From: Acholeplasmataceae bacterium
GTDB lineage: Bacteria; Bacillota_I; Bacilli_A; Acholeplasmatales; Acholeplasmataceae
Direction of reading: 5' to 3'
Length of the DNA: 64,000 nt
NCBI GenBank assembly: GCA_036758425.1
Contig: DAIOWP010000001.1
Span: 513-64,512 of the forward strand
Position numbers and translations under genes: made by a program. The notes beneath the pieces are model-generated. The model saw only the letters and a list, made by a program, of their open reading frames with translations. It did no database searches and was not told the origin of the DNA. Below, piece after piece: positions 1 through 64,000 of this stretch (positions within the stretch are counted from its first letter, which is position 1; each line of letters begins with the position of its first letter).

Positions 1-53
1 CTTACGAGTATAAACATAGTTGTGATTAGCATAATATAAAGTATCTTTTTCAT
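1..53 (-). CDS. 5' end of a gene running off the left edge. The N-terminus MKKILYIMLITTMFILV resembles a signal or lipoprotein leader
   Basis: ATG at 53-51 on the minus strand is preceded by AGGGG 6 nt upstream. The frame stays open to the window edge. Only 17 codons are visible. Confidence 0.3.
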   Translation of the reverse strand, partial: MKKILYIMLITTMFILV

Positions 54-257
54 AATTTTCCCCTATAAATAATTGTCCTAAAAAGGACTATCAATTAGTC
101 TCGTTTGAATTCTTAATTAAATTATAACATGTAGTGTTTGAGCTGTATAGATTTAATATTTGCGTTTACGTCTTTGATTATAATGTTAAACCCTTCATGG
201 CACATGTATTTCAGTTTAGTTATCTATATTATATGGGTTTGATGACTCAAAGAAGAC

Positions 258-278
258 AAAAAAAGCCCATCTCATGGG
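258..278 (-). terminator. Weak rho-independent terminator after the tRNA pair
   Basis: The minus strand reads a CCCAT-GAG-ATGGG hairpin, then C plus T7, about 25 nt after the tRNA-Glu 3' end. Confidence 0.45.
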
Positions 279-303
279 TGAGAAGAGCGTTTCATAATAA
301 TAT

Positions 304-379
304 TGGTGACCCGTACGGGATTCGAACCCGTGAATGCATGCGTGAAAGGCATGTGAGTTAACCGTTTCTCCAACGGGCC
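304..379 (-). tRNA. tRNA-Glu (anticodon UUC)
   Basis: 76-nt cloverleaf with encoded CCA. Acceptor stem is GGCCCGT/ACGGGTC, the anticodon arm is CATGC-CTTTCAC-GCATG and the T-loop is GGTTCGAATCC. Confidence 0.95.
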
Positions 380-387
380 AAAAAAGA

Positions 388-478
388 TGGCGGAGCAAGA
401 GGGATTTGAACCCTCGCGCCGGTTTCCCAGCCTGCGCCCTTAGCAGAGGCGTCTCTTGAGCCACTTGAGTATTGCTCC
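388..478 (-). tRNA. tRNA-Ser (anticodon GCU)
   Basis: 91 nt with encoded CCA and a long variable arm. The anticodon loop is CTGCTAA and the T-arm is GAGGGTTCAAATCCCTC. Confidence 0.93.
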
Positions 479-510
479 AGCCAAAGTCATTTGCGTTTGA
501 ACGCCCCTAT

Positions 511-539
511 AGAATAGCGTATTTTTACTACTTTGTCAA
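511..539 (-). promoter_or_regulatory. Candidate sigma-A type promoter for the tRNA-Ser/tRNA-Glu pair
   Basis: The minus strand reads TTGACA (539-534), a 17-nt spacer, then TATTCT (516-511), about 30 nt upstream of the tRNA-Ser 5' end. Confidence 0.4.
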
Positions 540-554
540 CCATTTCATGCAATT

Positions 555-590
555 AAAAAGGGGTAACACCAACAAGATGATATTACCCTT
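555..590 (-). terminator. Terminator downstream of tex
   Basis: GGGTAA/TTACCC stem (561-566 with 583-588) is followed on the minus strand by a T5 run (A555-559 on plus). It starts 5 nt after the tex stop codon. Confidence 0.5.
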
Positions 591-594
591 TGTT

Positions 595-2775
595 TTATTT
601 ACCAATCGTTTCCTTAAGCATCGTTAATCCGACTTTGCCGCGAACTAAATCAATGTTTAAAACATAGACTTTCACAATGTCACCAACATTTAAGACATCC
701 TTTGGATGTTTAATGTATGATTTGCTGATTTTTGAGATGTGAAGCAGTCCATCTTCTTTCAAACCAATATCGATAAAGGCTCCAAAATCAACGACATTAC
801 GAACAGTCCCTTCAAGTTCCATACCGATAGATAGATCTTCTAACTTCATGATATCGCTTCGAAGGAGTGGTTGTGCATATTGATCACGAGGGTCTCTCAG
901 GGGTGCAATGAATGCATCTAAAATATCATCAAGTGTGTATTTATCAACATTCATTTCTTCTTGGAGTTTCTTTCTATCGATGGATGCTACTGCATCTTTC
1001 ACAATGTCTTTACCAAACATCGCGCCAGTGATGTTATATCGCTTCATAATGGCTTTTGCTACACCATATGACTCAGGATGCACTGCAGTCATATCAAGTG
1101 CTTCATCTCCATCAGGAATGCGTAAGAAACCAATGGCTTGTTCGTATGTTTTACCACCAAGCTTAGGTACTTTCATCAAATCTTCACGACGAATAAACTT
1201 ACCTGCTTGGTCTCTAAATTTCACGATATTTTCGGCGGTTGATTTATTTAAACCAGAGACATACATCAGTAATGCCTTCGATGCGGTGTTGACGTTAACG
1301 CCGACTTGGTTAACGGCTTGTGTAACCACAAAGTTGAGCTGATCATTGAGTTTCTTTGGTGTAACATCATGTTGATATTGACCAACACCAATCGATTTCG
1401 GATCAATTTTAACCAGTTCAGAAAGGGGGTCTTGCAGACGTCTTGCAATCGATGCAGCTGATCGTTCTTCAACTGAAAAATCAGGGAACTCTTCACGTGC
1501 CAATTCTGATGCTGAATAGACCGATGCACCCGCTTCGCTGACAATCACAAACTGTACCTTCATGCCTGTTGTTTTAATTAAGTCAGCAACAAAAGCTTCT
1601 GTTTCGCGTGAGGCTGTTCCATTTCCGATTGCGATAATTTCAACTTTATGCTTTTTAATCAACAATAAGAGTTTTCTTTGTGACTCTATGATCTGTTCAT
1701 CTGTAATCTTTCCACCCAATGTCTTTTCATGGGGATAGATGACACCTTTTTCTAGTACGGTTCCTTGTTCATTCACCACGGAGAGTTTACATCCCGTACG
1801 GAATGCGGGGTCAATACCTAAAACGACTTTGCCTTTCATCGGTGGTTGTAATAATAATTTTTGAAGATTGACAGAGAAGATTTCAATCGCTTGTTCCTCA
1901 CCTTTTTCCGTGAGTTCTGCACGAACTTCACGTTCAAGAGATGGATAGATTAACCGCTTTAATGCATCATCAATCGCTTCTTTAATAAAGACTGATGAGG
2001 GTGATTGATCACGCTTAACGATCTTTCGTTCAAGATAACTGATCATACGTTCACGATCAGTTTCTATCTTGACCGTGATGACTTTTTCATTTTCCGCGCG
2101 ATTGATCGCTAAAATACGATGAGGGCGTATTTTATTGACTGCTTCCTGGTAATCATAATACATTTCATAGGTCTTTTTCTCATCAACAGCATTCTTTTTA
2201 ATGGATGTCATCACCATACCATGGCTCACCATTTCTTGGCGAAGAGCTTTACGATAATTGGCATCATCAGAAACCATTTCAGCGATGATATACTTCGCAC
2301 CTTCAATTGCTTCTTCAGGTGTAGGAACATCTTCTTTAACAAATTTCTTTGCTTCTTTTAAGACATCTTCATGGGTAAACATCATCAACCAATTAGCGAG
2401 TGGTTCAAGACCTTTGGCGATCGCTTCGGTTGCTTTTGTTTTTTTCTTTTCTTTAAATGGACGATAAAGGTCTTCAACTTCAACAAGCTTTTGAGCCTTT
2501 AAGATTTCTTGTTTTAAATCTTCAGTGAGCATACCTTTTTCATCGATTAAACGGATGACATCTTCTTTCCGTTTGAGTAGATTATTTTGGTATTCCCATG
2601 TTTTGTAGATTTCATTAATCTGTTCTTCATCAAGACCACCGGTTGCTTCCTTACGATAACGCGCAATAAAAGGAATCGTATTACCTTCTTCTAATAATTC
2701 AAGCACCGTGGTGATACTTTTGAGTGGAATACTTAATGTTTTTTGAATGTCTAATAAAATATTTTCGTTCATCAT
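595..2775 (-). CDS. tex: Tex-like transcription accessory protein (S1 RNA-binding domain protein)
   Basis: 726 aa. The N-terminus has the IPFIARYRKE motif, the middle is YqgF/HhH-like and the C-terminus has an S1 domain (GTVRNVVDFGAFIDIG...GDIVKVYVLNID). Confidence 0.9.
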   Translation of the reverse strand: MMNENILLDIQKTLSIPLKSITTVLELLEEGNTIPFIARYRKEATGGLDEEQINEIYKTWEYQNNLLKRKEDVIRLIDEKGMLTEDLKQEILKAQKLVEVEDLYRPFKEKKKTKATEAIAKGLEPLANWLMMFTHEDVLKEAKKFVKEDVPTPEEAIEGAKYIIAEMVSDDANYRKALRQEMVSHGMVMTSIKKNAVDEKKTYEMYYDYQEAVNKIRPHRILAINRAENEKVITVKIETDRERMISYLERKIVKRDQSPSSVFIKEAIDDALKRLIYPSLEREVRAELTEKGEEQAIEIFSVNLQKLLLQPPMKGKVVLGIDPAFRTGCKLSVVNEQGTVLEKGVIYPHEKTLGGKITDEQIIESQRKLLLLIKKHKVEIIAIGNGTASRETEAFVADLIKTTGMKVQFVIVSEAGASVYSASELAREEFPDFSVEERSAASIARRLQDPLSELVKIDPKSIGVGQYQHDVTPKKLNDQLNFVVTQAVNQVGVNVNTASKALLMYVSGLNKSTAENIVKFRDQAGKFIRREDLMKVPKLGGKTYEQAIGFLRIPDGDEALDMTAVHPESYGVAKAIMKRYNITGAMFGKDIVKDAVASIDRKKLQEEMNVDKYTLDDILDAFIAPLRDPRDQYAQPLLRSDIMKLEDLSIGMELEGTVRNVVDFGAFIDIGLKEDGLLHISKISKSYIKHPKDVLNVGDIVKVYVLNIDLVRGKVGLTMLKETIGK

Positions 2776-2793
2776 GGACTCCTTAATAGCACA

Positions 2794-2810
2794 AAAGGGC
2801 CAAGCCCTTT
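2794..2810. terminator. Hairpin between tex and the upstream gene, probably terminating the 2823-3467 gene
   Basis: AAAGGGC-CAA-GCCCTTT perfect 7-bp stem with T-rich flanks on both strands. Confidence 0.5.
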
Positions 2811-2822
2811 ATGTTTTTTGTT

Positions 2823-3467
2823 TTAGATACGACCAAGTTCTCTGATGATATCAACCACACGAATTTCGGTTGTAAATGTTTGATTTTCAACATCGAAGGT
2901 CACGAGAAGATTGGTTCGATTGAGGTCAAGGTTTAAGTGGCTTAGCTCAGCTCCACCTAAATTGCTTGATTGAAGATCGAGGTTGACGAAGAAGAGTGCT
3001 TTACCTTCCCAATCGGTATCTTTAATCAATTCAACGATGTCATCATTGGGTGAACTTGCACTGTAGAAGTAAATATAAATCTTGGTGTTTGTATTGATGA
3101 GTTCATAGAGTTCTTCGTAGGATTCTTGACCTGCAAAGTAAGTAAAATCACCATAAACACCTGAGTTTGAATCATATCCTGTAAGCTGTGTTAATTCACT
3201 TGCTGTCAGATGAATATAATCATCGAATAAACCAGGTTCTTCCTCTTGATTCATAAAATATTGAATGGTGAAAACAATCGCAACCGTAATCAACGTTAAT
3301 GCAATAATCGACATTCCAATACGGAAGAATAAGATTTCATTCTTCGAGGGTTCGCGTTTTGCATTGGTCTTTGCTAATTCTTGTTTACTTTTGCTTGGTT
3401 GACTGACAGGTGCGTTTTTCACCTGATTTTTTTTGTTGGCTGGTTGTACTTGTTGGACTCTTGCCAT
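2823..3467 (-). CDS. Hypothetical single-pass membrane protein with a basic, low-complexity N-terminus
   Basis: 214-aa ORF with one hydrophobic helix (ILFFRIGMSIIALTLITVAIVFTI). I recognise no family motif. Confidence 0.55.
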   Translation of the reverse strand: MARVQQVQPANKKNQVKNAPVSQPSKSKQELAKTNAKREPSKNEILFFRIGMSIIALTLITVAIVFTIQYFMNQEEEPGLFDDYIHLTASELTQLTGYDSNSGVYGDFTYFAGQESYEELYELINTNTKIYIYFYSASSPNDDIVELIKDTDWEGKALFFVNLDLQSSNLGGAELSHLNLDLNRTNLLVTFDVENQTFTTEIRVVDIIRELGRI

Positions 3468-3536
3468 AATGTCACATCCTCTTCATTTGAATTATACCGA
3501 ATAAGCCTTTAAATTACAACTTTGTGAAACATTATG

Positions 3537-3893
3537 TTAAAGTTTTTCAATCATCACATAAGCGATTGCATGATGGTCTGTATGTGTGATGGTGATATGA
3601 ATGATTTCATCATCTTGAAAGAAATCCGTTTGGACGTAAGGTTGTCCATTTTCTCGATTAAGAATCGAAAAATCGGTGTAATACGCTGTTCCATTTCCTT
3701 TGGAGATGGCTTTAAATAGGGCTTCTTTTGCTGCAAAGCGACCACCAATAAAAGATAACTTCGTATTCTCAGCAGCGATGTTTAAATAGAGTTTCTTTTC
3801 TTCGGGGGATAAGATGCGATCGATAAAACGATCGCTCATGAGTTCTTTAAGTCGATCGAGTTCAACGAGATCAATACCGAGTCCGATGATCAT
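3537..3893 (-). CDS. acpS: Holo-[acyl-carrier-protein] synthase
   Basis: 118 aa. The N-terminus is MIIGLGIDLVELDRL and the core is FAAKEALFKA, both typical of AcpS. It overlaps the whiA stop by 4 nt. Confidence 0.9.
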   Translation of the reverse strand: MIIGLGIDLVELDRLKELMSDRFIDRILSPEEKKLYLNIAAENTKLSFIGGRFAAKEALFKAISKGNGTAYYTDFSILNRENGQPYVQTDFFQDDEIIHITITHTDHHAIAYVMIEKL

Positions 3894-4825
3894 GATAATC
3901 CCTCCTTGATTTCTTTGGCCATCAATCTGATTTTAACCAAACGATGGTTCATTCCTGATTTACTGATTTGGTCGTGATAGGTCTCTTCATATAAATCAAC
4001 AAGTTCCATCAAACTCGCTTCTGGGTATGCCTTTCTCAGTTCAATAACCTGTCTACTCTTTTCATCAATTTGACCTTTGGGTATATACTTCTCAACAATC
4101 TCAATATCTTTCATTTGCTCGTTGGCAGCAACAATAGCCTTTTTCTCGTTTGCGATCTCCATATTCATGACACGATTGATCGAATTATTAAAATCTCTTT
4201 TAATCCGAATATCTTCAAATTGAAAGAGTGCTTGTTGTGCACCAACGAGCTGCAAGAAATCACTGATTCCTTGTGCATCCTTGATGTAACAAATAAATCC
4301 TTGTCTTCGCTTTGTAATCTTAGCGTTTAACTCGAAGAAGTTCATGATACTCTGCAAGAATACCGCTTGATTTGCATCTTTGGTAAAGATTTCAAGATGA
4401 TACTCAGCTGTTTTGGGATGATTGACAGACCCTCCTGCAAGAAAAGCTGCACGAAGAAAGGCTTTTTTAGCTTCTGGGTTTGCTGTTGAAAGTTCTTCAT
4501 TATCGATGGGATCATCGAGTAATCCATGTTCATTGACGATATCTTCCACATTGGATTGAATACGGATGATGATGGCATTACGCTGGTTGAGTTTGTTTAG
4601 TTTTTGAGTGAGTAAACTTGTTTCTGATTGATACAGTGATCTGACCAGTTGCAAAAACCGTTTAGCAACGGTAGGATTGTTGGTTTTGAAATCAAGCATT
4701 TTTTTCTTGCTTTCAATATGAAATTCACCATTGAGATTGATGAACGCTGAAAACTCAGCAATCTGTTCTTCAAGTTCAATGGGAACTGTCACCAGTTCCT
4801 CTTTAACGATTTTTGCAAAGCTCAC
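3890..4825 (-). CDS. whiA: DNA-binding protein WhiA
   Basis: 311 aa. It has the N-terminal MSFAKIVKEEL motif, a degenerate LAGLIDADG-like middle (FLRAAFLAGGSVN) and a C-terminal HTH. It is syntenic with trxB. Confidence 0.88.
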   Translation of the reverse strand: MSFAKIVKEELVTVPIELEEQIAEFSAFINLNGEFHIESKKKMLDFKTNNPTVAKRFLQLVRSLYQSETSLLTQKLNKLNQRNAIIIRIQSNVEDIVNEHGLLDDPIDNEELSTANPEAKKAFLRAAFLAGGSVNHPKTAEYHLEIFTKDANQAVFLQSIMNFFELNAKITKRRQGFICYIKDAQGISDFLQLVGAQQALFQFEDIRIKRDFNNSINRVMNMEIANEKKAIVAANEQMKDIEIVEKYIPKGQIDEKSRQVIELRKAYPEASLMELVDLYEETYHDQISKSGMNHRLVKIRLMAKEIKEGLS

Positions 4826-5743
4826 TTATTTACCCCAAGATTCAATATATTTGAGTGCATTTTGGGCTGCAATCGCACCATCTGATGCTGCAGTGATGAC
4901 CTGACGGATTTGCTTAACGATCACATCGCCTGCTGCATAAATACCAGGGACTGCTGTTTCCATTTTTTCATTCGCGATCACGTATCCCCATTGATTCGTG
5001 ATACCTAAATCCTTGACGAAGGTCGTAACAGGAATTAACCCTACATATTCGAAGACGCCTTCAGCAGAGATCGTTTCAACTTCACCTTTATTATTCTTGA
5101 TGGTGACACCGGTTAACGTGTTATTTTCCATTTCAAACTTGGTGACAACCGATCCAAAACGATAATCAACATTGGGCATACTTCTTAAAATATCTTGTGC
5201 TTTGGGATCAGCAGTTAAGAAATCCAAGTTTTGAACGATCGTCACATGGGTTGCTAACGTTGCTAAGTAAGAAGCTTCTTCAACGGCTGAGTTTCCACCA
5301 CCAATGACGACCAGTTTTCTTCCTTTGTAGAGTGGGCCATCACAAATCGCACACCAGCTAATCCCATTCATGGCTAATGCATCTTCGTTTTCAACACCTA
5401 AACGTCTGGGGACGTTACCGGATGCGACAATCACTGCTTTTGTTTCATAGGTTTTGTTGGGTGTGACCACTTTTTTGATGTTGCCATCAAGTTCAACTTT
5501 CGTCACTTCATCATAGATCACTTCGATATCTAAATCATACGCATGATCGATCATCATCGTTGCTAGTTCATAACCTGCAACTTTTTTAGCACCGGTATAG
5601 TTTTCAATTTCATTGTATTTTGATAATTGACCACCTGGTGTATCCTTTTCAAACATTGCAACCTTTAAGTTTGCACGTTTTGCATAAATGCCTGCTGTAA
5701 TACCTGCAGGACCTGTTCCAATAATGAGTACGTCGTAAAGCAT
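4826..5743 (-). CDS. trxB: Thioredoxin-disulfide reductase
   Basis: 305 aa with the FAD motif IIGTGPAG, the redox CAICDG motif and the NADPH motif VIGGGNSAVEEA. Confidence 0.93.
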   Translation of the reverse strand: MLYDVLIIGTGPAGITAGIYAKRANLKVAMFEKDTPGGQLSKYNEIENYTGAKKVAGYELATMMIDHAYDLDIEVIYDEVTKVELDGNIKKVVTPNKTYETKAVIVASGNVPRRLGVENEDALAMNGISWCAICDGPLYKGRKLVVIGGGNSAVEEASYLATLATHVTIVQNLDFLTADPKAQDILRSMPNVDYRFGSVVTKFEMENNTLTGVTIKNNKGEVETISAEGVFEYVGLIPVTTFVKDLGITNQWGYVIANEKMETAVPGIYAAGDVIVKQIRQVITAASDGAIAAQNALKYIESWGK

Positions 5744-5755
5744 ATTTATCTCTCC

Positions 5756-6391
5756 TTAAATAATATCCTTAATGTGCATCAGTTCGTCAATCGCGTAATC
5801 AGGATTGTACGAAAGCATTTCCTTAAGGCGTTGACTGTAGGTCACCGCACATGTTAATATACCTGCTTTTTTTGCAGAGATGATGTCATTTTCATGATCA
5901 CCAATATAGATGGTTGACTGTGGTTTTGTACCAAAAAGCTGAAGTGCTTTGAGAATGGGCTCGGGTGAAGGTTTATGTTCTGTGACATCTTCATACCCGA
6001 CGAGTCCATCGATAAAATCAACTAATCCTGTCAGTTTCAAATGGTGCGTTGCAACATGACGCATTTTTGATGTCACAACACCTATCTTGACATTCTTTTT
6101 CTTGAGAAATGTCATGATTTCAACCGCACCAGGATAACTCTTTAATCCTTGTTCGATGATATCATCTGAATAGGTGCGATAAAATTGAACGACTTCATTG
6201 ATTTCATCTTGATTGGATGTGTAATAACCAAATGTTGTGAATAGTGTCTGACCAAGCATGTTTGTATAATCGTCATCACTTAATTGAATGTGTGGAAAAT
6301 ACTTTTGAAACGTCACTTTAAATGTCTCAATGATGATCTCGGTGGTTTGGATGAGTGTTCCATCAAGATCAAATAACACACACTTAATCAT
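5756..6391 (-). CDS. ppaX: HAD-family pyrophosphatase PpaX
   Basis: 211 aa with the DLDGTL motif I and the GDHENDI motif IV. It sits in the hprK-lgt-ppaX order known from Bacillus. Confidence 0.8.
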   Translation of the reverse strand: MIKCVLFDLDGTLIQTTEIIIETFKVTFQKYFPHIQLSDDDYTNMLGQTLFTTFGYYTSNQDEINEVVQFYRTYSDDIIEQGLKSYPGAVEIMTFLKKKNVKIGVVTSKMRHVATHHLKLTGLVDFIDGLVGYEDVTEHKPSPEPILKALQLFGTKPQSTIYIGDHENDIISAKKAGILTCAVTYSQRLKEMLSYNPDYAIDELMHIKDII

Positions 6392-7358
6392 GGATATCTA
6401 CCAAGATGTCAACATAATAAGGTTGGTCTTTAATGAAATGTTTTTTAGCAAGAATGATCGCTAGTCCACCTAACATGAAGAGGGTAAGCGATAATACGAT
6501 GTTAGTCGGTAATCCAAACATGCGAAGTGCATCACCTGGATCGCCACCCGTACGAAGTGGTTCAATGATCGCTCCACGACCAAGACCATACCAAATCAAA
6601 TAAAGTCCCATTAAATCGCCCACTTTGAACCATCTCTTACGTCGTGCAATGAGGAGGAAGACAAGACCCGCAAAATTCCATAATCCCTCATAAAGGAATG
6701 TCGGATGGTGGATCACACCACCGATAGTCATTTGATTTTTAATGAACTCAGGTAAAATGCTTAGCATAAACGATGATTGAATTTCTGGACCATAAGCTTC
6801 TGCATTCATGAAGTTTCCCCAACGACCAACGATCTGTCCAATGAGAAATCCTATCGCTAAAATATCTGTTAATACCCAAAATTGTATTTTCTTTTTTTTG
6901 GTGAAGAAGAACACAAAGATAAACGCTGTGATCACTGCACCGTGAATGGAAAGGCCACCTTGTCGAATATTGATGACATCCATGAGTGATGAATAACTTG
7001 GATTCGGGTCAAATATCACATAATAGAGACGTGATCCAACGATCGAAAGGGGGACCGCCCACAACAATGCATCAAAAAGCCATTCTGGATTCCATCCAAC
7101 TCGTTTAAACTCTTCATAGGCAAAGAATGCACCAATACTGAGTCCTGTCAAAATAAAGACAGCATACCATTGAATTTGTGCAAATCCTAAATCAAGCGCT
7201 GTTTTGTTATAGGGAAATCCATCTTGAGTCAGTAATGCTAAAAGTAATACAACAAGAAAGATCGCTCCACCAATGATATGATTTCTTGCATCGCTGCTCT
7301 TCTTAAAAAAATCAATAATCTTCGTCATCTTCATCGTCCTTCCGTTTTCCTGCTGCAC
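6384..7358 (-). CDS. lgt: Prolipoprotein diacylglyceryl transferase
   Basis: Polytopic membrane protein with the GRWGNFMNAEAYG signature. The true start is probably the ATG at 7334 or 7328 (MKMTKII), preceded by GGAAGGA. Confidence 0.9.
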   Translation of the reverse strand: MQQENGRTMKMTKIIDFFKKSSDARNHIIGGAIFLVVLLLALLTQDGFPYNKTALDLGFAQIQWYAVFILTGLSIGAFFAYEEFKRVGWNPEWLFDALLWAVPLSIVGSRLYYVIFDPNPSYSSLMDVINIRQGGLSIHGAVITAFIFVFFFTKKKKIQFWVLTDILAIGFLIGQIVGRWGNFMNAEAYGPEIQSSFMLSILPEFIKNQMTIGGVIHHPTFLYEGLWNFAGLVFLLIARRKRWFKVGDLMGLYLIWYGLGRGAIIEPLRTGGDPGDALRMFGLPTNIVLSLTLFMLGGLAIILAKKHFIKDQPYYVDILVDIHD

Positions 7359-8259
7359 GAAGTGATACAGCTTGTGTGAGTTCTAAGGCTGCATTATAGC
7401 CAAGATATTTCAATTTTTGATTCATGGCTGCTGATTCAACAAGCGTTGCAACGTTACGACCCGGTAAAATAGGAATCGTGATTTTTGCAATCTCGGTATT
7501 AAAGATCTTTATCGTTTCAGTATCAATACCTAAACGATCATATTGTTTACCCTTTTTCCAATGTTCGAGTTCAACAACCAAGCGTACCTTTTTGTTTTCA
7601 CGATATGCGCCAGCACCAAACATTTGAACAACGTCAACAATCCCAATACCTCGAACTTCAATATAGCGTTCAAGGACTTTAGGCGCTGAACCAATTAAAA
7701 CCCCAGGTGCTGCTTCAAAGATATCGACACGATCATCACTGATTAAAATATGTCCTCTTTTGATGAGTTCAAGTGCTGTTTCACTCTTCCCAATCCCAGA
7801 CTTACCTGTGATCAGTGTTCCTAATCCGTGAATATCGAGAAGAACACCATGGACCGATGTACGTGGAGCAAGTTTCGAGTGTAAATATTGATAAAGCGAT
7901 CCAGAAAGTGGTGTGGTTCGTGATTTACTCTTTAATATGGCGACTTGATATTGATCACCAAGTTCAACAAAGAAATCTTCAATGTCCACATTCACTGAGA
8001 AAATGAATCCTGGAGGTACCTTTTTAAACATCGCCTCAACGCGTTGTTTTCTCACTTCATACGGCAAATTATGAAGGAATGTCGCTTCTTTAGAACCGAT
8101 TAAAATCAATCGTTCAGCATCAAAATAATCCAAGAATCCAGCGAGTTCAACACCAGGTCTTGAAAGCATTTCAGATTTGACATCACGATTCATACACGCT
8201 TTGTCATTGAGGAGTTCAAGATCAAGATCTCGAACAAGGTGTTTCACTTTGAGTTTCAT
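7312..8259 (-). CDS. hprK: HPr kinase/phosphorylase
   Basis: 315 aa with the P-loop GKSGIGKSETALELIKRGH and a C-terminal acidic tail. Confidence 0.93.
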   Translation of the reverse strand: MKLKVKHLVRDLDLELLNDKACMNRDVKSEMLSRPGVELAGFLDYFDAERLILIGSKEATFLHNLPYEVRKQRVEAMFKKVPPGFIFSVNVDIEDFFVELGDQYQVAILKSKSRTTPLSGSLYQYLHSKLAPRTSVHGVLLDIHGLGTLITGKSGIGKSETALELIKRGHILISDDRVDIFEAAPGVLIGSAPKVLERYIEVRGIGIVDVVQMFGAGAYRENKKVRLVVELEHWKKGKQYDRLGIDTETIKIFNTEIAKITIPILPGRNVATLVESAAMNQKLKYLGYNAALELTQAVSLRAAGKRKDDEDDEDY

Positions 8260-8795
8260 TTGCGACCTCCCATTAATACAACTTTTTCATGATATAAAAA
8301 CCGTCTCAAGTAAATCGAGATGATAAGACGTAGAAGAGAAAAGACAAATGCAAAAGCAATCAAACGTTCGATACCAATGAAATGAAAGCCTTCAACAAGA
8401 ATTAAATCAACGAGATATAAAACGATGATTTGAACCATGACGGATAGCATACCCATGCTCATCAGCATGATACGTGTGAGATATTTAAACATCAAAATCT
8501 TAACAAAATTTTCAATCAACGTCAGAAGAATCACTGCGAAAATGAAACCTGGTAAGGTCATCTCAACAAGTGGTGCATTGATTCCGATGGCTAATCCCAA
8601 AACAACTGCGAAGATGAGAAGATTGATGGCGAGTGACAAGATCATGTGAATCACATAGTTCTTATGCAGCATAAAGCCTAAGACGACACTCATATTTCGC
8701 GTTGTTTTCTTTTTCTTTTTCAGTTCTTCAAGCAAGTCTTGAAGTTCTTCTTCTGTAAGCTTGTTTGGATCCTTATCCGGTTTCTTTTCGTTCAT
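8256..8795 (-). CDS. DUF360/YvlD-like (phage-holin-4 family) membrane protein
   Basis: 179 aa with a charged N-terminus and four hydrophobic helices. It lies between uvrA and hprK, as yvlD does in Bacillus. Confidence 0.5.
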   Translation of the reverse strand: MNEKKPDKDPNKLTEEELQDLLEELKKKKKTTRNMSVVLGFMLHKNYVIHMILSLAINLLIFAVVLGLAIGINAPLVEMTLPGFIFAVILLTLIENFVKILMFKYLTRIMLMSMGMLSVMVQIIVLYLVDLILVEGFHFIGIERLIAFAFVFSLLRLIISIYLRRFLYHEKVVLMGGRK

Positions 8796-8834
8796 TGATG
8801 TCCCCCTAATAGTGTATCATAATACTTTACTTTT

Positions 8835-14911
<6,077 letters not shown>

Positions 14912-14948
14912 GTTCTCACCTCATCTTATGATAGTGATCATGCTTTCC

Positions 14949-17024
14949 TTATACTCTTTTTCGAAGTGCAGGGTGACTTTCCAAAATCTTCTTGATTCCA
15001 TGTGGCATACCAAATGCAATGGTTGCTACATCTTCATCCACACGAATCACAACACCTAATCCAAAGACATTGTGTTCAACTTTATCGCCTGTCTTAAGGA
15101 GATGTCCCTTTCCTTCACTCATACCTTCAAAGGATGGTTTTTCAAATGACAATCGTGACTCTTGAATAAAGCGAGAGGGGTATGAATATCGCATGGTTCC
15201 ATAAACCATACGTTGATCCGCATAACTCATGTATAACTTTTCTTTTGCTCGTGTGATACCCACATAAGCAATTCTTCGTTCTTCTTCAAGTTCGGCAGGA
15301 TTCATCAACGAACGATCAGAGGGGAAAATATTTTCTTCCATGACCACCATAAAGACTGCTCGAAACTCAAGTCCTTTGACTTGATGATAGGTCGATAATC
15401 TCACCCGATTGACATCATCTAATTCTTGATCTTGATCAGAGTAAAGCGCAATTTGATCGAGCTGTTGATGGAGTTTTTCCATAAACGTCCCTTCGTAGTA
15501 TTGATCACCACGTGTGAATACGTTTTGGAGTTCTTTTAAGTTATCAATTCTGTCATCAGCAATCTCATCGTTTTCAGCACGAAGCATATCGATGTATCCC
15601 GTCTTTCCCATGAGATAGGGCATGATTTCAGCAAGATTCTCCATCTCATCAAATTTCGTACCCATATCTTGAATGAGCGCACTAAATGATTGAAGCGATT
15701 GCTTTGCAGCAGGTGTTAAATCAGCATAAGGGATGGCTTCAAACATGGAAACGCCTAATTCCTTTGCTTTTTGTTCAAGTTTTTGGATGGAAACAAGCCC
15801 AATCGAACGTTTAGGTACATTGATAATTCGTTTTAAATAGAAGTCTTGGGTCGGATCTAAGACGGCTCGAATATACGCGAGTGCATCTTTAATTTCACGA
15901 CGTTCATAGAAACTGATGCCACCATAAATGACATAAGGTAGTCCCTCTTTGATCATCGCTTCTTCAAAGAGACGTGAAAGTGCATTATTTCGATAAAGAA
16001 CGGCGATTTCATCAAAACGAACACCAAGTTGGTTAAGTCTTCTGATTTCACCGACAACAAAGAATGATTCTCTGATATCGTTTTGTGCGTGATGAATAAA
16101 AGGCATTTCACCCATACCCAAATCACTTTCAAGGTTTTTTGCTGCTGGGCGATTAAAGTTGTAGTTGATCAGTTGATTCGCAGCTTGTAAGATGTAATTT
16201 GTTGAACGATAGTTTTGTTCTAAAACGATTTGTTCAGCACCAAAATCCTTGGTAAACAGACGAGCATTCTCATAATTAGCACCACGGAATGCATAAATCG
16301 ATTGGTCAGGGTCTCCTACGACAAATACATTTTTATGACGAGCACCCATGATCTTTAAAAGTTTATATTGAATGATGTCAGTATCTTGGAATTCATCGAC
16401 TAAAATGTGTTCAAATGCGAGTTGATAGTGATCTCGAATTTTAGGATAATCTTCAAAGAGTTCAAGCGGATAAAGAAGCAAATCATCAAAGTCAACGAGT
16501 TGGTTTTCACGTAAATAGTTTTGATATTTTTGATAAATTTTCTCTTCATCGGTACGTTCAAACTGATCGAGTCGTCTTGATTTATATAAAGAGATTAGAT
16601 TCTTAAGATGCTTAAGTGAGAACATCTTCACATCGAGTTCGAGTGACTTGATCACTTCTTGGATGATTTTCTTGCCATCTTCTTCATCGATGACATTGAA
16701 ATTAGGACGATATCCATAAGGGAGTTCTGCGATATGACGTCTTAATATTTGAAGCCCTAACGCATGAAACGTATAGAGCCATACTTCGGTTGCATAAGGT
16801 CCCGTCATTTCAATGACGCGTGTTTTCATCTCGCGTGCTGCTTTATTGGTAAATGTCACCGCGAGAATCCGATGAGGAGTCACGCCATTCATGATCAAAT
16901 AAGCAATACGTGATGTGAGTGTTTTTGTCTTTCCTGTTCCCGCACCTGCGACAACAAAAAGCGGTCCACCAGGGTGGATCACCGCTTTTAATTGCGATTC
17001 ATTTAGTGTAGCTAGCCAGTTCAT
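14949..17024 (-). CDS. pcrA: ATP-dependent DNA helicase PcrA
   Basis: 691 aa with the motifs AGAGTGKT, VDEFQDT, GDPDQSIYAFRGA, YHQVKGLEF and VGITRAK. The pcrA-ligA neighbourhood matches Bacillus. Confidence 0.93.
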   Translation of the reverse strand: MNWLATLNESQLKAVIHPGGPLFVVAGAGTGKTKTLTSRIAYLIMNGVTPHRILAVTFTNKAAREMKTRVIEMTGPYATEVWLYTFHALGLQILRRHIAELPYGYRPNFNVIDEEDGKKIIQEVIKSLELDVKMFSLKHLKNLISLYKSRRLDQFERTDEEKIYQKYQNYLRENQLVDFDDLLLYPLELFEDYPKIRDHYQLAFEHILVDEFQDTDIIQYKLLKIMGARHKNVFVVGDPDQSIYAFRGANYENARLFTKDFGAEQIVLEQNYRSTNYILQAANQLINYNFNRPAAKNLESDLGMGEMPFIHHAQNDIRESFFVVGEIRRLNQLGVRFDEIAVLYRNNALSRLFEEAMIKEGLPYVIYGGISFYERREIKDALAYIRAVLDPTQDFYLKRIINVPKRSIGLVSIQKLEQKAKELGVSMFEAIPYADLTPAAKQSLQSFSALIQDMGTKFDEMENLAEIMPYLMGKTGYIDMLRAENDEIADDRIDNLKELQNVFTRGDQYYEGTFMEKLHQQLDQIALYSDQDQELDDVNRVRLSTYHQVKGLEFRAVFMVVMEENIFPSDRSLMNPAELEEERRIAYVGITRAKEKLYMSYADQRMVYGTMRYSYPSRFIQESRLSFEKPSFEGMSEGKGHLLKTGDKVEHNVFGLGVVIRVDEDVATIAFGMPHGIKKILESHPALRKRV

Positions 17025-17039
17025 GGCACACCCACTTTC

Positions 17040-18671
17040 TTACTTGTACGAACTCTTTAACGGTACGATTTCATTAAAGACAAGATGATTCTTCTTGGTC
17101 GAAAGATCGGTATTAAAGTATCCGTTTCTTATGAATTGGAATTTATCTTGAGGTTTAACGTTAGCTAATGCGGATTCAACAAAGCCGTGTTTAATCGTCC
17201 ATGAATCTTGGTTAAAACGATCCATTAAACTCATCTCTTCATCGCCAAGAATCATGGGTCCAAAGAAGTTAAATGTTGCTTTGCTTGCATGGGTTGCTTC
17301 AACGAAATGAATCGTTCCATTAGGCTTTCGATCATTAAAACCCGATCCAGAACGTGTTGCAGGATCATAGGTTGCTAAAACTTCAATGACATTTCCTTCT
17401 TTATCTTTGATCACTTCATTGGCTTTAATAAAGTAAGCATAGAAGAGTCGAACTTCATCACCTAATGACAGTCGTTTGTATTTATTATTGGGTTTTGTCT
17501 CAACATAATCATCGGCTTCAATATAAAGGTGTCTTGAGAAGGGAACTTGACGTGAACCTAATTCAGGTTTGTCCTGATGATATAAAACATCAAAGTATTC
17601 AATCTTACCTTCTTCATAGTTTGTGATGGTGACCTTAAGTGGATTGATCACAGCCATGGCTCGGGGTGCACGTTCTGCAAGATCATCACGAAGTGCTGCC
17701 TCAAGCATGTCGGTACCCACTGTAGAGTTAACTTTGGATAATCCTGTTGAAATGACAAAGCGACGAATAGCTTCTGGTGTATATCCCCGTCTTCTAAGTC
17801 CCGATAAGGTAGGCATACGTGGATCGTCCCATCCAATAACTTTGTTTTCTTCAACAAGTTGACGTAAGAAACGTTTACTCATCACTGTATTTTCAATGGA
17901 TAGACGACCAAATTCAATCTGACGTGGTACTTTGGGCATTTCAGTTTCCCTAACAACCCAATCATAGAGAGGACGATGGTCTTCAAATTCAAGGGAGCAT
18001 AGGGAATGTGTGATACCTTCAATCGCATCTTCAAGAGGATGGGCATAATCATACATGGGATAGATACACCATTTCTTACCGGTATTATGGTGTTCAGCAA
18101 AACTGATGCGATAGATCACAGGATCTCTCATATTCATATTGGGAGATGACATATCGATCTTCGCACGAAGAACGCATTCACCTTCCTTGAATTTACCTTC
18201 ACGCATCTCATTGAACAGTCTTAGGTTTTCTTCGACTGAACGATCACGATATTTGGATGGTTTACCTGGGGTTTGTAAATTGCCACGATCTTTTGCGATT
18301 TCATCGGCTGTGGAATGATCGACATACGCTAATCCCTTTTTGATCAGAAGGATGGCACGTTCATACATTTCTTCAAAATAGTCGCTTGCGAAATAAACAT
18401 TTTTAGGTTCATAACCTAACCAGCGAATATCATCAAGAATCGCTTTGACATAAACATCGTCTTCTTTACTAGGGTTTGTATCATCATAACGGAGATTGGT
18501 ATATCCACCGTATTGTTTCGCACTTTCAAAGTCGGTGATGATGGCACGCGCATGGCCAATGTGTAAAAACCCGTTGGGTTCGGGTGGAAAACGTGTCACG
18601 ATCTCATCGTGTTTTTTTGATTCAAGATCGTTTTCAATAATGGTTGTAATAAAGTTGGAAATTTTTTCCAT
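17040..18671 (-). CDS. glnS: Glutaminyl-tRNA synthetase
   Basis: 543 aa. It has [15 protein letters not shown] (the HIGH motif), VMSKR (the KMSKS motif) and a GlnRS-type C-terminal beta-barrel region. Confidence 0.85.
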
Positions 18672-18697
18672 AAGTCAGTCACCTCATTGTCTCATCT

Positions 18698-18726
18698 ATT
18701 ATATGATAAAACCCCTTAAACTACAA
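18698..18726 (-). promoter_or_regulatory. Candidate glnS promoter
   Basis: The minus strand reads TTGTAG (18726-18721), a 17-nt spacer, then TATAAT (18703-18698). A GAGGTGA SD follows before the glnS ATG. Confidence 0.55.
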
Positions 18727-18737
18727 GTTGACTTCAT

Positions 18738-18767
18738 AAAAAACACACCCATGTTTCCATGAGTGTG
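18738..18767 (-). terminator. Strong rho-independent terminator of the 553-aa gene
   Basis: The minus strand reads CACACTCATG-GAAA-CATGGGTGTG (10-bp stem, GNRA loop) followed by T5/T6. Confidence 0.8.
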
Positions 18768-18786
18768 CGCTTCATTGAATCAAATA

Positions 18787-20448
18787 TTATGGGAGTAAGC
18801 CAAACAAATCTTCGTAGTTGAGATCTGTTCCTTCAAAGGCTTCAATCAAATCGTTAAAGAGTTGTTCTTGTTCTTCATCTGATAAGCCATCAAGAACTTC
18901 GACAAGTTGTTCGACAGCAGCTTCTGGATCAGCTTCTGGATCAACCACTGCAGCAAGTAAATCATCGATTGCTTCATTTAATTCGGGTGGATAGTTTGGA
19001 TCGCCAGAAATCGTATTTAATACATCTTGAACAGCATCTTGGATGTCTTGTAGGGGGATGGCATCATTGAGAGTAATGTACATTCTCAAACTGTCATCTA
19101 CAACGGAAACTGATTCAATACCCATACCTGCAGCATCCATTTGTTGGTCAAAATCTTTGATGACAAATGCGCCATCAACGATGATTTCGTTATCACCTAA
19201 CATCGTTAGGACATTGGCAATATTTTCCGAACCTAATGTGACTTCACCAGCAACAAGTTCATTTAAGACAATGCGTAAGTCACTGCCTGATACTTCAGGC
19301 GTCGCATCAATCTTAATAATCGTTTGGAATAATTTAAGTGGGTCGGTGGTATCTGTAATGGTTAAAGGAATATTGACGATAAAATCACCATTCATTGTGA
19401 TATAGGGAACAAATGCTGTCATTGTATACTTTTCAAATAAAGGTGATTCAATCAAAACACCTGGCGTTGCTTGATTTTCACGCATGAAGAATTCAAACAT
19501 ACGGTTTAAGGTAAAATCGTCAAGTTCAATAAATGGTGTTGGGTCTTCACTACCAAGTGTTGAGAAAATCATCGCACTAGCTTTGGAAGCTAAGATCGAT
19601 TGAAGGTGCGCTTCATTGATAATCTTATCCGCTTCTTGGAGTTCAAATGGTGCGGTATCATCCTTGGTTTTACCGAGTGCAAGATCTACATTAAAGTCGC
19701 CATCTTCAAAACCAATATCTAATAATTCATTTTCTTCAATAAATGCAAGTAGGGATTGGATCATCGCTTTTTGTTGGGGTTCTTCAATCATTTGATCAAT
19801 GACGGAATCAACACTCATTCTGATTTCACGATTGGTAGCATCAAATGTTGCAAGACCACCTAATTGACCATCGATCAAATCTTTAATCGATTGTCCAGCA
19901 ATTTGTTCAGTGACCCATGATGCAACACTGAATGTCCACGCAAGAGGGAGATTACCAATGGTTAATTTATCGAGTTTTAAGACCACTTCATCGGTATCAG
20001 CTGTAATCTTAAATGCGATGAGTAAACGTGTCTTATACGTAAATGTTGACACGAACACATGAGCACCCGATTCAATTTCAATGACATCATCTTTGAATCG
20101 AATCCAAGAACCTTGATAACCGAAAAAACTTTCTTTTATGACATAATTCTTTTCATCTTCAGTAGCACCATCAACGAGATAATTGGCATTGATCGTACGC
20201 ATTTGATTGAGAATAAGCGAGTTAGCATTTTCTTGTGCAAGCGATAATCCTACCGTGGATGTACTATCGTTGCTTAAGAGGAAACTATCAACATCTTCTT
20301 GAATCATTTCAGTTAATGATACAGCTTCAATATCACCAAATTCATCGGTTGGAATGGTCACTGGCTTATAGAGAAGTGCCAGTAAAATCAAAGGAATCGC
20401 AAGAATGGAAAGGATCGGCAATACAATGAGTTTAAATAAAAACTTCAT
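18787..20448 (-). CDS. Hypothetical N-terminally anchored extracytoplasmic protein with an acidic C-terminal tail
   Basis: 553-aa ORF with the N-terminal TM helix LIVLPILSILAIPLILLALL and a very acidic last ~70 aa. It appears to have two similar modules. Confidence 0.6.
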   Translation of the reverse strand: MKFLFKLIVLPILSILAIPLILLALLYKPVTIPTDEFGDIEAVSLTEMIQEDVDSFLLSNDSTSTVGLSLAQENANSLILNQMRTINANYLVDGATEDEKNYVIKESFFGYQGSWIRFKDDVIEIESGAHVFVSTFTYKTRLLIAFKITADTDEVVLKLDKLTIGNLPLAWTFSVASWVTEQIAGQSIKDLIDGQLGGLATFDATNREIRMSVDSVIDQMIEEPQQKAMIQSLLAFIEENELLDIGFEDGDFNVDLALGKTKDDTAPFELQEADKIINEAHLQSILASKASAMIFSTLGSEDPTPFIELDDFTLNRMFEFFMRENQATPGVLIESPLFEKYTMTAFVPYITMNGDFIVNIPLTITDTTDPLKLFQTIIKIDATPEVSGSDLRIVLNELVAGEVTLGSENIANVLTMLGDNEIIVDGAFVIKDFDQQMDAAGMGIESVSVVDDSLRMYITLNDAIPLQDIQDAVQDVLNTISGDPNYPPELNEAIDDLLAAVVDPEADPEAAVEQLVEVLDGLSDEEQEQLFNDLIEAFEGTDLNYEDLFGLLP

Positions 20449-20652
20449 AAGACATCACTCCTTTTGTTATCTTCATCATAATACCAACACCCTAAAAATA
20501 CAATCATTTCGCATGCGATTTATTATAAAATACGGTGTGGAAGGAAATTGAGGAATAATGCACCATGATGCGAATCTCTTCACTGGATGTTATGTTGGTT
20601 TTCACTTGTATGTGGTATAATCAAATCAATCTACAATCAAGGGGGACATCTT

Positions 20653-20880
20653 ATGTCAGTATCTGTGAATAAACTTATCGCCTTTTTCTATTGGTTAAGA
20701 AATGTTTCGTTTGCCCTACAGGCTGTTTTAATCATGGTTTCACTGCTTGTTGCATCTTCTCAAGATCAAGAACCTTGGATTCCATATATCGTGAACCATC
20801 CTCTTTTTGGTTGGTTAGTTTTCTTATTGATTGTCGCTGTCGTCAGCACCGTTACGATTGAACATTTAGAAAAAAAATAA
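20653..20880 (+). CDS. Small membrane protein (75 aa, two TM helices)
   Basis: The ATG at 20653 is preceded by AAGGGGGA. A TGgTATAAT extended -10 lies about 30 nt upstream. The protein has two hydrophobic helices. Confidence 0.5.
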   Translation: MSVSVNKLIAFFYWLRNVSFALQAVLIMVSLLVASSQDQEPWIPYIVNHPLFGWLVFLLIVAVVSTVTIEHLEKK

Positions 20881-20883
20881 AGG

Positions 20884-21891
20884 CTATTCGCCTTCATCTT
20901 CAACGGATAAGGTGGACTCCCCTCCAAGTAGATAATGGGGGAGTGCTCCTTTTTTTTGATATTGATAGTAAGCTGCTGCACCGATCATGGCTGCATTATC
21001 TGTGCAGTATGCCATACTTGGAAAAATGATGTCTTTATTGGGAATTTCGTTAAAAATGCGTTTTCTTAATCCCTTATTCGCTGCAACCCCTCCAGAGACA
21101 ATGATCTGTTTGACATCAAGGTTTTCAGAAGCTAGTCTTGTTTTTTCTATGATGACATCGAGAACGGATGCTTGGAACGATGCACACATGTTAGGAACAT
21201 CAATCTTCTCACCGCGCTGTTCAGCGTTATGCACGAGATTGATAACTGCGCTCTTTAGTCCAGAAAAGCTGAAATGATATTCTTTTCGATCAAGATAGGG
21301 GCGTGGTAGATGATAGGTATCTTCTCCCATTTGAGCAAGTTTATCAACGATGGGTCCACCTGGGTAAGCTAAACCTAAGGTTCTCGCAACTTTATCATAA
21401 GCTTCACCAACAGCATCATCTTGTGTGGTTCCTAAAAGCTTAAAGGACATATGTTCTTGCATATAGATTAATTCGGTGTGTCCACCAGAAATTAAAAGAG
21501 CAAGCGCAGGAAACTTGATTTCGTGTTCCAAACCCGCTGCATAAATATGACCGTGGAGGTGATTCACACCCATTAAGGGTAATCCATGAGCATATGCGAA
21601 TGCAGTGGCTGCATTGATTCCAACAAGAAGTGATCCAATCAAACCTGGACCTTTCGTTACCGCAACCAAATCAAGGTCTTTAGGCTTGACATTGGCTTCA
21701 CGAAGGGCTTCTTCAAAAAGACGTGTCATGTGGACAACGTGATTGCGTGATGCAATTTCAGGGACAACTCCACCAAAAGCTTGATGGATATCAATCTGCG
21801 ATAAAACGAGATGTGCGAGCACTTTTTTACCATCTTCGACAATCGCAACCGAACTTTCATCACATGATGATTCAACAGCTAAGATAATCAC
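20884..21891 (-). CDS. tsaD: tRNA N6-adenosine threonylcarbamoyltransferase
   Basis: 335 aa. The N-terminus is [16 protein letters not shown] and the metal site is VNHLHGH. Confidence 0.95.
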
Positions 21892-22322
21892 GCGCTCACC
21901 TCCTTGATATAGACAATCGCGTCTTCTGTTTTATAATAATCTTTTCTGATATGAGACTTCTTAAATCCCATTTTTTCATAAAATGCTTGTGCAACAACAT
22001 TGCTCTGACGTACTTCTAATGAGATTAAATCAATTCCTTCAAGACGAAGTTCATTCAGAACAAACGTCAGTAAAGCAGTTCCATATCCATGGTGCTGTTT
22101 AGCTTTGATAATCGCAAAATTCATCATCTCTGCATGATCATCTACCCGAATACCTAAATATCCTGCAAAGCCGTCTTCATCTTCAATGATATACATGCGT
22201 GCGAAGGGATTGAGTGATAGTTCATCATAAAGAAATGTTTCACCTAATGATTCTTGAAACACCGTTTGTTCAAGTTGAACAATAGGGATGATGTCATTTA
22301 GTTTAGCTCTTCTGATCTGCAT
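21888..22322 (-). CDS. rimI: Ribosomal-protein-alanine N-acetyltransferase (GNAT)
   Basis: 144 aa with the GNAT acetyl-CoA motif [10 protein letters not shown]. It is embedded in the tsaE-tsaB-rimI-tsaD operon with 4-nt overlaps. Confidence 0.85.
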
Positions 22323-22896
22323 GACTTTCAGCTTCCGTGCGTCTTAAATAATGAGGTACTAAACCATGTATGTCTTCAACGAGCATACCTTTTTCACGTA
22401 TCAATTTGGGATTGACGATAAAACTGCGATCATCAATAAAAACGGTTTGAGCTTGCTTGTAGATATCTAATTGCTGAAGATCAGATAATAATCGATATCC
22501 ATCTTCAAGAAGCGTTTGCCCATGTTCATAAATACCTGAGAATACATGACCTCTTCTCGCATCAACGAGTGCTGCAACTTTCCCCTCATAACCAGAGGTC
22601 ATGAAGAAAAGAGAACTGACGACTTTGAGTTTCATATGACGTGCATACGCAAGCATCTTTCCCACGACAACAGCAATACGAATTCCCGTGTAGGAACCCG
22701 GTCCATAACCGATGATGAGTTCATCAATTTTATCAAGTGTCAATTTATTGCGTCTCAAAACTTGATCGATACGATCGACCAAATATTTTGCATGGTCGCG
22801 TTGTGCAATCCGTATACTGTAATCGATTAAAATGTCATCTTTTGCAACACCAACATACATGACATTGGTGGACACATCAAAAAACAGTGTTCTCAT
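22303..22896 (-). CDS. tsaB: tRNA threonylcarbamoyladenosine biosynthesis protein TsaB
   Basis: 197 aa with the GPGSYTGIRI motif, in the expected operon position. Confidence 0.88.
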   Translation of the reverse strand: MRTLFFDVSTNVMYVGVAKDDILIDYSIRIAQRDHAKYLVDRIDQVLRRNKLTLDKIDELIIGYGPGSYTGIRIAVVVGKMLAYARHMKLKVVSSLFFMTSGYEGKVAALVDARRGHVFSGIYEHGQTLLEDGYRLLSDLQQLDIYKQAQTVFIDDRSFIVNPKLIREKGMLVEDIHGLVPHYLRRTEAESHADQKS

Positions 22897-23351
22897 ATGT
22901 ATTGCACCGCCCGTTTACAAGGTATACCTACACAGATCATCGTAAATTCTCTCATCGAATCTGAGATCTTCTTGATCTTCACAAGTAGATAATCTTTTGG
23001 AAGTAAATCTTCAGCTTGATAAGGCCACTCGACAACAATCATACCCATACCATCGATATATTCTTCAAGATCAAAATCGCTTCCCACGCCTTCTAATCGA
23101 TAAAGGTCTAAGTGGTAGAGCGTTTTGAGTCGATCTTTTGATTTATATTTTTTCATCAGCGTAAAGGTAGGAGAATTGACCACATCTTCAATACCGATTG
23201 CTCGTGCAAGGCCTTTAGTTAGTGTGGTCTTCCCTGAACCAAGTTCACCATCAAGTAAGATAACGACTTTGGATTCATCCTTTAAAAGTAAACCGAGCTC
23301 ATAGCCTAGAGCCTCGGTTTCACTTGCTGAATACGTTGTTTTAACTTTCAT
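22893..23351 (-). CDS. tsaE: tRNA threonylcarbamoyladenosine biosynthesis ATPase TsaE
   Basis: 152 aa with GELGSGKTTLTKG, SPTF and HLDLYR motifs. Confidence 0.9.
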   Translation of the reverse strand: MKVKTTYSASETEALGYELGLLLKDESKVVILLDGELGSGKTTLTKGLARAIGIEDVVNSPTFTLMKKYKSKDRLKTLYHLDLYRLEGVGSDFDLEEYIDGMGMIVVEWPYQAEDLLPKDYLLVKIKKISDSMREFTMICVGIPCKRAVQYI

Positions 23352-23358
23352 GTGATCC

Positions 23359-24663
23359 CTACTTCAGTACGTTTTCGTATCCCTTTTTACCTAAAAGTGC
23401 AAACATGTTTTTCTTATATGCTTCAACGCCAGGTTGATTGAATGGGTTCACATCAATTAAATAGGCACTCATCGCACATGCTTTTTCGAAGAAGTAAACG
23501 AGATAACCAAATGTGAAAGCATCCATCTGTGGAATGGTGAGTAACATGTTTGGAACGCCACCGTCTTTATGCGCCATCATCGTACCTTTGAGTGCTTGTT
23601 GATTGACATAGGAGAGTGGTTTTCCACTTAAATAATTCAGTTCATCTAAATCATTTTTTTCTTCGGGTAGAACAACATCAAATGCTGTATTTTCGACATT
23701 GATGACGGTTTCGAAAAGATGACGTTCACCTTCTTGAATATATTGACCAAGTGAATGAAGATCAGTTGAAAATCCAGCTGATGCAACAAAGAGACCTTTA
23801 TTGTCTTTTCCTTCGGATTCACCAAAGAGTTGTTTCCACCATTCATTGAGGTAAAGTAGATTGGGTTCATAACCGACAAGCATTTCGATTTTCTTACCTG
23901 AACGATATAAGAGATAGCGGGTTGCTGCATAAAGATATGCTTCATTATTCAAAAGTGAAGGTTTCGAGAAACGTGCGTACGCTTCTTTTGCGCCTTTAAG
24001 AATATCTTTCGTTTTGATTCCTGCAGCTTCCAATGGGAGTAGTCCAACTGCAGTCAGTACTGAAAAGCGTCCACCAACATCATCAGGAATGACAAACATT
24101 TCATAACCGTTTTCTTTGGCAACTGAATAAAGTGCACCACGTTTTTTATCTGTAGTTGCAAAGATTCTTTCTTTGGCTTGTTCTTCGCCTACTTGTTCTT
24201 CAAGTAAATTCTTAAGAACACGGAATGCAATCGCAGGTTCGGTGGTTGTTCCTGATTTTGAGATGACATTGATCGAAAAACGTTTGTTCTTTAAATATTC
24301 AACGAGTTCATGCAAATAAGATCCTGACATCTGATGACCAGCAAACACGACTTCAAGTCTTTCTTTCTTGAAAGGTACTTTTAAGAATTCTAAGCCTGCT
24401 TTAGCACCTAAATAAGATCCACCAATTCCGATAACGACAAGGACTTGGCTCTGCTTTCTAATCTTCTTCGCAGCAGCAACAATCCGCGCATATTCTTCTT
24501 TATCATACGTCTTAGGAAGGTCGAGCCATCCTAAATAATCTGATCCTTTTCCTGTTCTTTCGTGGATCACTTTGTGGAGTCTCTTAACTTCTTTTTGTAA
24601 CGATTCGGGTTGTTCATTGAGAAATGAACGGACATCTTCGATGTTTAATTGGATGTGATTCAT
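23359..24663 (-). CDS. pgi: Glucose-6-phosphate isomerase
   Basis: 434 aa, Firmicute short-type PGI ([22 protein letters not shown]). Confidence 0.93.
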
Positions 24664-25004
24664 GATTTCTTTTCCTCGATTCTTTGTTTAGCTTTTTCAA
24701 TCCAATGCGGTAATGCTTTTGAGAGTGAGTGAAAACCTATTTTAATTTTCACCATTTTCGATATTTTAGGATGAATAGGATTGGCTTGTTTATAGGATAG
24801 TTTTAAGCGTTTTTGTTCCTCATCAATATCCAAAACAATAACTTCGACTTCATCACCCACACAAAGAATCTCTTCGATTGAAGAGACAAATTGATCGGAT
24901 AATTCCGAGATGTGAATGAGTCCGGTATAGTCTTCATAGGTGACGAAGACACCATATGATTGAATACCTGTGATTGTGCAGATGATTTGATCGTTTATCT
25001 TCAT
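24660..25004 (-). CDS. S1-domain RNA-binding protein (YugI/general stress protein 13-like)
   Basis: S1 fold sequence GIQSYGVFV...GLIHISEL. The ATG at 25004 is preceded by GAGG. It lies next to pgi, as yugI does in Bacillus. Confidence 0.75.
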
Positions 25005-25106
25005 ATCTAAAAACCTCGCAAGTATTATATCATATTTTATATGATGATTCATGCATAAGAAAAGATGCCAATAGACGAAAGCGTCTATCAACATCTCAAC
25101 TGATGT

Positions 25107-25949
25107 TTATTCGTTCGATAGATAAATGCCTAAGCCACCTAAGCCAACGTGAGCTGAGACAACGGGGCTGATGACTCCTGTGATCTTGACGCGAATTTGA
25201 TCACCGAGTTGGTAGAGTTCTTGTTCAAGTTCTTTTGCTTCTAAACTGCGATCGACATAGGCAATATAGACACAAACCTTACCAAAATTCAACATTTTCT
25301 TCACTTCTTCAGAAAGATAAAGAATGACATTCTTGAAACTTCTTACTTTGTGTTCGAGATCAAGAACACCACGTCTAAAACGTAGAATAGGTTTGATCTT
25401 TAATACATTCCCAATGATTGCTTGAACTTTTCCAATACGACCATTCCGTACCAAGGTTTGAAGATTATCCACAGTAAAGATCAGTGAACCTTTTTCTTTC
25501 AATTCTTCAAGGTATCCTAATGCATCTGTGATATGATGCCCTTCATCTAAATAACGAATGAGTTCTTCAATTAAGTAAAGTCCACCATTAATCGTAGTTT
25601 CTGTATCCACGACATAGACGTTATTGTTTTCTAGAAGTGTTTGAGCGAGCGTTGCGCTGTTGATCGTTCCAGAAAGTGTCTTTGACAATGTCAAACAGAT
25701 AACTTGAGGGAACATTTTTAATTGTTCTTCATACGCCTTCATAAACAATTCAGGAGTTGGTTGTGAAGTTTTCACGTGCTTACCTTGTTGTAAGGCTTCG
25801 ACGACAACATCGGGATGAATCTGTCCATCGATGTACTCCTTATCATCAATTAATACTTTGAGAGGAACAACGGTAATCCGCTGTTCAGTTGCATACTCTT
25901 TTGATAATCCTAATGTTGAATCAACGACAAGTCCAATTTTTCGTTTCAT
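25107..25949 (-). CDS. DegV-family fatty-acid-binding protein
   Basis: 280 aa with the N-terminus KIGLVVDST and overall DegV pattern (TSQP..., SPVVSAHVG). Confidence 0.88.
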   Translation of the reverse strand: MKRKIGLVVDSTLGLSKEYATEQRITVVPLKVLIDDKEYIDGQIHPDVVVEALQQGKHVKTSQPTPELFMKAYEEQLKMFPQVICLTLSKTLSGTINSATLAQTLLENNNVYVVDTETTINGGLYLIEELIRYLDEGHHITDALGYLEELKEKGSLIFTVDNLQTLVRNGRIGKVQAIIGNVLKIKPILRFRRGVLDLEHKVRSFKNVILYLSEEVKKMLNFGKVCVYIAYVDRSLEAKELEQELYQLGDQIRVKITGVISPVVSAHVGLGGLGIYLSNE

Positions 25950-26051
25950 GTTTATACCACCTTTTTATTGTATGCTATACATCCAAAGGAAATCCTTCGA
26001 AGTGATTATATCAAATTTAATGGTCTTTATTGTATTGTGTCGAATTATGGT

Positions 26052-26079
26052 AAAAAAGAGGGGCTATTATTCCCCTCTT
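26052..26079 (-). terminator. Rho-independent terminator after the nfu-like gene
   Basis: The minus strand reads AAGAGGGG-aataatag-CCCCTCTT followed by T6. Confidence 0.75.
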
Positions 26080-26081
26080 GA

Positions 26082-26321
26082 TTAGTCTACCGTAACAACC
26101 GCAATTACACCGGGTACATTTTCAAGTAGCATGGTTTCGATACCTTGTTTCAAGGTCACATCGAGTGCCATGCATCCATCACATGCACCAAGCATTTTAA
26201 CATAGACGATTCCATCTTCAACGTTAAGGACTTCAATATCCCCACCATCACGTTGCAGATAAGGTCTCACTTTGGTTATGAGCGCTAAGACTTGTTCTTT
26301 GGTTTGATCCATACGTATCAC
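26082..26321 (-). CDS. NifU C-terminal-like Fe-S cluster carrier (Nfu/YutI-like)
   Basis: 79 aa with DGGDIE and the GACDGC CxxC motif. Confidence 0.85.
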   Translation of the reverse strand: MIRMDQTKEQVLALITKVRPYLQRDGGDIEVLNVEDGIVYVKMLGACDGCMALDVTLKQGIETMLLENVPGVIAVVTVD

Positions 26322-26366
26322 CCATCCTTTATGACACCTTTAGTATACTCTATGAAGATAAAATCT

Positions 26367-26672
26367 TCAAACAATATCCTTGTCAGTATTGGTTTCCGTG
26401 ACTTGTTTCACACGTTTTAACACGAAGTGAGCACAATTCATACTGCATGATTCATTTAAATAGTCGGGAATGCGTTTGTATCCATTGGGACTCTTTGGAT
26501 CTGAGTTAAAACCTTTGATACGTAAAATGCCGGATGACATATCGCCAACCAAATATGTATAACGATCAAATGCGACATCAACATAACGTTCATTGAACTT
26601 GAGAAGGTCAAAACCTTCACGATAATTTTTGACCAATTCAAATTGGCCAAAGGGGGTATCTATTAACATCAT
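26367..26672 (-). CDS. DUF1027/YutD-like protein
   Basis: 101 aa. The sequence ELVKNYREGFD...RYTYLVGD...LRIKGF fits the pattern of the YutD family. Confidence 0.65.
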   Translation of the reverse strand: MMLIDTPFGQFELVKNYREGFDLLKFNERYVDVAFDRYTYLVGDMSSGILRIKGFNSDPKSPNGYKRIPDYLNESCSMNCAHFVLKRVKQVTETNTDKDIV

Positions 26673-27796
26673 TACACCTTCTTGAGTAAGACGACTGCTT
26701 CAGCAGCCATCGCTTTTTGTTCACCAATCGCATCCATTTTTTCATAGGTGGATGCTTTAATGCTGATTAAATCCATGGGAAGTGATAACAATTTGGACAC
26801 ACTTTCACGAATATTTTGAATGTGTGGGTTGAGTTTGGGGACTTCAGCGAAGATGGTTGCATCCACATTTGAAATCTGATAACCCTTTTCTTTCATCAAC
26901 ATGGCCACTTCTTTTAAAATGAGTTTAGAATCAATCCCTTTATATTTGGGATCTGTGTCCGGGAAGTGAGTACCTAAATCACCTAAAGCTAATCCGCCTA
27001 AAATGGATTCTGCAATCGCATGAAGTAAGACATCGGCATCACTGTGACCGAGCAGTCCCTTTTCAAAGGGGATCTCAATACCACCAAGCCATAATGGGCG
27101 TCCTTCAACGAGTTGGTGGATATCAAAGCTATGACCAATGCGCATGTGTTCATCCCTTTCTTGTAAGATGGCTTGAATATAGGCAAAGTCTTGGGGGTAT
27201 GTGACTTTGATGTTCGGTTCATCGTTATGAATGAGGTGAATCTTTTCTTCTGGGTAGAAGACTTGATAGAGTGCAACATCATCATCATACGATTCCGGAC
27301 TTCTTAAGTAAGCAAAACGTATTTTTTCGGTTAAAAAGGCTTGGGGGGTTTGAGCTAACACATAATCATCACGTTTGATTGAAGTAAGTCCATGAGATGT
27401 CATATGTTTTAAAGCGGACGTCACTTTTTCGCAAAGAAGAACAGCGTCGTGATATTCAAGTGATTTTTCGATGGATAAAATCGCATTTTTGGATATCAGT
27501 GGTCGTGCAGCATCATGAATGAAGACATAAGGTGTTTCGACTTCCTTGAGTCCATTCATCACAGACTCACTTCGCGTCTTTCCACCGATGACAAGTTTGA
27601 TATCTTCCGTGACATATTTTCTTACCTGATTTAAATCCTCTTTTGAGACAACTAAAACAATATGATGTCCCATCGCTTTAAATGTTTCCACACTATAGAG
27701 AAAGAGTGGTTTATGATTGACCTCATAGAGAATTTTGGATTGATTGAGTTTTGCTCTGGTTCCTGCACCAGCTGCAACAATAAGTGCTGTATTCAT
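26672..27796 (-). CDS. ispDF: Bifunctional IspD/IspF (MEP cytidylyltransferase fused to MEcPP synthase)
   Basis: 374 aa. The N-terminal half has IVAAGAGTRA (IspD) and the C-terminal half has GHSFDIH...GHSDADVLLHA (IspF metal site). Confidence 0.9.
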   Translation of the reverse strand: MNTALIVAAGAGTRAKLNQSKILYEVNHKPLFLYSVETFKAMGHHIVLVVSKEDLNQVRKYVTEDIKLVIGGKTRSESVMNGLKEVETPYVFIHDAARPLISKNAILSIEKSLEYHDAVLLCEKVTSALKHMTSHGLTSIKRDDYVLAQTPQAFLTEKIRFAYLRSPESYDDDVALYQVFYPEEKIHLIHNDEPNIKVTYPQDFAYIQAILQERDEHMRIGHSFDIHQLVEGRPLWLGGIEIPFEKGLLGHSDADVLLHAIAESILGGLALGDLGTHFPDTDPKYKGIDSKLILKEVAMLMKEKGYQISNVDATIFAEVPKLNPHIQNIRESVSKLLSLPMDLISIKASTYEKMDAIGEQKAMAAEAVVLLKKV

Positions 27797-27799
27797 GGT

Positions 27800-28318
27800 T
27801 TACCCCTTGATTACATCATCAAGTCGTTCATCGTGATGATCGATGTCAAATGTATCAACTTCTTGAAAATCATAGATAACACCAACCACGTGTTTCGGGC
27901 GATGGCGATTGAGATAATGATCATAATAGGCTTTTCCATAACCGATGCGATACTTAGATTGAGAGATGATCAGTGCAGGAGCAATCATGTAGTCAATATC
28001 TTTGATATCATCTGAATGTCCTTCTGGTTCCATCACACCAAACGTTGATTTAACCCACTTCATGGGTTTCGTATAAGGATAGAAATGAAGTCCATCCTTT
28101 TCGACTTTGGGAAACACAAATGTCTTATCATCTTTTAATAATGCAAGCACATTAATCTCACTTCCCATGGGATAGAAAAGTGCGACTGTTTTAGCTTGTT
28201 TGTAGCGAGGATCTGCTTGAATTTGTGCAACAATCAATTGAGACTTTCTTAGAATTTCATCAGATGAAAGTGAGTTTCTTTTGGCAAGCATCAGCTTTCT
28301 TAATTCAGCTTTGGTCAT
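27800..28318 (-). CDS. 5-formyltetrahydrofolate cyclo-ligase
   Basis: 172 aa. The N-terminus KAELRKLMLAKR and the GYGKAYYD motif are typical of MTHFS. Confidence 0.8.
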   Translation of the reverse strand: MTKAELRKLMLAKRNSLSSDEILRKSQLIVAQIQADPRYKQAKTVALFYPMGSEINVLALLKDDKTFVFPKVEKDGLHFYPYTKPMKWVKSTFGVMEPEGHSDDIKDIDYMIAPALIISQSKYRIGYGKAYYDHYLNRHRPKHVVGVIYDFQEVDTFDIDHHDERLDDVIKG

Positions 28319-29892
28319 GACACAATATCCTTATAGTAACAACCATGTGCAGAGAAGTTTGGATTTTCAGCAATCTTCAAGGCTTGGATAGCTGCTTGAT
28401 AAAGTTGATGTTCTTCATGCGCATCACTGCCACCTATTGCAATACCCGCAAAGACTTCTAACTCAACAGAAAGTGATCCATATTGCATAACAAGATTCAA
28501 AAATGTCTTATTCGACTTAATACCATTTTGCAAAACATCGATCTTTCTTGGATCGGTGATGGTCACTGCGAACTCAATCCCAGACATTCTAAAAATATTC
28601 CCCGATTCAGTCACGAAAGAAGTTCTCATTTTTTTGATATATTCTGCCATAAGCATATTTCCCACTTCACGTCCATGAGTCTCATTGATCTTTGGCATAT
28701 TCTTTAATTTGAAGACAACCAATTGGAAATATCGATGCTCTCTAAATAACTTATTCATGGAGACCATCAAATCATTTTGGTCAGCAAGTAAATCAAGTTC
28801 ATCGATGTTTGATGCCATAAAATGTTTTGTCTTCATGGGATTAAGCGTACCCATGATGACCGCTGAATGTGTATCTTCGAATAGGCGTTTTCCTTTTTCT
28901 TTCATCCAGATGTAACGGCCATCAACCATGATGCGATACGAGGTGCTATATTGTTTTTTATTAATTGTTAAATCGCCTAATAAAGCCAAATATTTCTTTA
29001 AATCTTCAGCTTCAATCAAACGTCTAAAATCGGTCAAGTCAAGTGTGTTACCTGGAAGATGGAGTGTTTCAACAAGTTTGTCGGATGCCCAAATGATGCG
29101 TTCATCAAGATCGATATAAAACAATCCTTCTTCGGAAATTTCAAGAGTTGCGATAAATTTGTGGCGAATGCTTTCAAGTTCAAGATTACGTTCTTGAAGC
29201 TCCTTTTCAACAGCGAGTAAATCAAAATTGGATTTCTTTTCACCCACACAAATACGCCCTTTATAACGTCCGAGTGCATATACCGGTTGCATCACCATGT
29301 GTAGAATCACAGGGTTACCATCAACATTTAAGAATGTCAATTCTTCGACTTCTGAGTCGCCAGGTTTTGCACGTTCTTTATAACCGAGGTAATAGCTTTC
29401 AAGTTGACGATTGTTGACTTCTTGGGTATTTAACTTTTGAAAGCGAATCGTTTTATTCCACATATTAAATAACTTTTTACCGATAACTTCATCCTTATCT
29501 AAACCCATTTCTTTGAGTAGCGATGAGGAAATATCTTTGATACGTTCTTTAGCATCAACGACATAATAAGTATTCCATCGTGAATTTTTAATCGATTTCA
29601 CAAACAATTGATAGTGATTAGCTTTTAGTATTGCCGTTTTAAAAGACCCATATAGAAGAAGGATAAAAAGCGCATAGACAAAGAAATTGTATCCGATATA
29701 GATATCTTCATAAAGAGGATTATTTTTAATGGTTGTTTCATACATGACGAGAACCATGATCGAGACAGCAACGTTGAAAAAACCGATAACCAATCGGTTC
29801 TTTAAGACCTTCTCTGATTGAATACTTTGAATGATCACCAAAAACAGCGTAAATGTGGTGATAATCAAAGGATAGATCGGATGTTGTAACAT
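28315..29892 (-). CDS. Membrane sensor protein with N-terminal TM helices, two PAS-like domains and a degenerate GGDEF-like domain
   Basis: 525 aa with three hydrophobic helices at the N-terminus. PAS-like blocks include YVVDAKERIKDIS... and FYIDLDERIIWASDKL...YIWMKEKG. The C-terminal fold is diguanylate-cyclase-like (KINETHGREVGNMLM...RMSGIEFAV...AGIA...ALKIAE), with SGIEF in place of GGDEF. Confidence 0.7.
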   Translation of the reverse strand: MLQHPIYPLIITTFTLFLVIIQSIQSEKVLKNRLVIGFFNVAVSIMVLVMYETTIKNNPLYEDIYIGYNFFVYALFILLLYGSFKTAILKANHYQLFVKSIKNSRWNTYYVVDAKERIKDISSSLLKEMGLDKDEVIGKKLFNMWNKTIRFQKLNTQEVNNRQLESYYLGYKERAKPGDSEVEELTFLNVDGNPVILHMVMQPVYALGRYKGRICVGEKKSNFDLLAVEKELQERNLELESIRHKFIATLEISEEGLFYIDLDERIIWASDKLVETLHLPGNTLDLTDFRRLIEAEDLKKYLALLGDLTINKKQYSTSYRIMVDGRYIWMKEKGKRLFEDTHSAVIMGTLNPMKTKHFMASNIDELDLLADQNDLMVSMNKLFREHRYFQLVVFKLKNMPKINETHGREVGNMLMAEYIKKMRTSFVTESGNIFRMSGIEFAVTITDPRKIDVLQNGIKSNKTFLNLVMQYGSLSVELEVFAGIAIGGSDAHEEHQLYQAAIQALKIAENPNFSAHGCYYKDIVS

Positions 29893-29896
29893 GCTA

Positions 29897-30079
29897 TCAC
29901 CAAGAAATTTCTAAGACGTACGTGATGACAAGAACTGCAAGGGTAATGAGGAAAGAGACGACATAAATCATCCATTTGTTTTTATTAAAGAATGTTGATG
30001 TTTTTTCAGCGATATTACGATTCGCAAATGCGCGAAGGGGTTCGAAAATAAAGGTTAAAATCTTTTTGATTGTGTTCAT
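29897..30079 (-). CDS. Small membrane protein (60 aa) encoded between cdaA and the PAS/GGDEF-like gene
   Basis: The ATG at 30079 is preceded by GTGAGGGATGA, 10 nt after the cdaA stop. There is one C-terminal TM helix (WMIYVVSFLITLAVLVITYVL). Confidence 0.55.
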   Translation of the reverse strand: MNTIKKILTFIFEPLRAFANRNIAEKTSTFFNKNKWMIYVVSFLITLAVLVITYVLEISW

Positions 30080-30089
30080 CGATCATCCC

Positions 30090-30836
30090 TCACTTCATAA
30101 ACATATTGATGTATTCCATCAACTTGTCGCGATCATTAATCTTGAGCATAATACCTTCAACAGCAATCGATACATTACCTGTTTCTTCAGAAACAATAAT
30201 CGTCAAGCTATCGGTGATTTCGCTAATACCTAAACCTGCACGATGTCTTGAGCCCGTTGTTTTTTCGAAGTTTTGATTATCGGATAAAACAAAATATGCT
30301 CCGGCACATAAAATCGAGTCCCCGCGAATAATGACAGCGCCATCGTGAAGGGGTGTGTTTGGGGTAAAGATATTGATCAAGACTTCTTTTGACACTTCAC
30401 TATTCATCATGATGGCACGTTCTGCATACTGATCAAGCGTGTTATGCTTTTCAATCGTCATTAACGCACCAATCGATTGACTCGATAAATACATCGCAGC
30501 ATCAACAATGGCCTGCTTTGTACGTTCACTACCCATAACCACATTTTCGTTTCTTGAGTCCGCTTTCCAAACAAACTCTAACGATCTTCTGATATCAGGA
30601 GCCATGATGACAATCATTAAAATAGGAAGCCATTCCGCGAGATAAGCAAGTGCCTTCGCACTGATTAAAAGGTCAAAGTAATTCGCAATTAATGCGAGTA
30701 CATAGACCAAGATAAAGGAGGATGCTATCGAAAGCATTCTCTTGTTTGATAATAAAAACTTGACGAGGAAAACGACGAGCACCCACACAAAGTAGGCATC
30801 GACAATGATCTTCCAGATCGGGATACCGAATAACAT
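30090..30836 (-). CDS. cdaA: Diadenylate cyclase CdaA (c-di-AMP synthase)
   Basis: 248 aa with three N-terminal TM helices and a DAC domain carrying the DGA (PLHDGAVII) and RHR (GSRHRAGLG) motifs. Confidence 0.92.
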   Translation of the reverse strand: MLFGIPIWKIIVDAYFVWVLVVFLVKFLLSNKRMLSIASSFILVYVLALIANYFDLLISAKALAYLAEWLPILMIVIMAPDIRRSLEFVWKADSRNENVVMGSERTKQAIVDAAMYLSSQSIGALMTIEKHNTLDQYAERAIMMNSEVSKEVLINIFTPNTPLHDGAVIIRGDSILCAGAYFVLSDNQNFEKTTGSRHRAGLGISEITDSLTIIVSEETGNVSIAVEGIMLKINDRDKLMEYINMFMK

Positions 30837-30911
30837 ATCATCGCACTCCTTTTGACTACATCTATTATATCATAACACCACATCAACAAAAGATGATTTT
30901 ATCACCATCGA

Positions 30912-30940
30912 TTGCAGAACTTTGATAAAGCGTCTATAAT
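30912..30940 (+). promoter_or_regulatory. Candidate promoter of a ~210-nt hflX leader
   Basis: TTGCAG (30912-30917), a 17-nt spacer, then TATAAT (30935-30940). Confidence 0.5.
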
Positions 30941-30982
30941 AAGGATGGTGATAAAAATCACCAATCTTGAGGAGGTATTGAC

Positions 30983-31018
30983 ATGTCCACTGATTTAAAT
31001 GTTTCATACACACACTAA
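30983..31018 (+). CDS. Candidate 11-codon leader ORF (MSTDLNVSYTH) upstream of hflX
   Basis: The ATG at 30983 lies 7 nt after a GAGGAGG SD. It sits inside the predicted hflX 5' leader. Coding status is unproven. Confidence 0.3.
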   Translation: MSTDLNVSYTH

Positions 31019-31156
31019 TTGCCTATGGTCATGACAATATGTTTTTCCCATCAAAAGACGTATTTTAAGCGTGATCCTAGGTATTCTTCAGTCAATTGAC
31101 AGCTCAGTTTTGCACACATGTGCATCATGATGATTTTTAAAAAGAAAGAGGACTAT

Positions 31157-32410
31157 ATGGATCAAGCATTACTCGTAGGTTTAGCCTACAAACATTCGTA
31201 CGAAGAGACGATGGATTCACTCGTTGAGCTCGAGCATTTAGCAGAAGCGCTCAACATTCAAACCAAGGACAAAGTTGTCCAAAATGCAAAAGAAATAACA
31301 CCCCGAACCTATATTGGTACAGGTAAAGTTCAAGAAGTTAAGAAGATGATTGAAGTACTCGATATTGATATCGTGATTTTTGACGATACGTTATCGCCAG
31401 CACAGGTCAAGAACCTTGAAAAAGAACTTGATACTCAAGTGATTGATCGAAGTTTCTTGATTCTTTCCATCTTCGCAGAACGGGCACAATCAAAAGAAGC
31501 TGTACTTGAAGTTGCACTCGCTCAAAAGATGTATCTTCTGCCTCGCTTAATAGGGATGAGCCAATCACTTTCTAGACAAGGTGGTGGATCATTTAATGCT
31601 AAAGGCCCCGGTGAAACAAAACTTGAACTTGATCGTAGACGCTTATCAGAAGAAATCACGTTTATCAAACGCGAACTGGAAAAGATCAAAGAAGAAAAAA
31701 TGATTTCAAGAAAACAGAGACTGAGAAACCGGATTCCTGTTGTTGCCTTAGTTGGATACACAAATGCGGGTAAGTCATCAATTATGAACTCACTATCTCG
31801 TTATTTGAAACATGACTCAGAACCTGTTCTTGAAAAGGATATGCTGTTCGCAACCCTTGATACAAAAGCAAAGCGACTGCAAAAAGAAAACTATCCACCT
31901 TTTATCTTGATTGATACAGTTGGATTTGTATCCAAACTCCCCCATGAACTTGTGAATAGTTTCGAATCAACACTAAGTGATGTTGTCGGTGCAGATTTAT
32001 TACTACATATCGTTGATGGTGCATACTTTAACCCAAAACAGATTGAAACAACAAAAGAGGTTCTTCAAAAAATTGGAGCATCACATATTGAACGTTTGCT
32101 TGTGCTGACAAAAAAGGAAATTGCTTTATCTGTACCAGATTTAAATGAAGACTATGTGTTTGTCTCTAACCGTACCGGTGAAAACATTGACACACTGGTT
32201 AATATGATTTATGGACATCTTTATAAAGATAACCGCATTCATATGTTAAAGATTCCCTTTAATCAAGGACAAGTTTACGCTAATCTTAAAGATAACAATA
32301 CCATTTTGGAAACTCGCTATGACGAGGATGGAACGTATGTCAAGGTGATATTGACACCTGAACAAGCCATTATGTTATCATCGTATATCATTAATAAAAG
32401 CGCTTCATAG
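31157..32410 (+). CDS. hflX: GTPase HflX
   Basis: It has the HflX N-domain, GGGSFNAKGPGETKLE and the G-domain motifs GYTNAGKSS and DTVGF. The ATG at 31157 is preceded by AAAGAGGA. Confidence 0.92.
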   Translation: MDQALLVGLAYKHSYEETMDSLVELEHLAEALNIQTKDKVVQNAKEITPRTYIGTGKVQEVKKMIEVLDIDIVIFDDTLSPAQVKNLEKELDTQVIDRSFLILSIFAERAQSKEAVLEVALAQKMYLLPRLIGMSQSLSRQGGGSFNAKGPGETKLELDRRRLSEEITFIKRELEKIKEEKMISRKQRLRNRIPVVALVGYTNAGKSSIMNSLSRYLKHDSEPVLEKDMLFATLDTKAKRLQKENYPPFILIDTVGFVSKLPHELVNSFESTLSDVVGADLLLHIVDGAYFNPKQIETTKEVLQKIGASHIERLLVLTKKEIALSVPDLNEDYVFVSNRTGENIDTLVNMIYGHLYKDNRIHMLKIPFNQGQVYANLKDNNTILETRYDEDGTYVKVILTPEQAIMLSSYIINKSAS

Positions 32411-33271
32411 AGCGCTTTTTTGTTCTTTGGGAATGAGAAATTCTTTGACAGCTTGTACCATTGGCTTTGGATCTAGAATCAATTGGAATCGATCGGTTTC
32501 AATGTATTGAAGTTTGGGATTGGTCATCATATCCACCAAGGCTTCAATCAGTGCACTACCCCCTAGGGGATCTTCATCATGACTATAAAAGAGTAGCGTA
32601 CGATAATTTAGAAACTTAAAATCCATTCTTTCAAACGCATAGTTTGAAAGTAAATCTCGGATGATTTCCATCTGTTGTCTTTCATCTGTTTCTGTGTATT
32701 TGCTGATTAAAAACTCGAAAAATTCAACGTCTTCTTCCCTTGATAATGCTTGATTAATTTGATCTAGTAGTGCTAGCTTGATGGTCGAAAGAGGCATGAT
32801 TTTTCGAAGATTTTTGAGTTCTTCGATCGTGTGCAAGATACCTTTAATGACATCTTCAGCATACTCATCACCCTTTTTAGGACGTGTGGGTGCATTATAG
32901 AGAATAAGGTTTTCGGTTTGACTTGCGTGATCACGAGCAAATGCTTGAGCAAGACCTCCACCATGGCTCATTCCTAAAAGTGAAACTTTTTTTAATCCAA
33001 TGAATTTAATGAGATATGATAAACAATCGATGATGCGTTCTACTGAAATCTTCATCGCTAAATCTTCAACGGTTAAGACTTGGAAACGTTCTGCGAGAGC
33101 TTCTTGAAGTTTAAAATAGGCTTCGGTTGTAAACATACTGCTGCCTACCCAAAGGACTATCGTCTTTTCACCAGTACCAAAAAGGCGATAGTTCATCACA
33201 TCACCACGATAGTGAAACGCCTTTTTAGGGTATTTTTTTGTGAAGACTTGATATTGATCAAGAATGGTCAA
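32405..33271 (-). CDS. Alpha/beta-fold hydrolase
   Basis: 288 aa with the nucleophile elbow GMSHGG. Substrate is unknown. Confidence 0.7.
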   Translation of the reverse strand: MTILDQYQVFTKKYPKKAFHYRGDVMNYRLFGTGEKTIVLWVGSSMFTTEAYFKLQEALAERFQVLTVEDLAMKISVERIIDCLSYLIKFIGLKKVSLLGMSHGGGLAQAFARDHASQTENLILYNAPTRPKKGDEYAEDVIKGILHTIEELKNLRKIMPLSTIKLALLDQINQALSREEDVEFFEFLISKYTETDERQQMEIIRDLLSNYAFERMDFKFLNYRTLLFYSHDEDPLGGSALIEALVDMMTNPKLQYIETDRFQLILDPKPMVQAVKEFLIPKEQKSAL

Positions 33272-33791
33272 TGTTCATCAATCCTTCCTGCTTGATACAC
33301 TTGAGGACAAAGAGTTCGCGTTCTATCCAGGTTGCAACATCACGATGTAACACAAGTGCTTGTTCGTTTTGATGAATGGCTTCATCGAGGGATAACCATA
33401 CCATATGATAACCATATTGTTTTTCATAATCATCGAGATTTAATGGATGAATGTCGTGACTGACTTGTGCAAGATAATAATAAGAAGTCATCTCAAAAAT
33501 CTGGTGATCATGAAACGAATCTTTTCTTTTTTCTTTAATCCAACCAAAGGGAATCATAGTAGATGAAAGAAGCGTTAATCCTGTTTCTTCTTTGACTTCA
33601 CGCATAAGACATTGCTCGTGTGTTTCATTCATTTCTAATCCACCACCAGGAAATTTGCATTCCATGAAAGTTGTGCTTTTAATCATGGCGAGTTTGTTAT
33701 GTTGAATGATGATTGCGCGAATTGCAGTTCGTGATTTCATCTGGGTGATACCTTCGTAATCCCGAACATCAAAGGTGTAAAGTTGTCTCAT
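33258..33791 (-). CDS. NUDIX hydrolase
   Basis: 177 aa with the Nudix box GGGLEMNETHEQCLMREVKEETGL. It overlaps the downstream hydrolase gene by 14 nt. Confidence 0.85.
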   Translation of the reverse strand: MRQLYTFDVRDYEGITQMKSRTAIRAIIIQHNKLAMIKSTTFMECKFPGGGLEMNETHEQCLMREVKEETGLTLLSSTMIPFGWIKEKRKDSFHDHQIFEMTSYYYLAQVSHDIHPLNLDDYEKQYGYHMVWLSLDEAIHQNEQALVLHRDVATWIERELFVLKCIKQEGLMNIDHS

Positions 33792-34045
33792 GATGCCATC
33801 TCCTAGGTATATCTATTTTATATGATGAATGCGTATTCAACAATAGAAATGTATAAAAATAACATGATTCAATGGTTTTTGTCGTAAAGAATGAAAATAT
33901 TTTGAAATATTTAAGCACTCTTTATAATGCTTAAGATTTTTATTATGCAATGCACATCATGAATCATTTTACACTCTTTTTGCTATTCCGATATTTTCAA
34001 CAATCGATCTTTAATACATCCTCATCAATTTTCGCACTAAATAAT

Positions 34046-34071
34046 AAAGGTCTGATATATGTATCAAACCT
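34046..34071 (-). terminator. Terminator-like hairpin, a near-copy of the tRNA-Ser(CGA) terminator (left boundary repeat of the cassette)
   Basis: Plus-strand text is AAAGGTCTGATA-ta-TGTATCAAACCT. On the minus strand the hairpin is followed by TTTATTATTT. It is 23/24 identical to 37279-37307 outside the loop. Confidence 0.6.
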
Positions 34072-34186
34072 TGGGTTTATCGATGTCTACGGTAAAAATT
34101 GATAATAAAATTTTAGTATCCCTCAATACTTGCTAAACAAAGGGGCAACTATCGAAAAGGTCTGTTATATTGACCTTATCAGTCAT

Positions 34187-34639
34187 TTAATCTCTATGAA
34201 TATATACTAATGAATCGCCAATATATTGGTTGACTTCTCTCCATTTAGCAGATTTAGCTCTTATCCAAGTTAACCAATCGGAATTTTGAGCAAACTCATC
34301 AATATCAACAATCTCATCAGCAACATAAATTCGATTATCTTTTTTCTTCATATGTAAATGAAAGATGACGGAATCGTAACCTTCTCTTGCAGGAACAAGA
34401 TTGAACCGTTCCACGCCTTCAAACACAATCTCTATCACCGAATGTTCTATATTTTGTCTTTGAATGATCATATGTACTTGACTTAAGTCGTCGAATGGCT
34501 TCATACTACAGTCTTCATTTACAAAAGATCCACTCGTATACTTAACCTCTTTAATACATGAATCATGAAAATGCCCAAAACGTGTTAAGACGTATTCGAT
34601 ATCTTTCTCATCATTAATAATGTTCCATTGACGATCCAT
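34187..34639 (-). CDS. Hypothetical cytoplasmic protein (150 aa), family unknown
   Basis: The ATG at 34639 is preceded by CAGGAGAA. It has its own extended -10 promoter and downstream hairpins. It has no TM helices and no motif I recognise. Confidence 0.6.
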   Translation of the reverse strand: MDRQWNIINDEKDIEYVLTRFGHFHDSCIKEVKYTSGSFVNEDCSMKPFDDLSQVHMIIQRQNIEHSVIEIVFEGVERFNLVPAREGYDSVIFHLHMKKKDNRIYVADEIVDIDEFAQNSDWLTWIRAKSAKWREVNQYIGDSLVYIHRD

Positions 34640-34707
34640 ATTGTTCTCCTGTTCTCTCATCAAATATTAAAATCACAATTTATCAAGAATCCTCGATTGT
34701 TTTTCAT

Positions 34708-34716
34708 ATTATACCA
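34708..34716 (-). promoter_or_regulatory. Extended -10 element (TGgTATAAT) for the 150-aa gene
   Basis: The minus strand reads TGGTATAAT about 70 nt upstream of the ATG at 34639. It lies downstream of the terminator at 34796-34821. Confidence 0.4.
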
Positions 34717-34795
34717 TGTATGATCGATTGTTCTCATTACTTACTTAATTGCTAAACAAGGGTATAATGTAGCTATTTGTTCACATTTTAAGCGC

Positions 34796-34821
34796 AAAAA
34801 AAGACTTGATAGTGATATCAA
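34796..34821 (-). terminator. Rho-independent terminator of the ATPase/TM-protein operon
   Basis: The minus strand reads CTTGATA-TCAC-TATCAAG (perfect 7-bp stem), then a T-rich tail (TCTTTTTTT). Confidence 0.65.
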
Positions 34822-34865
34822 GCCTATTCTAGTCAGATGTGTGATGCTACCTATTTTGATACAAA

Positions 34866-34913
34866 TTAGCACCCCATGAATTTTTTTAGCACCATTAACA
34901 GATTTTTAGCACC
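34866..34913 (+). repeat. Three TTAGCACC boxes spaced exactly 20 bp apart
   Basis: TTAGCACC starts at 34866, 34886 and 34906, each preceded by a T-run. They lie between the TM-gene stop (34962) and its terminator. Confidence 0.8.
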
Positions 34914-34961
34914 CCTTAATGTATCAATATTATTGACTAATATCGTGCTATTTTCCCATAT

Positions 34962-35561
34962 TTATTGTTTTGGAACTTGAATCTCATCGACCAGCATATA
35001 TACATCATCTATGATATCAAAGTAAAGATGTATTTCATATGTAAGATCATGATTTATTATTTTTACTATGAGTTCATTTCCGTTGTATTCACTTTCTATT
35101 TGATCAATTATCGATGGATAAATCATTGAGTTCAATTCAGCAATTGGATTAAGAAATACATCTGATTTAATTTCGTAGACATCATAATAATAGTCCATCA
35201 TACTTTGAGTTCTAACTAAAACAATATTAGATCCTTCTACTTCATATGCTTTACTTGCAAAACCAAAACCAATACCTAAAAATAGCAATAGTGCAAGACC
35301 AATACCAACAATGCCAGTGATTAAACTTATAACAAATTTTATGAGTGGCTTTATATTATAGTTCAAAAGAATTATACCGATTGTAATTAAATACAAGGCT
35401 ATGATTGGGTAAATGAACCAATCCATCGAAAATACATAAGTAAATAAATAGACAAACTCTATCTGTTTTAATATAACTAAAACAAAAAACATATAAAGTA
35501 AAAATATGAAACTCGCTGCAATCATAATAATACTATTCCGATTTAATATACTACCTTTCAT
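34962..35561 (-). CDS. Hypothetical membrane protein with four predicted TM helices and a ~95-aa soluble C-terminal domain
   Basis: 199 aa. The ATG at 35561 is preceded by AAGGGGGAATGGGGA. It starts 50 nt downstream of the ATPase gene. Confidence 0.65.
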   Translation of the reverse strand: MKGSILNRNSIIMIAASFIFLLYMFFVLVILKQIEFVYLFTYVFSMDWFIYPIIALYLITIGIILLNYNIKPLIKFVISLITGIVGIGLALLLFLGIGFGFASKAYEVEGSNIVLVRTQSMMDYYYDVYEIKSDVFLNPIAELNSMIYPSIIDQIESEYNGNELIVKIINHDLTYEIHLYFDIIDDVYMLVDEIQVPKQ

Positions 35562-35611
35562 TATTTCCCCATTCCCCCTTAATTTTTTTGGTTAAATTTT
35601 TATGCAATACA

Positions 35612-36958
35612 CTACAAAAACATCGTCATATAGACCGGCAAATAAATAACATCATCTTTTTGAGTCAAATCTTTTGTATGAATGATGTATTTTTTACCAA
35701 GTTTGTCTATGAACTTGTTACTAAACTTGTCCATTGATGACGTTGTATAGTTTTTACCCGACTTAACTTCAACTGGCGATATTTTAGTTGGTTTAGATTG
35801 ATCTATAATTAGAAAATCTATTTCCATCGTATTTGACCTGTCTTGATTATCTGCTCTTGAGTAAAAATATAGTTTCTTATTTAAGGCAGTAAACATTTGT
35901 GCAACGATATTTTCAAATATCATGCCGTTGTTAACTTCAAGGCGATCTTGAATAATGGCTTTTGCTACTTCTTGATGCATGTCATCATTTTCACTGAATG
36001 CTTGGCTTAAGAGTAACCCAGTGTCTGCCATATACATTTTAAGTGTCAACCTGTCACGATTTAAAGATAATCCAAAATTAGGATCTGATGCATTAAAGCA
36101 TACATTTGTAATCATCGCTTCATCCAACCATGTAAAAGCATCCTCATAATCTCTAAATCTCGCATCTTTCGATAATGAACTTAACATAAACTTCTTTTCG
36201 TGTTTTGATAATTGACTAGGAATCTCATCAAAAATACTGAGTACTTTATGTTCATATCCTTTAGCATATTTTGAAATGTCATTCTTATATAATTTTAGGA
36301 TGTCTCTTTTAATTCGGTCAACTTTTGTATAATCATTAGTATTTAAGAATTCTATAACTGCTTGAGGCATACCACCAATTAACAAGTACTGTCTAAATAG
36401 TTTCATAATCGTTGAATGAATTTCAGCTAGAGGTTTTAAAGATTCAAAATGCTTTTTTATAAGAGGAATAACATCACCTCTACCAAGCGCTATACAAAAT
36501 TCTTCGAAATCAAGGGGATACATTTTGATTGCTCTTTCTTCTGAAGGTATTAATATGCTTTCAACATTACGTTTGATGGATAATAAAGAACCTGTCTCGA
36601 TATAATCATAACGATTGTCATTCACTAGATGTTTTATCAGTTGTCTTGCTTGAGGAAAAAGTTGCACTTCATCAAATACAATAAGTGACTGTCTTTCATA
36701 AAGTGTCGTCCCAGTGATTGATGTTAGGAAAAAGAAAAAATCATCTAAATTCGATGCGTATCTTTTGAAAAGCGATTTAATTTCATCACTAGCAATACTA
36801 AAATCAATCAGTATGTATGATTTGTATTCTTTTTTTGCGAAAGCTTCAACCACTGTGCTTTTTCCAACACGTCTTGCACCTTCGATGAGTAAAGCAGTTT
36901 TACCATTTTCATTTTTCCAGGAAAGCAGTTGCTTATATATTTTACGCTCTAACTTCAT
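35612..36958 (-). CDS. AAA+ ATPase of the COG1373 type (AAA_14 plus DUF4143-like architecture) with a PD-(D/E)xK-like C-terminal motif
   Basis: Walker A is GARRVGKST and Walker B is LIVFDEVQ. The C-terminus reads EIDFLIID...SPVEVKSG (D...ExK). The ATG at 36958 is preceded by AGAGGTGA. Confidence 0.8.
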   Translation of the reverse strand: MKLERKIYKQLLSWKNENGKTALLIEGARRVGKSTVVEAFAKKEYKSYILIDFSIASDEIKSLFKRYASNLDDFFFFLTSITGTTLYERQSLIVFDEVQLFPQARQLIKHLVNDNRYDYIETGSLLSIKRNVESILIPSEERAIKMYPLDFEEFCIALGRGDVIPLIKKHFESLKPLAEIHSTIMKLFRQYLLIGGMPQAVIEFLNTNDYTKVDRIKRDILKLYKNDISKYAKGYEHKVLSIFDEIPSQLSKHEKKFMLSSLSKDARFRDYEDAFTWLDEAMITNVCFNASDPNFGLSLNRDRLTLKMYMADTGLLLSQAFSENDDMHQEVAKAIIQDRLEVNNGMIFENIVAQMFTALNKKLYFYSRADNQDRSNTMEIDFLIIDQSKPTKISPVEVKSGKNYTTSSMDKFSNKFIDKLGKKYIIHTKDLTQKDDVIYLPVYMTMFL

Positions 36959-36985
36959 CAGGATCACCTCTTACAACTCTATTAT

Positions 36986-37035
36986 ACACGTTTTTTGATT
37001 TTTAAAACAATATATTTAACACGTTTTTTGATTTT
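36986..37035 (+). repeat. Perfect 17-bp direct repeat ACACGTTTTTTGATTTT (two copies, 33 bp apart) over the ATPase promoter
   Basis: Copies lie at 36986-37002 and 37019-37035. On the minus strand the proximal copy ends in CGTGTATAAT, so it contributes the -10 hexamer. Confidence 0.85.
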
Positions 37036-37120
37036 ATAATGTTTTCTTATATCACTTTATTGAAAATTTACTTGTAGGTATCAATATATCTACTTCGAGT
37101 TAGCTACTCTCAACATTATA

Positions 37121-37225
37121 TAATCGTGTCAATTGTTAGGTAATCGTGTAAATGATTGAATTATCGTGTGAAGTGGTAGTTAGTCATTTATAATATAGAA
37201 GTATATTTACTTGATTTCACGATTA
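37121..37225 (+). repeat. Three TWATCGTGT boxes at exact 20-bp phasing plus one inverted copy
   Basis: TAATCGTGT starts at 37121 and 37141 and TTATCGTGT at 37161. The inverse CACGATTA lies at 37218-37225. Confidence 0.8.
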
Positions 37226-37278
37226 ATTAATAGTCTAAAATTCTGAATATAGGAAAAAAATCTCCTTTCTGTATGAAA

Positions 37279-37307
37279 AAAGGCCTGATACGAATTGTAT
37301 CAAACCT
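37279..37307 (-). terminator. Rho-independent terminator of tRNA-Ser(CGA) (right boundary repeat of the cassette)
   Basis: The minus strand reads AGGTTTGATAC-aattc-GTATCAGGCCT followed by T6, 13 nt after the tRNA CCA end. Confidence 0.7.
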
Positions 37308-37319
37308 ATGCATTCAATA

Positions 37320-37411
37320 TGGCGGAAGAGATGGGATTCGAACCCACGTGCCCTTTTTGAGGGCAACTGCATTTCGAGGGCAGCTCGTTACAACCACTTC
37401 GATACTCTTCC
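37320..37411 (-). tRNA. tRNA-Ser (anticodon CGA)
   Basis: 92 nt with encoded CCA. The acceptor stem is GGAAGAG/CTCTTCC, the variable arm is long (GTTGCCCTCAAAAAGGGCAC) and the T-arm is GTGGGTTCGAATCCCAT. The anticodon loop is CTCGAAA, with one C-U mismatch closing the stem. Confidence 0.85.
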
Positions 37412-37416
37412 GTATG

Positions 37417-38394
37417 TTAAGGATGCGCGTTAAAGAACGCCTCCACATAACCTTTAAATTCTTCTTTTGTTTTCGCTGTTGAAAGTTGTTTTCTTAATTC
37501 AGACGCGTGGTCAATACCTTTGAGATACCATGGACCATGGCTTCTCATTTCTAAAACAGCGGTGTGTTCACCTTTTAATTCTACCAAAGAATCAAGATGT
37601 TTCAACATCATCTCTTTAATTTCTTGATGGGTTGGCCTTGGTAGGTGGGTTCCATCTTTTAAATATTGATCAATCTCTCTAAAAATCCAAGGATTTCCTA
37701 ATGCACCACGACCAATCATTACAGCATCACACCCTGTATAATCGAGCATACGTTTTGCTGATGGTCCATCGATGACATCACCGTTTCCAATAACTGGAAT
37801 GTTCACGGCTTGTTTAACAGCCTTAATCACATCAAGATCGGCGTGACCACTATATCCTTGTGAGCGCGTTCTTGCATGTACAGTAATCGCACTAGCACCT
37901 GCTTTTTCAATTCGTTCGGCAACTTCAACTGCATTGATGGATTGATGATCCCATCCTGAACGTATTTTCACAGTGACAGGCTTTGAGACCGTTTTTACGA
38001 TTTCACTGACTATTTCATAGATTAAATCTGGATTCTTCATCAGTGATGCTCCAGCTTGAGCCTTGATAGCAACCTTAGGAACAGGGCATCCCATATTAAT
38101 ATCAATGATATCGCAATTGGAGTTTTCATCAATATATTTTGCAGCTTGAACCATGGTTTCTAAATCTGAACCAAAGATTTGTTGTGCCATGGGTTTTTCA
38201 ATGTCTGTCATATAGAGAAGTTTTTTTGTCTTTTCATTTGCATACATCAAACCCTTATCTGAAACCATCTCTGCAAAGACTAATCCTGCACCATAACGTC
38301 TCGTTAAAATACGAAAAGGAGAGTTTGATACACCCGCCATCGGCGCTAAAATAATTTGATTTTCTATGGTTAAATTGCCGATTTTAAAGGCCAT
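37417..38394 (-). CDS. dusB: tRNA-dihydrouridine synthase B
   Basis: TIM-barrel Dus motifs are present (LAPMAGVSN, DINMGCP, TVHARTR). The ATG at 38394 is preceded by AGGTGA. Confidence 0.9.
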   Translation of the reverse strand: MAFKIGNLTIENQIILAPMAGVSNSPFRILTRRYGAGLVFAEMVSDKGLMYANEKTKKLLYMTDIEKPMAQQIFGSDLETMVQAAKYIDENSNCDIIDINMGCPVPKVAIKAQAGASLMKNPDLIYEIVSEIVKTVSKPVTVKIRSGWDHQSINAVEVAERIEKAGASAITVHARTRSQGYSGHADLDVIKAVKQAVNIPVIGNGDVIDGPSAKRMLDYTGCDAVMIGRGALGNPWIFREIDQYLKDGTHLPRPTHQEIKEMMLKHLDSLVELKGEHTAVLEMRSHGPWYLKGIDHASELRKQLSTAKTKEEFKGYVEAFFNAHP

Positions 38395-38469
38395 GCTTAT
38401 CACCTGACTTATTGTATCACAAGTGATAGGACAATTCAATTATGGTACAATATTCTCTAGGAGAGTGAC

Positions 38470-39354
38470 ATGATGAATGATTATGCAATTAAAAGTTATG
38501 CCTATCAAAAAGAAGTTAGAATCTATGTAGCAACTTCAACTTCATTGGTTGAAGAAGCAAGACGCATCCATCAAACGTGGCCAACTGCAACCGCTGCATT
38601 AGGTCGTGTTTTAACAGTATCTGCGATGATGGGGTTGATGTATAAGGATGAAGAAACCATCACTGTGAGAATCAAAGGGGATGGGCCGATTGGATCCATT
38701 CTTGTTGAAGCGAATGCTAAAGGTGAAGTTCGCGGTGAAATTCAAAACCCGAATGTCTATTTAAAATATGAGGATGGTCCAAAAAAAGGGAAACTCAATG
38801 TTGGTGAAGCTGTAGGAAGAGGATTCTTGCACGTCACGAAAGATTTAAAGATGAAAGATTATTTCACGTCATCTGCTGAACTTCAAACAGGTGAAATCGG
38901 GGATGATTTTACGTATTATTTTGTTTTATCAGAACAAGTTCCTTCTTCAGTTGGTGTTGGTGTCCTCGTCGGTACTGATCAACATGTACTAGCTGCTGGA
39001 GGATATATCCTACAATTGATGCCAAACGTTAGAGAAGAAACGATTCAAACTGTCGAGTCTGTGATTGCGAATCTACCACCAGTCAGTCAAATGATTGCTG
39101 AAGGACATACATCTGAGATGATCTTAACGCGCCTTGCATCCGGAACTGAACAGATCCTTGAAAAGCATCCCATTTCTTATACATGTCATTGTACGAAAGA
39201 TGGTTTTTCAAGAAGTTTAGCCGCTCTTGATGATCAAACCTTACATGAATTGATCCATGAAGATGGGCAAGCTGAGATTGAATGTCATTTTTGTCGCACG
39301 AAATATCACTTTTCGAAGGAAGAATTGGAACACATTCGCTCTTCTCGTAAATAA
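38470..39354 (+). CDS. hslO: Redox-regulated chaperone Hsp33
   Basis: 294 aa with the C-terminal zinc centre CHCTKD...CHFCRTKY. Confidence 0.93.
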   Translation: MMNDYAIKSYAYQKEVRIYVATSTSLVEEARRIHQTWPTATAALGRVLTVSAMMGLMYKDEETITVRIKGDGPIGSILVEANAKGEVRGEIQNPNVYLKYEDGPKKGKLNVGEAVGRGFLHVTKDLKMKDYFTSSAELQTGEIGDDFTYYFVLSEQVPSSVGVGVLVGTDQHVLAAGGYILQLMPNVREETIQTVESVIANLPPVSQMIAEGHTSEMILTRLASGTEQILEKHPISYTCHCTKDGFSRSLAALDDQTLHELIHEDGQAEIECHFCRTKYHFSKEELEHIRSSRK

Positions 39355-39371
39355 TAAGTAGATTGCTTCAT

Positions 39372-39409
39372 AAAAAAGCACAGCCTTATCAACAAAGGTT
39401 GTGCTTTTT
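39372..39409. terminator. Bidirectional terminator between hslO and the convergent FMN-binding protein gene
   Basis: AGCACAGCC-ttatcaacaaa-GGTTGTGCT stem is flanked by A6 upstream and T5 downstream. Confidence 0.8.
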
Positions 39410-39411
39410 GA

Positions 39412-39888
39412 TTATTTTTGATGTCCTTGTCCACGACCTGCTTGATCAATGATGTGTTCGCAATCATCAACCATGAATGCTTTACCAGGGCCTAACACGA
39501 GAAGTCCTTTTTTTACTTTGAGGTTCACAATGAAAAAATCGAGTGTGAGCAGTTGATCAATCATGTGTCCATGACGTTCTTTAAATGCTTCAATAACCTT
39601 TGGAGTTGATTCTTCGAATCGCGCAACAACTTCATAGGAAAGTCTTTTTCTAAAGAAAATCGATGATGCTTGATGTTCATCTTCGATCAACATGATGCTT
39701 GCATCTGGATTTTCACGAAGATTGTGATAATGCTTTGCCATCTTTGAAATGATAATGTAATAGTTATTCTCATACTTAACGAAGGGGGCATATGAAATAT
39801 AAGGTGTACCCTCTTGTGTCAGTGATGCGATACTTACTGATTTGAAACCCTCGGTGAAATGATCGAGAATGTTTTGAATCTCTTGCAT
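39412..39888 (-). CDS. Pyridoxamine-5'-phosphate-oxidase-like / HugZ-like FMN-binding split-barrel protein
   Basis: The sequence SIASLTQEGTPYISYAPF...ASIMLIEDE fits the pattern of the PNPOx-like family. The internal ATG at 39888 is preferred because the long ORF overlaps galE by 56 nt. Confidence 0.6.
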   Translation of the reverse strand: MQEIQNILDHFTEGFKSVSIASLTQEGTPYISYAPFVKYENNYYIIISKMAKHYHNLRENPDASIMLIEDEHQASSIFFRKRLSYEVVARFEESTPKVIEAFKERHGHMIDQLLTLDFFIVNLKVKKGLLVLGPGKAFMVDDCEHIIDQAGRGQGHQK

Positions 39889-39898
39889 ATCAATCAGC

Positions 39899-40867
39899 CT
39901 ACTTTTTTGAGATTTTTTTTCGATAATTGTAATCGGATCTGACAATATCTGCAAGTTTAAACTTGGGTGACCATCCTAAAATGCGTTTCGCTTTATCATT
40001 GGATGCAATCAATTCGGCAGGATCTCCTGCACGACGTGGACCCATGACAACTTTAAGTGGCGCTATTTCATTAACAGCTTGTGCAACTTCTAAAACGGTG
40101 AAACCTGCATTCGATCCTAAGTTCATCGTCTCAGATTTTCCACCTTTCATCAAGTAATGTGCACCAAGTACGTGGGCATAGGCTAAATCGCTGACATGAA
40201 TATAATCTCGTATACATGTGCCATCTTTTGTTGGATAGTCATTACCATAGATGGTTAAGTGTTCTCTTATGCCTAAAATGCCTTGGATTGCGACTGGAAT
40301 GAGATGGGTTAATTGGTCTTTCATTAATCCGATCTTCATCGACTGATCAGCACCAGCAACATTGAAATATCTAAAAATCACATAGGTGAATCCATGTGCG
40401 TTTGCAACCCACTTAATCATCTTTTCAGTTGCGAGTTTGGTTTCACCATAGGGGTTGATGGGTTTTGTGACGTCATCTTCATGACAAACGCCACTTGCTT
40501 CACCATAGACTGCTGCAGTTGAGCTGAACACAATCTTCTTCACATCATGTTCCTTCATGACTTCAAGTAAGACACGAACACCTTCGACGTTATTGTAATA
40601 ATACTCTAAGGGTTGTTCAACAGATTCAGGAACAATAATTTTTGCTGCAAAATGCATGACAACATCAATTTTTTCTTTCTTAAATACAGCTTCAACATCG
40701 TGTTTCTTACGGATGTCTCCACGATAAAAAATGGCTTGTGGATGCACGAGTTCCATATATCCCGATGATAAATTATCGAGAATAATGACTTCTTGTCCAT
40801 CTTTGATCAATTCATAGACTGTATGGGAACCAATGTATCCTGCTCCACCAACGACTAATACACGCAT
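39899..40867 (-). CDS. galE: UDP-glucose 4-epimerase
   Basis: It has the Rossmann motif GGAGYIGSH and the catalytic YGETK motif. The ATG at 40867 is preceded by GGAGGA. Confidence 0.9.
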   Translation of the reverse strand: MRVLVVGGAGYIGSHTVYELIKDGQEVIILDNLSSGYMELVHPQAIFYRGDIRKKHDVEAVFKKEKIDVVMHFAAKIIVPESVEQPLEYYYNNVEGVRVLLEVMKEHDVKKIVFSSTAAVYGEASGVCHEDDVTKPINPYGETKLATEKMIKWVANAHGFTYVIFRYFNVAGADQSMKIGLMKDQLTHLIPVAIQGILGIREHLTIYGNDYPTKDGTCIRDYIHVSDLAYAHVLGAHYLMKGGKSETMNLGSNAGFTVLEVAQAVNEIAPLKVVMGPRRAGDPAELIASNDKAKRILGWSPKFKLADIVRSDYNYRKKISKK

Positions 40868-40897
40868 GTTTATATCCTCCACGTATTTATATATGTA

Positions 40898-41548
40898 TTA
40901 TACCGTGATTTTTTTGTTTTCCTTCATGACAACATAAATCACGAGATGAATGATACTATAGATCAAAACAAAACCGATAAAAAATAATCCTTGATCGAAA
41001 ACATCGTTGATGATATGAATGACATCAAAGATTTCCCATGAGTTAAGTCGAATAAATCGTCCTAAATAGATCCCAGTGGATGATAGAACAAATAATAATC
41101 CCAGAAACAACGTGTAGTGATGTTTGATGATATGATGATGATGATCTTTCATGTAATCAAGTGCAGAAATACCGAGTTTAGCCCCCAAAAAAGCACCTAT
41201 CGTGATCTGCATGAAGAGAATCCAATCCATGAGTTCATATGCGTAGATATCGGGATAACTCGTGAAAAAATGATAATTTTGAAGATGAATAAAATCGGTT
41301 GTGATATAGATGGCATTAGGGAAAAAGAGAATAAAGATAACCAGAACAATCCATGAAAGGAGATTCTTATTCCTTTTTCTTAGTTCAACAAAGAGATAGG
41401 ACAGTGCGTAAACCACTGCAGCGAGAATCATATTCCATCCTAAAAAGAGAATTAACCCATTTTGATAAAAAATCCCAAAGACAAACGATAGCATGACATA
41501 CACCAAAACACCCCAAAAATGCCAATCTTTGATCATCTTGTTAACCAT
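40898..41548 (-). CDS. Polytopic membrane protein, DUF1361-like
   Basis: 216 aa with 5-6 TM helices and the FPNAIYITTDFIHL motif, which resembles DUF1361. It overlaps the ltaS stop by 8 nt. Confidence 0.5.
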   Translation of the reverse strand: MVNKMIKDWHFWGVLVYVMLSFVFGIFYQNGLILFLGWNMILAAVVYALSYLFVELRKRNKNLLSWIVLVIFILFFPNAIYITTDFIHLQNYHFFTSYPDIYAYELMDWILFMQITIGAFLGAKLGISALDYMKDHHHHIIKHHYTLFLGLLFVLSSTGIYLGRFIRLNSWEIFDVIHIINDVFDQGLFFIGFVLIYSIIHLVIYVVMKENKKITV

Positions 41549-43667
41549 AAATGCGCTCCAAGGCTTCTTTGATTTTGTTTTGCATATTACCTTCTGAAAC
41601 GATGATGTCAGATAATTGCTTAAATCTTAGGATATAATCATATGTTTCTTGATCGATCGTCGCATCCATAGGAAAGATCTTTAAAGGATTTCTCATCGAA
41701 TAGAAATAATCATCTGTCACAACATCCATCAAACGATTATCTAAAGCAAATGTTTTTTCTATCGATAGTCCATGAACACCAAAATAGGGATCTTCGCCAA
41801 CGGGTAGATTGAAGAGTTCGATAATCGTTCGGTAAAGGTCAACTTGACTTCTTACCAATGTTTGCTCACCTGTAAGCAGTCCTTTACGAATTGAGAAACC
41901 TTCGTAGTCAACCATTTCATCACCCGGTACATAGATCCATGCTGGAACTTGTTGTAACATCTTTCTTGTTTCAATGACCGAAATATCGCGGTCCATGATG
42001 ATGTTTAAATCACCATTTTTAATCCCTGAACCGTGATCGCTATAAAAGACATAGACGCTATTTTCGAGCGTTTGATCAACACCTGTTTCACTGATGAAAA
42101 AGCGTTTAATGACATCATTGACATAGTCAACATAGTTGATATAGTTTAAGGTAACATGACTGATTTGACGTGAAATCTCAGGGTAAACATCATAACGGAT
42201 GCCATTAGGATCAAACTCATAGGGGGTATGAGGCATCATGGTGATGGGGAAAAGCATGACTTTATCGTAGGTGCGAGCAAGTGATGCGCCATGGGTTGCT
42301 GTAAAGTCAGCCAAATGATAATCTGAGATCCATGGTGAATGGTGAACCTTTTGGTTAACCGTATCATACATATAACCGTCTTCGACGACATAACCTCTTT
42401 CAATGAATTCTTCCAGTGAATAAAAACGACTAAATCCATACATTTCTGGATAAATTAAATCACGATTATAGAATGTTTCTTTATCACCATGAATCGCTTC
42501 TGAATAATAACCTGCTTGATTCATATATCCCACTAATGAATCAAGATCGTAAGGGTCATCATTATATTCCCAATAAAGTGTTCGATCACCCATGGGATAT
42601 AGACCTGTCATCACAGCAAGCTCACCATCTGAGCTGACACCCATGCCGACATTGTTATAAAAATTGGAGAAGTAAAAGCTTTGTTCGATGAGTGCTTGAA
42701 CAAAGGGCATGCGAACAGATGTTAATTCTGATTCGAGCAGGAATGTATTGAGTGACTCAAGATGAATCAATACCATATTTTTGCCTTCTAGTAGTCCATG
42801 TAGATCATCACCTTGTGCAATCGATGGATCAATGGTCAGTGAAGATACTGCTTGACTTAATGAAAGACGGTTTGAATAGGTTTGTCCATCAAAGAAGTTT
42901 TCATAACTCGGTTGATTCTTGTTGTAGACTTGATATGCAGATGCAAGTTTTTCATCTGTGGTTAGTTCAAGAAAAGAAACAAGGTCTAGATCGAATGGTT
43001 GTCCAATGAGTTCACCCACATAGTAAGGATACACACCTAGATTTTGAATCGCGAATGTACTCTTGACGGCATTTAGTGGTAGGGTAAGTTTATACTGTTC
43101 ATAATACGAGAAGACTGCAGTAAATAGTGTCATAATCACGAGAAGAACGCTCGATAAATACTTTTGAATGGTCACTTTGAAATACATCGTTTTCAGTTGC
43201 TGACGATCTGAAAGTAAATAGATCACAAGAAGTGCAATAAATGGTAGAAAAACGAGGATACGATAATAGGTAATCAGTTCCAACATGGCTTGTAAGAATG
43301 TTCCTAACGCGAATCCATCGGCTGGATTTCTAAAAATGGTGCTTGCTGGAATGGAAAACGCTGTACCAAAGAACATGTTAAACACACCCATCCAAAAAAT
43401 CCAAAAATTGAGGATAAACGTGATGACCATCAAAAAAATCATACGTCCTTTAGCCTTTTTAATCCAAATAAAACCAATCAGCATAAAAATAAAAAGAATT
43501 GAAAAATTACCCAAAAAGGCATTCAATTCTCCTAAAAATGTATGATGAAATGGTGCGATATATCGATTGAGTTCTTGAACGGTTAACCAATATGTATTCG
43601 CGATATTGAGGATAAAAAACAAGCCTAAAAACAAAAAGTAGACGGACCATTGATTCAGATGTTTCAT
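41541..43667 (-). CDS. ltaS: LTA synthase family protein (polyglycerol-phosphate transferase, sulfatase fold)
   Basis: Five N-terminal TM helices are followed by an extracellular sulfatase-like domain (VLIHLESL...YSDHG). The ATG at 43667 is preceded by AAGGGGGA. Confidence 0.85.
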   Translation of the reverse strand: MKHLNQWSVYFLFLGLFFILNIANTYWLTVQELNRYIAPFHHTFLGELNAFLGNFSILFIFMLIGFIWIKKAKGRMIFLMVITFILNFWIFWMGVFNMFFGTAFSIPASTIFRNPADGFALGTFLQAMLELITYYRILVFLPFIALLVIYLLSDRQQLKTMYFKVTIQKYLSSVLLVIMTLFTAVFSYYEQYKLTLPLNAVKSTFAIQNLGVYPYYVGELIGQPFDLDLVSFLELTTDEKLASAYQVYNKNQPSYENFFDGQTYSNRLSLSQAVSSLTIDPSIAQGDDLHGLLEGKNMVLIHLESLNTFLLESELTSVRMPFVQALIEQSFYFSNFYNNVGMGVSSDGELAVMTGLYPMGDRTLYWEYNDDPYDLDSLVGYMNQAGYYSEAIHGDKETFYNRDLIYPEMYGFSRFYSLEEFIERGYVVEDGYMYDTVNQKVHHSPWISDYHLADFTATHGASLARTYDKVMLFPITMMPHTPYEFDPNGIRYDVYPEISRQISHVTLNYINYVDYVNDVIKRFFISETGVDQTLENSVYVFYSDHGSGIKNGDLNIIMDRDISVIETRKMLQQVPAWIYVPGDEMVDYEGFSIRKGLLTGEQTLVRSQVDLYRTIIELFNLPVGEDPYFGVHGLSIEKTFALDNRLMDVVTDDYFYSMRNPLKIFPMDATIDQETYDYILRFKQLSDIIVSEGNMQNKIKEALERIYG

Positions 43668-43838
43668 GCCTGTTCCCCCTTTCGCCGGATATTCCATATT
43701 ATAACCCATTTTACATCAAGATGCATGGATTATGGATGAATATGTGTGTGCGAGACACACTCGGCTCAGGCATGAAAAGAACCTGGATCCTTCTACTTTA
43801 TATCCCCCCGTACAGCTCATCCATCCATTTGCATAATA

Positions 43839-43847
43839 TGTTATAAT
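43839..43847 (+). promoter_or_regulatory. Extended -10 element (TGtTATAAT) that could drive the regulator gene
   Basis: TG at 43839-43840 and TATAAT at 43842-43847. There is no good -35. It would give a ~230-nt leader. Confidence 0.35.
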
Positions 43848-43882
43848 AGATGAATGAGGCTGCCCCCCCTGGATAGACGATG

Positions 43883-44008
43883 TCAAGACGATGGATGGTC
43901 AAATGGATGAGGGTATACCGTGACGATAAAGAGTTCCGGTTCACCACACATCCAGAAGCCATCGTGAACATCGATGATCGATGTCACTTCCCCCGCTTCA
44001 TCATGCAT
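43883..44008 (-). CDS. Candidate 41-aa small ORF divergent from the RRNPP-like regulator
   Basis: The ATG at 44008 lies 5 nt after GGAAGGTGA. The peptide is MHDEAGEVTSIIDVHDGFWMCGEPELFIVTVYPHPFDHPSS. It has no signal peptide and coding status is unproven. Confidence 0.3.
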   Translation of the reverse strand: MHDEAGEVTSIIDVHDGFWMCGEPELFIVTVYPHPFDHPSS

Positions 44009-44084
44009 GTCAATCACCTTCCTGTTTATAGGATAGCGTGATGTTAAGTTGTTGTGTAGGGCAAAAATGTCCCATTGGAGGTTA

Positions 44085-45026
44085 ATGATGGATATCACGT
44101 ATTCTCAAGAGCTTGCACGCTATTTTGATCGCTTAAGATTTGAGCAAAATATGACACAAGAAGCGCTAGTTGAGGGTATTATTTCCCTTCGTCAATTTCG
44201 TCGCTATCTCAATGGTACAAGCTATCTTCCACAAGAAGTCATCAATCTTTTTTCTGAACGATTAGGTTATCGAACAGCGATTTTAATGCTTGAATTTGAA
44301 GCCGAAAAAATCAAAGAAGCACGAACAATTATCGATTTTTATAATTATGTTGCGAATCGCGATCATCTTTCTGCACAACAATTTATGAAAAATTATCCTA
44401 TTGAAAAAGTTCGAGATGAAGGAACGAAAATCCTTTATCAAAATGCTGTCGATCACTTAGAACTACAAACAGGAAAGATTACAGAAGATGTGTATCTCAA
44501 ACGTACGTTAGAACTTATCGGTTATCCTGAAATCATGAAAAGAAAGGTGTTGACAACCTTTGAAATCACCATATTATCTTCTCTTGTTAATATCTCTGGT
44601 TTTGCTGAACAAAAGGTGATTGCTGATAGACTACTGCTGATGGCGGATAATCCTACCTTAATTTACTCGGGTCAAAATGAAAAAATGCTGACCTATGTTT
44701 TGCAGCGTCTTGGTCAGTATTATGGTAGACATAAAGAATATCATAAAGTCCTCGAGACCTGTGATAAAGCAATTAAGTATAATCTCGAATGGAAGATCTT
44801 TTATTTGCTTGATTTCATCTACTATTTTAAAGCTCTTGCTCATTACTATTTGGGTGAACACGAAGACTATGAAAAGGCACTTTTCCAGTGTTATTGCATG
44901 TTACAAACCGAAGGATCTGCCTTACGTTATGAGCGTTTTAGAAAACTTGTTGAATCGGACTGGCCAATCAACTTTCATGAATTTGCCAAACAGTATATTG
45001 AAAAGAACAATCTTAAGGGATCTTAA
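44085..45026 (+). CDS. XRE-HTH plus TPR-like repeat transcription regulator (Rgg/PlcR, RRNPP-like)
   Basis: The N-terminal HTH is MTQEALVEGIISLRQFRRYLNG. The C-terminal ~240 aa is helical-repeat region (YGRHKEYHKVLETCDKAIKY, ALAHYYLGEHEDYEKAL). GGAGG lies 3-6 nt before the ATG ATG. Confidence 0.7.
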   Translation: MMDITYSQELARYFDRLRFEQNMTQEALVEGIISLRQFRRYLNGTSYLPQEVINLFSERLGYRTAILMLEFEAEKIKEARTIIDFYNYVANRDHLSAQQFMKNYPIEKVRDEGTKILYQNAVDHLELQTGKITEDVYLKRTLELIGYPEIMKRKVLTTFEITILSSLVNISGFAEQKVIADRLLLMADNPTLIYSGQNEKMLTYVLQRLGQYYGRHKEYHKVLETCDKAIKYNLEWKIFYLLDFIYYFKALAHYYLGEHEDYEKALFQCYCMLQTEGSALRYERFRKLVESDWPINFHEFAKQYIEKNNLKGS

Positions 45027-45044
45027 ATGATCCTTTTTTTGATG

Positions 45045-45075
45045 AAAAAAGCACACCCATTTTGGATGTGCTTTG
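45045..45075. terminator. Bidirectional terminator between the regulator gene and gyrA
   Basis: AGCACA(C)CC-ATTTT-GG(A)TGTGCT stem is flanked by A6 and T3. Confidence 0.65.
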
Positions 45076-45079
45076 CAAA

Positions 45080-47698
45080 TTATTCTTCATCGAAAAGTGA
45101 ATCGGTTGTGACTTTTTCTTCGGTTTCTTCCTCAACTTCATCAGGTGCTAAATCGATGGCTTCAATGACTTTTTTAGGTTCAGAAACCACCAGGGATTCC
45201 TGAATAAATGCTTGCTCTTCAACGATGTCTTCATCGATTTCTTCTTGGCGTGGAACCAGTGCAATCGTTGAGACTTTATGGTCGGGACGTAAGCGAATAA
45301 TTCTCACACCTTGTGTTGCGCGTTTGGTCTGTGAAATCTGATCCACATGGGTTCTCATCACAACACCTTTATCGGAAACGACAATTAAATCTTGATCATC
45401 ATTCACGGTACGAAGCGTTGAAAGTCTACCGTTCTTTTGAGTGACATTCAGTGTCTTCACACCTTTACCACCACGAATTTGCTTACGATATTCTTCAACG
45501 ATTGTTCGCTTACCAAAGCCATTTTCCGTAATGACAAGAATTTCTTGTTGATCGTGATCGATAATGGCAACACCGACAACTTCATCGTTAGGACCTAAAT
45601 CCATTCCGCGAACACCCGATGTTGTGCGACCCATCGCACGTGCATCATTTTCATCAAAACGAATCGCTTTACCGTTGGATGCTCCAAGGATAATTTCTTT
45701 CTTACCATCGGTTAATGCAACGTTCAAAAGTTCATCGTCTTCACGTAAATTAATCGCGTTAATACCGTTGGTTCTGATGTTTGCATACTCGTTAATTGGA
45801 GTACGTTTGATGACACCTTTTTTCGTCACGAACGTTAAGAATGCATCTCCTGCTTCAAAGTCTTTCACGTTGGTAAAGGATGCAAGTTTCTCATCTTTTT
45901 GGAACTCTAACAAGTTGACAATCGGTAATCCCTTTGACTGTCTTGATCCTTCTGGAATCTTATATCCTTTGATCTTATAGACGCGACCTTTATTGGTAAA
46001 GAAGAGATGATAGTCATGGGTTGATGTCATCAAGATATGTTCAACATAATCGTCTTCATGAACTTTGATACCAGACATACCTACACCACCACGATTTTGT
46101 GTCTTGTAGTGGTCGACATTCATACGCTTGATATACCCGTTATTAGTCACAGTAATAATCACATCTTCAACAGGGATCAATGATTCATCTTCAATGCTTA
46201 AATCTTCATGTAAATTGATTTCTGTAACACGTGCATCTGCATAATTAACTTTGATTTCAAGGAGCTCTTGACGGATGATTTGAAGCTTACGTTCATGGCT
46301 TTCAATGATGCCTTTATAATCTTTAATCTTGATGGTTAATTCGCCAAGTTCGTTTTCAATCTTTTCAATTTCTAAACCTGTCAATCGTTGAAGTCTCATA
46401 TCCAGAATCGCACGTGCTTGGATGTCTGTTAATTGATAGGTTGCAACCAGCGCATCTTTCGCTTCATCACCGGTCTTCGATGCTTTAATGAGTTCAATCG
46501 CGTGATCGACATCATGAAGTGCTGTGACCAGACCTTCTAAGATATGTTGTCTTGCTTCTGCTTTTTCGAGATCATACACAGTGCGACGTTGAATCACTTC
46601 AATCTGATGATCCAAATAGTGCTTGAGTAAATCTCTTAAGGTCACCATTTGAGGTTGACCCTTCACCAAACAAATCATGTTAAATCCAAAGGATTGTTGG
46701 AGTTGGGTATGCTTGTAGAGGTTATTGAGCATCACATGAGGATTGACATCGCGTTTAAGTTCAATGACAATACGCATGCCCTTACGATTCGATTCATCGC
46801 GTAAATCCGTGATGCCTTCAACGATTTTTTCTTTTGCAATGTCTGCAATGCGTTCAATCAATGTTGTCTTATTGACTGCATAAGGAATCGCAGTGACAAT
46901 AATCGCTTGTTTATTCTTATGAGTGACGATTTCAGCAGTTGCACGATTTGCAATAATACCTCTACCTGTCTCATACGCCATTCTTAAACCCGATAAACCG
47001 AGGATTTGACCTCCAGTAGGAAAGTCAGGTCCCTTGATATATTGCATGAGTTCTAAGACGCTAATTTGATCGTTATCCATGTATGCAAGCAACCCATCGA
47101 TCACTTCACCTAAATTGTGTGGTGGGATATTGGTTGCCATCCCTACAGCAATCCCTGTTGACCCATTGACGAGTAAATTAGGATAGCGTGAAGGTAGTAC
47201 CGATGGCTCATGTTCTGATCCATCATAGTTGTCGACATAATCGACCGTATTCTTTTCTAAATCACGGACGAGTTCACCTGCAATTTTTGACATTCTAGCT
47301 TCGGTGTAACGCATCGCTGCGGCACCATCGCCATCGACGGATCCGAAGTTCCCGTGTCCATCGATTAATGGCATACGATAGTTGAAGGGTTGTGCCATAC
47401 GAACCATGGCATCATAGACGGATGAGTCACCATGGGGATGGTATTTACCGATGACTTCACCGACGATTCTCGCTGATTTCTTATGGGCTTTATCTGCGGT
47501 CATACCTAAATCGTTCATCGCATATAAAATACGACGTTGAACGGGTTTAAGTCCATCGCGAATATCAGGAAGTGCACGTGATACAATAACACTCATCGCA
47601 TAGTTTAAGAAGGAGGTCTTCATCTCATTCGAGATATTGATCTCTTTCACATAACCTTCAGTTGTTTTGCTGGTTTCGTTATTTAATGTTTGGTTCAT
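45080..47698 (-). CDS. gyrA: DNA gyrase subunit A
   Basis: 872 aa with [10 protein letters not shown], the active-site AAAMRYTE, beta-pinwheel CTD repeats and an acidic tail. Confidence 0.97.
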
Positions 47699-47710
47699 GT
47701 GACATCCTTC

Positions 47711-50616
<2,906 letters not shown>

Positions 50617-50639
<23 letters not shown>

Positions 50640-50844
50640 TGACGATCACATACTCTTTATGTTCAACCATGATACGATCACCTGGATATAATTTTTTACC
50701 ACGTTCTGTTCTTTTTTCTTGGTTGACCAAAACATCGTTTTCTAATAAAAAAAACTTGGCTTCCCCACCTGAACCAATGTGATCAGTCGCTTTCAATAAT
50801 TGTCCTAATGTGATGTATTCGGTTGTAATTCTAAACTTTTTCAT
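50617..50844 (-). CDS. yaaA: S4-domain RNA-binding protein YaaA
   Basis: 75 aa lying between dnaN and recF, as in Bacillus. It shows an S4-like pattern (ITLGQLLK...VLVNQEKRTERGKKLYPGD). Confidence 0.85.
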
Positions 50845-50993
50845 TCATTTCCCTCTGCTATCCTTTTATATTATATCATAATATAAGCAAAAATACATCC
50901 TTTTTCTACTTTTTTATACACATTCAATCCTGACTGCGTCTCAGTTTCTAAAATGCGCTTAAAACGGAAATTTCAACGTTTTTTGAAATCGAT

Positions 50994-51018
50994 AAAAAAA
51001 GAGCCACCGAAGTAGCTC
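50994..51018 (-). terminator. Rho-independent terminator after dnaN
   Basis: The minus strand reads GAGCTAC-TTCG-GTGGCTC followed by T7. Confidence 0.75.
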
Positions 51019-51039
51019 TCATTGAAATTATGTCTATGT

Positions 51040-52170
51040 TTAGTCGATACGAACAGGTAAAATCAGGTGTAACAGATCAGCATCTAAGTTTCCTTTAATG
51101 ACAAAAGGTTTGACTTCCCCAGCAAATTGAACAAGGATTTCAGATGAACTAAATGATTTCAAAGCTTCAACTAAATAACGAGAAGAGAATGCAATCTTAA
51201 TCACTGGACCTGTCACATCAGATGAAGGAATGATTTCTTCTAGAGCATCCCCAACTTCATTGTTGGTTGAACTGATTTCAACAACACGGTCAGGTCTTAA
51301 ACTCATCTTGATGATGTTATAATTGGTTTCACGATCTCTTGGTGATAAGAGTGATACACGTTCAACAGCAGCAAGTAATTCTTCTTTGTTAAAAGGGATA
51401 ACCACAGGGAATTCAATAGGAATGATTCTCATGGTATCAGGATAGGTTCCTTCAAGCAAACGTGTTTGGAATAAAATCTTATTCATCTTAAATAAGACTT
51501 TATTGGGATTAATGAAAAGTTCAACATCTTCATTGTAGGTATCTAAGATCTTAGAAAGTTCATCCAAACTCTTATTTGGAATGACGATATCAAATTGCTT
51601 GCTATGTGTTCTAAGTTTCACATTTTTTTGTGATAATCGATAAGAGTCTGTTGCTACACAGTAAAGATGATTATCTAAATACTTAAAGTTAACACCGGTT
51701 AAGATAGGACGTTTTTCTGAAGTTGCTGTTGCATAATTGGTTTCTTTAATGATGCCTCGAATTAATTGACTGTCTAATACGATAGGATCATCTAAATCAA
51801 GGAAATCAATTTCAGGATAATCTTCAACATCCATCAAACGTAATTTGAATTCTGAACGGTCAGCTTTAATGACAATCAGTTTATCTTCAATCAATGCGAA
51901 TTCAACGCGTTGAGAAACAATCTTTCGAATGATTTCAATGAGATACTTCCCAGGTATAGCAACTTTACCACCTTGCTTAATAGAAAGTGAATGATCATCG
52001 ATGAGCACTTGGATCGCAACATCGGTATTGCTTGTTGTCAGTAAAATATGATCTTCATTGACTTCAAACTTGACGGCATAAAGAATGGGAAGAGGCGTCT
52101 TAGAAGGAAGACCTTTTTGGACGATAAGTAGTTGGTTGAGTAATACGTCACGATCGACACTAAAAATCAT
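51040..52170 (-). CDS. dnaN: DNA polymerase III beta sliding clamp
   Basis: 376 aa, directly downstream of dnaA, with a three-domain clamp pattern. Confidence 0.95.
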   Translation of the reverse strand: MIFSVDRDVLLNQLLIVQKGLPSKTPLPILYAVKFEVNEDHILLTTSNTDVAIQVLIDDHSLSIKQGGKVAIPGKYLIEIIRKIVSQRVEFALIEDKLIVIKADRSEFKLRLMDVEDYPEIDFLDLDDPIVLDSQLIRGIIKETNYATATSEKRPILTGVNFKYLDNHLYCVATDSYRLSQKNVKLRTHSKQFDIVIPNKSLDELSKILDTYNEDVELFINPNKVLFKMNKILFQTRLLEGTYPDTMRIIPIEFPVVIPFNKEELLAAVERVSLLSPRDRETNYNIIKMSLRPDRVVEISSTNNEVGDALEEIIPSSDVTGPVIKIAFSSRYLVEALKSFSSSEILVQFAGEVKPFVIKGNLDADLLHLILPVRID

Positions 52171-52231
52171 ATGCGTGCTCCTTTATTTTCTTATTTCAAT
52201 CTTTTAATTATTGTTGTTACAAATGTGGGTT

Positions 52232-52287
52232 TGTGGATAAATCGATTGATGGCTCTATATCGTATTTATTATACCACATTTTCCACA
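52232..52287. promoter_or_regulatory. DnaA boxes in the dnaA-dnaN spacer (oriC part II, with an adjacent AT-rich candidate unwinding stretch)
   Basis: TGTGGATAA at 52232-52240 is the perfect consensus complement and TTTTCCACA lies at 52279-52287. An AT-rich run spans 52180-52222. Confidence 0.7.
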
Positions 52288-52299
52288 TATTATAAACGC

Positions 52300-53664
52300 T
52301 TATTTTTTGTTAAATGCGTCAATCTTTTTTGTAATCGTATCGACAGCGATGCGTAATGCTGTATCTTGTTTTAAATCATTTTCAATCTTTTCACATGCAG
52401 CTAAGACGGTTGAATGGTCGCGATCACCAAAGAGAGAACCTATTGTTTTATAGGGAATATTGTAACGAAGTTTGATCAGATACATCGCGATATGACGCGG
52501 TAAAATGTATTTTGAATGTCTTTTCTTTCCAATTAAATCTTCTAATGTGATGCCATAGAAATCACTCACAATTGATTGAATGCGATCATAATTGTTTTCG
52601 TTTAAAGAATCGCTCTTGCGTTTGGTCTTAAGGAGCGGTTCTAAAGCCTCATTCACTGTTTCAATCGTCATGTCAAGATTATTGGTTAAACAATAGAACA
52701 AGACACGTTTGAGGGCTCCTTCAAGCTCACGGATGTTTGTAACAAACGATGATGCGATGAATTCTAAGACATTTCCTGGAATATCATGGATGTCAGACGA
52801 TTCAGATGCAAGTTTTCGTTTTAAAATCTCAATACGATGTTCGAGATCTGGGACTTGAATATCGACAGTTAATCCTACTTCAAAACGTGAAGTCAAACGT
52901 GTCATGATATTTTTAAGCTCAGATGCAGGTTTATCACTGGTGATCACAATTTGCTTATTGGCTTGATAGAGATAGTCGAATAATTTGAAGAATTCCATCT
53001 GCGTCTTTGTCGCACCACCCATGATTTGGATATCGTCGACAAGCAAAATATCAATTTCTCGGTACTTCGCATTGAAATCTTCCATTTTTTCTTTTTTTAA
53101 TAGATTCGCGAAATCTTCGATAAAGCCATCTGCTTTCACATAAAGAACTTTCTTATTGATGTCTTGATCTAAAATGTAGTTACCAATCGCTTGCATTAAG
53201 TGCGTTTTACCTAGTCCTACATCACCAAAGATGTAAAGAGGGTTAGCAACAGCACCAGGTTGGTCAGCAACTTTCATCGCCATACGGAAGGCAAACATAT
53301 TGGATTTACCCACAACAAAGTTGTCAAACGTATAAGTTGCATTCAAGTTACCTGGACGGTATTTTAAACTTAGATTGCGTTCAGGACTCACCAAGGTTTC
53401 TTCGGGGATCAGTTCTTGAGCGGTCACAAATTTAAAACGGATCGGTGCTTGGTTGTATTTTTGAGCAAGCGCATTGATTTTACCGAGATAAAGACGGTTA
53501 ATGCGATTTTTAATAAATTCACTTGGGACTAAAACATAAACGTGATCGTTTGCGTACTTATGGGTAGACTTCAAAGGTTCAAAGACTTCCTGAAAAATGT
53601 CTTCGCTAAATGTCGTCTCAAGTTCATTCAAAATGCGCTGCCACAGCAGGTCGTAAGTGTTCAT
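52300..53664 (-). CDS. dnaA: Chromosomal replication initiator DnaA
   Basis: 454 aa with the AAA+ motif GDVGLGKTHL, LLVDDIQ and the domain IV motif GDRDHSTV. Confidence 0.97.
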   Translation of the reverse strand: MNTYDLLWQRILNELETTFSEDIFQEVFEPLKSTHKYANDHVYVLVPSEFIKNRINRLYLGKINALAQKYNQAPIRFKFVTAQELIPEETLVSPERNLSLKYRPGNLNATYTFDNFVVGKSNMFAFRMAMKVADQPGAVANPLYIFGDVGLGKTHLMQAIGNYILDQDINKKVLYVKADGFIEDFANLLKKEKMEDFNAKYREIDILLVDDIQIMGGATKTQMEFFKLFDYLYQANKQIVITSDKPASELKNIMTRLTSRFEVGLTVDIQVPDLEHRIEILKRKLASESSDIHDIPGNVLEFIASSFVTNIRELEGALKRVLFYCLTNNLDMTIETVNEALEPLLKTKRKSDSLNENNYDRIQSIVSDFYGITLEDLIGKKRHSKYILPRHIAMYLIKLRYNIPYKTIGSLFGDRDHSTVLAACEKIENDLKQDTALRIAVDTITKKIDAFNKK

Positions 53665-53728
53665 ATAAAAACCCCTTATTTCATCGTATCAATAGGATAT
53701 CATACTTACAAAAAAACGAGCGAAAAAG

Positions 53729-53882
53729 ATATCCACAGTTTTTGTGGAAAACCAAAGAAGGAAGTGTGTGGACAAGTGGAAATCATGTGGAAAACTCGCC
53801 ATATCTTACGTCTTTATTAAGCCATCAGTCGATTTTGCCCAGTTATCCACAAACCCACAAAAAAGTGGTTAAGTTATCCACA
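53729..53882. promoter_or_regulatory. Cluster of at least six DnaA boxes upstream of dnaA (oriC part I)
   Basis: ATATCCACA at 53729, TGTGGAAAA at 53743, TGTGGACAA at 53767, TGTGGAAAA at 53786, and TTATCCACA at 53843 and 53874. Confidence 0.85.
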
Positions 53883-53995
53883 TCATAAGATCAAATCAGA
53901 TGATGGAAAAACGATGAAAAAACAAACAATTTTCTTACTTCTCAAAAAACTAGGAAGACACATCTTCAAAAGCATAAAAAAAGCATCGTTTATGG

Positions 53996-54024
53996 TTGAC
54001 AAACCAGGGGTCTTTATATATAAT
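53996..54024 (+). promoter_or_regulatory. Consensus sigma-A promoter of rpmH
   Basis: TTGACA (53996-54001), a 17-nt spacer, then TATAAT (54019-54024). Confidence 0.7.
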
Positions 54025-54061
54025 GAAAAGGCATGGTTTCGCAAGAAAGGTGGTTTTATTT

Positions 54062-54196
54062 GTGAAAAGAACATATCAACCAAGTAAGCTAAAACGCGTT
54101 AAGACCCATGGCTTTAGAGCGAGAATGGCTACTGCTAATGGTCGTCAAGTGTTAGCTCGTCGCAGATTGAAAGGCCGCGCAGCATTAACTGTTTAA
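54062..54196 (+). CDS. rpmH: 50S ribosomal protein L34
   Basis: A GTG start at 54062 follows AAAGGTGG. The product is the 44-aa [44 protein letters not shown] (initiator Met). Confidence 0.95.
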
Positions 54197-54297
54197 ATTG
54201 AATCTTTATTTTAAAAATACTTGGATTACTCGTTTAAAATAATAACACACGTTATTTTTTTGGGTAATCCTTTCTTTTTTAAAATACTTGAAAACCG

Positions 54298-54663
54298 ATG
54301 AACAAGAGATATCGCATAAAGAAGAATAGCGAAATCGATGCGATCTTTAAACAGAAGGTTGTCAAAGGTGACAGTTATTTTGCTATTTATCAGGCTGACG
54401 ATCCAACAAGCGATCACTTTCGTTTTGCACTATCGATTGGTAAACGCTATGGTCATGCTGTATCGCGTAACCTCGCTAAACGTCGCATACGAATGATTAT
54501 CAGTGAGTTCAAAGACAACATTAAAAAACAAAAAGAAATTGTTGTTGTCATCAAACCCACGGTCTCTCAGTTGAGTTATCAGGACATGAAAACCAAATTA
54601 ACCGTTCTATTTAAAAAATCTAAACTCATGGAGAACGAAAACAATGAAACGAATCATCTTTAG
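54298..54663 (+). CDS. rnpA: Ribonuclease P protein component
   Basis: 121 aa, basic, with the RNR-like motif VSRNLAKRRIR. It is in the rpmH-rnpA-yidC order. Confidence 0.92.
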   Translation: MNKRYRIKKNSEIDAIFKQKVVKGDSYFAIYQADDPTSDHFRFALSIGKRYGHAVSRNLAKRRIRMIISEFKDNIKKQKEIVVVIKPTVSQLSYQDMKTKLTVLFKKSKLMENENNETNHL

Positions 54664-56056
54664 TTTGATGATGGTGGTATTAGTCTTCAGTTTAGCTGCC
54701 TGTGGTGGTGGAGCAGACCCTGTTGAAGTTGTGGTCTCTAACAACCCAGTTGGTGAAACAGGTGTATGGGAAAAACTCGTTTTTGATCATACCGAAGCTA
54801 ACAGCATCGTCTTTAAAGGGGAAAATGGACTATCTTATTGGAGTCTATCCCAAAAAGGTGTCGGTACACTCGTCGAATATGATGGTGCTCTTCCGACTAA
54901 TGTACAAACAAACGCTGATGGTGTGAGAACCTATACCTACACCGTCTCAGATATTGAAACGTCCTTTCAGTTATATGTAAAGCCTGAAACGATTGTTGGT
55001 GATCCCGATGATATCGTGATGGTCGCCTTCCGTTATGTAAAGGACAACGTCCTTTATCAAATTGGTGAAACCTTTGATCCAACCGGTATGCTCATCTATG
55101 TGGTGAGAAGAGATGGTGATGTCACTGAACTTAAGGGTGAAGATGTCAAAGCTTCATTTGATGATCATGACTACTCTCCACTCGATGAAGATGGATTCAA
55201 AAATCAACATCAATATAACGTGACGTTCACGTATGAAGATTTCAGTCAAGACATCAATGTTTATGTATCAGGTGGTGAACGCCCCATCTCAAACAAGGAT
55301 GCAACCTTCTTTGACTGGATCTTAGTCATTCCTGTTGCATTTATCATGAATTTCTTTGCAGGATTATTTGGAAACAACTTTGCTGTCGGTATTTTACTCA
55401 CCACGATCGTGGTTCGTACACTTGCTTGGCCGATTTATGCGAAGAGCAACGACATGTCCATCAAGATGAACCTTGCACAACCCGATATGGCACGCGTCCA
55501 ATCCAAATATGCAACCAGAAAAGACCCACAATCACAACAGATGATGCAAATGGAAATGATGCAGGTTTACAAAAAGCACGGCATCAACGTCTTTGGATGT
55601 CTTATGCCTTTCCTTCAAATGCCTATCTTCATCGCGATGTATGGTGTCGTTAGACGTATTACGCTTGCCGGTGGTATGTATACAGAAGGTGTCATCAATA
55701 CCAACTTCTTAGGTATCAATCTAGCAAACGGTAACGATGGTATTATCGGTATGGTACTTGCAGGTTTAGTTGGTGGAACGATGTTCTTGTTACAACAGAT
55801 TTCAATGAAGAAACCCGCGTACGCGAAGAATACGGGTCGTCAAAACTTAAATCCACAAGCTCAACAAACCGAAAAGACAATGAAATATGTCAGCTACTTC
55901 ATGGTCATCATGATGGCATTCGCTTCATATTCATCAAATGCGCTTGCACTTTACTGGATTTTCGGTAACATCTACTCCTTAGGTCAAACACTCGTGAATC
56001 GTAAGCTGAACGAAAAGAAACACGAAACATTAAGACAAAAACAAATATTGGGGTGA
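54644..56056 (+). CDS. yidC: Membrane protein insertase YidC/SpoIIIJ-type lipoprotein with an extra ~200-aa N-terminal extracellular domain
   Basis: The lipobox is FSLAAC. The YidC core spans residues ~240-470 (WPIYAKS..., GCLPFLQMPIF, LALYWIFGNIYSLGQ). It overlaps rnpA by 20 nt. Confidence 0.88.
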   Translation: MKRIIFSLMMVVLVFSLAACGGGADPVEVVVSNNPVGETGVWEKLVFDHTEANSIVFKGENGLSYWSLSQKGVGTLVEYDGALPTNVQTNADGVRTYTYTVSDIETSFQLYVKPETIVGDPDDIVMVAFRYVKDNVLYQIGETFDPTGMLIYVVRRDGDVTELKGEDVKASFDDHDYSPLDEDGFKNQHQYNVTFTYEDFSQDINVYVSGGERPISNKDATFFDWILVIPVAFIMNFFAGLFGNNFAVGILLTTIVVRTLAWPIYAKSNDMSIKMNLAQPDMARVQSKYATRKDPQSQQMMQMEMMQVYKKHGINVFGCLMPFLQMPIFIAMYGVVRRITLAGGMYTEGVINTNFLGINLANGNDGIIGMVLAGLVGGTMFLLQQISMKKPAYAKNTGRQNLNPQAQQTEKTMKYVSYFMVIMMAFASYSSNALALYWIFGNIYSLGQTLVNRKLNEKKHETLRQKQILG

Positions 56057-56060
56057 AGAT

Positions 56061-56684
56061 ATGAACTTAAAACGTGTCGAATTTGAAGCTAAATCCTTGC
56101 AGGAAGCTGAAAAAATGGCTGTAGAACAGCTAAAATTGCAGAAAGATAAGATCAAACTCACCGTCTTAAAAGAAAAGAAGGGTTTACTCGGTTTTGGAAC
56201 CTCAGCCTTCTATGAAGCCACACCAAACATTAATTTAGCAACAGAAGGTAAGGTTTACCTTGAAAACATCTTAAAGACGATGGGCATTAAGACTCGCATG
56301 GAAGTCAGAACATTAAGCGAAGGTGAAGAAATTCATTATCATATCGAAAGTGATGAAAACGCACTTTTGATTGGCCGTGAAGGACGCACATTACTCGCTC
56401 TTCAATTCATGCTCAGAAATTACTTAAATCTTTTTGTTGATGATCATTTGATTGTTGCTCTTGATATTGGTAATTATCATGAAAACAGAAAGAAGCAACT
56501 TGAAATCCTTGCAACCAAGACCGCCAAAGAAGTTGCTCAAACACGAATTGCCGTTAAATTAGATCCTATGAATGCCTTTGACCGCCGGATCATTCACACC
56601 AAGCTTGCTGAATGGCGTGATGTGACGACCGAATCTGAAGGTGAAGGCGAACAACGCGCACTCGTGATTAAACCTAAAAAATAA
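56061..56684 (+). CDS. jag: KH/R3H RNA-binding protein Jag (KhpB)
   Basis: 207 aa with a Jag N-domain, a KH domain (IGREGRTL) and an R3H domain (FDRRIIHTKL). It lies downstream of yidC. Confidence 0.9.
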   Translation: MNLKRVEFEAKSLQEAEKMAVEQLKLQKDKIKLTVLKEKKGLLGFGTSAFYEATPNINLATEGKVYLENILKTMGIKTRMEVRTLSEGEEIHYHIESDENALLIGREGRTLLALQFMLRNYLNLFVDDHLIVALDIGNYHENRKKQLEILATKTAKEVAQTRIAVKLDPMNAFDRRIIHTKLAEWRDVTTESEGEGEQRALVIKPKK

Positions 56685-56690
56685 TGAATC

Positions 56691-56722
56691 AAATGCCGAG
56701 ATTTCGGCATTTTTCATTTTTT
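56691..56722 (+). terminator. Rho-independent terminator after jag
   Basis: AAATGCCGA-gatt-TCGGCATTT followed by TTCATTTTTT. Confidence 0.8.
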
Positions 56723-56759
56723 GAAGATGATAGAGCCGTGATATAATAAACTCAAGCAG

Positions 56760-57725
56760 GTGATGGTTTTGAAGTTGATGTTTGCAGCAAAGATCAAAAG
56801 TAGAAAAAGACGGAGAATCACAGTAGGCAAAGTTCTCAAAACATTGCTCATCCTCATTTTAATGGGGATGGTTTATTCATTGGGGATTGCAGTAGCTGAA
56901 AACATTCAAGTTGATCGCGCAATCGAAGATTTTAAGGATAGAAGTACGTTTGTTGAAGAAGTTACGATTGAATATAGCTTAGGGAACTATCAGACGAGAA
57001 GATACTATGAGGTTTCACGTGAAACATCATATGAATTAGAGGATACACGAAGTGTATTTTATAACGACACGAGAAAATTTCTTGGCCAAAAGGGAGATAT
57101 TTTTGTTTCTCAAGACTCACCCTTTCCTTTTACAGCATGGGCTCATCTTTTTATCAGTTATTATTTTGGAGGGCACGCTGCAATCAATAATGGAAATAAT
57201 CGATTTATCGAAGCTGTTGGATTCCCACAAGGTGATGAAACGATATTAGACTTTATCTTACATCCAGGAAATGAACCCCATAATTTCAGTGCAACCGTCA
57301 GCAATTCCTATACGAATTACTGGCTCAATCCAGTTTATCGCACAGAAAGTGATCCTGAATATCCTTATTATGGCACACGTTATCGCAATGAATTTATCGG
57401 TCTTCGTGTCAAAAATATCACCTCTGAACAGATCGATGGTGCTGTGAATTACGCACAAGATAAGGTTGATAAGAATCTCTACAATTTCTTATTTTTCCTT
57501 GATATGGAATACAAATTTTATTGTACTGATCTCGTCAGCCGTGCATACCAAAGTGTCATGGTCGACGAAAATAGACAAAAGAACTACTCACGTGCACTTA
57601 ATGATGATCGGTTCATCACATCCGTGAACGATTTAATCCTTTCAGATGAAACATACATGATTTTCTATGTTGAATATATCGATGACGTTTGGCACATTTA
57701 TTATTTAGAAGATGTGGAGGGGTAA
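56760..57725 (+). CDS. Membrane-anchored protein with a permuted papain-like (YiiX/C92-like) His...Cys arrangement
   Basis: 321 aa with an N-terminal TM helix (LLILILMGMVYSLGIAVA), GGHAAINNG upstream of FYCTDLVSRAY. The start is uncertain (GTG 56760, ATG 56763 or ATG 56778). Confidence 0.45.
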   Translation: MMVLKLMFAAKIKSRKRRRITVGKVLKTLLILILMGMVYSLGIAVAENIQVDRAIEDFKDRSTFVEEVTIEYSLGNYQTRRYYEVSRETSYELEDTRSVFYNDTRKFLGQKGDIFVSQDSPFPFTAWAHLFISYYFGGHAAINNGNNRFIEAVGFPQGDETILDFILHPGNEPHNFSATVSNSYTNYWLNPVYRTESDPEYPYYGTRYRNEFIGLRVKNITSEQIDGAVNYAQDKVDKNLYNFLFFLDMEYKFYCTDLVSRAYQSVMVDENRQKNYSRALNDDRFITSVNDLILSDETYMIFYVEYIDDVWHIYYLEDVEG

Positions 57726-57727
57726 AC

Positions 57728-58888
57728 ATGTTGGACTATTTCATTCTTGGTGGAATGGCTATTCTCATTGGATTGGTCGTTGTTTTAATCATCAAACTCA
57801 ATAAAAACAAACCACTACCGCCTGATTTAACCGGTTTTTTGTCTTCACAAGCTGATCTTAAAGTTCATCTTCAAAAGGAGTATGCAGAATTTCGTTATCA
57901 GTTATCACAAATGATCCATGAATCGGGTAAAACATCACTCAAAGATTTAACAGAGTTTAAAGAAACGATGATTCGTCAAATAGAGCTTAAGTTTAAAGAT
58001 ATCAATGAAAAAGTTGATCTAAGACTCGGTGAAGGCTTCGATAAAACGAATAAGACGTTTACCGATGTCGTTGAACGGTTGACAAAAATTGATGAAGCTC
58101 AAAAGAAGATTGAATCACTCTCTAACGAAGTTGTTTCCTTAAACGACTTACTAAAAGGTCAAAAAACGAGAGGAATCTTCGGAGAAGTTCAACTTTATCA
58201 ACTGCTTTCAGCTGTTTTAGGTGACAACACAGAACTCTATGAGAAACAAAAGACACTCTCCAATAAATCGATTGCAGATGCTGTGATTTATGCACCAGAA
58301 CCCATCGGTATGGTGGCTATTGACTCGAAGTTCCCTCTTGAGAATTACAAACGTATGACCGATCGAAACCTAGGTGAAGCTGATCGTCTTCAAGCAACGA
58401 AAGACTTTAAGAAAGATGTCAAAAAGCACATTGATGACATCAAAAACAAATACATTATCTTTAATGAAACTGGCGATCAAGCATTTATGTTTGTTCCTGC
58501 AGAAGCCATTTTTGCTGAAATATCTGCGTATCACGAAGAGTTAATTGAGTATGCAGCCAAAAACAAAGTATGGCTTGTATCTCCGACGACACTGATCTCA
58601 ACACTATCGATGATCCAAATGGTGGTTCGTAACCTTGAACGCGATAAACAAGCGAAAGTGATCGTTGAAGAACTTAAAAAACTAGGCGAAGAATTCAAAC
58701 GTTATGTTGAACGCTGGGATAAACTTAAAAAATCGATTGAAACGGTCTCTAAAACTGCAGACAGTGTCCACACGACAAGTACGAAAATCTCAAAGAAATT
58801 TCAACATATATCAGAAGCTAAATTTATTGAACTTGATGATGAAGAAGACGAAGAATTACTCGAAACAGATGAAGCCCAATCCGATTGA
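57728..58888 (+). CDS. rmuC: DNA recombination protein RmuC
   Basis: It has an N-terminal TM helix, a long coiled coil and a C-terminal RmuC nuclease-like domain (ADAVIYAP...AIDSKFPLE...MFVPAEAIF). The ATG at 57728 is preceded by GGAGGGG. Confidence 0.85.
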   Translation: MLDYFILGGMAILIGLVVVLIIKLNKNKPLPPDLTGFLSSQADLKVHLQKEYAEFRYQLSQMIHESGKTSLKDLTEFKETMIRQIELKFKDINEKVDLRLGEGFDKTNKTFTDVVERLTKIDEAQKKIESLSNEVVSLNDLLKGQKTRGIFGEVQLYQLLSAVLGDNTELYEKQKTLSNKSIADAVIYAPEPIGMVAIDSKFPLENYKRMTDRNLGEADRLQATKDFKKDVKKHIDDIKNKYIIFNETGDQAFMFVPAEAIFAEISAYHEELIEYAAKNKVWLVSPTTLISTLSMIQMVVRNLERDKQAKVIVEELKKLGEEFKRYVERWDKLKKSIETVSKTADSVHTTSTKISKKFQHISEAKFIELDDEEDEELLETDEAQSD

Positions 58889-58913
58889 CAAATCGCATAA
58901 TGAAGGGTATAAT
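58885..58913 (+). promoter_or_regulatory. Consensus sigma-A promoter of the asnS T-box leader
   Basis: TTGACA (58885-58890, overlapping the rmuC TGA stop), a 17-nt spacer, then TATAAT (58908-58913). Confidence 0.75.
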
Positions 58914-58919
58914 AATCTA

Positions 58920-59152
58920 GAAATCGATGAAAAGAGAGTAACGCTCATCCGCTTCGCATAGCGAGTCGGGAACTGGTGAAAGCCCGAACGAATGGTGACG
59001 TGAAAAACACTTGGAGAGATGGAAGAAATTCTTTATAAAGAATAGTAGAACCATCCGCGACCCGCGTTAAAGGTTTTGAGGGCTAGAATATTTTTCTAGA
59101 ACTAAGGTGGTACCGCGTTATTTGACGTCCTTAGACAACTAAGGGCGTTTTT
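58920..59152 (+). promoter_or_regulatory. T-box riboswitch leader, probably Asn-specific
   Basis: Stem I has AGAGAGTAA and CTGGTGAAAG elements. The candidate specifier is AAC at 59006-59008 followed by A. The T-box sequence AACTAAGGTGGTACCGCG lies at 59100-59117. The terminator CGTCCTTAG-acaa-CTAAGGGCG plus T5 lies at 59126-59152. Confidence 0.85.
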
Positions 59153-59171
59153 ATATTGAAGGAGGATATCC

Positions 59172-60563
59172 ATGGAAACAACAGTTAAACAGATTTACAG
59201 AGAAACCGAGACATTACTTGGAAAAACACTTGAAATCTACGGTTGGATTCGCAATCACCGTGCTCAAAAAGAGTTTGGTTTTATCAATTTCCACGATGGA
59301 ACATTTTTTGAAACGCTTCAAGTCGTGTATGAAGAACAAAAGATCGATAACTTCAAAGACGTTCAAAAATTTAGAGTGGGTAGCGCCATCATGGTCAAAG
59401 GTGAACTCATCTTAACCCCTGATGCGAAACAACCTTTTGAAGTCAAAGCACTTCATATCGAACTTTTAGGCGATTCACCTGAAGATTATCCCATTCAACC
59501 CAAGCGTCATACGCGTGAATTTTTAAGAGAGGTTGCGCATCTACGTGCGAGAACCAACCTTTTCCACGCTGTTTTTAGAATTCGTTCGGTTGCTGCGATG
59601 GGTATTCATGAATTCTTTCAATCCAAAGGCTTTATTTACACGCATACACCGATCATTACAGGAAACGATGGTGAAGGTGCAGGTCAAATGTTTAGCGTCA
59701 CCACACTTCCACTAGAAAACATCCCGTTAAACGAAGAAAAGAAAGTGGATTTTAAGAAGGATTTCTTTGGTAAACGTGCAAACTTAACCGTCACCGGACA
59801 ACTTGAAGCTGAAACATTTGCACTCGCTTTCAAAAACGTCTACACCTTTGGACCTACATTTAGAGCTGAAAACTCAAACACCCTACGTCACGCATCTGAA
59901 TTTTGGATGATTGAACCCGAAATGGCGTTTGCTGATCTTGAAAAGAACATGCAAGTTGTGGAAGATATGGTGAAATTCTTAATACGCTATGTCTTTGAAA
60001 AGTGTCCTGAAGAAATGGTCTTCTTTGATAAGTTCGTTGAACCCGGTTTAACGGATCGTCTTCTTAATGTGTTAAATAGTCCATTTGCACGCGTTAAGCA
60101 TAAAGAGGCTATCGATATTTTACTTGCAAGTGGTGTTAAATTTGAGAATACGCCACGCCATGGTCAAGATATCAACACAGAGCATGAGAAGTATTTAACG
60201 GAGAAACACTTCAAGTCACCCGTCTTTGTGATTGACTGGCCAAAAGATATCAAAGCATTTTATATGCGCATGAATGATGATGGGCAAACGGTTGCTGCAA
60301 TGGATTTACTCGTTCCAGGTTCAGGAGAACTTGTTGGTGGTTCGCAAAGAGAAGAAAGACTTGATTATTTGATCAAACGCATGGATGAACTTCATATACC
60401 AAAAGATGATCTTGAATGGTATCTCGATCTACGTCGCTATGGCGGATGTGTACACTCGGGATTCGGTATGGGATTTGAACGGCTGATCATGTATCTGACA
60501 GGTGTCGAAAATATCCGTGATGTTATTCCATTTCCACGCACACCCAAAAACTGTGAATTTTAA
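59172..60563 (+). CDS. asnS: Asparaginyl-tRNA synthetase
   Basis: 463 aa, class IIb. It has an OB anticodon-binding domain (GWIRNHRAQKEFGFINFHDG) and motifs 2 and 3 (FRAENSNTLRHASEFWMIEPE, GGCVHSGFGMGFERL). Confidence 0.95.
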   Translation: METTVKQIYRETETLLGKTLEIYGWIRNHRAQKEFGFINFHDGTFFETLQVVYEEQKIDNFKDVQKFRVGSAIMVKGELILTPDAKQPFEVKALHIELLGDSPEDYPIQPKRHTREFLREVAHLRARTNLFHAVFRIRSVAAMGIHEFFQSKGFIYTHTPIITGNDGEGAGQMFSVTTLPLENIPLNEEKKVDFKKDFFGKRANLTVTGQLEAETFALAFKNVYTFGPTFRAENSNTLRHASEFWMIEPEMAFADLEKNMQVVEDMVKFLIRYVFEKCPEEMVFFDKFVEPGLTDRLLNVLNSPFARVKHKEAIDILLASGVKFENTPRHGQDINTEHEKYLTEKHFKSPVFVIDWPKDIKAFYMRMNDDGQTVAAMDLLVPGSGELVGGSQREERLDYLIKRMDELHIPKDDLEWYLDLRRYGGCVHSGFGMGFERLIMYLTGVENIRDVIPFPRTPKNCEF

Positions 60564-60588
60564 GAGGTCGCAAGACCTCTTTCTTTTT
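60563..60588 (+). terminator. Rho-independent terminator after asnS
   Basis: AGAGGTC-gcaa-GACCTCT followed by TTCTTTTT. Confidence 0.85.
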
Positions 60589-60651
60589 ATATAAAAGAAA
60601 GAAAAAATCTCTTCTTCTTCATCTTTATTTCATAAAATCGGGCATCTTTGA

Positions 60652-60680
60652 TTGACAAACCATTGTCCTCATACTATAAT
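60652..60680 (+). promoter_or_regulatory. Consensus sigma-A promoter, 287 nt upstream of the ABC transporter ATG
   Basis: TTGACA (60652-60657), a 17-nt spacer, then TATAAT (60675-60680). Confidence 0.7.
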
Positions 60681-60691
60681 GTAATTACCCC

Positions 60692-60705
60692 TAAAAGCGC
60701 TTTCA
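60692..60705. promoter_or_regulatory. Candidate catabolite-responsive element (cre, the CcpA site)
   Basis: TAAAAGCGCTTTCA (reverse TGAAAGCGCTTTTA) matches TGWAANCGNTNWCA with one mismatch in either orientation. It begins 12 nt after the -10 hexamer. Confidence 0.6.
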
Positions 60706-60760
60706 GAAAAGTCGTTTGAAAAAAAGGCGTAAATTTGGAGAATTGAACCACAAGTTTTCA

Positions 60761-60789
60761 TTGTAATTTCAAGGTTATTATTATATAAT
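60761..60789 (+). promoter_or_regulatory. Possible second promoter inside the leader
   Basis: TTGTAA (60761-60766), a 17-nt spacer, then TATAAT (60784-60789). Confidence 0.4.
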
Positions 60790-60813
60790 ACTTGTGTTGA
60801 GGTGAAGAGTTGA

Positions 60814-60891
60814 ATGTATCCAAATCTAACCGAAATTCGAACACTTTTTTTGGAAACGACCACCATCGTTTTTTTCATATTCAAGACATAA
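60814..60891 (+). CDS. Candidate 25-aa small ORF (MYPNLTEIRTLFLETTTIVFFIFKT) in the ABC transporter leader
   Basis: The ATG at 60814 lies 7 nt after GAGGTGA. The ORF spans a hairpin plus T-run. Coding status is unproven. Confidence 0.3.
   Translation: MYPNLTEIRTLFLETTTIVFFIFKT
60852..60875 (+). terminator. Weak terminator/attenuator hairpin inside the leader
   Basis: AAACGA-ccacca-TCGTTT followed by T-run to 60875. The stem is short and AT-rich. Confidence 0.35.
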
Positions 60892-60966
60892 GTGCTTTTG
60901 GGATACCAAGAGTACTTTTATTTTATAAAAAGTAAAAACAAGACAACTAAAGGAGTTTAGGATCAC

Positions 60967-62016
60967 ATGGAGATCAGATTAGAGAATTTATCGAAAATAT
61001 TTGTCGATAAGACCGGTAAAGAAACACGCGCTGTGGACCAAATGGATTTGGTCATTCCCTCAGGAAAGCTCGTCGGATTGCTTGGACCATCGGGTTGTGG
61101 TAAAACAACAACCTTATTTATGATTGCAGGATTACACAAACCTACAGCAGGTAAGATTTTCTTTGGTGATGAAGATGTAACCAAGCTATCATCAGACAAG
61201 AGAGGAATTGGGCTCGTTTTCCAAAACTATGCACTCTATCCCCATATGACTGTTCGTCAAAACATCATGTTTCCTCTTGAAAATCTCAAGATTGAGCGTG
61301 AAGAAGCAGTTGCTCGCGTCATCGAAATGGCGAAACTTGTCGGTATTGAAGATCAGCTCGACAAAAAGCCTGGTCAACTCTCAGGGGGACAACAACAACG
61401 TGTTGCGATTGCACGTGCTCTTGTTAAAAAGCCCAAAGTACTTCTCTTAGATGAACCCCTATCCAACTTAGATGCACGCTTGCGTCTTCAAACAAGAGAA
61501 GAAATTAAGCGTATTCAAAAAGAAACAGGTATTACGACTGTATTCGTAACCCACGACCAAGAAGAAGCGATGAGTATTTCTGATGAAATCGTCGTCATGA
61601 ATTTTGGTGTCACCCAACAAAAAGATGTTCCACAAAAGGTTTATACAAATCCCCATAACCTGTTTGTTGCTAAATTCTTAGGAAACCCACCTATTAACGT
61701 GGTTCGTGGCGAAGTCAAAGAAAACAAACTTTACATCAATGGCGTTCTATTCGGTGATAAGAAAGCTCCTGATGGAAATTATGAAGTTGGTCTAAGACCT
61801 GAAGACTTCAGAATTGATAAAGTCGGTTTAAAAGTTGAACATCCAGAAGTTGAAATTATTGGACGTGATACCATGATTCGCTTTAACATTGGTGACACAC
61901 AAATCCGTGCCCTCGTTGACTCTGAATCTTATAATGAATCCAATGAGATCATTTTGACTGTTCGCAGTAACAAGATCCATCTCTTCAATCTCGAAAGTGG
62001 TGACGTCGTACGATGA
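60967..62016 (+). CDS. ABC transporter ATP-binding protein, MalK/MsmX/UgpC type
   Basis: 349 aa with Walker [10 protein letters not shown], the signature [15 protein letters not shown], Walker [12 protein letters not shown] and a C-terminal TOBE-like regulatory domain. Confidence 0.92.
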
Positions 62017-63038
62017 AAAACACACTCTTAAACTGGGTGTGGAGCGTACGTAATGTCTTTCAACGATTAAAAGAGAAGCTCCACCTCAATTTCAATCTTC
62101 CAACCTGGGTGAAAGCTTTAATTTATCTTTCACCAGCACTGTTATTGTTATCACTCTTTACATTCTATCCCATTCTGAACGCGTTCCGTTTAGTCGTTTA
62201 TACGGGCTATCAATTGATCAGAGATGTGGATGGTGTATTAAGAGAAAGTATTACCGGATATACATTATTTGGTAACTTTGCGAAAGTATTATCGGCAGAT
62301 AACTTCATTTTGCCATCGTCACACACGACATCCAGTATCTTATTAAATACGTTGGCTATTGTTTTTATCTCAGTTCCAATCTCGATTTTACTCAGTTTAT
62401 TTGTTGCAGCTACCTTAAACTCAATTAAGCCTTTAAAGAGTTTCTTCCAAACGATTTACTTCCTTCCCTATATCACCAATACGCTTGCAATCGGTCTTGT
62501 CTTCGCTTATATGTTCAAAAGCGGAGAAACCGGAATCGTTAACCAGTTCTTTATGCTCTTCGGAGTAGAACCCGTATCATGGATTGAACGTGGAGCAACC
62601 TACTGGCGAGCAATGACCGTACTTATTGCCTTTGGGGTTTGGGATGGTATGGCCTTTAAGATCATGGTCTTCATGAGTGGTATGCAAGGTATTGACCAAC
62701 AATACTATCAAGCAGCCTTAATTGATGCGACACCCAAACGTCGTATCTTCACACGAATCACTGTTCCCATGATTTCACCGATGATCTTCTATATCGTTGT
62801 CACCTCAGTCATTGGCGCATTTAAGACCTATTCGAGCGTTGTTGCCATCTTTGGAGACACAGCAACACCTGATGGTGCGAACTATAACTTAAAGACCATC
62901 GTCTTCCACATTTATGACTATATCTATAGTGGTGAAGACCTCTCCTTAGCTGCAGCAGCTTCGATTATTTTGTTCGCGATTATTCTTGCACTCACACTCG
63001 TTCAAATGTATGTGGGCAAGAAACGCGTTCACTACTAG
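62013..63038 (+). CDS. Carbohydrate-type ABC transporter permease (MalF/UgpA-like)
   Basis: 341 aa, polytopic, with an EAA-loop-like segment (QQYYQAALIDATPKRRIFTRITVP). It overlaps the ATPase stop by 4 nt. Confidence 0.85.
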   Translation: MKNTLLNWVWSVRNVFQRLKEKLHLNFNLPTWVKALIYLSPALLLLSLFTFYPILNAFRLVVYTGYQLIRDVDGVLRESITGYTLFGNFAKVLSADNFILPSSHTTSSILLNTLAIVFISVPISILLSLFVAATLNSIKPLKSFFQTIYFLPYITNTLAIGLVFAYMFKSGETGIVNQFFMLFGVEPVSWIERGATYWRAMTVLIAFGVWDGMAFKIMVFMSGMQGIDQQYYQAALIDATPKRRIFTRITVPMISPMIFYIVVTSVIGAFKTYSSVVAIFGDTATPDGANYNLKTIVFHIYDYIYSGEDLSLAAAASIILFAIILALTLVQMYVGKKRVHY

Positions 63039-63050
63039 GAGGATGACGAC

Positions 63051-64000
63051 ATGAACAAAGAACAAGTCAGACAGATCAAACGCTTTGAAAATATTATTCA
63101 TGCGGTTGATGCCCTCTTCTTAGTCATTTATGTAGGTCTATTCATTTATTTATTTGCACAGATTATTGTTCCCACAACACCACCTGAAACGTTTACCAAT
63201 TATGAATACACCATCTTTGGTATGGATATCGACACGTTCGTATTAAACACGTGGATGAGTTATTTAGCAATCTTTATTATCATCACATTCCCACTGACCT
63301 TCATTAACGTGAAGAAAACGAAGTTTAGAGAGTTTTATGAATACAATCACCATGTAGCAACCAACTATGTCGTGAATGCAGTCATTTCACTCTTCGTCTT
63401 AAATCCTATTTCAGCCGTGCTTAAAGTGATTGCTGCTCGACGAATCTTACTAGAATCCGAAAACTATGGATTTAAAGAAGCGCTGAAAAGAATTGGTCAA
63501 GGCATCAAGAATATCTTCAAGAAAAAAGAGAAAATTACCGAAGAAGAAGATAGCGACTTAAAACGTGCAATTCGTCGACAAACTGTGGTTCAGTTTACGC
63601 GCATGTTCTTCTCATACCTCTTCTTATCGATTGTTGCACTCATGATTTTCATCCCATTCTATTGGATGATCTTAACGGCTCTGAAGACCTATTTCGAAAG
63701 TAACTTGACATTAACACCACGTTTCTTCATTTCTCTATCTGAAATGCAATGGATGAACTTCAAGTACGTTTTAGAAGAAGTTGATTTTAGTCAATACATC
63801 AGAAACACGCTCTTTGTGGGTGTGATGTCAACGATTGGTACGATTTTCACGACCGTTCTCGCCGCGTTTGCGTTTGCACGTTTAGAGTTTAAAGGAAGAG
63901 ATACCCTATTCTCAGTCTTATTAATGACGATGATGATTCCAGGTGAACTCTACATCTTAACCAACTTCTTAACAGTCAGCCAAGCTGGTTTTGGATGGAT
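63051..64000 (+). CDS. Second ABC permease (MalG-like core) with a ~190-aa N-terminal membrane extension, running off the right edge
   Basis: It is not in the ORF track because it is open-ended. The ATG at 63051 follows TAGGAGGA and I read no stop through 64000. The MalG-like TM1 (FIPFYWMILTALK) begins only at about residue 205. Confidence 0.75.
   Translation, partial: MNKEQVRQIKRFENIIHAVDALFLVIYVGLFIYLFAQIIVPTTPPETFTNYEYTIFGMDIDTFVLNTWMSYLAIFIIITFPLTFINVKKTKFREFYEYNHHVATNYVVNAVISLFVLNPISAVLKVIAARRILLESENYGFKEALKRIGQGIKNIFKKKEKITEEEDSDLKRAIRRQTVVQFTRMFFSYLFLSIVALMIFIPFYWMILTALKTYFESNLTLTPRFFISLSEMQWMNFKYVLEEVDFSQYIRNTLFVGVMSTIGTIFTTVLAAFAFARLEFKGRDTLFSVLLMTMMIPGELYILTNFLTVSQAGFGW

Follow-up and report, generated by a model that had tools for sequence, protein, structure and literature searches.

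Two small recombinase-less cassettes and a probable third remnant in tandem at the CCA end of a tRNA-Ser gene: a likely product of serine-recombinase integration in an Acholeplasmataceae bacterium

Results

The window, i.e., the whole stretch of 64,000 nt analysed here, stems from an Acholeplasmataceae bacterium and carries a tRNA-Ser(CGA) gene between the dusB and NUDIX genes. The tRNA gene is found at 37320-37411 on the minus strand with its CCA encoded (ARAGORN; Rfam tRNA, 48.9 bits; sequence). An AT-rich stretch (34084-37319) follows on its 3' side, where the GC content is 0.303 vs. 0.381 in the whole window and 0.378 and 0.389 in the flanks. Equal-sized windows with such a low GC content make up 0.16%, and the lowest-GC window within the 64 kb starts at position 33851. 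That is, the deviating composition expected by a preceding sequence-only reading of the region is observed. The three minus-strand ORFs it had listed (34187-34639, 34962-35561, 35612-36958) with non-coding spacers of about 300-400 nt are present, and its statement that the window lacks a recombinase holds as well. Recombinases are also absent from all dusB loci of relatives (L001-L091).

The sequence-only reading had taken the region for one 3.2 kb cassette, inserted on the 3' side of the tRNA gene and bracketed by att-like copies of the tRNA terminator. The closest species (L012, DusB 93% identical) shows the respective empty site, i.e., dusB, tRNA-Ser, 141 nt with an unrelated terminator, and NUDIX, while other relatives show variable content at the dusB locus. 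The stretch 34084-37319 is thus an insertion on the 3' side of tRNA-Ser(CGA). The location of the hairpins within att-like element ends is also supported; the single cassette and the duplicated native terminator are not. Instead, CA dinucleotides at 37321-37320 (from the tRNA-Ser CCA), 34839-34838 and 34085-34084 bound two tandem cassettes, with an internal right-end/left-end junction at 34838/34837.

The two hairpins noted before, at 37279-37307 (AAAGGCCTGATAcgaatTGTATCAAACCT) and 34046-34071 (AAAGGTCTGATAtaTGTATCAAACCT), are indeed identical at 23/24 stem and flank positions, and both score terminator-like on the minus strand. Two copies of the 12-mer TGTATCAAACCT are found in the window where 0.014 are expected, and two copies of AAAGGYCTGATA where 0.023 are expected. 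However, the region holds three related hairpins rather than two, since a further full one at 34825-34802 (AGGCTTGATAtcacTATCAAGTCT followed by a run of seven Ts) had been overlooked. The exact arm motif AGGYYTGATA is restricted to these three hairpins within the 64 kb. A presumed third half-copy at 34156-34170 is present as sequence but forms one arm of a separate hairpin (34178-34157).

The ends of both cassettes recur in other genomes, where they were found at 8 viral loci and at least 120 loci from metagenomes. Here, at least 13 different tRNAs have a left end behind their CCA, in each case on the strand of the tRNA itself. A left end consists of a half-site directly after the CA, a terminator hairpin and iterons; in most type-A copies, the first iteron is located 186-187 nt past the tRNA end. 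Right ends comprise iterons and a 27-nt terminus ending in CA. We collected 60 distinct right-end junctions, all of which end in CA, with another left end or a hairpin coming next. When relating the flank type left of the hairpin to the sequence type on its right, 36 cases are concordant and 1 is discordant, which places the breakpoint at the CA and not in the hairpin loop. Within the window, left-end profiles from foreign copies match at 37319 and 34837 and nowhere else. Of about 128,000 window positions compared with external right ends, the two cassette termini score highest.

In this widespread family of ends, the enclosed cargo is varied and often includes anti-phage genes. Genes found 3' of such left ends encode type I, II and III restriction-modification systems, JetA, AbiTii and AAA_14/DUF4143 proteins. 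We found 15 complete small cassettes (0.84-4.5 kb), one of them with a recombinase fragment.

Cassette 1 (34838-37319, minus strand, 2482 nt) was delimited by left-end/right-end pairing and comprises a type-B left end, ORF3, ORF2 and a type-2 right end that terminates in the CA at 34839-34838. The LE-B profile, built from metagenome copies only, matches 37311-37131 (E=1.1e-16, envelope 37319-37104). This left end carries three ACACGAT iterons 20 nt apart (37169-37163, 37149-37143 and 37129-37123, minus strand), a triplet shared with the type-B left ends of L101, L146, L166, L227 and L229. In the right end (34838-34915, minus strand), GGGGTGCTAA-type iterons at 34915, 34895 and 34875, likewise 20 nt apart, are followed by TTGTATCAAAATAGGTAGCATCACACA. 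It is matched by the RE1 profile (E=0.011), and its type (RE2) is also found in L102, L227 and L229. The terminal 27-mer (34864-34838) agrees with external right ends at 25/27 positions, the best value in the window.

ORF3 (35612-36958, minus strand) encodes a 448-aa ATPase with AAA_14 and DUF4143 domains (Pfam, 8.4e-24 and 7.7e-23). Given its similarity to PADLOC PDC-S01 (E=4e-117), we regard it as a candidate for an anti-phage system made up of a single gene. Nucleotide identity between cassette 1 and L223 amounts to 87.5% over the part that extends from the start of LE-B to the stop of ORF3, with 95% aa identity for ORF3 in L223/L224, compared to 76% for dusB (DusB 81% aa); the position within the array differs. 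ORF2 (34962-35561, minus strand; ORF call) encodes a predicted membrane protein of 199 aa without a family match; at the nucleotide level, the fetched loci from other species contain no match either.

Cassette 2 (34084-34837, minus strand, 754 nt) consists of a type-A left end, ORF1 and a degenerate right end ending in the CA at 34085-34084. The LE-A profile matches 34837-34749 from model position 1 (E=2.4e-8), and many LE-A copies are matched by BLASTN from query position 1 of the cassette. The terminal 27-mer (34110-34084) agrees with external right ends at 22/27 positions, which is second best in the window. Further inside the right end, the separate hairpin at 34178-34157 together with TTTTCGATAGTTGCCCC (34140-34178, minus strand) can be aligned to its counterparts in L146, L109, L206, L227 and L019. 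ORF1 (34187-34639, minus strand) encodes 150 aa of an orphan family according to homologue search: all of its 16 homologues are unnamed, and the family is confined to Acholeplasmataceae. Its AF2 model is weak, with an uncharacterised protein as best PDB match (E=0.011). Cassette 1 has kept both ends intact. In cassette 2, this applies to the left end, whereas the right end is degenerate but can still be recognised.

Based on these sequence comparisons, each of the three hairpins would combine the terminator and half-site of an element's left end and would have been carried in by the elements rather than copied from the tRNA terminator, which is of another type in relatives without element. The first (H1, 37281-37307, minus strand; 11 pairs followed by a T run in hairpin scoring) would act as terminator for tRNA-Ser, with its left arm forming the outer block of a putative P' half-site (37319-37294). 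The second (H2, 34802-34825, minus strand) is preceded by TCTGACTAGAAT, and its left-end type is found directly after the tRNA CCA in L013, L019, L020, L022 and L011. The third (H3), located with an 11-nt flank directly after the cassette 2 CA (34047-34083, minus strand), probably is what remains of the left end of another element that has decayed, the third in the array; a displaced native terminator is less likely. BLASTN against the fetched loci found no homology of H3 beyond the hairpin.

We also considered a REP-like dispersed terminator family, which we rejected: within the 64 kb the hairpin is found at this locus only, and in other genomes always in a left end after a tRNA CCA or a right end. 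The sequence-only reading had regarded hairpins at many loci as evidence against an att origin. Many loci in other genomes do carry the hairpin, but every copy is part of a mobile-element end beside a tRNA CCA or another element's right end, such that the hairpin is both dispersed and att-related.

When right end, CA and left end are joined, the resulting sequence is dyad-symmetric with 14.2/26 matches vs. 7.6 ± 1.6 in column shuffles (maximum 13.1 in 2000 shuffles). Conserved blocks span positions 1-5 and 13-26, and both halves of cassette 1 carry TTTGATACAA at positions 16-25. That is, a dyad of about 50 bp around a central dinucleotide, a trait of large-serine-recombinase att sites, is present. 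The identity common to both junctions is very short, i.e., CA at the tRNA end, at both cassette termini and at all 60 external junctions, with no long direct repeat. Taken by their symmetry, the joined ends would represent an attP-like site. The likeness between the tRNA half and the element half of the site is not above chance (P=0.19), such that resemblance of the two halves does not account for the recognition of many different tRNAs.

In iteron-bearing loci, the protein family that recurs most often is that of the large serine recombinases (25 loci); among the recurrent proteins of these loci, we found neither a tyrosine integrase nor an HUH transposase. The recombinases often come as a pair of about 440 and 527 aa located a short distance upstream of the right end, and the pair's best NCBIfam match is CcrB (about 150 bits vs. 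a cut-off of 900). Related elements encoding recombinases are L095, L096, L097, L106, L137, L201 and PV036447.1. In L096/L220, a tailed prophage ends with recombinase pair, cargo, right end and CA, followed by a further left end; an autonomous element is thus in tandem with a cassette there, while this 64 kb contains none. The same ends bound a complete Anaeroplasmataceae prophage with tandem large serine recombinases, NatCom_34063; its GenBank record (PV036447.1) starts with CACCA|T, the hairpin and three iterons and closes with recombinase pair, three iterons and TTGTATTAAAATAGTTGTGTAAATACA. Among Ca. Heliusvirales, Oscillospiraceae phages with similar recombinases are without these ends, and the literature found on Ca. 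Heliusvirales is silent on tRNAs, integrases and att sites.

Discussion

We consider it likely that two small integrative cassettes without recombinase, together with the vestige of a third, are arrayed in tandem at the CCA of tRNA-Ser(CGA) and that they were accreted by serine-recombinase integration. Here, we infer serine recombinases as the enzyme, a crossover at CA (as read from the homology breakpoints) and cassettes that may still be able to move. The two boundaries of each cassette would be the half-sites of an attachment site of the phage type. In the left-end half-site, the outer block would double as the left arm of the terminator hairpin, such that the tRNA keeps a terminator, with iterons and the promoter region of the cargo next to it. 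Large serine recombinases of related prophages, usually encoded as a tandem pair beside the right end, would join attP, i.e., the dyad around CA, with the CA of the tRNA CCA. Repeated integration and loss of phage genes could then leave stacked cassettes that keep both ends, which a helper recombinase could excise or capture in trans, similar to CIMEs and ccr-less SCC elements. Normally, serine integrases work without accessory sites and recombine attL and attR poorly. Iterons and array formation are unaccounted for by this textbook mechanism. Further points against our reading are that neither the window nor the dusB loci of relatives show an enzyme for these particular cassettes, and that the ends are missing in the Oscillospiraceae phages mentioned above.

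Alternatively, the cassettes may be inert scars, i.e., prophages decayed in place whose ends are conserved by recency alone. This is a possibility to be taken seriously, though clearly the less probable one. It fits a window devoid of recombinases and the recombinase fragments (127-238 aa) adjoining right ends in several loci, which show that decay does happen. Furthermore, the right end of cassette 2 is degenerate. Four assemblies of the same species carry the same two cassettes in the same arrangement with 99-99.7% identity, which agrees with fixed remnants as well as with mobile units. On the other hand, cassette 1 has both its ends intact, as do 14 further small cassettes from distant habitats, and LE-B plus ORF3 are much more alike between two species than dusB. 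Cassettes at other array positions and other tRNAs carry members of the ORF3 and ORF1 families; ORF1 relatives, for instance, are found in cassettes at tRNA-Ser(GGA) and at internal positions. Within the species, L011 shows another arrangement. In several contigs, the break coincides exactly with the tRNA end.

A more far-reaching variant of the mobile reading is tentative and, to us, somewhat less probable than inert scars. Here, the array would belong to a cassette platform undescribed in the literature searched, in which serine recombinases of Mollicutes-type temperate phages land on the CCA of essentially any tRNA. Recombinase-less cassettes, often with defence genes as cargo, would retain their full ends and iteron arrays on account of being excised, replicated or packaged by helper phages. 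If true, this would be a phage-satellite or integron-like system that trades cargo between tRNA loci and species.

Another explanation is a hotspot of homologous recombination, in which the ends are shared regulatory or terminator spacers and cargo is swapped between them or between flanking core genes without a site-specific enzyme. The locus is variable across the family between the conserved dusB and NUDIX/HflX, one or two chimeric left ends change type at the hairpin (L166, L114), and mobility genes are missing from many defence hotspots of other bacteria. We nevertheless regard it as unlikely, given that the same left end abuts the CCA of all these tRNAs with a nucleotide-sharp breakpoint, that junctions are always at CA, that the joined ends are dyad-symmetric, and that a complete prophage with a serine recombinase pair is bounded by such ends.

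The single 3.2 kb island with a duplicated native terminator, where H1 and H3 are the att direct repeats, draws on their near-identity and on the empty L012 site. It is very improbable in view of the third hairpin and the internal junction that divide the region, the hairpin family behind many tRNAs in other genomes, the different native terminators of relatives, and the homology to other cassettes that begins and ends at internal boundaries. Least probable of all is HUH (IS200/IS605-like) single-strand transposition 3' of CA with the cassettes as non-autonomous derivatives: insertion right after a fixed short sequence in which the element also ends, a subterminal left-end hairpin and the absence of a long target duplication would suit it, but the right end has no comparable hairpin, the recurrent proteins include serine recombinases and no HUH transposase, and dyad-symmetric joined ends are what serine recombinases are expected to show.

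Returning to serine-recombinase accretion, the cassettes are most likely comparable to CIMEs or ccr-less SCC elements. CIMEs and tandem accretion at att sites are reviewed in PMC5704250. As in CIMEs, genes for integration and transfer are missing while attL and attR are kept, and the cassettes are stacked with related elements at one site. The CIMEs described so far go back to ICEs or IMEs that use tyrosine integrases, and part of the target gene is duplicated by them, whereas here the ends are of serine-recombinase type, no more than a dinucleotide is common and the parents are phages.

SCC elements integrate at the 3' end of rlmH with core TATCATAA as given in PMC6222049, which is also the source on an SCC-type Enterococcus cassette chromosome. 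Shared with SCC/SCCmec (CcrAB) and their composite islands are tandem large serine recombinases (here in autonomous relatives), att dyad symmetry, integration at the very 3' end of a conserved gene that is not inactivated by it, tandem arrays including recombinase-less members, and highly variable cargo. In contrast, the target here is the CCA of many tRNA genes and not rlmH, and the junction is a CA flanked by TCTAA instead of TATCATAA. Moreover, ccrA, ccrB and ccrC are absent from the window, recombinases of related elements match the CcrB model weakly, iteron arrays and a terminator are built into the ends, and the autonomous members seen are tailed prophages.

Tyrosine-integrase tRNA islands and tycheposon-like arrays share the tRNA landing sites, the degenerate cargo remnants in arrays and the role as accessory/defence hotspots. 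Here, however, no 3' segment of the tRNA is duplicated at the far boundary, right ends carry no tRNA fragment, a tyrosine integrase is missing, and insertion takes place after the CCA instead of inside the tRNA gene and is not bound to one tRNA species. Integron arrays similarly consist of short, mostly recombinase-less cassettes in one orientation, each with a structured recombination site and with a single entry point; IntI, attI and attC are absent here, each cassette comes with promoters and iterons of its own, and it is a serine recombinase that is associated with them.

In contrast to the serine-integrase temperate phage NatCom_34063 (Ca. Heliusvirales of Mollicutes-like hosts), the window elements are 0.75 and 2.5 kb in size and are without phage and recombinase genes. 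Their ends nevertheless correspond, i.e., CCA|T, hairpin and iterons on the left and, on the right, iterons and a TTGTAT...CA terminus, which in the phage follow the recombinase pair.

Two cassettes next to tRNA-Ser(CGA)

Read in minus-strand direction, the genes are Hsp33, dusB, tRNA-Ser(CGA), ORF3, ORF2, ORF1, NUDIX, alpha/beta hydrolase and HflX. The part between the tRNA and NUDIX is best read as stacked cassettes that lack a recombinase but keep both halves of an attachment site for a serine recombinase. The sequence-only reading had proposed one AT-rich cassette, bracketed by a duplicated tRNA terminator. Its two hairpins are found at their positions and read as described. On the minus strand (the strand of the tRNA), both 37279-37307 and 34046-34071 are terminator-like, with 11 pairs followed by a T-rich tail, and the 12-mers common to both have 2 copies each in the window vs. 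about 0.01-0.02 expected. The AT-richness is borne out as well: GC is 0.303 in 34084-37319 compared to 0.381 in the window as a whole. Windows of equal size with so low a GC make up only 0.16%, and the lowest of all in the 64 kb begins at 33851. The three minus-strand ORFs with long spacers are also present. A third complete hairpin of the same family (H2, 34825-34802) had been overlooked. The exact arm AGGYYTGATA occurs in the window only at H2, H1 (37281-37307) and H3 (34083-34047). An Rfam scan of 33500-37500 reported the tRNA and otherwise no known RNA element.

All relatives from a DusB-based search are Acholeplasmataceae of the Mariniplasma/Peloplasma type. The empty site that had been sought among relatives is seen in the closest species (L012, DusB 93% identical), where NUDIX starts 141 nt after the tRNA, without the three ORFs and with an unrelated terminator. 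Other relatives carry unrelated genes (0.5-3.2 kb) at the same point after the tRNA, and in more distant ones the tRNA is directly followed by HflX. Given the empty site and the differing content, the three ORFs are an insertion at a variable site.

We set the cassette boundaries by comparing hairpin flanks across loci. H2, its flank TCTGACTAGAAT and the next roughly 60 nt equal the sequence directly after the tRNA-Ser CCA in four compared loci (L013, L019, L020, L022), and L011, a contig from the same species as the window, also has this H2-type sequence directly after its tRNA-Ser CCA. What comes after the tRNA in two further loci (L017, L018) corresponds to H1 and its downstream sequence. 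Upstream of H2, three copies of GGGGTGCTAA, 20 nt apart, and then TTGTATCAAAATAGGTAGCATCACACA form a conserved block that is found again ahead of internal hairpins in L013 and L014. Thus, the region consists of two head-to-tail units instead of a single bracketed cassette. Cassette 1 (37319-34838) comprises H1, three ACACGAT copies, ORF3, ORF2 and the GGGGTGCTAA block; cassette 2 (34837-34084) comprises H2, ORF1 and a degenerate form of the same end, and is followed by H3. All junctions are CA, i.e., the CA of the tRNA's CCA, 34839-34838 and 34085-34084. Judged by sequence comparison, H3 is probably element-derived, since element-free relatives have another native terminator. The supposed half-copy of the hairpin at 34156-34170 has the sequence reported, but it is instead an arm of another hairpin, and this hairpin matches a conserved inner right-end segment of five other loci.

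Profiles of the left ends (LE, types A and B) were built solely from foreign copies and then run on the window. The LE-B profile matches 37311-37131 (E=1.1e-16) and the LE-A profile 34837-34749, from model position 1 (E=2.4e-8), with no further match of either in the 64 kb. Among about 128,000 window positions, the right-end (RE) termini of the two cassettes rank on top (25/27 and 22/27; third best 20/27). The predicted circle junctions, i.e., right end joined to left end, read ...GGTAGCATCACACA/TATTGAATGCATAGG for cassette 1 and ...TTACCGTAGACA/TCTGACTAGAATAGG for cassette 2. The predicted excision scar is ...CTTCCGCCA/TCTGACTAGAATAGGCTTGATA when cassette 1 is lost and ...CTTCCGCCA/TCGATAAACCCAAGG when both are lost.

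Cassette ends in other genomes

The family of ends was found by scanning viral and metagenome contigs for the composite iteron, iterons being short repeats within the ends. Viral contigs contributed 8 loci, metagenome contigs (gut, rumen, digester, groundwater) at least 120. Left ends abut the CCA encoded in the genes of at least 13 different tRNAs, invariably on the tRNA's strand. Each begins with a T and about 11 nt, followed by a hairpin of the GGTYTGATAC type and a T run; after a spacer come the iterons, the first of which is located 186-187 nt past the tRNA in most type-A left ends. The 60 distinct right ends share a 27-nt terminus with TTGTAT at its start and CA at its end, and after each of them another left end or hairpin is found. 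Iterons of the ends include ACACGATT and GGGGTGCTAA. There are two consistently paired subfamilies (LE-A with RE1, LE-B with RE2). RE1 shows interleaved ACACGATTT and GGGGTGCTAAAA repeats with a period of 31-32 nt, while LE-B/RE2 has three ACACGAT on the left and two to three GGGGTGCTAA on the right, 20 nt apart.

For the hairpin, the flank type to its left and the sequence type to its right co-occur 36 to 1, which rules out a crossover within the hairpin loop and places the breakpoint at the CA.

In seven loci (L093, L104, L150, L155, L172, L204, L218), certain right ends are followed by CA/G and a different element, which encodes a 572-aa serine recombinase on the opposite strand and carries P-type ATPase and MerA-like cargo. 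This would fit the arrival of a second serine-recombinase element at the dinucleotide already in use.

Attachment-like site and recombinases

In the iteron-bearing loci, no protein family recurs as often as the large serine recombinases (25 loci). Often two of them, about 440 and 527 aa long, lie in tandem, and the pair ends 60-220 nt ahead of the right-end iterons. The proteins have a Resolvase, a Recombinase and a zinc-ribbon domain; in NCBIfam they match CcrB best, with a score far under the cut-off. No tyrosine integrase and no HUH transposase is among the recurrent proteins of these loci. In agreement with the sequence-only reading, no recombinase gene was found in the window.

Right end, CA and left end together form a dyad-symmetric site with the consensus halves TCTAAGGTTAAGAGTTTTAATACAAT and TCTAACTAGAATAGGTCTGATACAAT, which match at 14.2/26 positions compared to 7.6 +/- 1.6 in column shuffles. 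The conserved blocks of the half-sites (positions 1-5 and 13-26) are arranged as expected of serine-integrase half-sites, and the outer block of the P' half-site is the left arm of each hairpin.

For attB sites of serine integrases, a 5-bp shift is known. We found the best likeness between the tRNA half and the element half at shift -5, not above chance (P=0.19), such that a resemblance of the two halves, with this shift allowed, was dropped. A DDE transposon with terminal inverted repeats and 2-bp target duplication was considered because the ends are inverted-repeat-like; it was put aside given that there is no recurrent transposase and that the iterons of the two ends point the same way. 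Tests of defining features led to the rejection of three further models: the cassettes are neither an IS200/IS605-like element nor an integron array, nor are they a tRNA island made by a tyrosine integrase.

Phage relatives and known systems

At L096/L220, a tailed prophage with genes for tape measure, distal tail and holin has the terminal order recombinase pair, cargo, right end, CA and then another LE-A cassette. A DNA search with the joined ends gave no match among GenBank phages; the deposited genome of the Anaeroplasmataceae phage NatCom_34063 (Ca. Heliusvirales) was reached via the recombinase protein. This genome starts with CACCA/T, hairpin and three iterons and finishes with a recombinase pair, three iterons and TTGTATTAAAATAGTTGTGTAAATACA. 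A small HTH protein is encoded beside the phage left end. The Oscillospiraceae phage PV036425.1 (L234/L235) of the same proposed order encodes a similar serine recombinase at its right end and shows no tRNA-CCA, hairpin or iteron architecture. The architecture is thus not shared by the whole order. In the favoured reading, a phage family would have supplied the elements that left or captured the cassettes at the tRNA CCA end.

Elements with serine recombinases, att-bounded remnants that lack a recombinase, and hotspots linked to tRNAs are each already known. Conserved blocks laid out as in the half-sites studied here are expected of serine integrases (PMC6222049). Among known systems, SCC elements without ccr in composite islands (PMC6222049) and CIMEs formed by accretion (PMC5704250) come closest. 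The cassettes do not belong to the SCC family, from which they differ in site and core and with which recombinase similarity is weak. In the literature searched, we found no account of serine recombinases targeting tRNA CCA ends or of these cassettes, and none that combines a many-tRNA CCA site, a built-in replacement terminator, iteron-laden arms and kilobase-sized cassettes, often with defence genes.

An anonymous AT-rich patch becomes a sequence-recognisable element type. Its signature, i.e., a left end directly after the tRNA CCA and a right end finishing TTGTAT(N19)CA, precisely delimits prophages and islands in genomes and MAGs of Acholeplasmatales and Anaeroplasmatales, and the element type accounts for assembly breaks at these tRNAs. 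If the linked serine recombinases truly act at the CCA end of many tRNA genes, they would be unusual among serine integrases, with a target that is generic, conserved and harmless, and relevant to work on recombinase mechanism and to genome engineering.

Cargo and evidence for exchange of cassettes

Complete LE-to-RE cassettes (n=15) span 0.84-4.5 kb, and only 1/15 contains a recombinase fragment. Among the cargo downstream of left ends are restriction-modification genes of types I, II and III, as well as JetA, AbiTii and AAA_14/DUF4143 genes, besides ordinary accessory genes. This suggests a route by which small-genome, wall-less Bacillota trade defence genes as kilobase-sized units. ORF3, the AAA_14/DUF4143 ATPase of cassette 1, matches the PADLOC candidate system PDC-S01 (E=4e-117), while ORF1 and ORF2 have no match in Pfam, NCBIfam or PADLOC. 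A homologue search with ORF1 returned 16 proteins, all unnamed; its AF2 model is confident in only 1/5 runs, and the best PDB match of the model is an uncharacterised protein (E=0.011).

Exchange is suggested by L223-L226, loci of another species (DusB 81% identical to the window's as protein, dusB 76% as DNA). Their array at tRNA-Ser(CGA) starts with a Fic cassette, followed by an LE-B cassette whose left end and ATPase are 87.5% identical in nucleotides (95% in amino acids) to window 37311-35612. The homology sets in at the left end and ends at the ORF3 stop. There (4642-6456), an ORF1-type gene follows 6 nt after the ORF3-type ATPase, whereas in the window ORF2 and the cassette junction lie between ORF3 and ORF1. 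The ATPase may have a partner gene downstream that varies. ORF1-type genes are also found as a one-gene LE-B/RE2 cassette directly after tRNA-Ser(GGA) (L229-L231) and within a two-gene cassette at an internal position (L227).

Just upstream of ORF3, a 23-nt direct repeat (AAAATCAAAAAACGTGT..) occurs twice (36980-37035), overlapping the likely -10, and is kept in the L223 copy of the cassette (4570-4625). It may be an operator. Regulator genes of the AlbA_2/HATPase_c_4 type, which frequently come first in the cargo behind a left end, have their own upstream repeats, i.e., seven or eight of the (A/G)TAGTGACAA type (L022 11440-11530; L229 4490-4570).

State within the species

The same two cassettes are present in four assemblies of the species with 99-99.7% identity, where differences are mostly confined to ORF1 and NUDIX. 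Compared to strains L002 and L004, we count 27 differences per 500 nt in ORF1 (34250-34750) and 17 per 500 nt in NUDIX (33250-33750), while the rest of the 9 kb compared has no more than 6 per 250 nt (mostly 0-2), with cassette 1 almost unchanged. Short metagenome contigs of the species stop exactly at the tRNA 3' end (L007, L008, L010) or in the H1 loop (L009); L005 breaks within the tRNA gene, about 36 nt short of its end. In L011, a type-A left end follows the tRNA in place of H1. Together, the contig breaks and L011 are consistent with population heterogeneity at the junction. Position 37354, in the tRNA-Ser(CGA) variable arm, is an A in the window (minus strand) and a G in all same-species contigs (L002-L011); the A makes the G-C run of this arm shorter.

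Follow-up and report, generated by a model that had tools for sequence, protein, structure and literature searches.

The 64,000-nucleotide stretch of Acholeplasmataceae DNA analyzed here, referred to as the window, contains an AT-rich islet of about 3.2 kb located directly 3' of a tRNA-Ser gene. This tRNA-Ser(CGA) was identified by ARAGORN on the minus strand at 37320..37411 and scored 48.9 bits as the sole match in an Rfam scan of 33.5-37.6 kb; the islet begins immediately downstream. The GC content is 0.28-0.32 across 34-37 kb versus about 0.38 in other parts of the window. A terminator scan located a terminator-like hairpin with a T-run, GGTTTGATAC...GTATCAGGCC, after the tRNA (37281..37307, minus strand). 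Up to this hairpin the syntenic strain L001 is 98-99% identical, and from there on 84-96%; similarity to L001 picks up again at 34094 in blastn. A second copy of the hairpin, GGTTTGATAC...TATCAGACC, was found by the terminator scan and a repeat search at the distal end of the islet (34049..34070, minus strand). These are the only two occurrences of this hairpin type in the 64 kb, and they form a direct repeat bracketing the islet, which is AT-rich, tRNA-flanking and divergent between strains, as the sequence-only reading had held in its first two points. In L093/L094, a deletion was observed between related hairpin repeats (34156-34063).

The islet carries three genes, all on the minus strand. 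The third of these (34187..34663) encodes a hypothetical protein of 150-158 aa and has a promoter-like site and a hairpin of its own. The gene is missing from the syntenic strain L001, and a homologue search with the 158-aa protein returned clade-restricted hypothetical proteins only. An integrative element targeting the tRNA was considered and rejected, since no recombinase is encoded among the three islet genes and the repeats on either side are terminator hairpins. Direct repeats of the att type derived from the 3' end of the tRNA were not found; the direct repeats of the islet copy the terminator hairpin instead. Generic repeat finding in the islet gave mostly noise, except for D3 in the promoter and D16, the repeated hairpin. 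The genes flanking the islet are housekeeping genes, and the window has no defence island at this place.

The tRNA-proximal gene (35612..36958, minus strand) encodes a 448-aa AAA+ ATPase with a predicted PD-(D/E)xK nuclease domain, as assigned by ORF calls, Pfam and PADLOC. Its open reading frame spans 35612..36967, the 448 residues being counted from the ATG at 36958, and the gene is a real one with homologues in the thousands. The two minus-strand genes of the sequence-only reading, at 35612-36958 and 34962-35561, are both genuine, and its motif strings GARRVGKST (Walker A), LIVFDEVQ (Walker B) and EIDFLIID...SPVEVKSG (a D...ExK arrangement) were all located in the ATPase. The COG1373 layout it had recognized, AAA_14 plus DUF4143, was likewise borne out by two Pfam domains above their gathering scores: AAA_14 at 8e-24 and 84.5 bits (cut-off 27) over residues 21-155, and C-terminal to it DUF4143 at 8e-23 and 81.4 bits (cut-off 28.1) over residues 226-401. 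In the PADLOC HMM search, the ATPase scored on PDC-S01 models only, with a full-length match to PDLC04792 (4e-117; residues 3-448 of 448) and a further one to PDLC04786 at 1e-107. The AAA_14-DUF4143 family comprises 8817 clusters of 50% identity at E <= 1e-3.

The ATPase divides into four parts: an ORC/Cdc6-like AAA+ domain at residues ~1-160, a helical lid, a winged-helix region (~160-330), and a predicted PD-(D/E)xK nuclease domain at ~335-448. In an AF2 model of the protein (pLDDT 81, pTM 0.82), the C-terminal region 345-427 has an alpha-beta-beta-beta-alpha-beta topology, with the elements H345-358, E364-368, E378-385, E393-398, H407-415 and E423-427. Among 93 diverse family members, the Walker A residue K33 is conserved in 92 and the Walker B residues D96 and E97 in 85 and 74, respectively; of the nuclease residues, E349 and D381 are each conserved in 87, E397 in 75 and K399 in 80. 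DUF4143 is listed in the PD-(D/E)XK superfamily (PMC3424549). The suggestion of a PD-(D/E)xK-like tail was upheld by the predicted topology together with the conserved residues, and the C-terminal domain is predicted to be a nuclease with intact catalytic residues. The whole-chain Foldseek search of the PDB gave Orc1/Cdc6, clamp loaders, Avs, TnsC and MuB as best matches; this search was dominated by the AAA+ part and returned no domain-level match to a nuclease fold. PDB sequence searches with the whole ATPase and with a C-terminal-domain profile yielded chance-level matches only.

The sequence-only reading had taken the family to be without an assigned role and the system to be undescribed. 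The first statement is outdated and the second is wrong for the ATPase, which corresponds to the PADLOC candidate PDC-S01. PDC-S01 has been described as combining an ATPase with a PD-(D/E)xK domain, ranked fourth among the most common "defence" genes in prokaryotes, and reported as patchy, multi-copy and horizontally transferred in its distribution (PMC12988326). Its candidate defence role comes from guilt by embedding only (bioRxiv 10.1101/2024.01.29.577857), and the one representative tested failed to protect E. coli B from T4, T5 or T7 (bioRxiv 10.1101/2024.09.26.614923). A Thermus thermophilus homologue, TT_P0211, was up 6.6-fold in the presence of plasmid DNA (PMC4406477). The protein itself shows no difference from PDC-S01, the ATPase plus PD-(D/E)xK architecture being the same; what the window adds is a clade-specific membrane ORFan downstream, probably co-transcribed. 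PDC-S27, an ATPase_2 "archaeal ATPase" with a PD-(D/E)xK domain, is a sister architecture, in which a P-loop ATPase of another Pfam family is fused to PD-(D/E)xK (PMC12988326); in L020, one PDC-S27 copy adjoins the PDC-S01 homologue. The neighbourhoods of homologues often hold toxin-antitoxin, Fic/SoFic, PDC-S27, Schlafen-like and IS genes. An origin of the ATPase on mobile genetic elements is unsupported, since plasmid collections held 60 homologue records and phage collections 14. STAND/Avs sensors also join an NTPase to a PD-(D/E)xK-type nuclease, and Avs3, Avs4 and Avs5 were among the Foldseek matches. However, the core of the window ATPase is of AAA+ and not of STAND type, its nuclease domain lies at the C-terminus, and the protein is only 448 aa long, with no C-terminal sensor repeat domain.

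Upstream of the ATPase, repeat finding and a motif map revealed a promoter region with three direct repeats, AATAAAGTGATATAA, AAAAACGTGTTAAAT and AAAAACGTGTATAAT, at a 33-nt period (36980..37068, minus strand). The last of them holds a -10 element, TATAAT (36981-36986), 23 nt ahead of the ATPase ATG, and the SD sequence GAGGTG lies at 36965-36970 on the same strand. The D3 repeat family covers 36980-37002 and 37013-37035 with a spacing of 33. Farther upstream (37121..37171, minus strand), three copies of (T)TACACGAT(T)A at a 20-nt period were read from the sequence and seen on the motif map; their core matches, in reverse complement, the CGTGT core found in the promoter repeats, and copies are kept upstream of the ATPase in L001, L007, L009, L010, L012-L015 and L022. 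When upstream regions of homologues were examined, 46 of the 47 chains with at least three copies had a fitted period of 31-33 nt, the copies being spaced 32-34 nt apart. By comparison, 314 control regions gave 21 chains of at least three copies, two of which fell in the same period range, and any chain at all arose in 1 of 72 shuffles. The array is also present upstream of paralogues of 31-34% identity and of homologues from many phyla. The repeat array is thus a family-wide architectural feature whose sequence shifts with the protein lineage.

The array, which overlaps the promoter, is probably an autoregulatory operator, although the repeats could serve another factor or represent tandem promoters. 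The change of array sequence with protein lineage points to sequence-specific DNA binding and autoregulation. In archaeal origins, a direct-repeat array (the ORB elements) adjoins the Orc1/Cdc6 gene, as an array adjoins the ATPase gene in the window. Orc1/Cdc6 (2v1u_A) is also the best structural match of the ATPase (E = 3.4e-5), the layout of AAA+, lid and winged helix being common to both. However, the TM-scores are low (0.24-0.30), the window ATPase has an extra C-terminal nuclease domain, a replication role is unsupported, and the repeats overlap the promoter of the ATPase gene itself.

The second gene (34962..35561, minus strand; ORF call) encodes a 199-aa membrane protein with an acidic tail of ~95 aa. 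Hydropathy supports the earlier assignment to the membrane but gives 3-4 helices, not a firm four. The spacer between the two genes is exactly 50 nt long (35562..35611, minus strand) and contains a strong SD, AAGGGGGAATGGGG, in agreement with the sequence-only reading. Over ~26 nt from its beginning, the spacer looks like the start of the GNAT gene found behind the ATPase in relatives, except that ATG has become ATA, and the SD of the membrane gene comes next; similarity to L010/L011 extends in blastn to 35586, inside the spacer. No terminator was predicted between the ATPase and membrane genes, and the first one past the membrane gene is a hairpin at 34825-34802 followed by a T-run, essentially the same site as the shared terminator previously placed at 34796-34821. 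Given the 50-nt spacing, the strong SD and the lack of an internal terminator, co-expression of the two genes is very probable.

This hairpin (34802-34825) is part of a repeated intergenic element at 34791..34929 on the minus strand, composed of three GGTGCTAA copies 20 nt apart and the core GGGTGCTAATTTGTATCAAAATAGGTAGCATCACACAT besides the terminator hairpin. The element was matched 7 times against 0.76 expected, and nhmmer found 27 further matches in related loci, all co-oriented with the genes. It marks the 3' end of the transcription unit of the ATPase and membrane genes. An integron-like attC was rejected for this element, as an integrase was not seen, the candidate stem was without compensatory changes, and the boundary consists of direct GGTGCTAA repeats and a conserved core rather than the imperfect inverted repeats of attC type. 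A structured RNA was rejected as well, the sole candidate stem again being without compensatory changes.

The membrane protein had no match in Pfam, NCBIfam, PADLOC or PHROGs and belongs to no known effector family in them. Only 10 clusters, all at least 69% identical, were found in 5.8 billion proteins; the protein is a clade-restricted ORFan. All 10 homologous clusters keep the reading frame intact, and dN/dS is below 1. At 0.45-0.67, the ratio makes the membrane gene about 10x less constrained than the ATPase gene with its dN/dS of 0.04-0.07. AF2 run on the single sequence gave a poor model of the membrane protein (pLDDT 62, below 50 in the C-terminal tail).

ATPases of 93-98% identity occur in ~17 related MAGs and at least 8 contexts. 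The membrane gene stands beside the ATPase in five loci only (the window, L001, L002, L007 and L027; pair identity 84-99%) and is absent from at least 12 loci with an ATPase 93-97% identical. Downstream DNA was available for ~70 homologue loci, and only in L001, L002, L007, L027, L012 and L018 does the next gene on the same strand encode a protein of 3-4 helices by hydropathy. The gene seen most often close behind the ATPase encodes a 147-aa GNAT and starts 8-12 nt past the ATPase stop codon. Furthermore, four independent assemblies (L003-L006) have the membrane gene intact directly behind a remnant of the ATPase promoter, with the ATPase missing. The sequence-only reading had proposed a two-gene module and had looked to a conserved membrane neighbour; the homologues have none, near-identical ATPases are followed by other genes, and the membrane gene occurs without the ATPase, so that the proposal falls. 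Since the spacer carries a remnant of the displaced GNAT gene, the juxtaposition appears to be secondary. PDC-S01 is a single-gene candidate with no obligatory partner, the downstream neighbours varying both in the 70 loci and in the closest clade. A functional link specific to the lineage may nevertheless exist, in view of the very probable co-expression and the retention of the pair in five loci. In the layout of lambda RexA/RexB type, the gene of a cytoplasmic NTPase or DNA-binding protein shares its operon with that of a small multi-pass membrane protein downstream. The likeness of the window to RexA/RexB and to the membrane effectors of CBASS, Thoeris and retrons is one of layout only; in contrast to RexA/RexB-type pairs, the co-occurrence in the window is not conserved and the membrane protein lies outside known effector families.

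It is reasonably probable, taking the evidence together, that the ATPase is an ordinary AAA_14-DUF4143 self-contained single-gene unit and that the membrane ORFan is a co-transcribed passenger rather than a functional partner. The DNA common to the different contexts extends from the upstream repeats to the ATPase stop codon or ~26 nt beyond. The ATPase gene has its own promoter, set within the 33-nt-period direct repeats. In the proposed mechanism, the protein would bind these repeats via its winged helix and repress its own transcription, and the nuclease would be licensed by ATP-dependent assembly on DNA. Its biological role would most likely be to restrict invading DNA, a function unproven throughout the family. 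The membrane ORFan would have reached its place behind the ATPase by replacing a GNAT gene and is probably co-transcribed from the ATPase promoter. Counting against the defence part are a cross-species dN/dS of about 0.05, stricter than is usual for genes in an arms race, as well as the housekeeping flanks and the single negative phage test. The locus is not a new two-gene system: the ATPase is already catalogued and the pairing is lineage-specific.

An unlikely alternative is that the ATPase is a conserved cellular factor for DNA transactions or regulation, such as a sequence-specific regulator or a repair or recombination protein, found in defence loci by chance in some genomes. The great strength of purifying selection (dN/dS 0.04-0.07; amino-acid identity of 93-98% over ~17 species-level MAGs), the sequence-specific DNA binding implied by a lineage-specific operator-like array, the housekeeping genes flanking the locus in the window and the negative outcome of the sole published phage test are all consistent with such a factor. 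However, its nuclease catalytic residues are conserved, its neighbours in relatives are TA, Fic/SoFic, PDC-S27 and Schlafen-like genes, its distribution is patchy, multi-copy and horizontally transferred (PMC12988326), and TT_P0211 of T. thermophilus is induced 6.6-fold with plasmid DNA (PMC4406477), all of which argues against such a factor.

Improbable as well is an explanation by which an integrase-less cassette, moving between terminator hairpins and GGTGCTAA elements and often found near tRNA genes, would use the ATPase-nuclease as its enzyme of mobility or maintenance, with the GNAT, the membrane protein and others as cargo. The DNA held in common does form a discrete block from upstream repeats to stop codon, found in at least 8 contexts, 6 of which are located 360-460 nt past five different tRNA genes in the same orientation. 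Co-oriented GGTGCTAA elements or hairpin copies bracket the units, one MAG has two copies (L010 and L012), replacement breakpoints recur ~27 nt past the stop codon in the window and L008, and between two strains the islet has diverged far more than its core flanks. Nevertheless, the shuffling could result from homologous recombination between hairpin repeats, a deletion of this sort being seen in L093/L094, and lost synteny may account for part of the pattern, the contexts being from different species. The dS of 0.3-0.7 between copies indicates old divergence instead of recent transposition, the family is rare on plasmids and phages, and terminal inverted repeats, target-site duplications and empty sites were looked for and none was found; a metagenome scan with the neighbouring NUDIX protein returned three near-identical loci and no empty site. 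In its fullest form, for which the chance is slim, the ATPase-nuclease, instead of or besides defence, would be the engine of this system, binding its own 33-nt-period iteron array and, with the co-oriented GGTGCTAA and hairpin elements, promoting capture and exchange of downstream cargo near tRNA genes; in the window the cargo would be the membrane ORFan, and at other loci GNAT, TA and Schlafen-like genes.

Least credible is recruitment of the membrane protein by the ATPase-nuclease as a second, membrane-acting effector in an Izemoplasmatales sublineage, with abortive-infection logic: although the operon is tight (50-nt spacer, strong SD, one terminator), the pair is retained at 84-99% identity in the window, L001, L002, L007 and L027, and the islet is an exchangeable accessory region with TA, Schlafen-like, IS and satellite-like genes in the neighbourhood of relatives, the ATPase has its own intact predicted effector domain and occurs nearly identical with other neighbours or none, while the membrane gene persists intact without it in four independent assemblies, is ~10x less constrained, falls outside the PADLOC, Pfam and PHROG effector families, and follows a GNAT remnant that makes the juxtaposition secondary.

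In conclusion, the ATPase with its membrane neighbour does not represent a new defence design, and the value of the locus is indirect. PDC-S01, with ~40,000 genes, ranks with the most abundant defence candidates of bacteria and archaea and is without a validated function or mechanism. Three testable handles emerge: a repeat array that varies with lineage, strict selection on the ATPase against changing neighbours, and a discrete promoter-plus-gene block that often lies behind tRNA genes. Any of the three could help explain the negative heterologous phage assays of PDC-S01. The cassette explanation, if true, would provide a concrete and unexpected mechanism for the fourth most common "defence candidate" in prokaryotes.

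The 448-aa ATPase (35612-36958, minus strand, from an ATG; 451 aa from an alternative GTG three codons 5' of it) was found to match Pfam AAA_14 (8e-24) and DUF4143 (8e-23), as the sequence-only reading had assigned it, and its Walker A, Walker B and EIDF...EVK motifs are all present as quoted there. That reading had proposed that the ATPase and the adjacent membrane protein form an undescribed two-gene defence or selfish module. In fact, the ATPase is already catalogued, by a full-length PADLOC match (4e-117), as PDC-S01, and its membership in this family is virtually certain; the locus is a further PDC-S01 member plus a lineage-specific passenger gene. PDC-S01 is one among 145 untested "phage defence candidates", defined as such because its members occur nested within BREX, DISARM or type I RM loci (bioRxiv 10.1101/2024.01.29.577857). 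It has been described as a PD-(D/E)xK domain fused to an ATPase and ranks as the fourth commonest prokaryotic "defence", with ~29,500 bacterial and 10,000 archaeal instances (PMC12988326); DUF4143 was classed as PD-(D/E)XK already in 2012 (PMC3424549). A representative assayed in E. coli B did not protect against T4, T5 or T7 (bioRxiv 10.1101/2024.09.26.614923). A word-indexed search returned at least 8000 homologous proteins at E <= 1e-10, and an exhaustive search 8817 clusters (50% identity) at E <= 1e-3; homologues are uncommon on plasmids (60 records) and on phages (14 short metagenomic records).

In the AF2 model of the ATPase (pLDDT 81, pTM 0.82), the AAA+ core leads into a helical lid and then a region resembling a winged helix, and the chain ends in an alpha-beta-beta-beta-alpha-beta unit. 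Among PDB structures the model matches Orc1/Cdc6, clamp loaders, RuvB, Avs, TnsC and MuB best. Over 93 diverse family members, the ATPase-site residues K33 (92/93) and D96 (85/93) are kept, as are the nuclease residues E349 and D381 (87/93 each), E397 (75/93) and K399 (80/93). Two further motifs, GGMP (196-198; window ~36365-36373) and DTG (312-314; window ~36017-36025), are invariant in all 93, which places them above the Walker and nuclease residues in conservation.

The membrane gene (34962-35561, minus strand, 199 aa) lies 3' of the ATPase, and the description of the pair at the gene level stood: both ORFs have the positions and lengths first read, they are spaced by 50 nt with a strong SD, and the first terminator-like site, a hairpin at 34825-34802 followed by a T-run, lies 3' of the membrane gene, none being found in a scan of the intergenic gap. 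The ~95-aa tail was recovered and is acidic, whereas the four TM helices held only in part, hydropathy giving three to four. What did not survive the comparison of homologue neighbourhoods is the conserved membrane partner. The membrane protein has no family match in four libraries and only 10 clusters, each at least 69% identical, among 5.8 billion proteins. With one genome taken per species, the scan yielded 80 ATPase loci, ~17 of them Izemoplasmatales/Acholeplasmataceae-type MAGs with an ATPase 93-98% identical; by tblastn, the membrane gene was located only in the syntenic strain L001, in L002, L007 and L027, and in L003-L006, the remaining close loci having differing genes downstream. These include a lipoprotein-like ORF (L008), an HTH and a membrane protein (L012), a TM2-domain protein 212 nt away (L018), and a 147-aa GNAT gene (Acetyltransf_3, 1.6e-7) that begins 8-12 nt past the ATPase stop in L013 (1671-2114), L016, L017 and L022 (5324-5770) and is truncated or decayed in L009, L010, L014 and L015. 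In the ~70 loci whose downstream DNA was available, the ATPase is followed on its own strand by a protein of three to four helices by hydropathy in just the four loci with this ORFan, L012 and L018.

DNA common to the different contexts starts, by blastn, 130-360 nt 5' of the ATPase ATG and stops at its stop codon or 26 nt beyond. The first ~26 nt of the window spacer (35586-35611) can be aligned to the beginning of the GNAT gene, whose ATG has become ATA in the window, so the membrane gene took the place of a GNAT gene. The same ~26-nt stub is followed by a different gene in the window, L001, L007 and L008, and the replacement breakpoint therefore recurs at one place. In L003-L006, four independent assemblies, a 70%-identical membrane gene directly follows what is left of the ATPase promoter, and the ATPase itself is absent. 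Furthermore, dN/dS is 0.04-0.07 for the ATPase versus 0.45-0.67 for the membrane gene. The two genes very probably do not form a conserved module, and the lack of a constant membrane neighbour is the outcome that the sequence-only reading had itself named as counting against its pairing.

A repeat array upstream of the gene is a family-wide feature. In distant homologues, 3-5 direct repeats were found in every lineage among the upstream regions inspected. Of 72 unique 200-nt regions upstream of homologues, 47 carry a constant-period chain of at least three approximate 12-mers, with a fitted period of 31-33 nt in 46 of the 47 and a copy spacing of 32-34 nt with the script tolerance of +/-1. Control upstream regions of the same loci gave chains in 21/314, with periods scattered over 18-58 nt and just two at 31-33, and shuffled sequences gave one in 72. 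The repeat sequence is clade-dependent (e.g. AAACTGCGTATACACCAAAG, AATCGCGAAAAGGTG, ATGTGTATATTA, TTTATCTTGCGTTTTAT); the array also precedes paralogues only 31-34% identical, and PDC-S01-type genes bearing it, with its last copy overlapping the -10, come from many phyla (L008-L086). The window array (within 36980-37171) has cores at 37056, 37023 and 36990 (period 33 nt), its final repeat including the -10 (CGTGTATAAT) 23 nt before the ATPase ATG, and three inverted core copies (ACACG) at 37171, 37151 and 37131 (period 20 nt). No description of such an array was found in the literature searched. Since the repeats covary with their only constantly linked gene, they would be operators for the ATPase's own winged helix; judged from sequence, autoregulation through these putative operators is an evenly balanced possibility.

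The setting of the pair in an AT-rich islet beside a tRNA gene was borne out, GC being 0.28-0.32 at 34-37 kb versus ~0.38 elsewhere in the window and tRNA-Ser(CGA) lying at 37320-37411. The hairpin GGTTTGATAC...TATCAGRCC, which occurs just twice in 64 kb, flanks the 3.2-kb islet (~37281-34071) as direct repeats at 37282-37306 and 34049-34070, and the genes around the islet are housekeeping (dusB, hslO, galE, NUDIX, hflX, cdaA). A related hairpin repeat lies at 34156-34170; in two near-identical metagenome contigs (L093, L094), 34156-34063 has been deleted between such related repeats. The third islet gene (34187-34663, minus strand), for a clade-restricted hypothetical protein of 150-158 aa (20 clusters, no family), carries a promoter-like site and a hairpin of its own and is missing from L001. 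Identity to L001 is 98-99.5% in dusB, falls to 84-96% from the tRNA hairpin across the ATPase and membrane gene, and recovers past 34094; the islet is accordingly exchanged accessory DNA. The differing dS of the ATPase (0.33) and adjacent membrane gene (0.12) suggests imported alleles or gene conversion within it.

In L009, L012, L015, L026, L001 and the window, the ATPase unit sits 360-460 nt 3' of a tRNA gene that points the same way; five different tRNA genes are involved (Ser-CGA, Ser-GGA, Leu-CAG, Leu-TAG, Ala-GGC), and no integrase is nearby in these six. In relatives, the space 3' of the membrane gene or ATPase is filled by varied accessory genes: a Schlafen/AlbA_2 gene and IS66 (L002), IS110 (L089), a MazE-type TA pair (L014), two Fic/PDC-S04/SoFic genes (L022), PDC-S27 and a RelE TA pair (L020) or a second PDC-S01 gene (L019). 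Past the membrane gene of another strain, L087 (861-8091), come a ParE/RHH TA pair, part of a GNAT gene, a large serine recombinase, a phage capsid gene and a DUF3987 protein, a set that resembles an integrated satellite-like element occupying this same hot spot.

Variable "cassettes", whether an ATPase+X unit, TA pairs or a Schlafen-like gene, are flanked by a repeated element of ~110-150 nt (window 34791-34929, minus strand), comprising 3-4 GGTGCTAA repeats 20-21 nt apart, a nearly invariant core (GGGTGCTAATTTGTATYAAAATAGGTAG...ACACAT) and a terminator hairpin. It recurs in 27 further copies (L002, L003-L007, L009, L013-L017, L022, L027, L087-L090) and at L092 5470-5650, co-oriented with genes in all cases; it has no Rfam entry, and no compensatory changes were seen in its single candidate stem. 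The islet is ~17 kb from oriC, the origin region (45080-56056; gyrA, gyrB, recF, dnaN, dnaA) having dnaA at 52300-53664 on the minus strand, followed by plus-strand rnpA and yidC, and a cumulative GC skew minimum near 50-51 kb. Six of the seven GGTGCTAA octamers in the window are on the leading (minus) strand, a bias from which a putative Chi-like role might be proposed.

Taken mechanistically, the ATPase would be a self-contained protein that binds DNA, combines AAA+ and winged-helix parts and regulates its own gene; its ATP-dependent assembly on DNA may license the PD-(D/E)xK nuclease, the membrane ORFan being cargo that is probably co-transcribed with it. Its likeliest role would be restricting invading DNA, and a putative defence function is entertained tentatively; the Thermus thermophilus homologue TT_P0211 is up 6.6-fold in the presence of plasmid DNA (PMC4406477), which is counted as indirect support for restriction. 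The parts worth pursuing are the upstream repeat array and the cassette-like boundaries, rather than the two-gene pairing.
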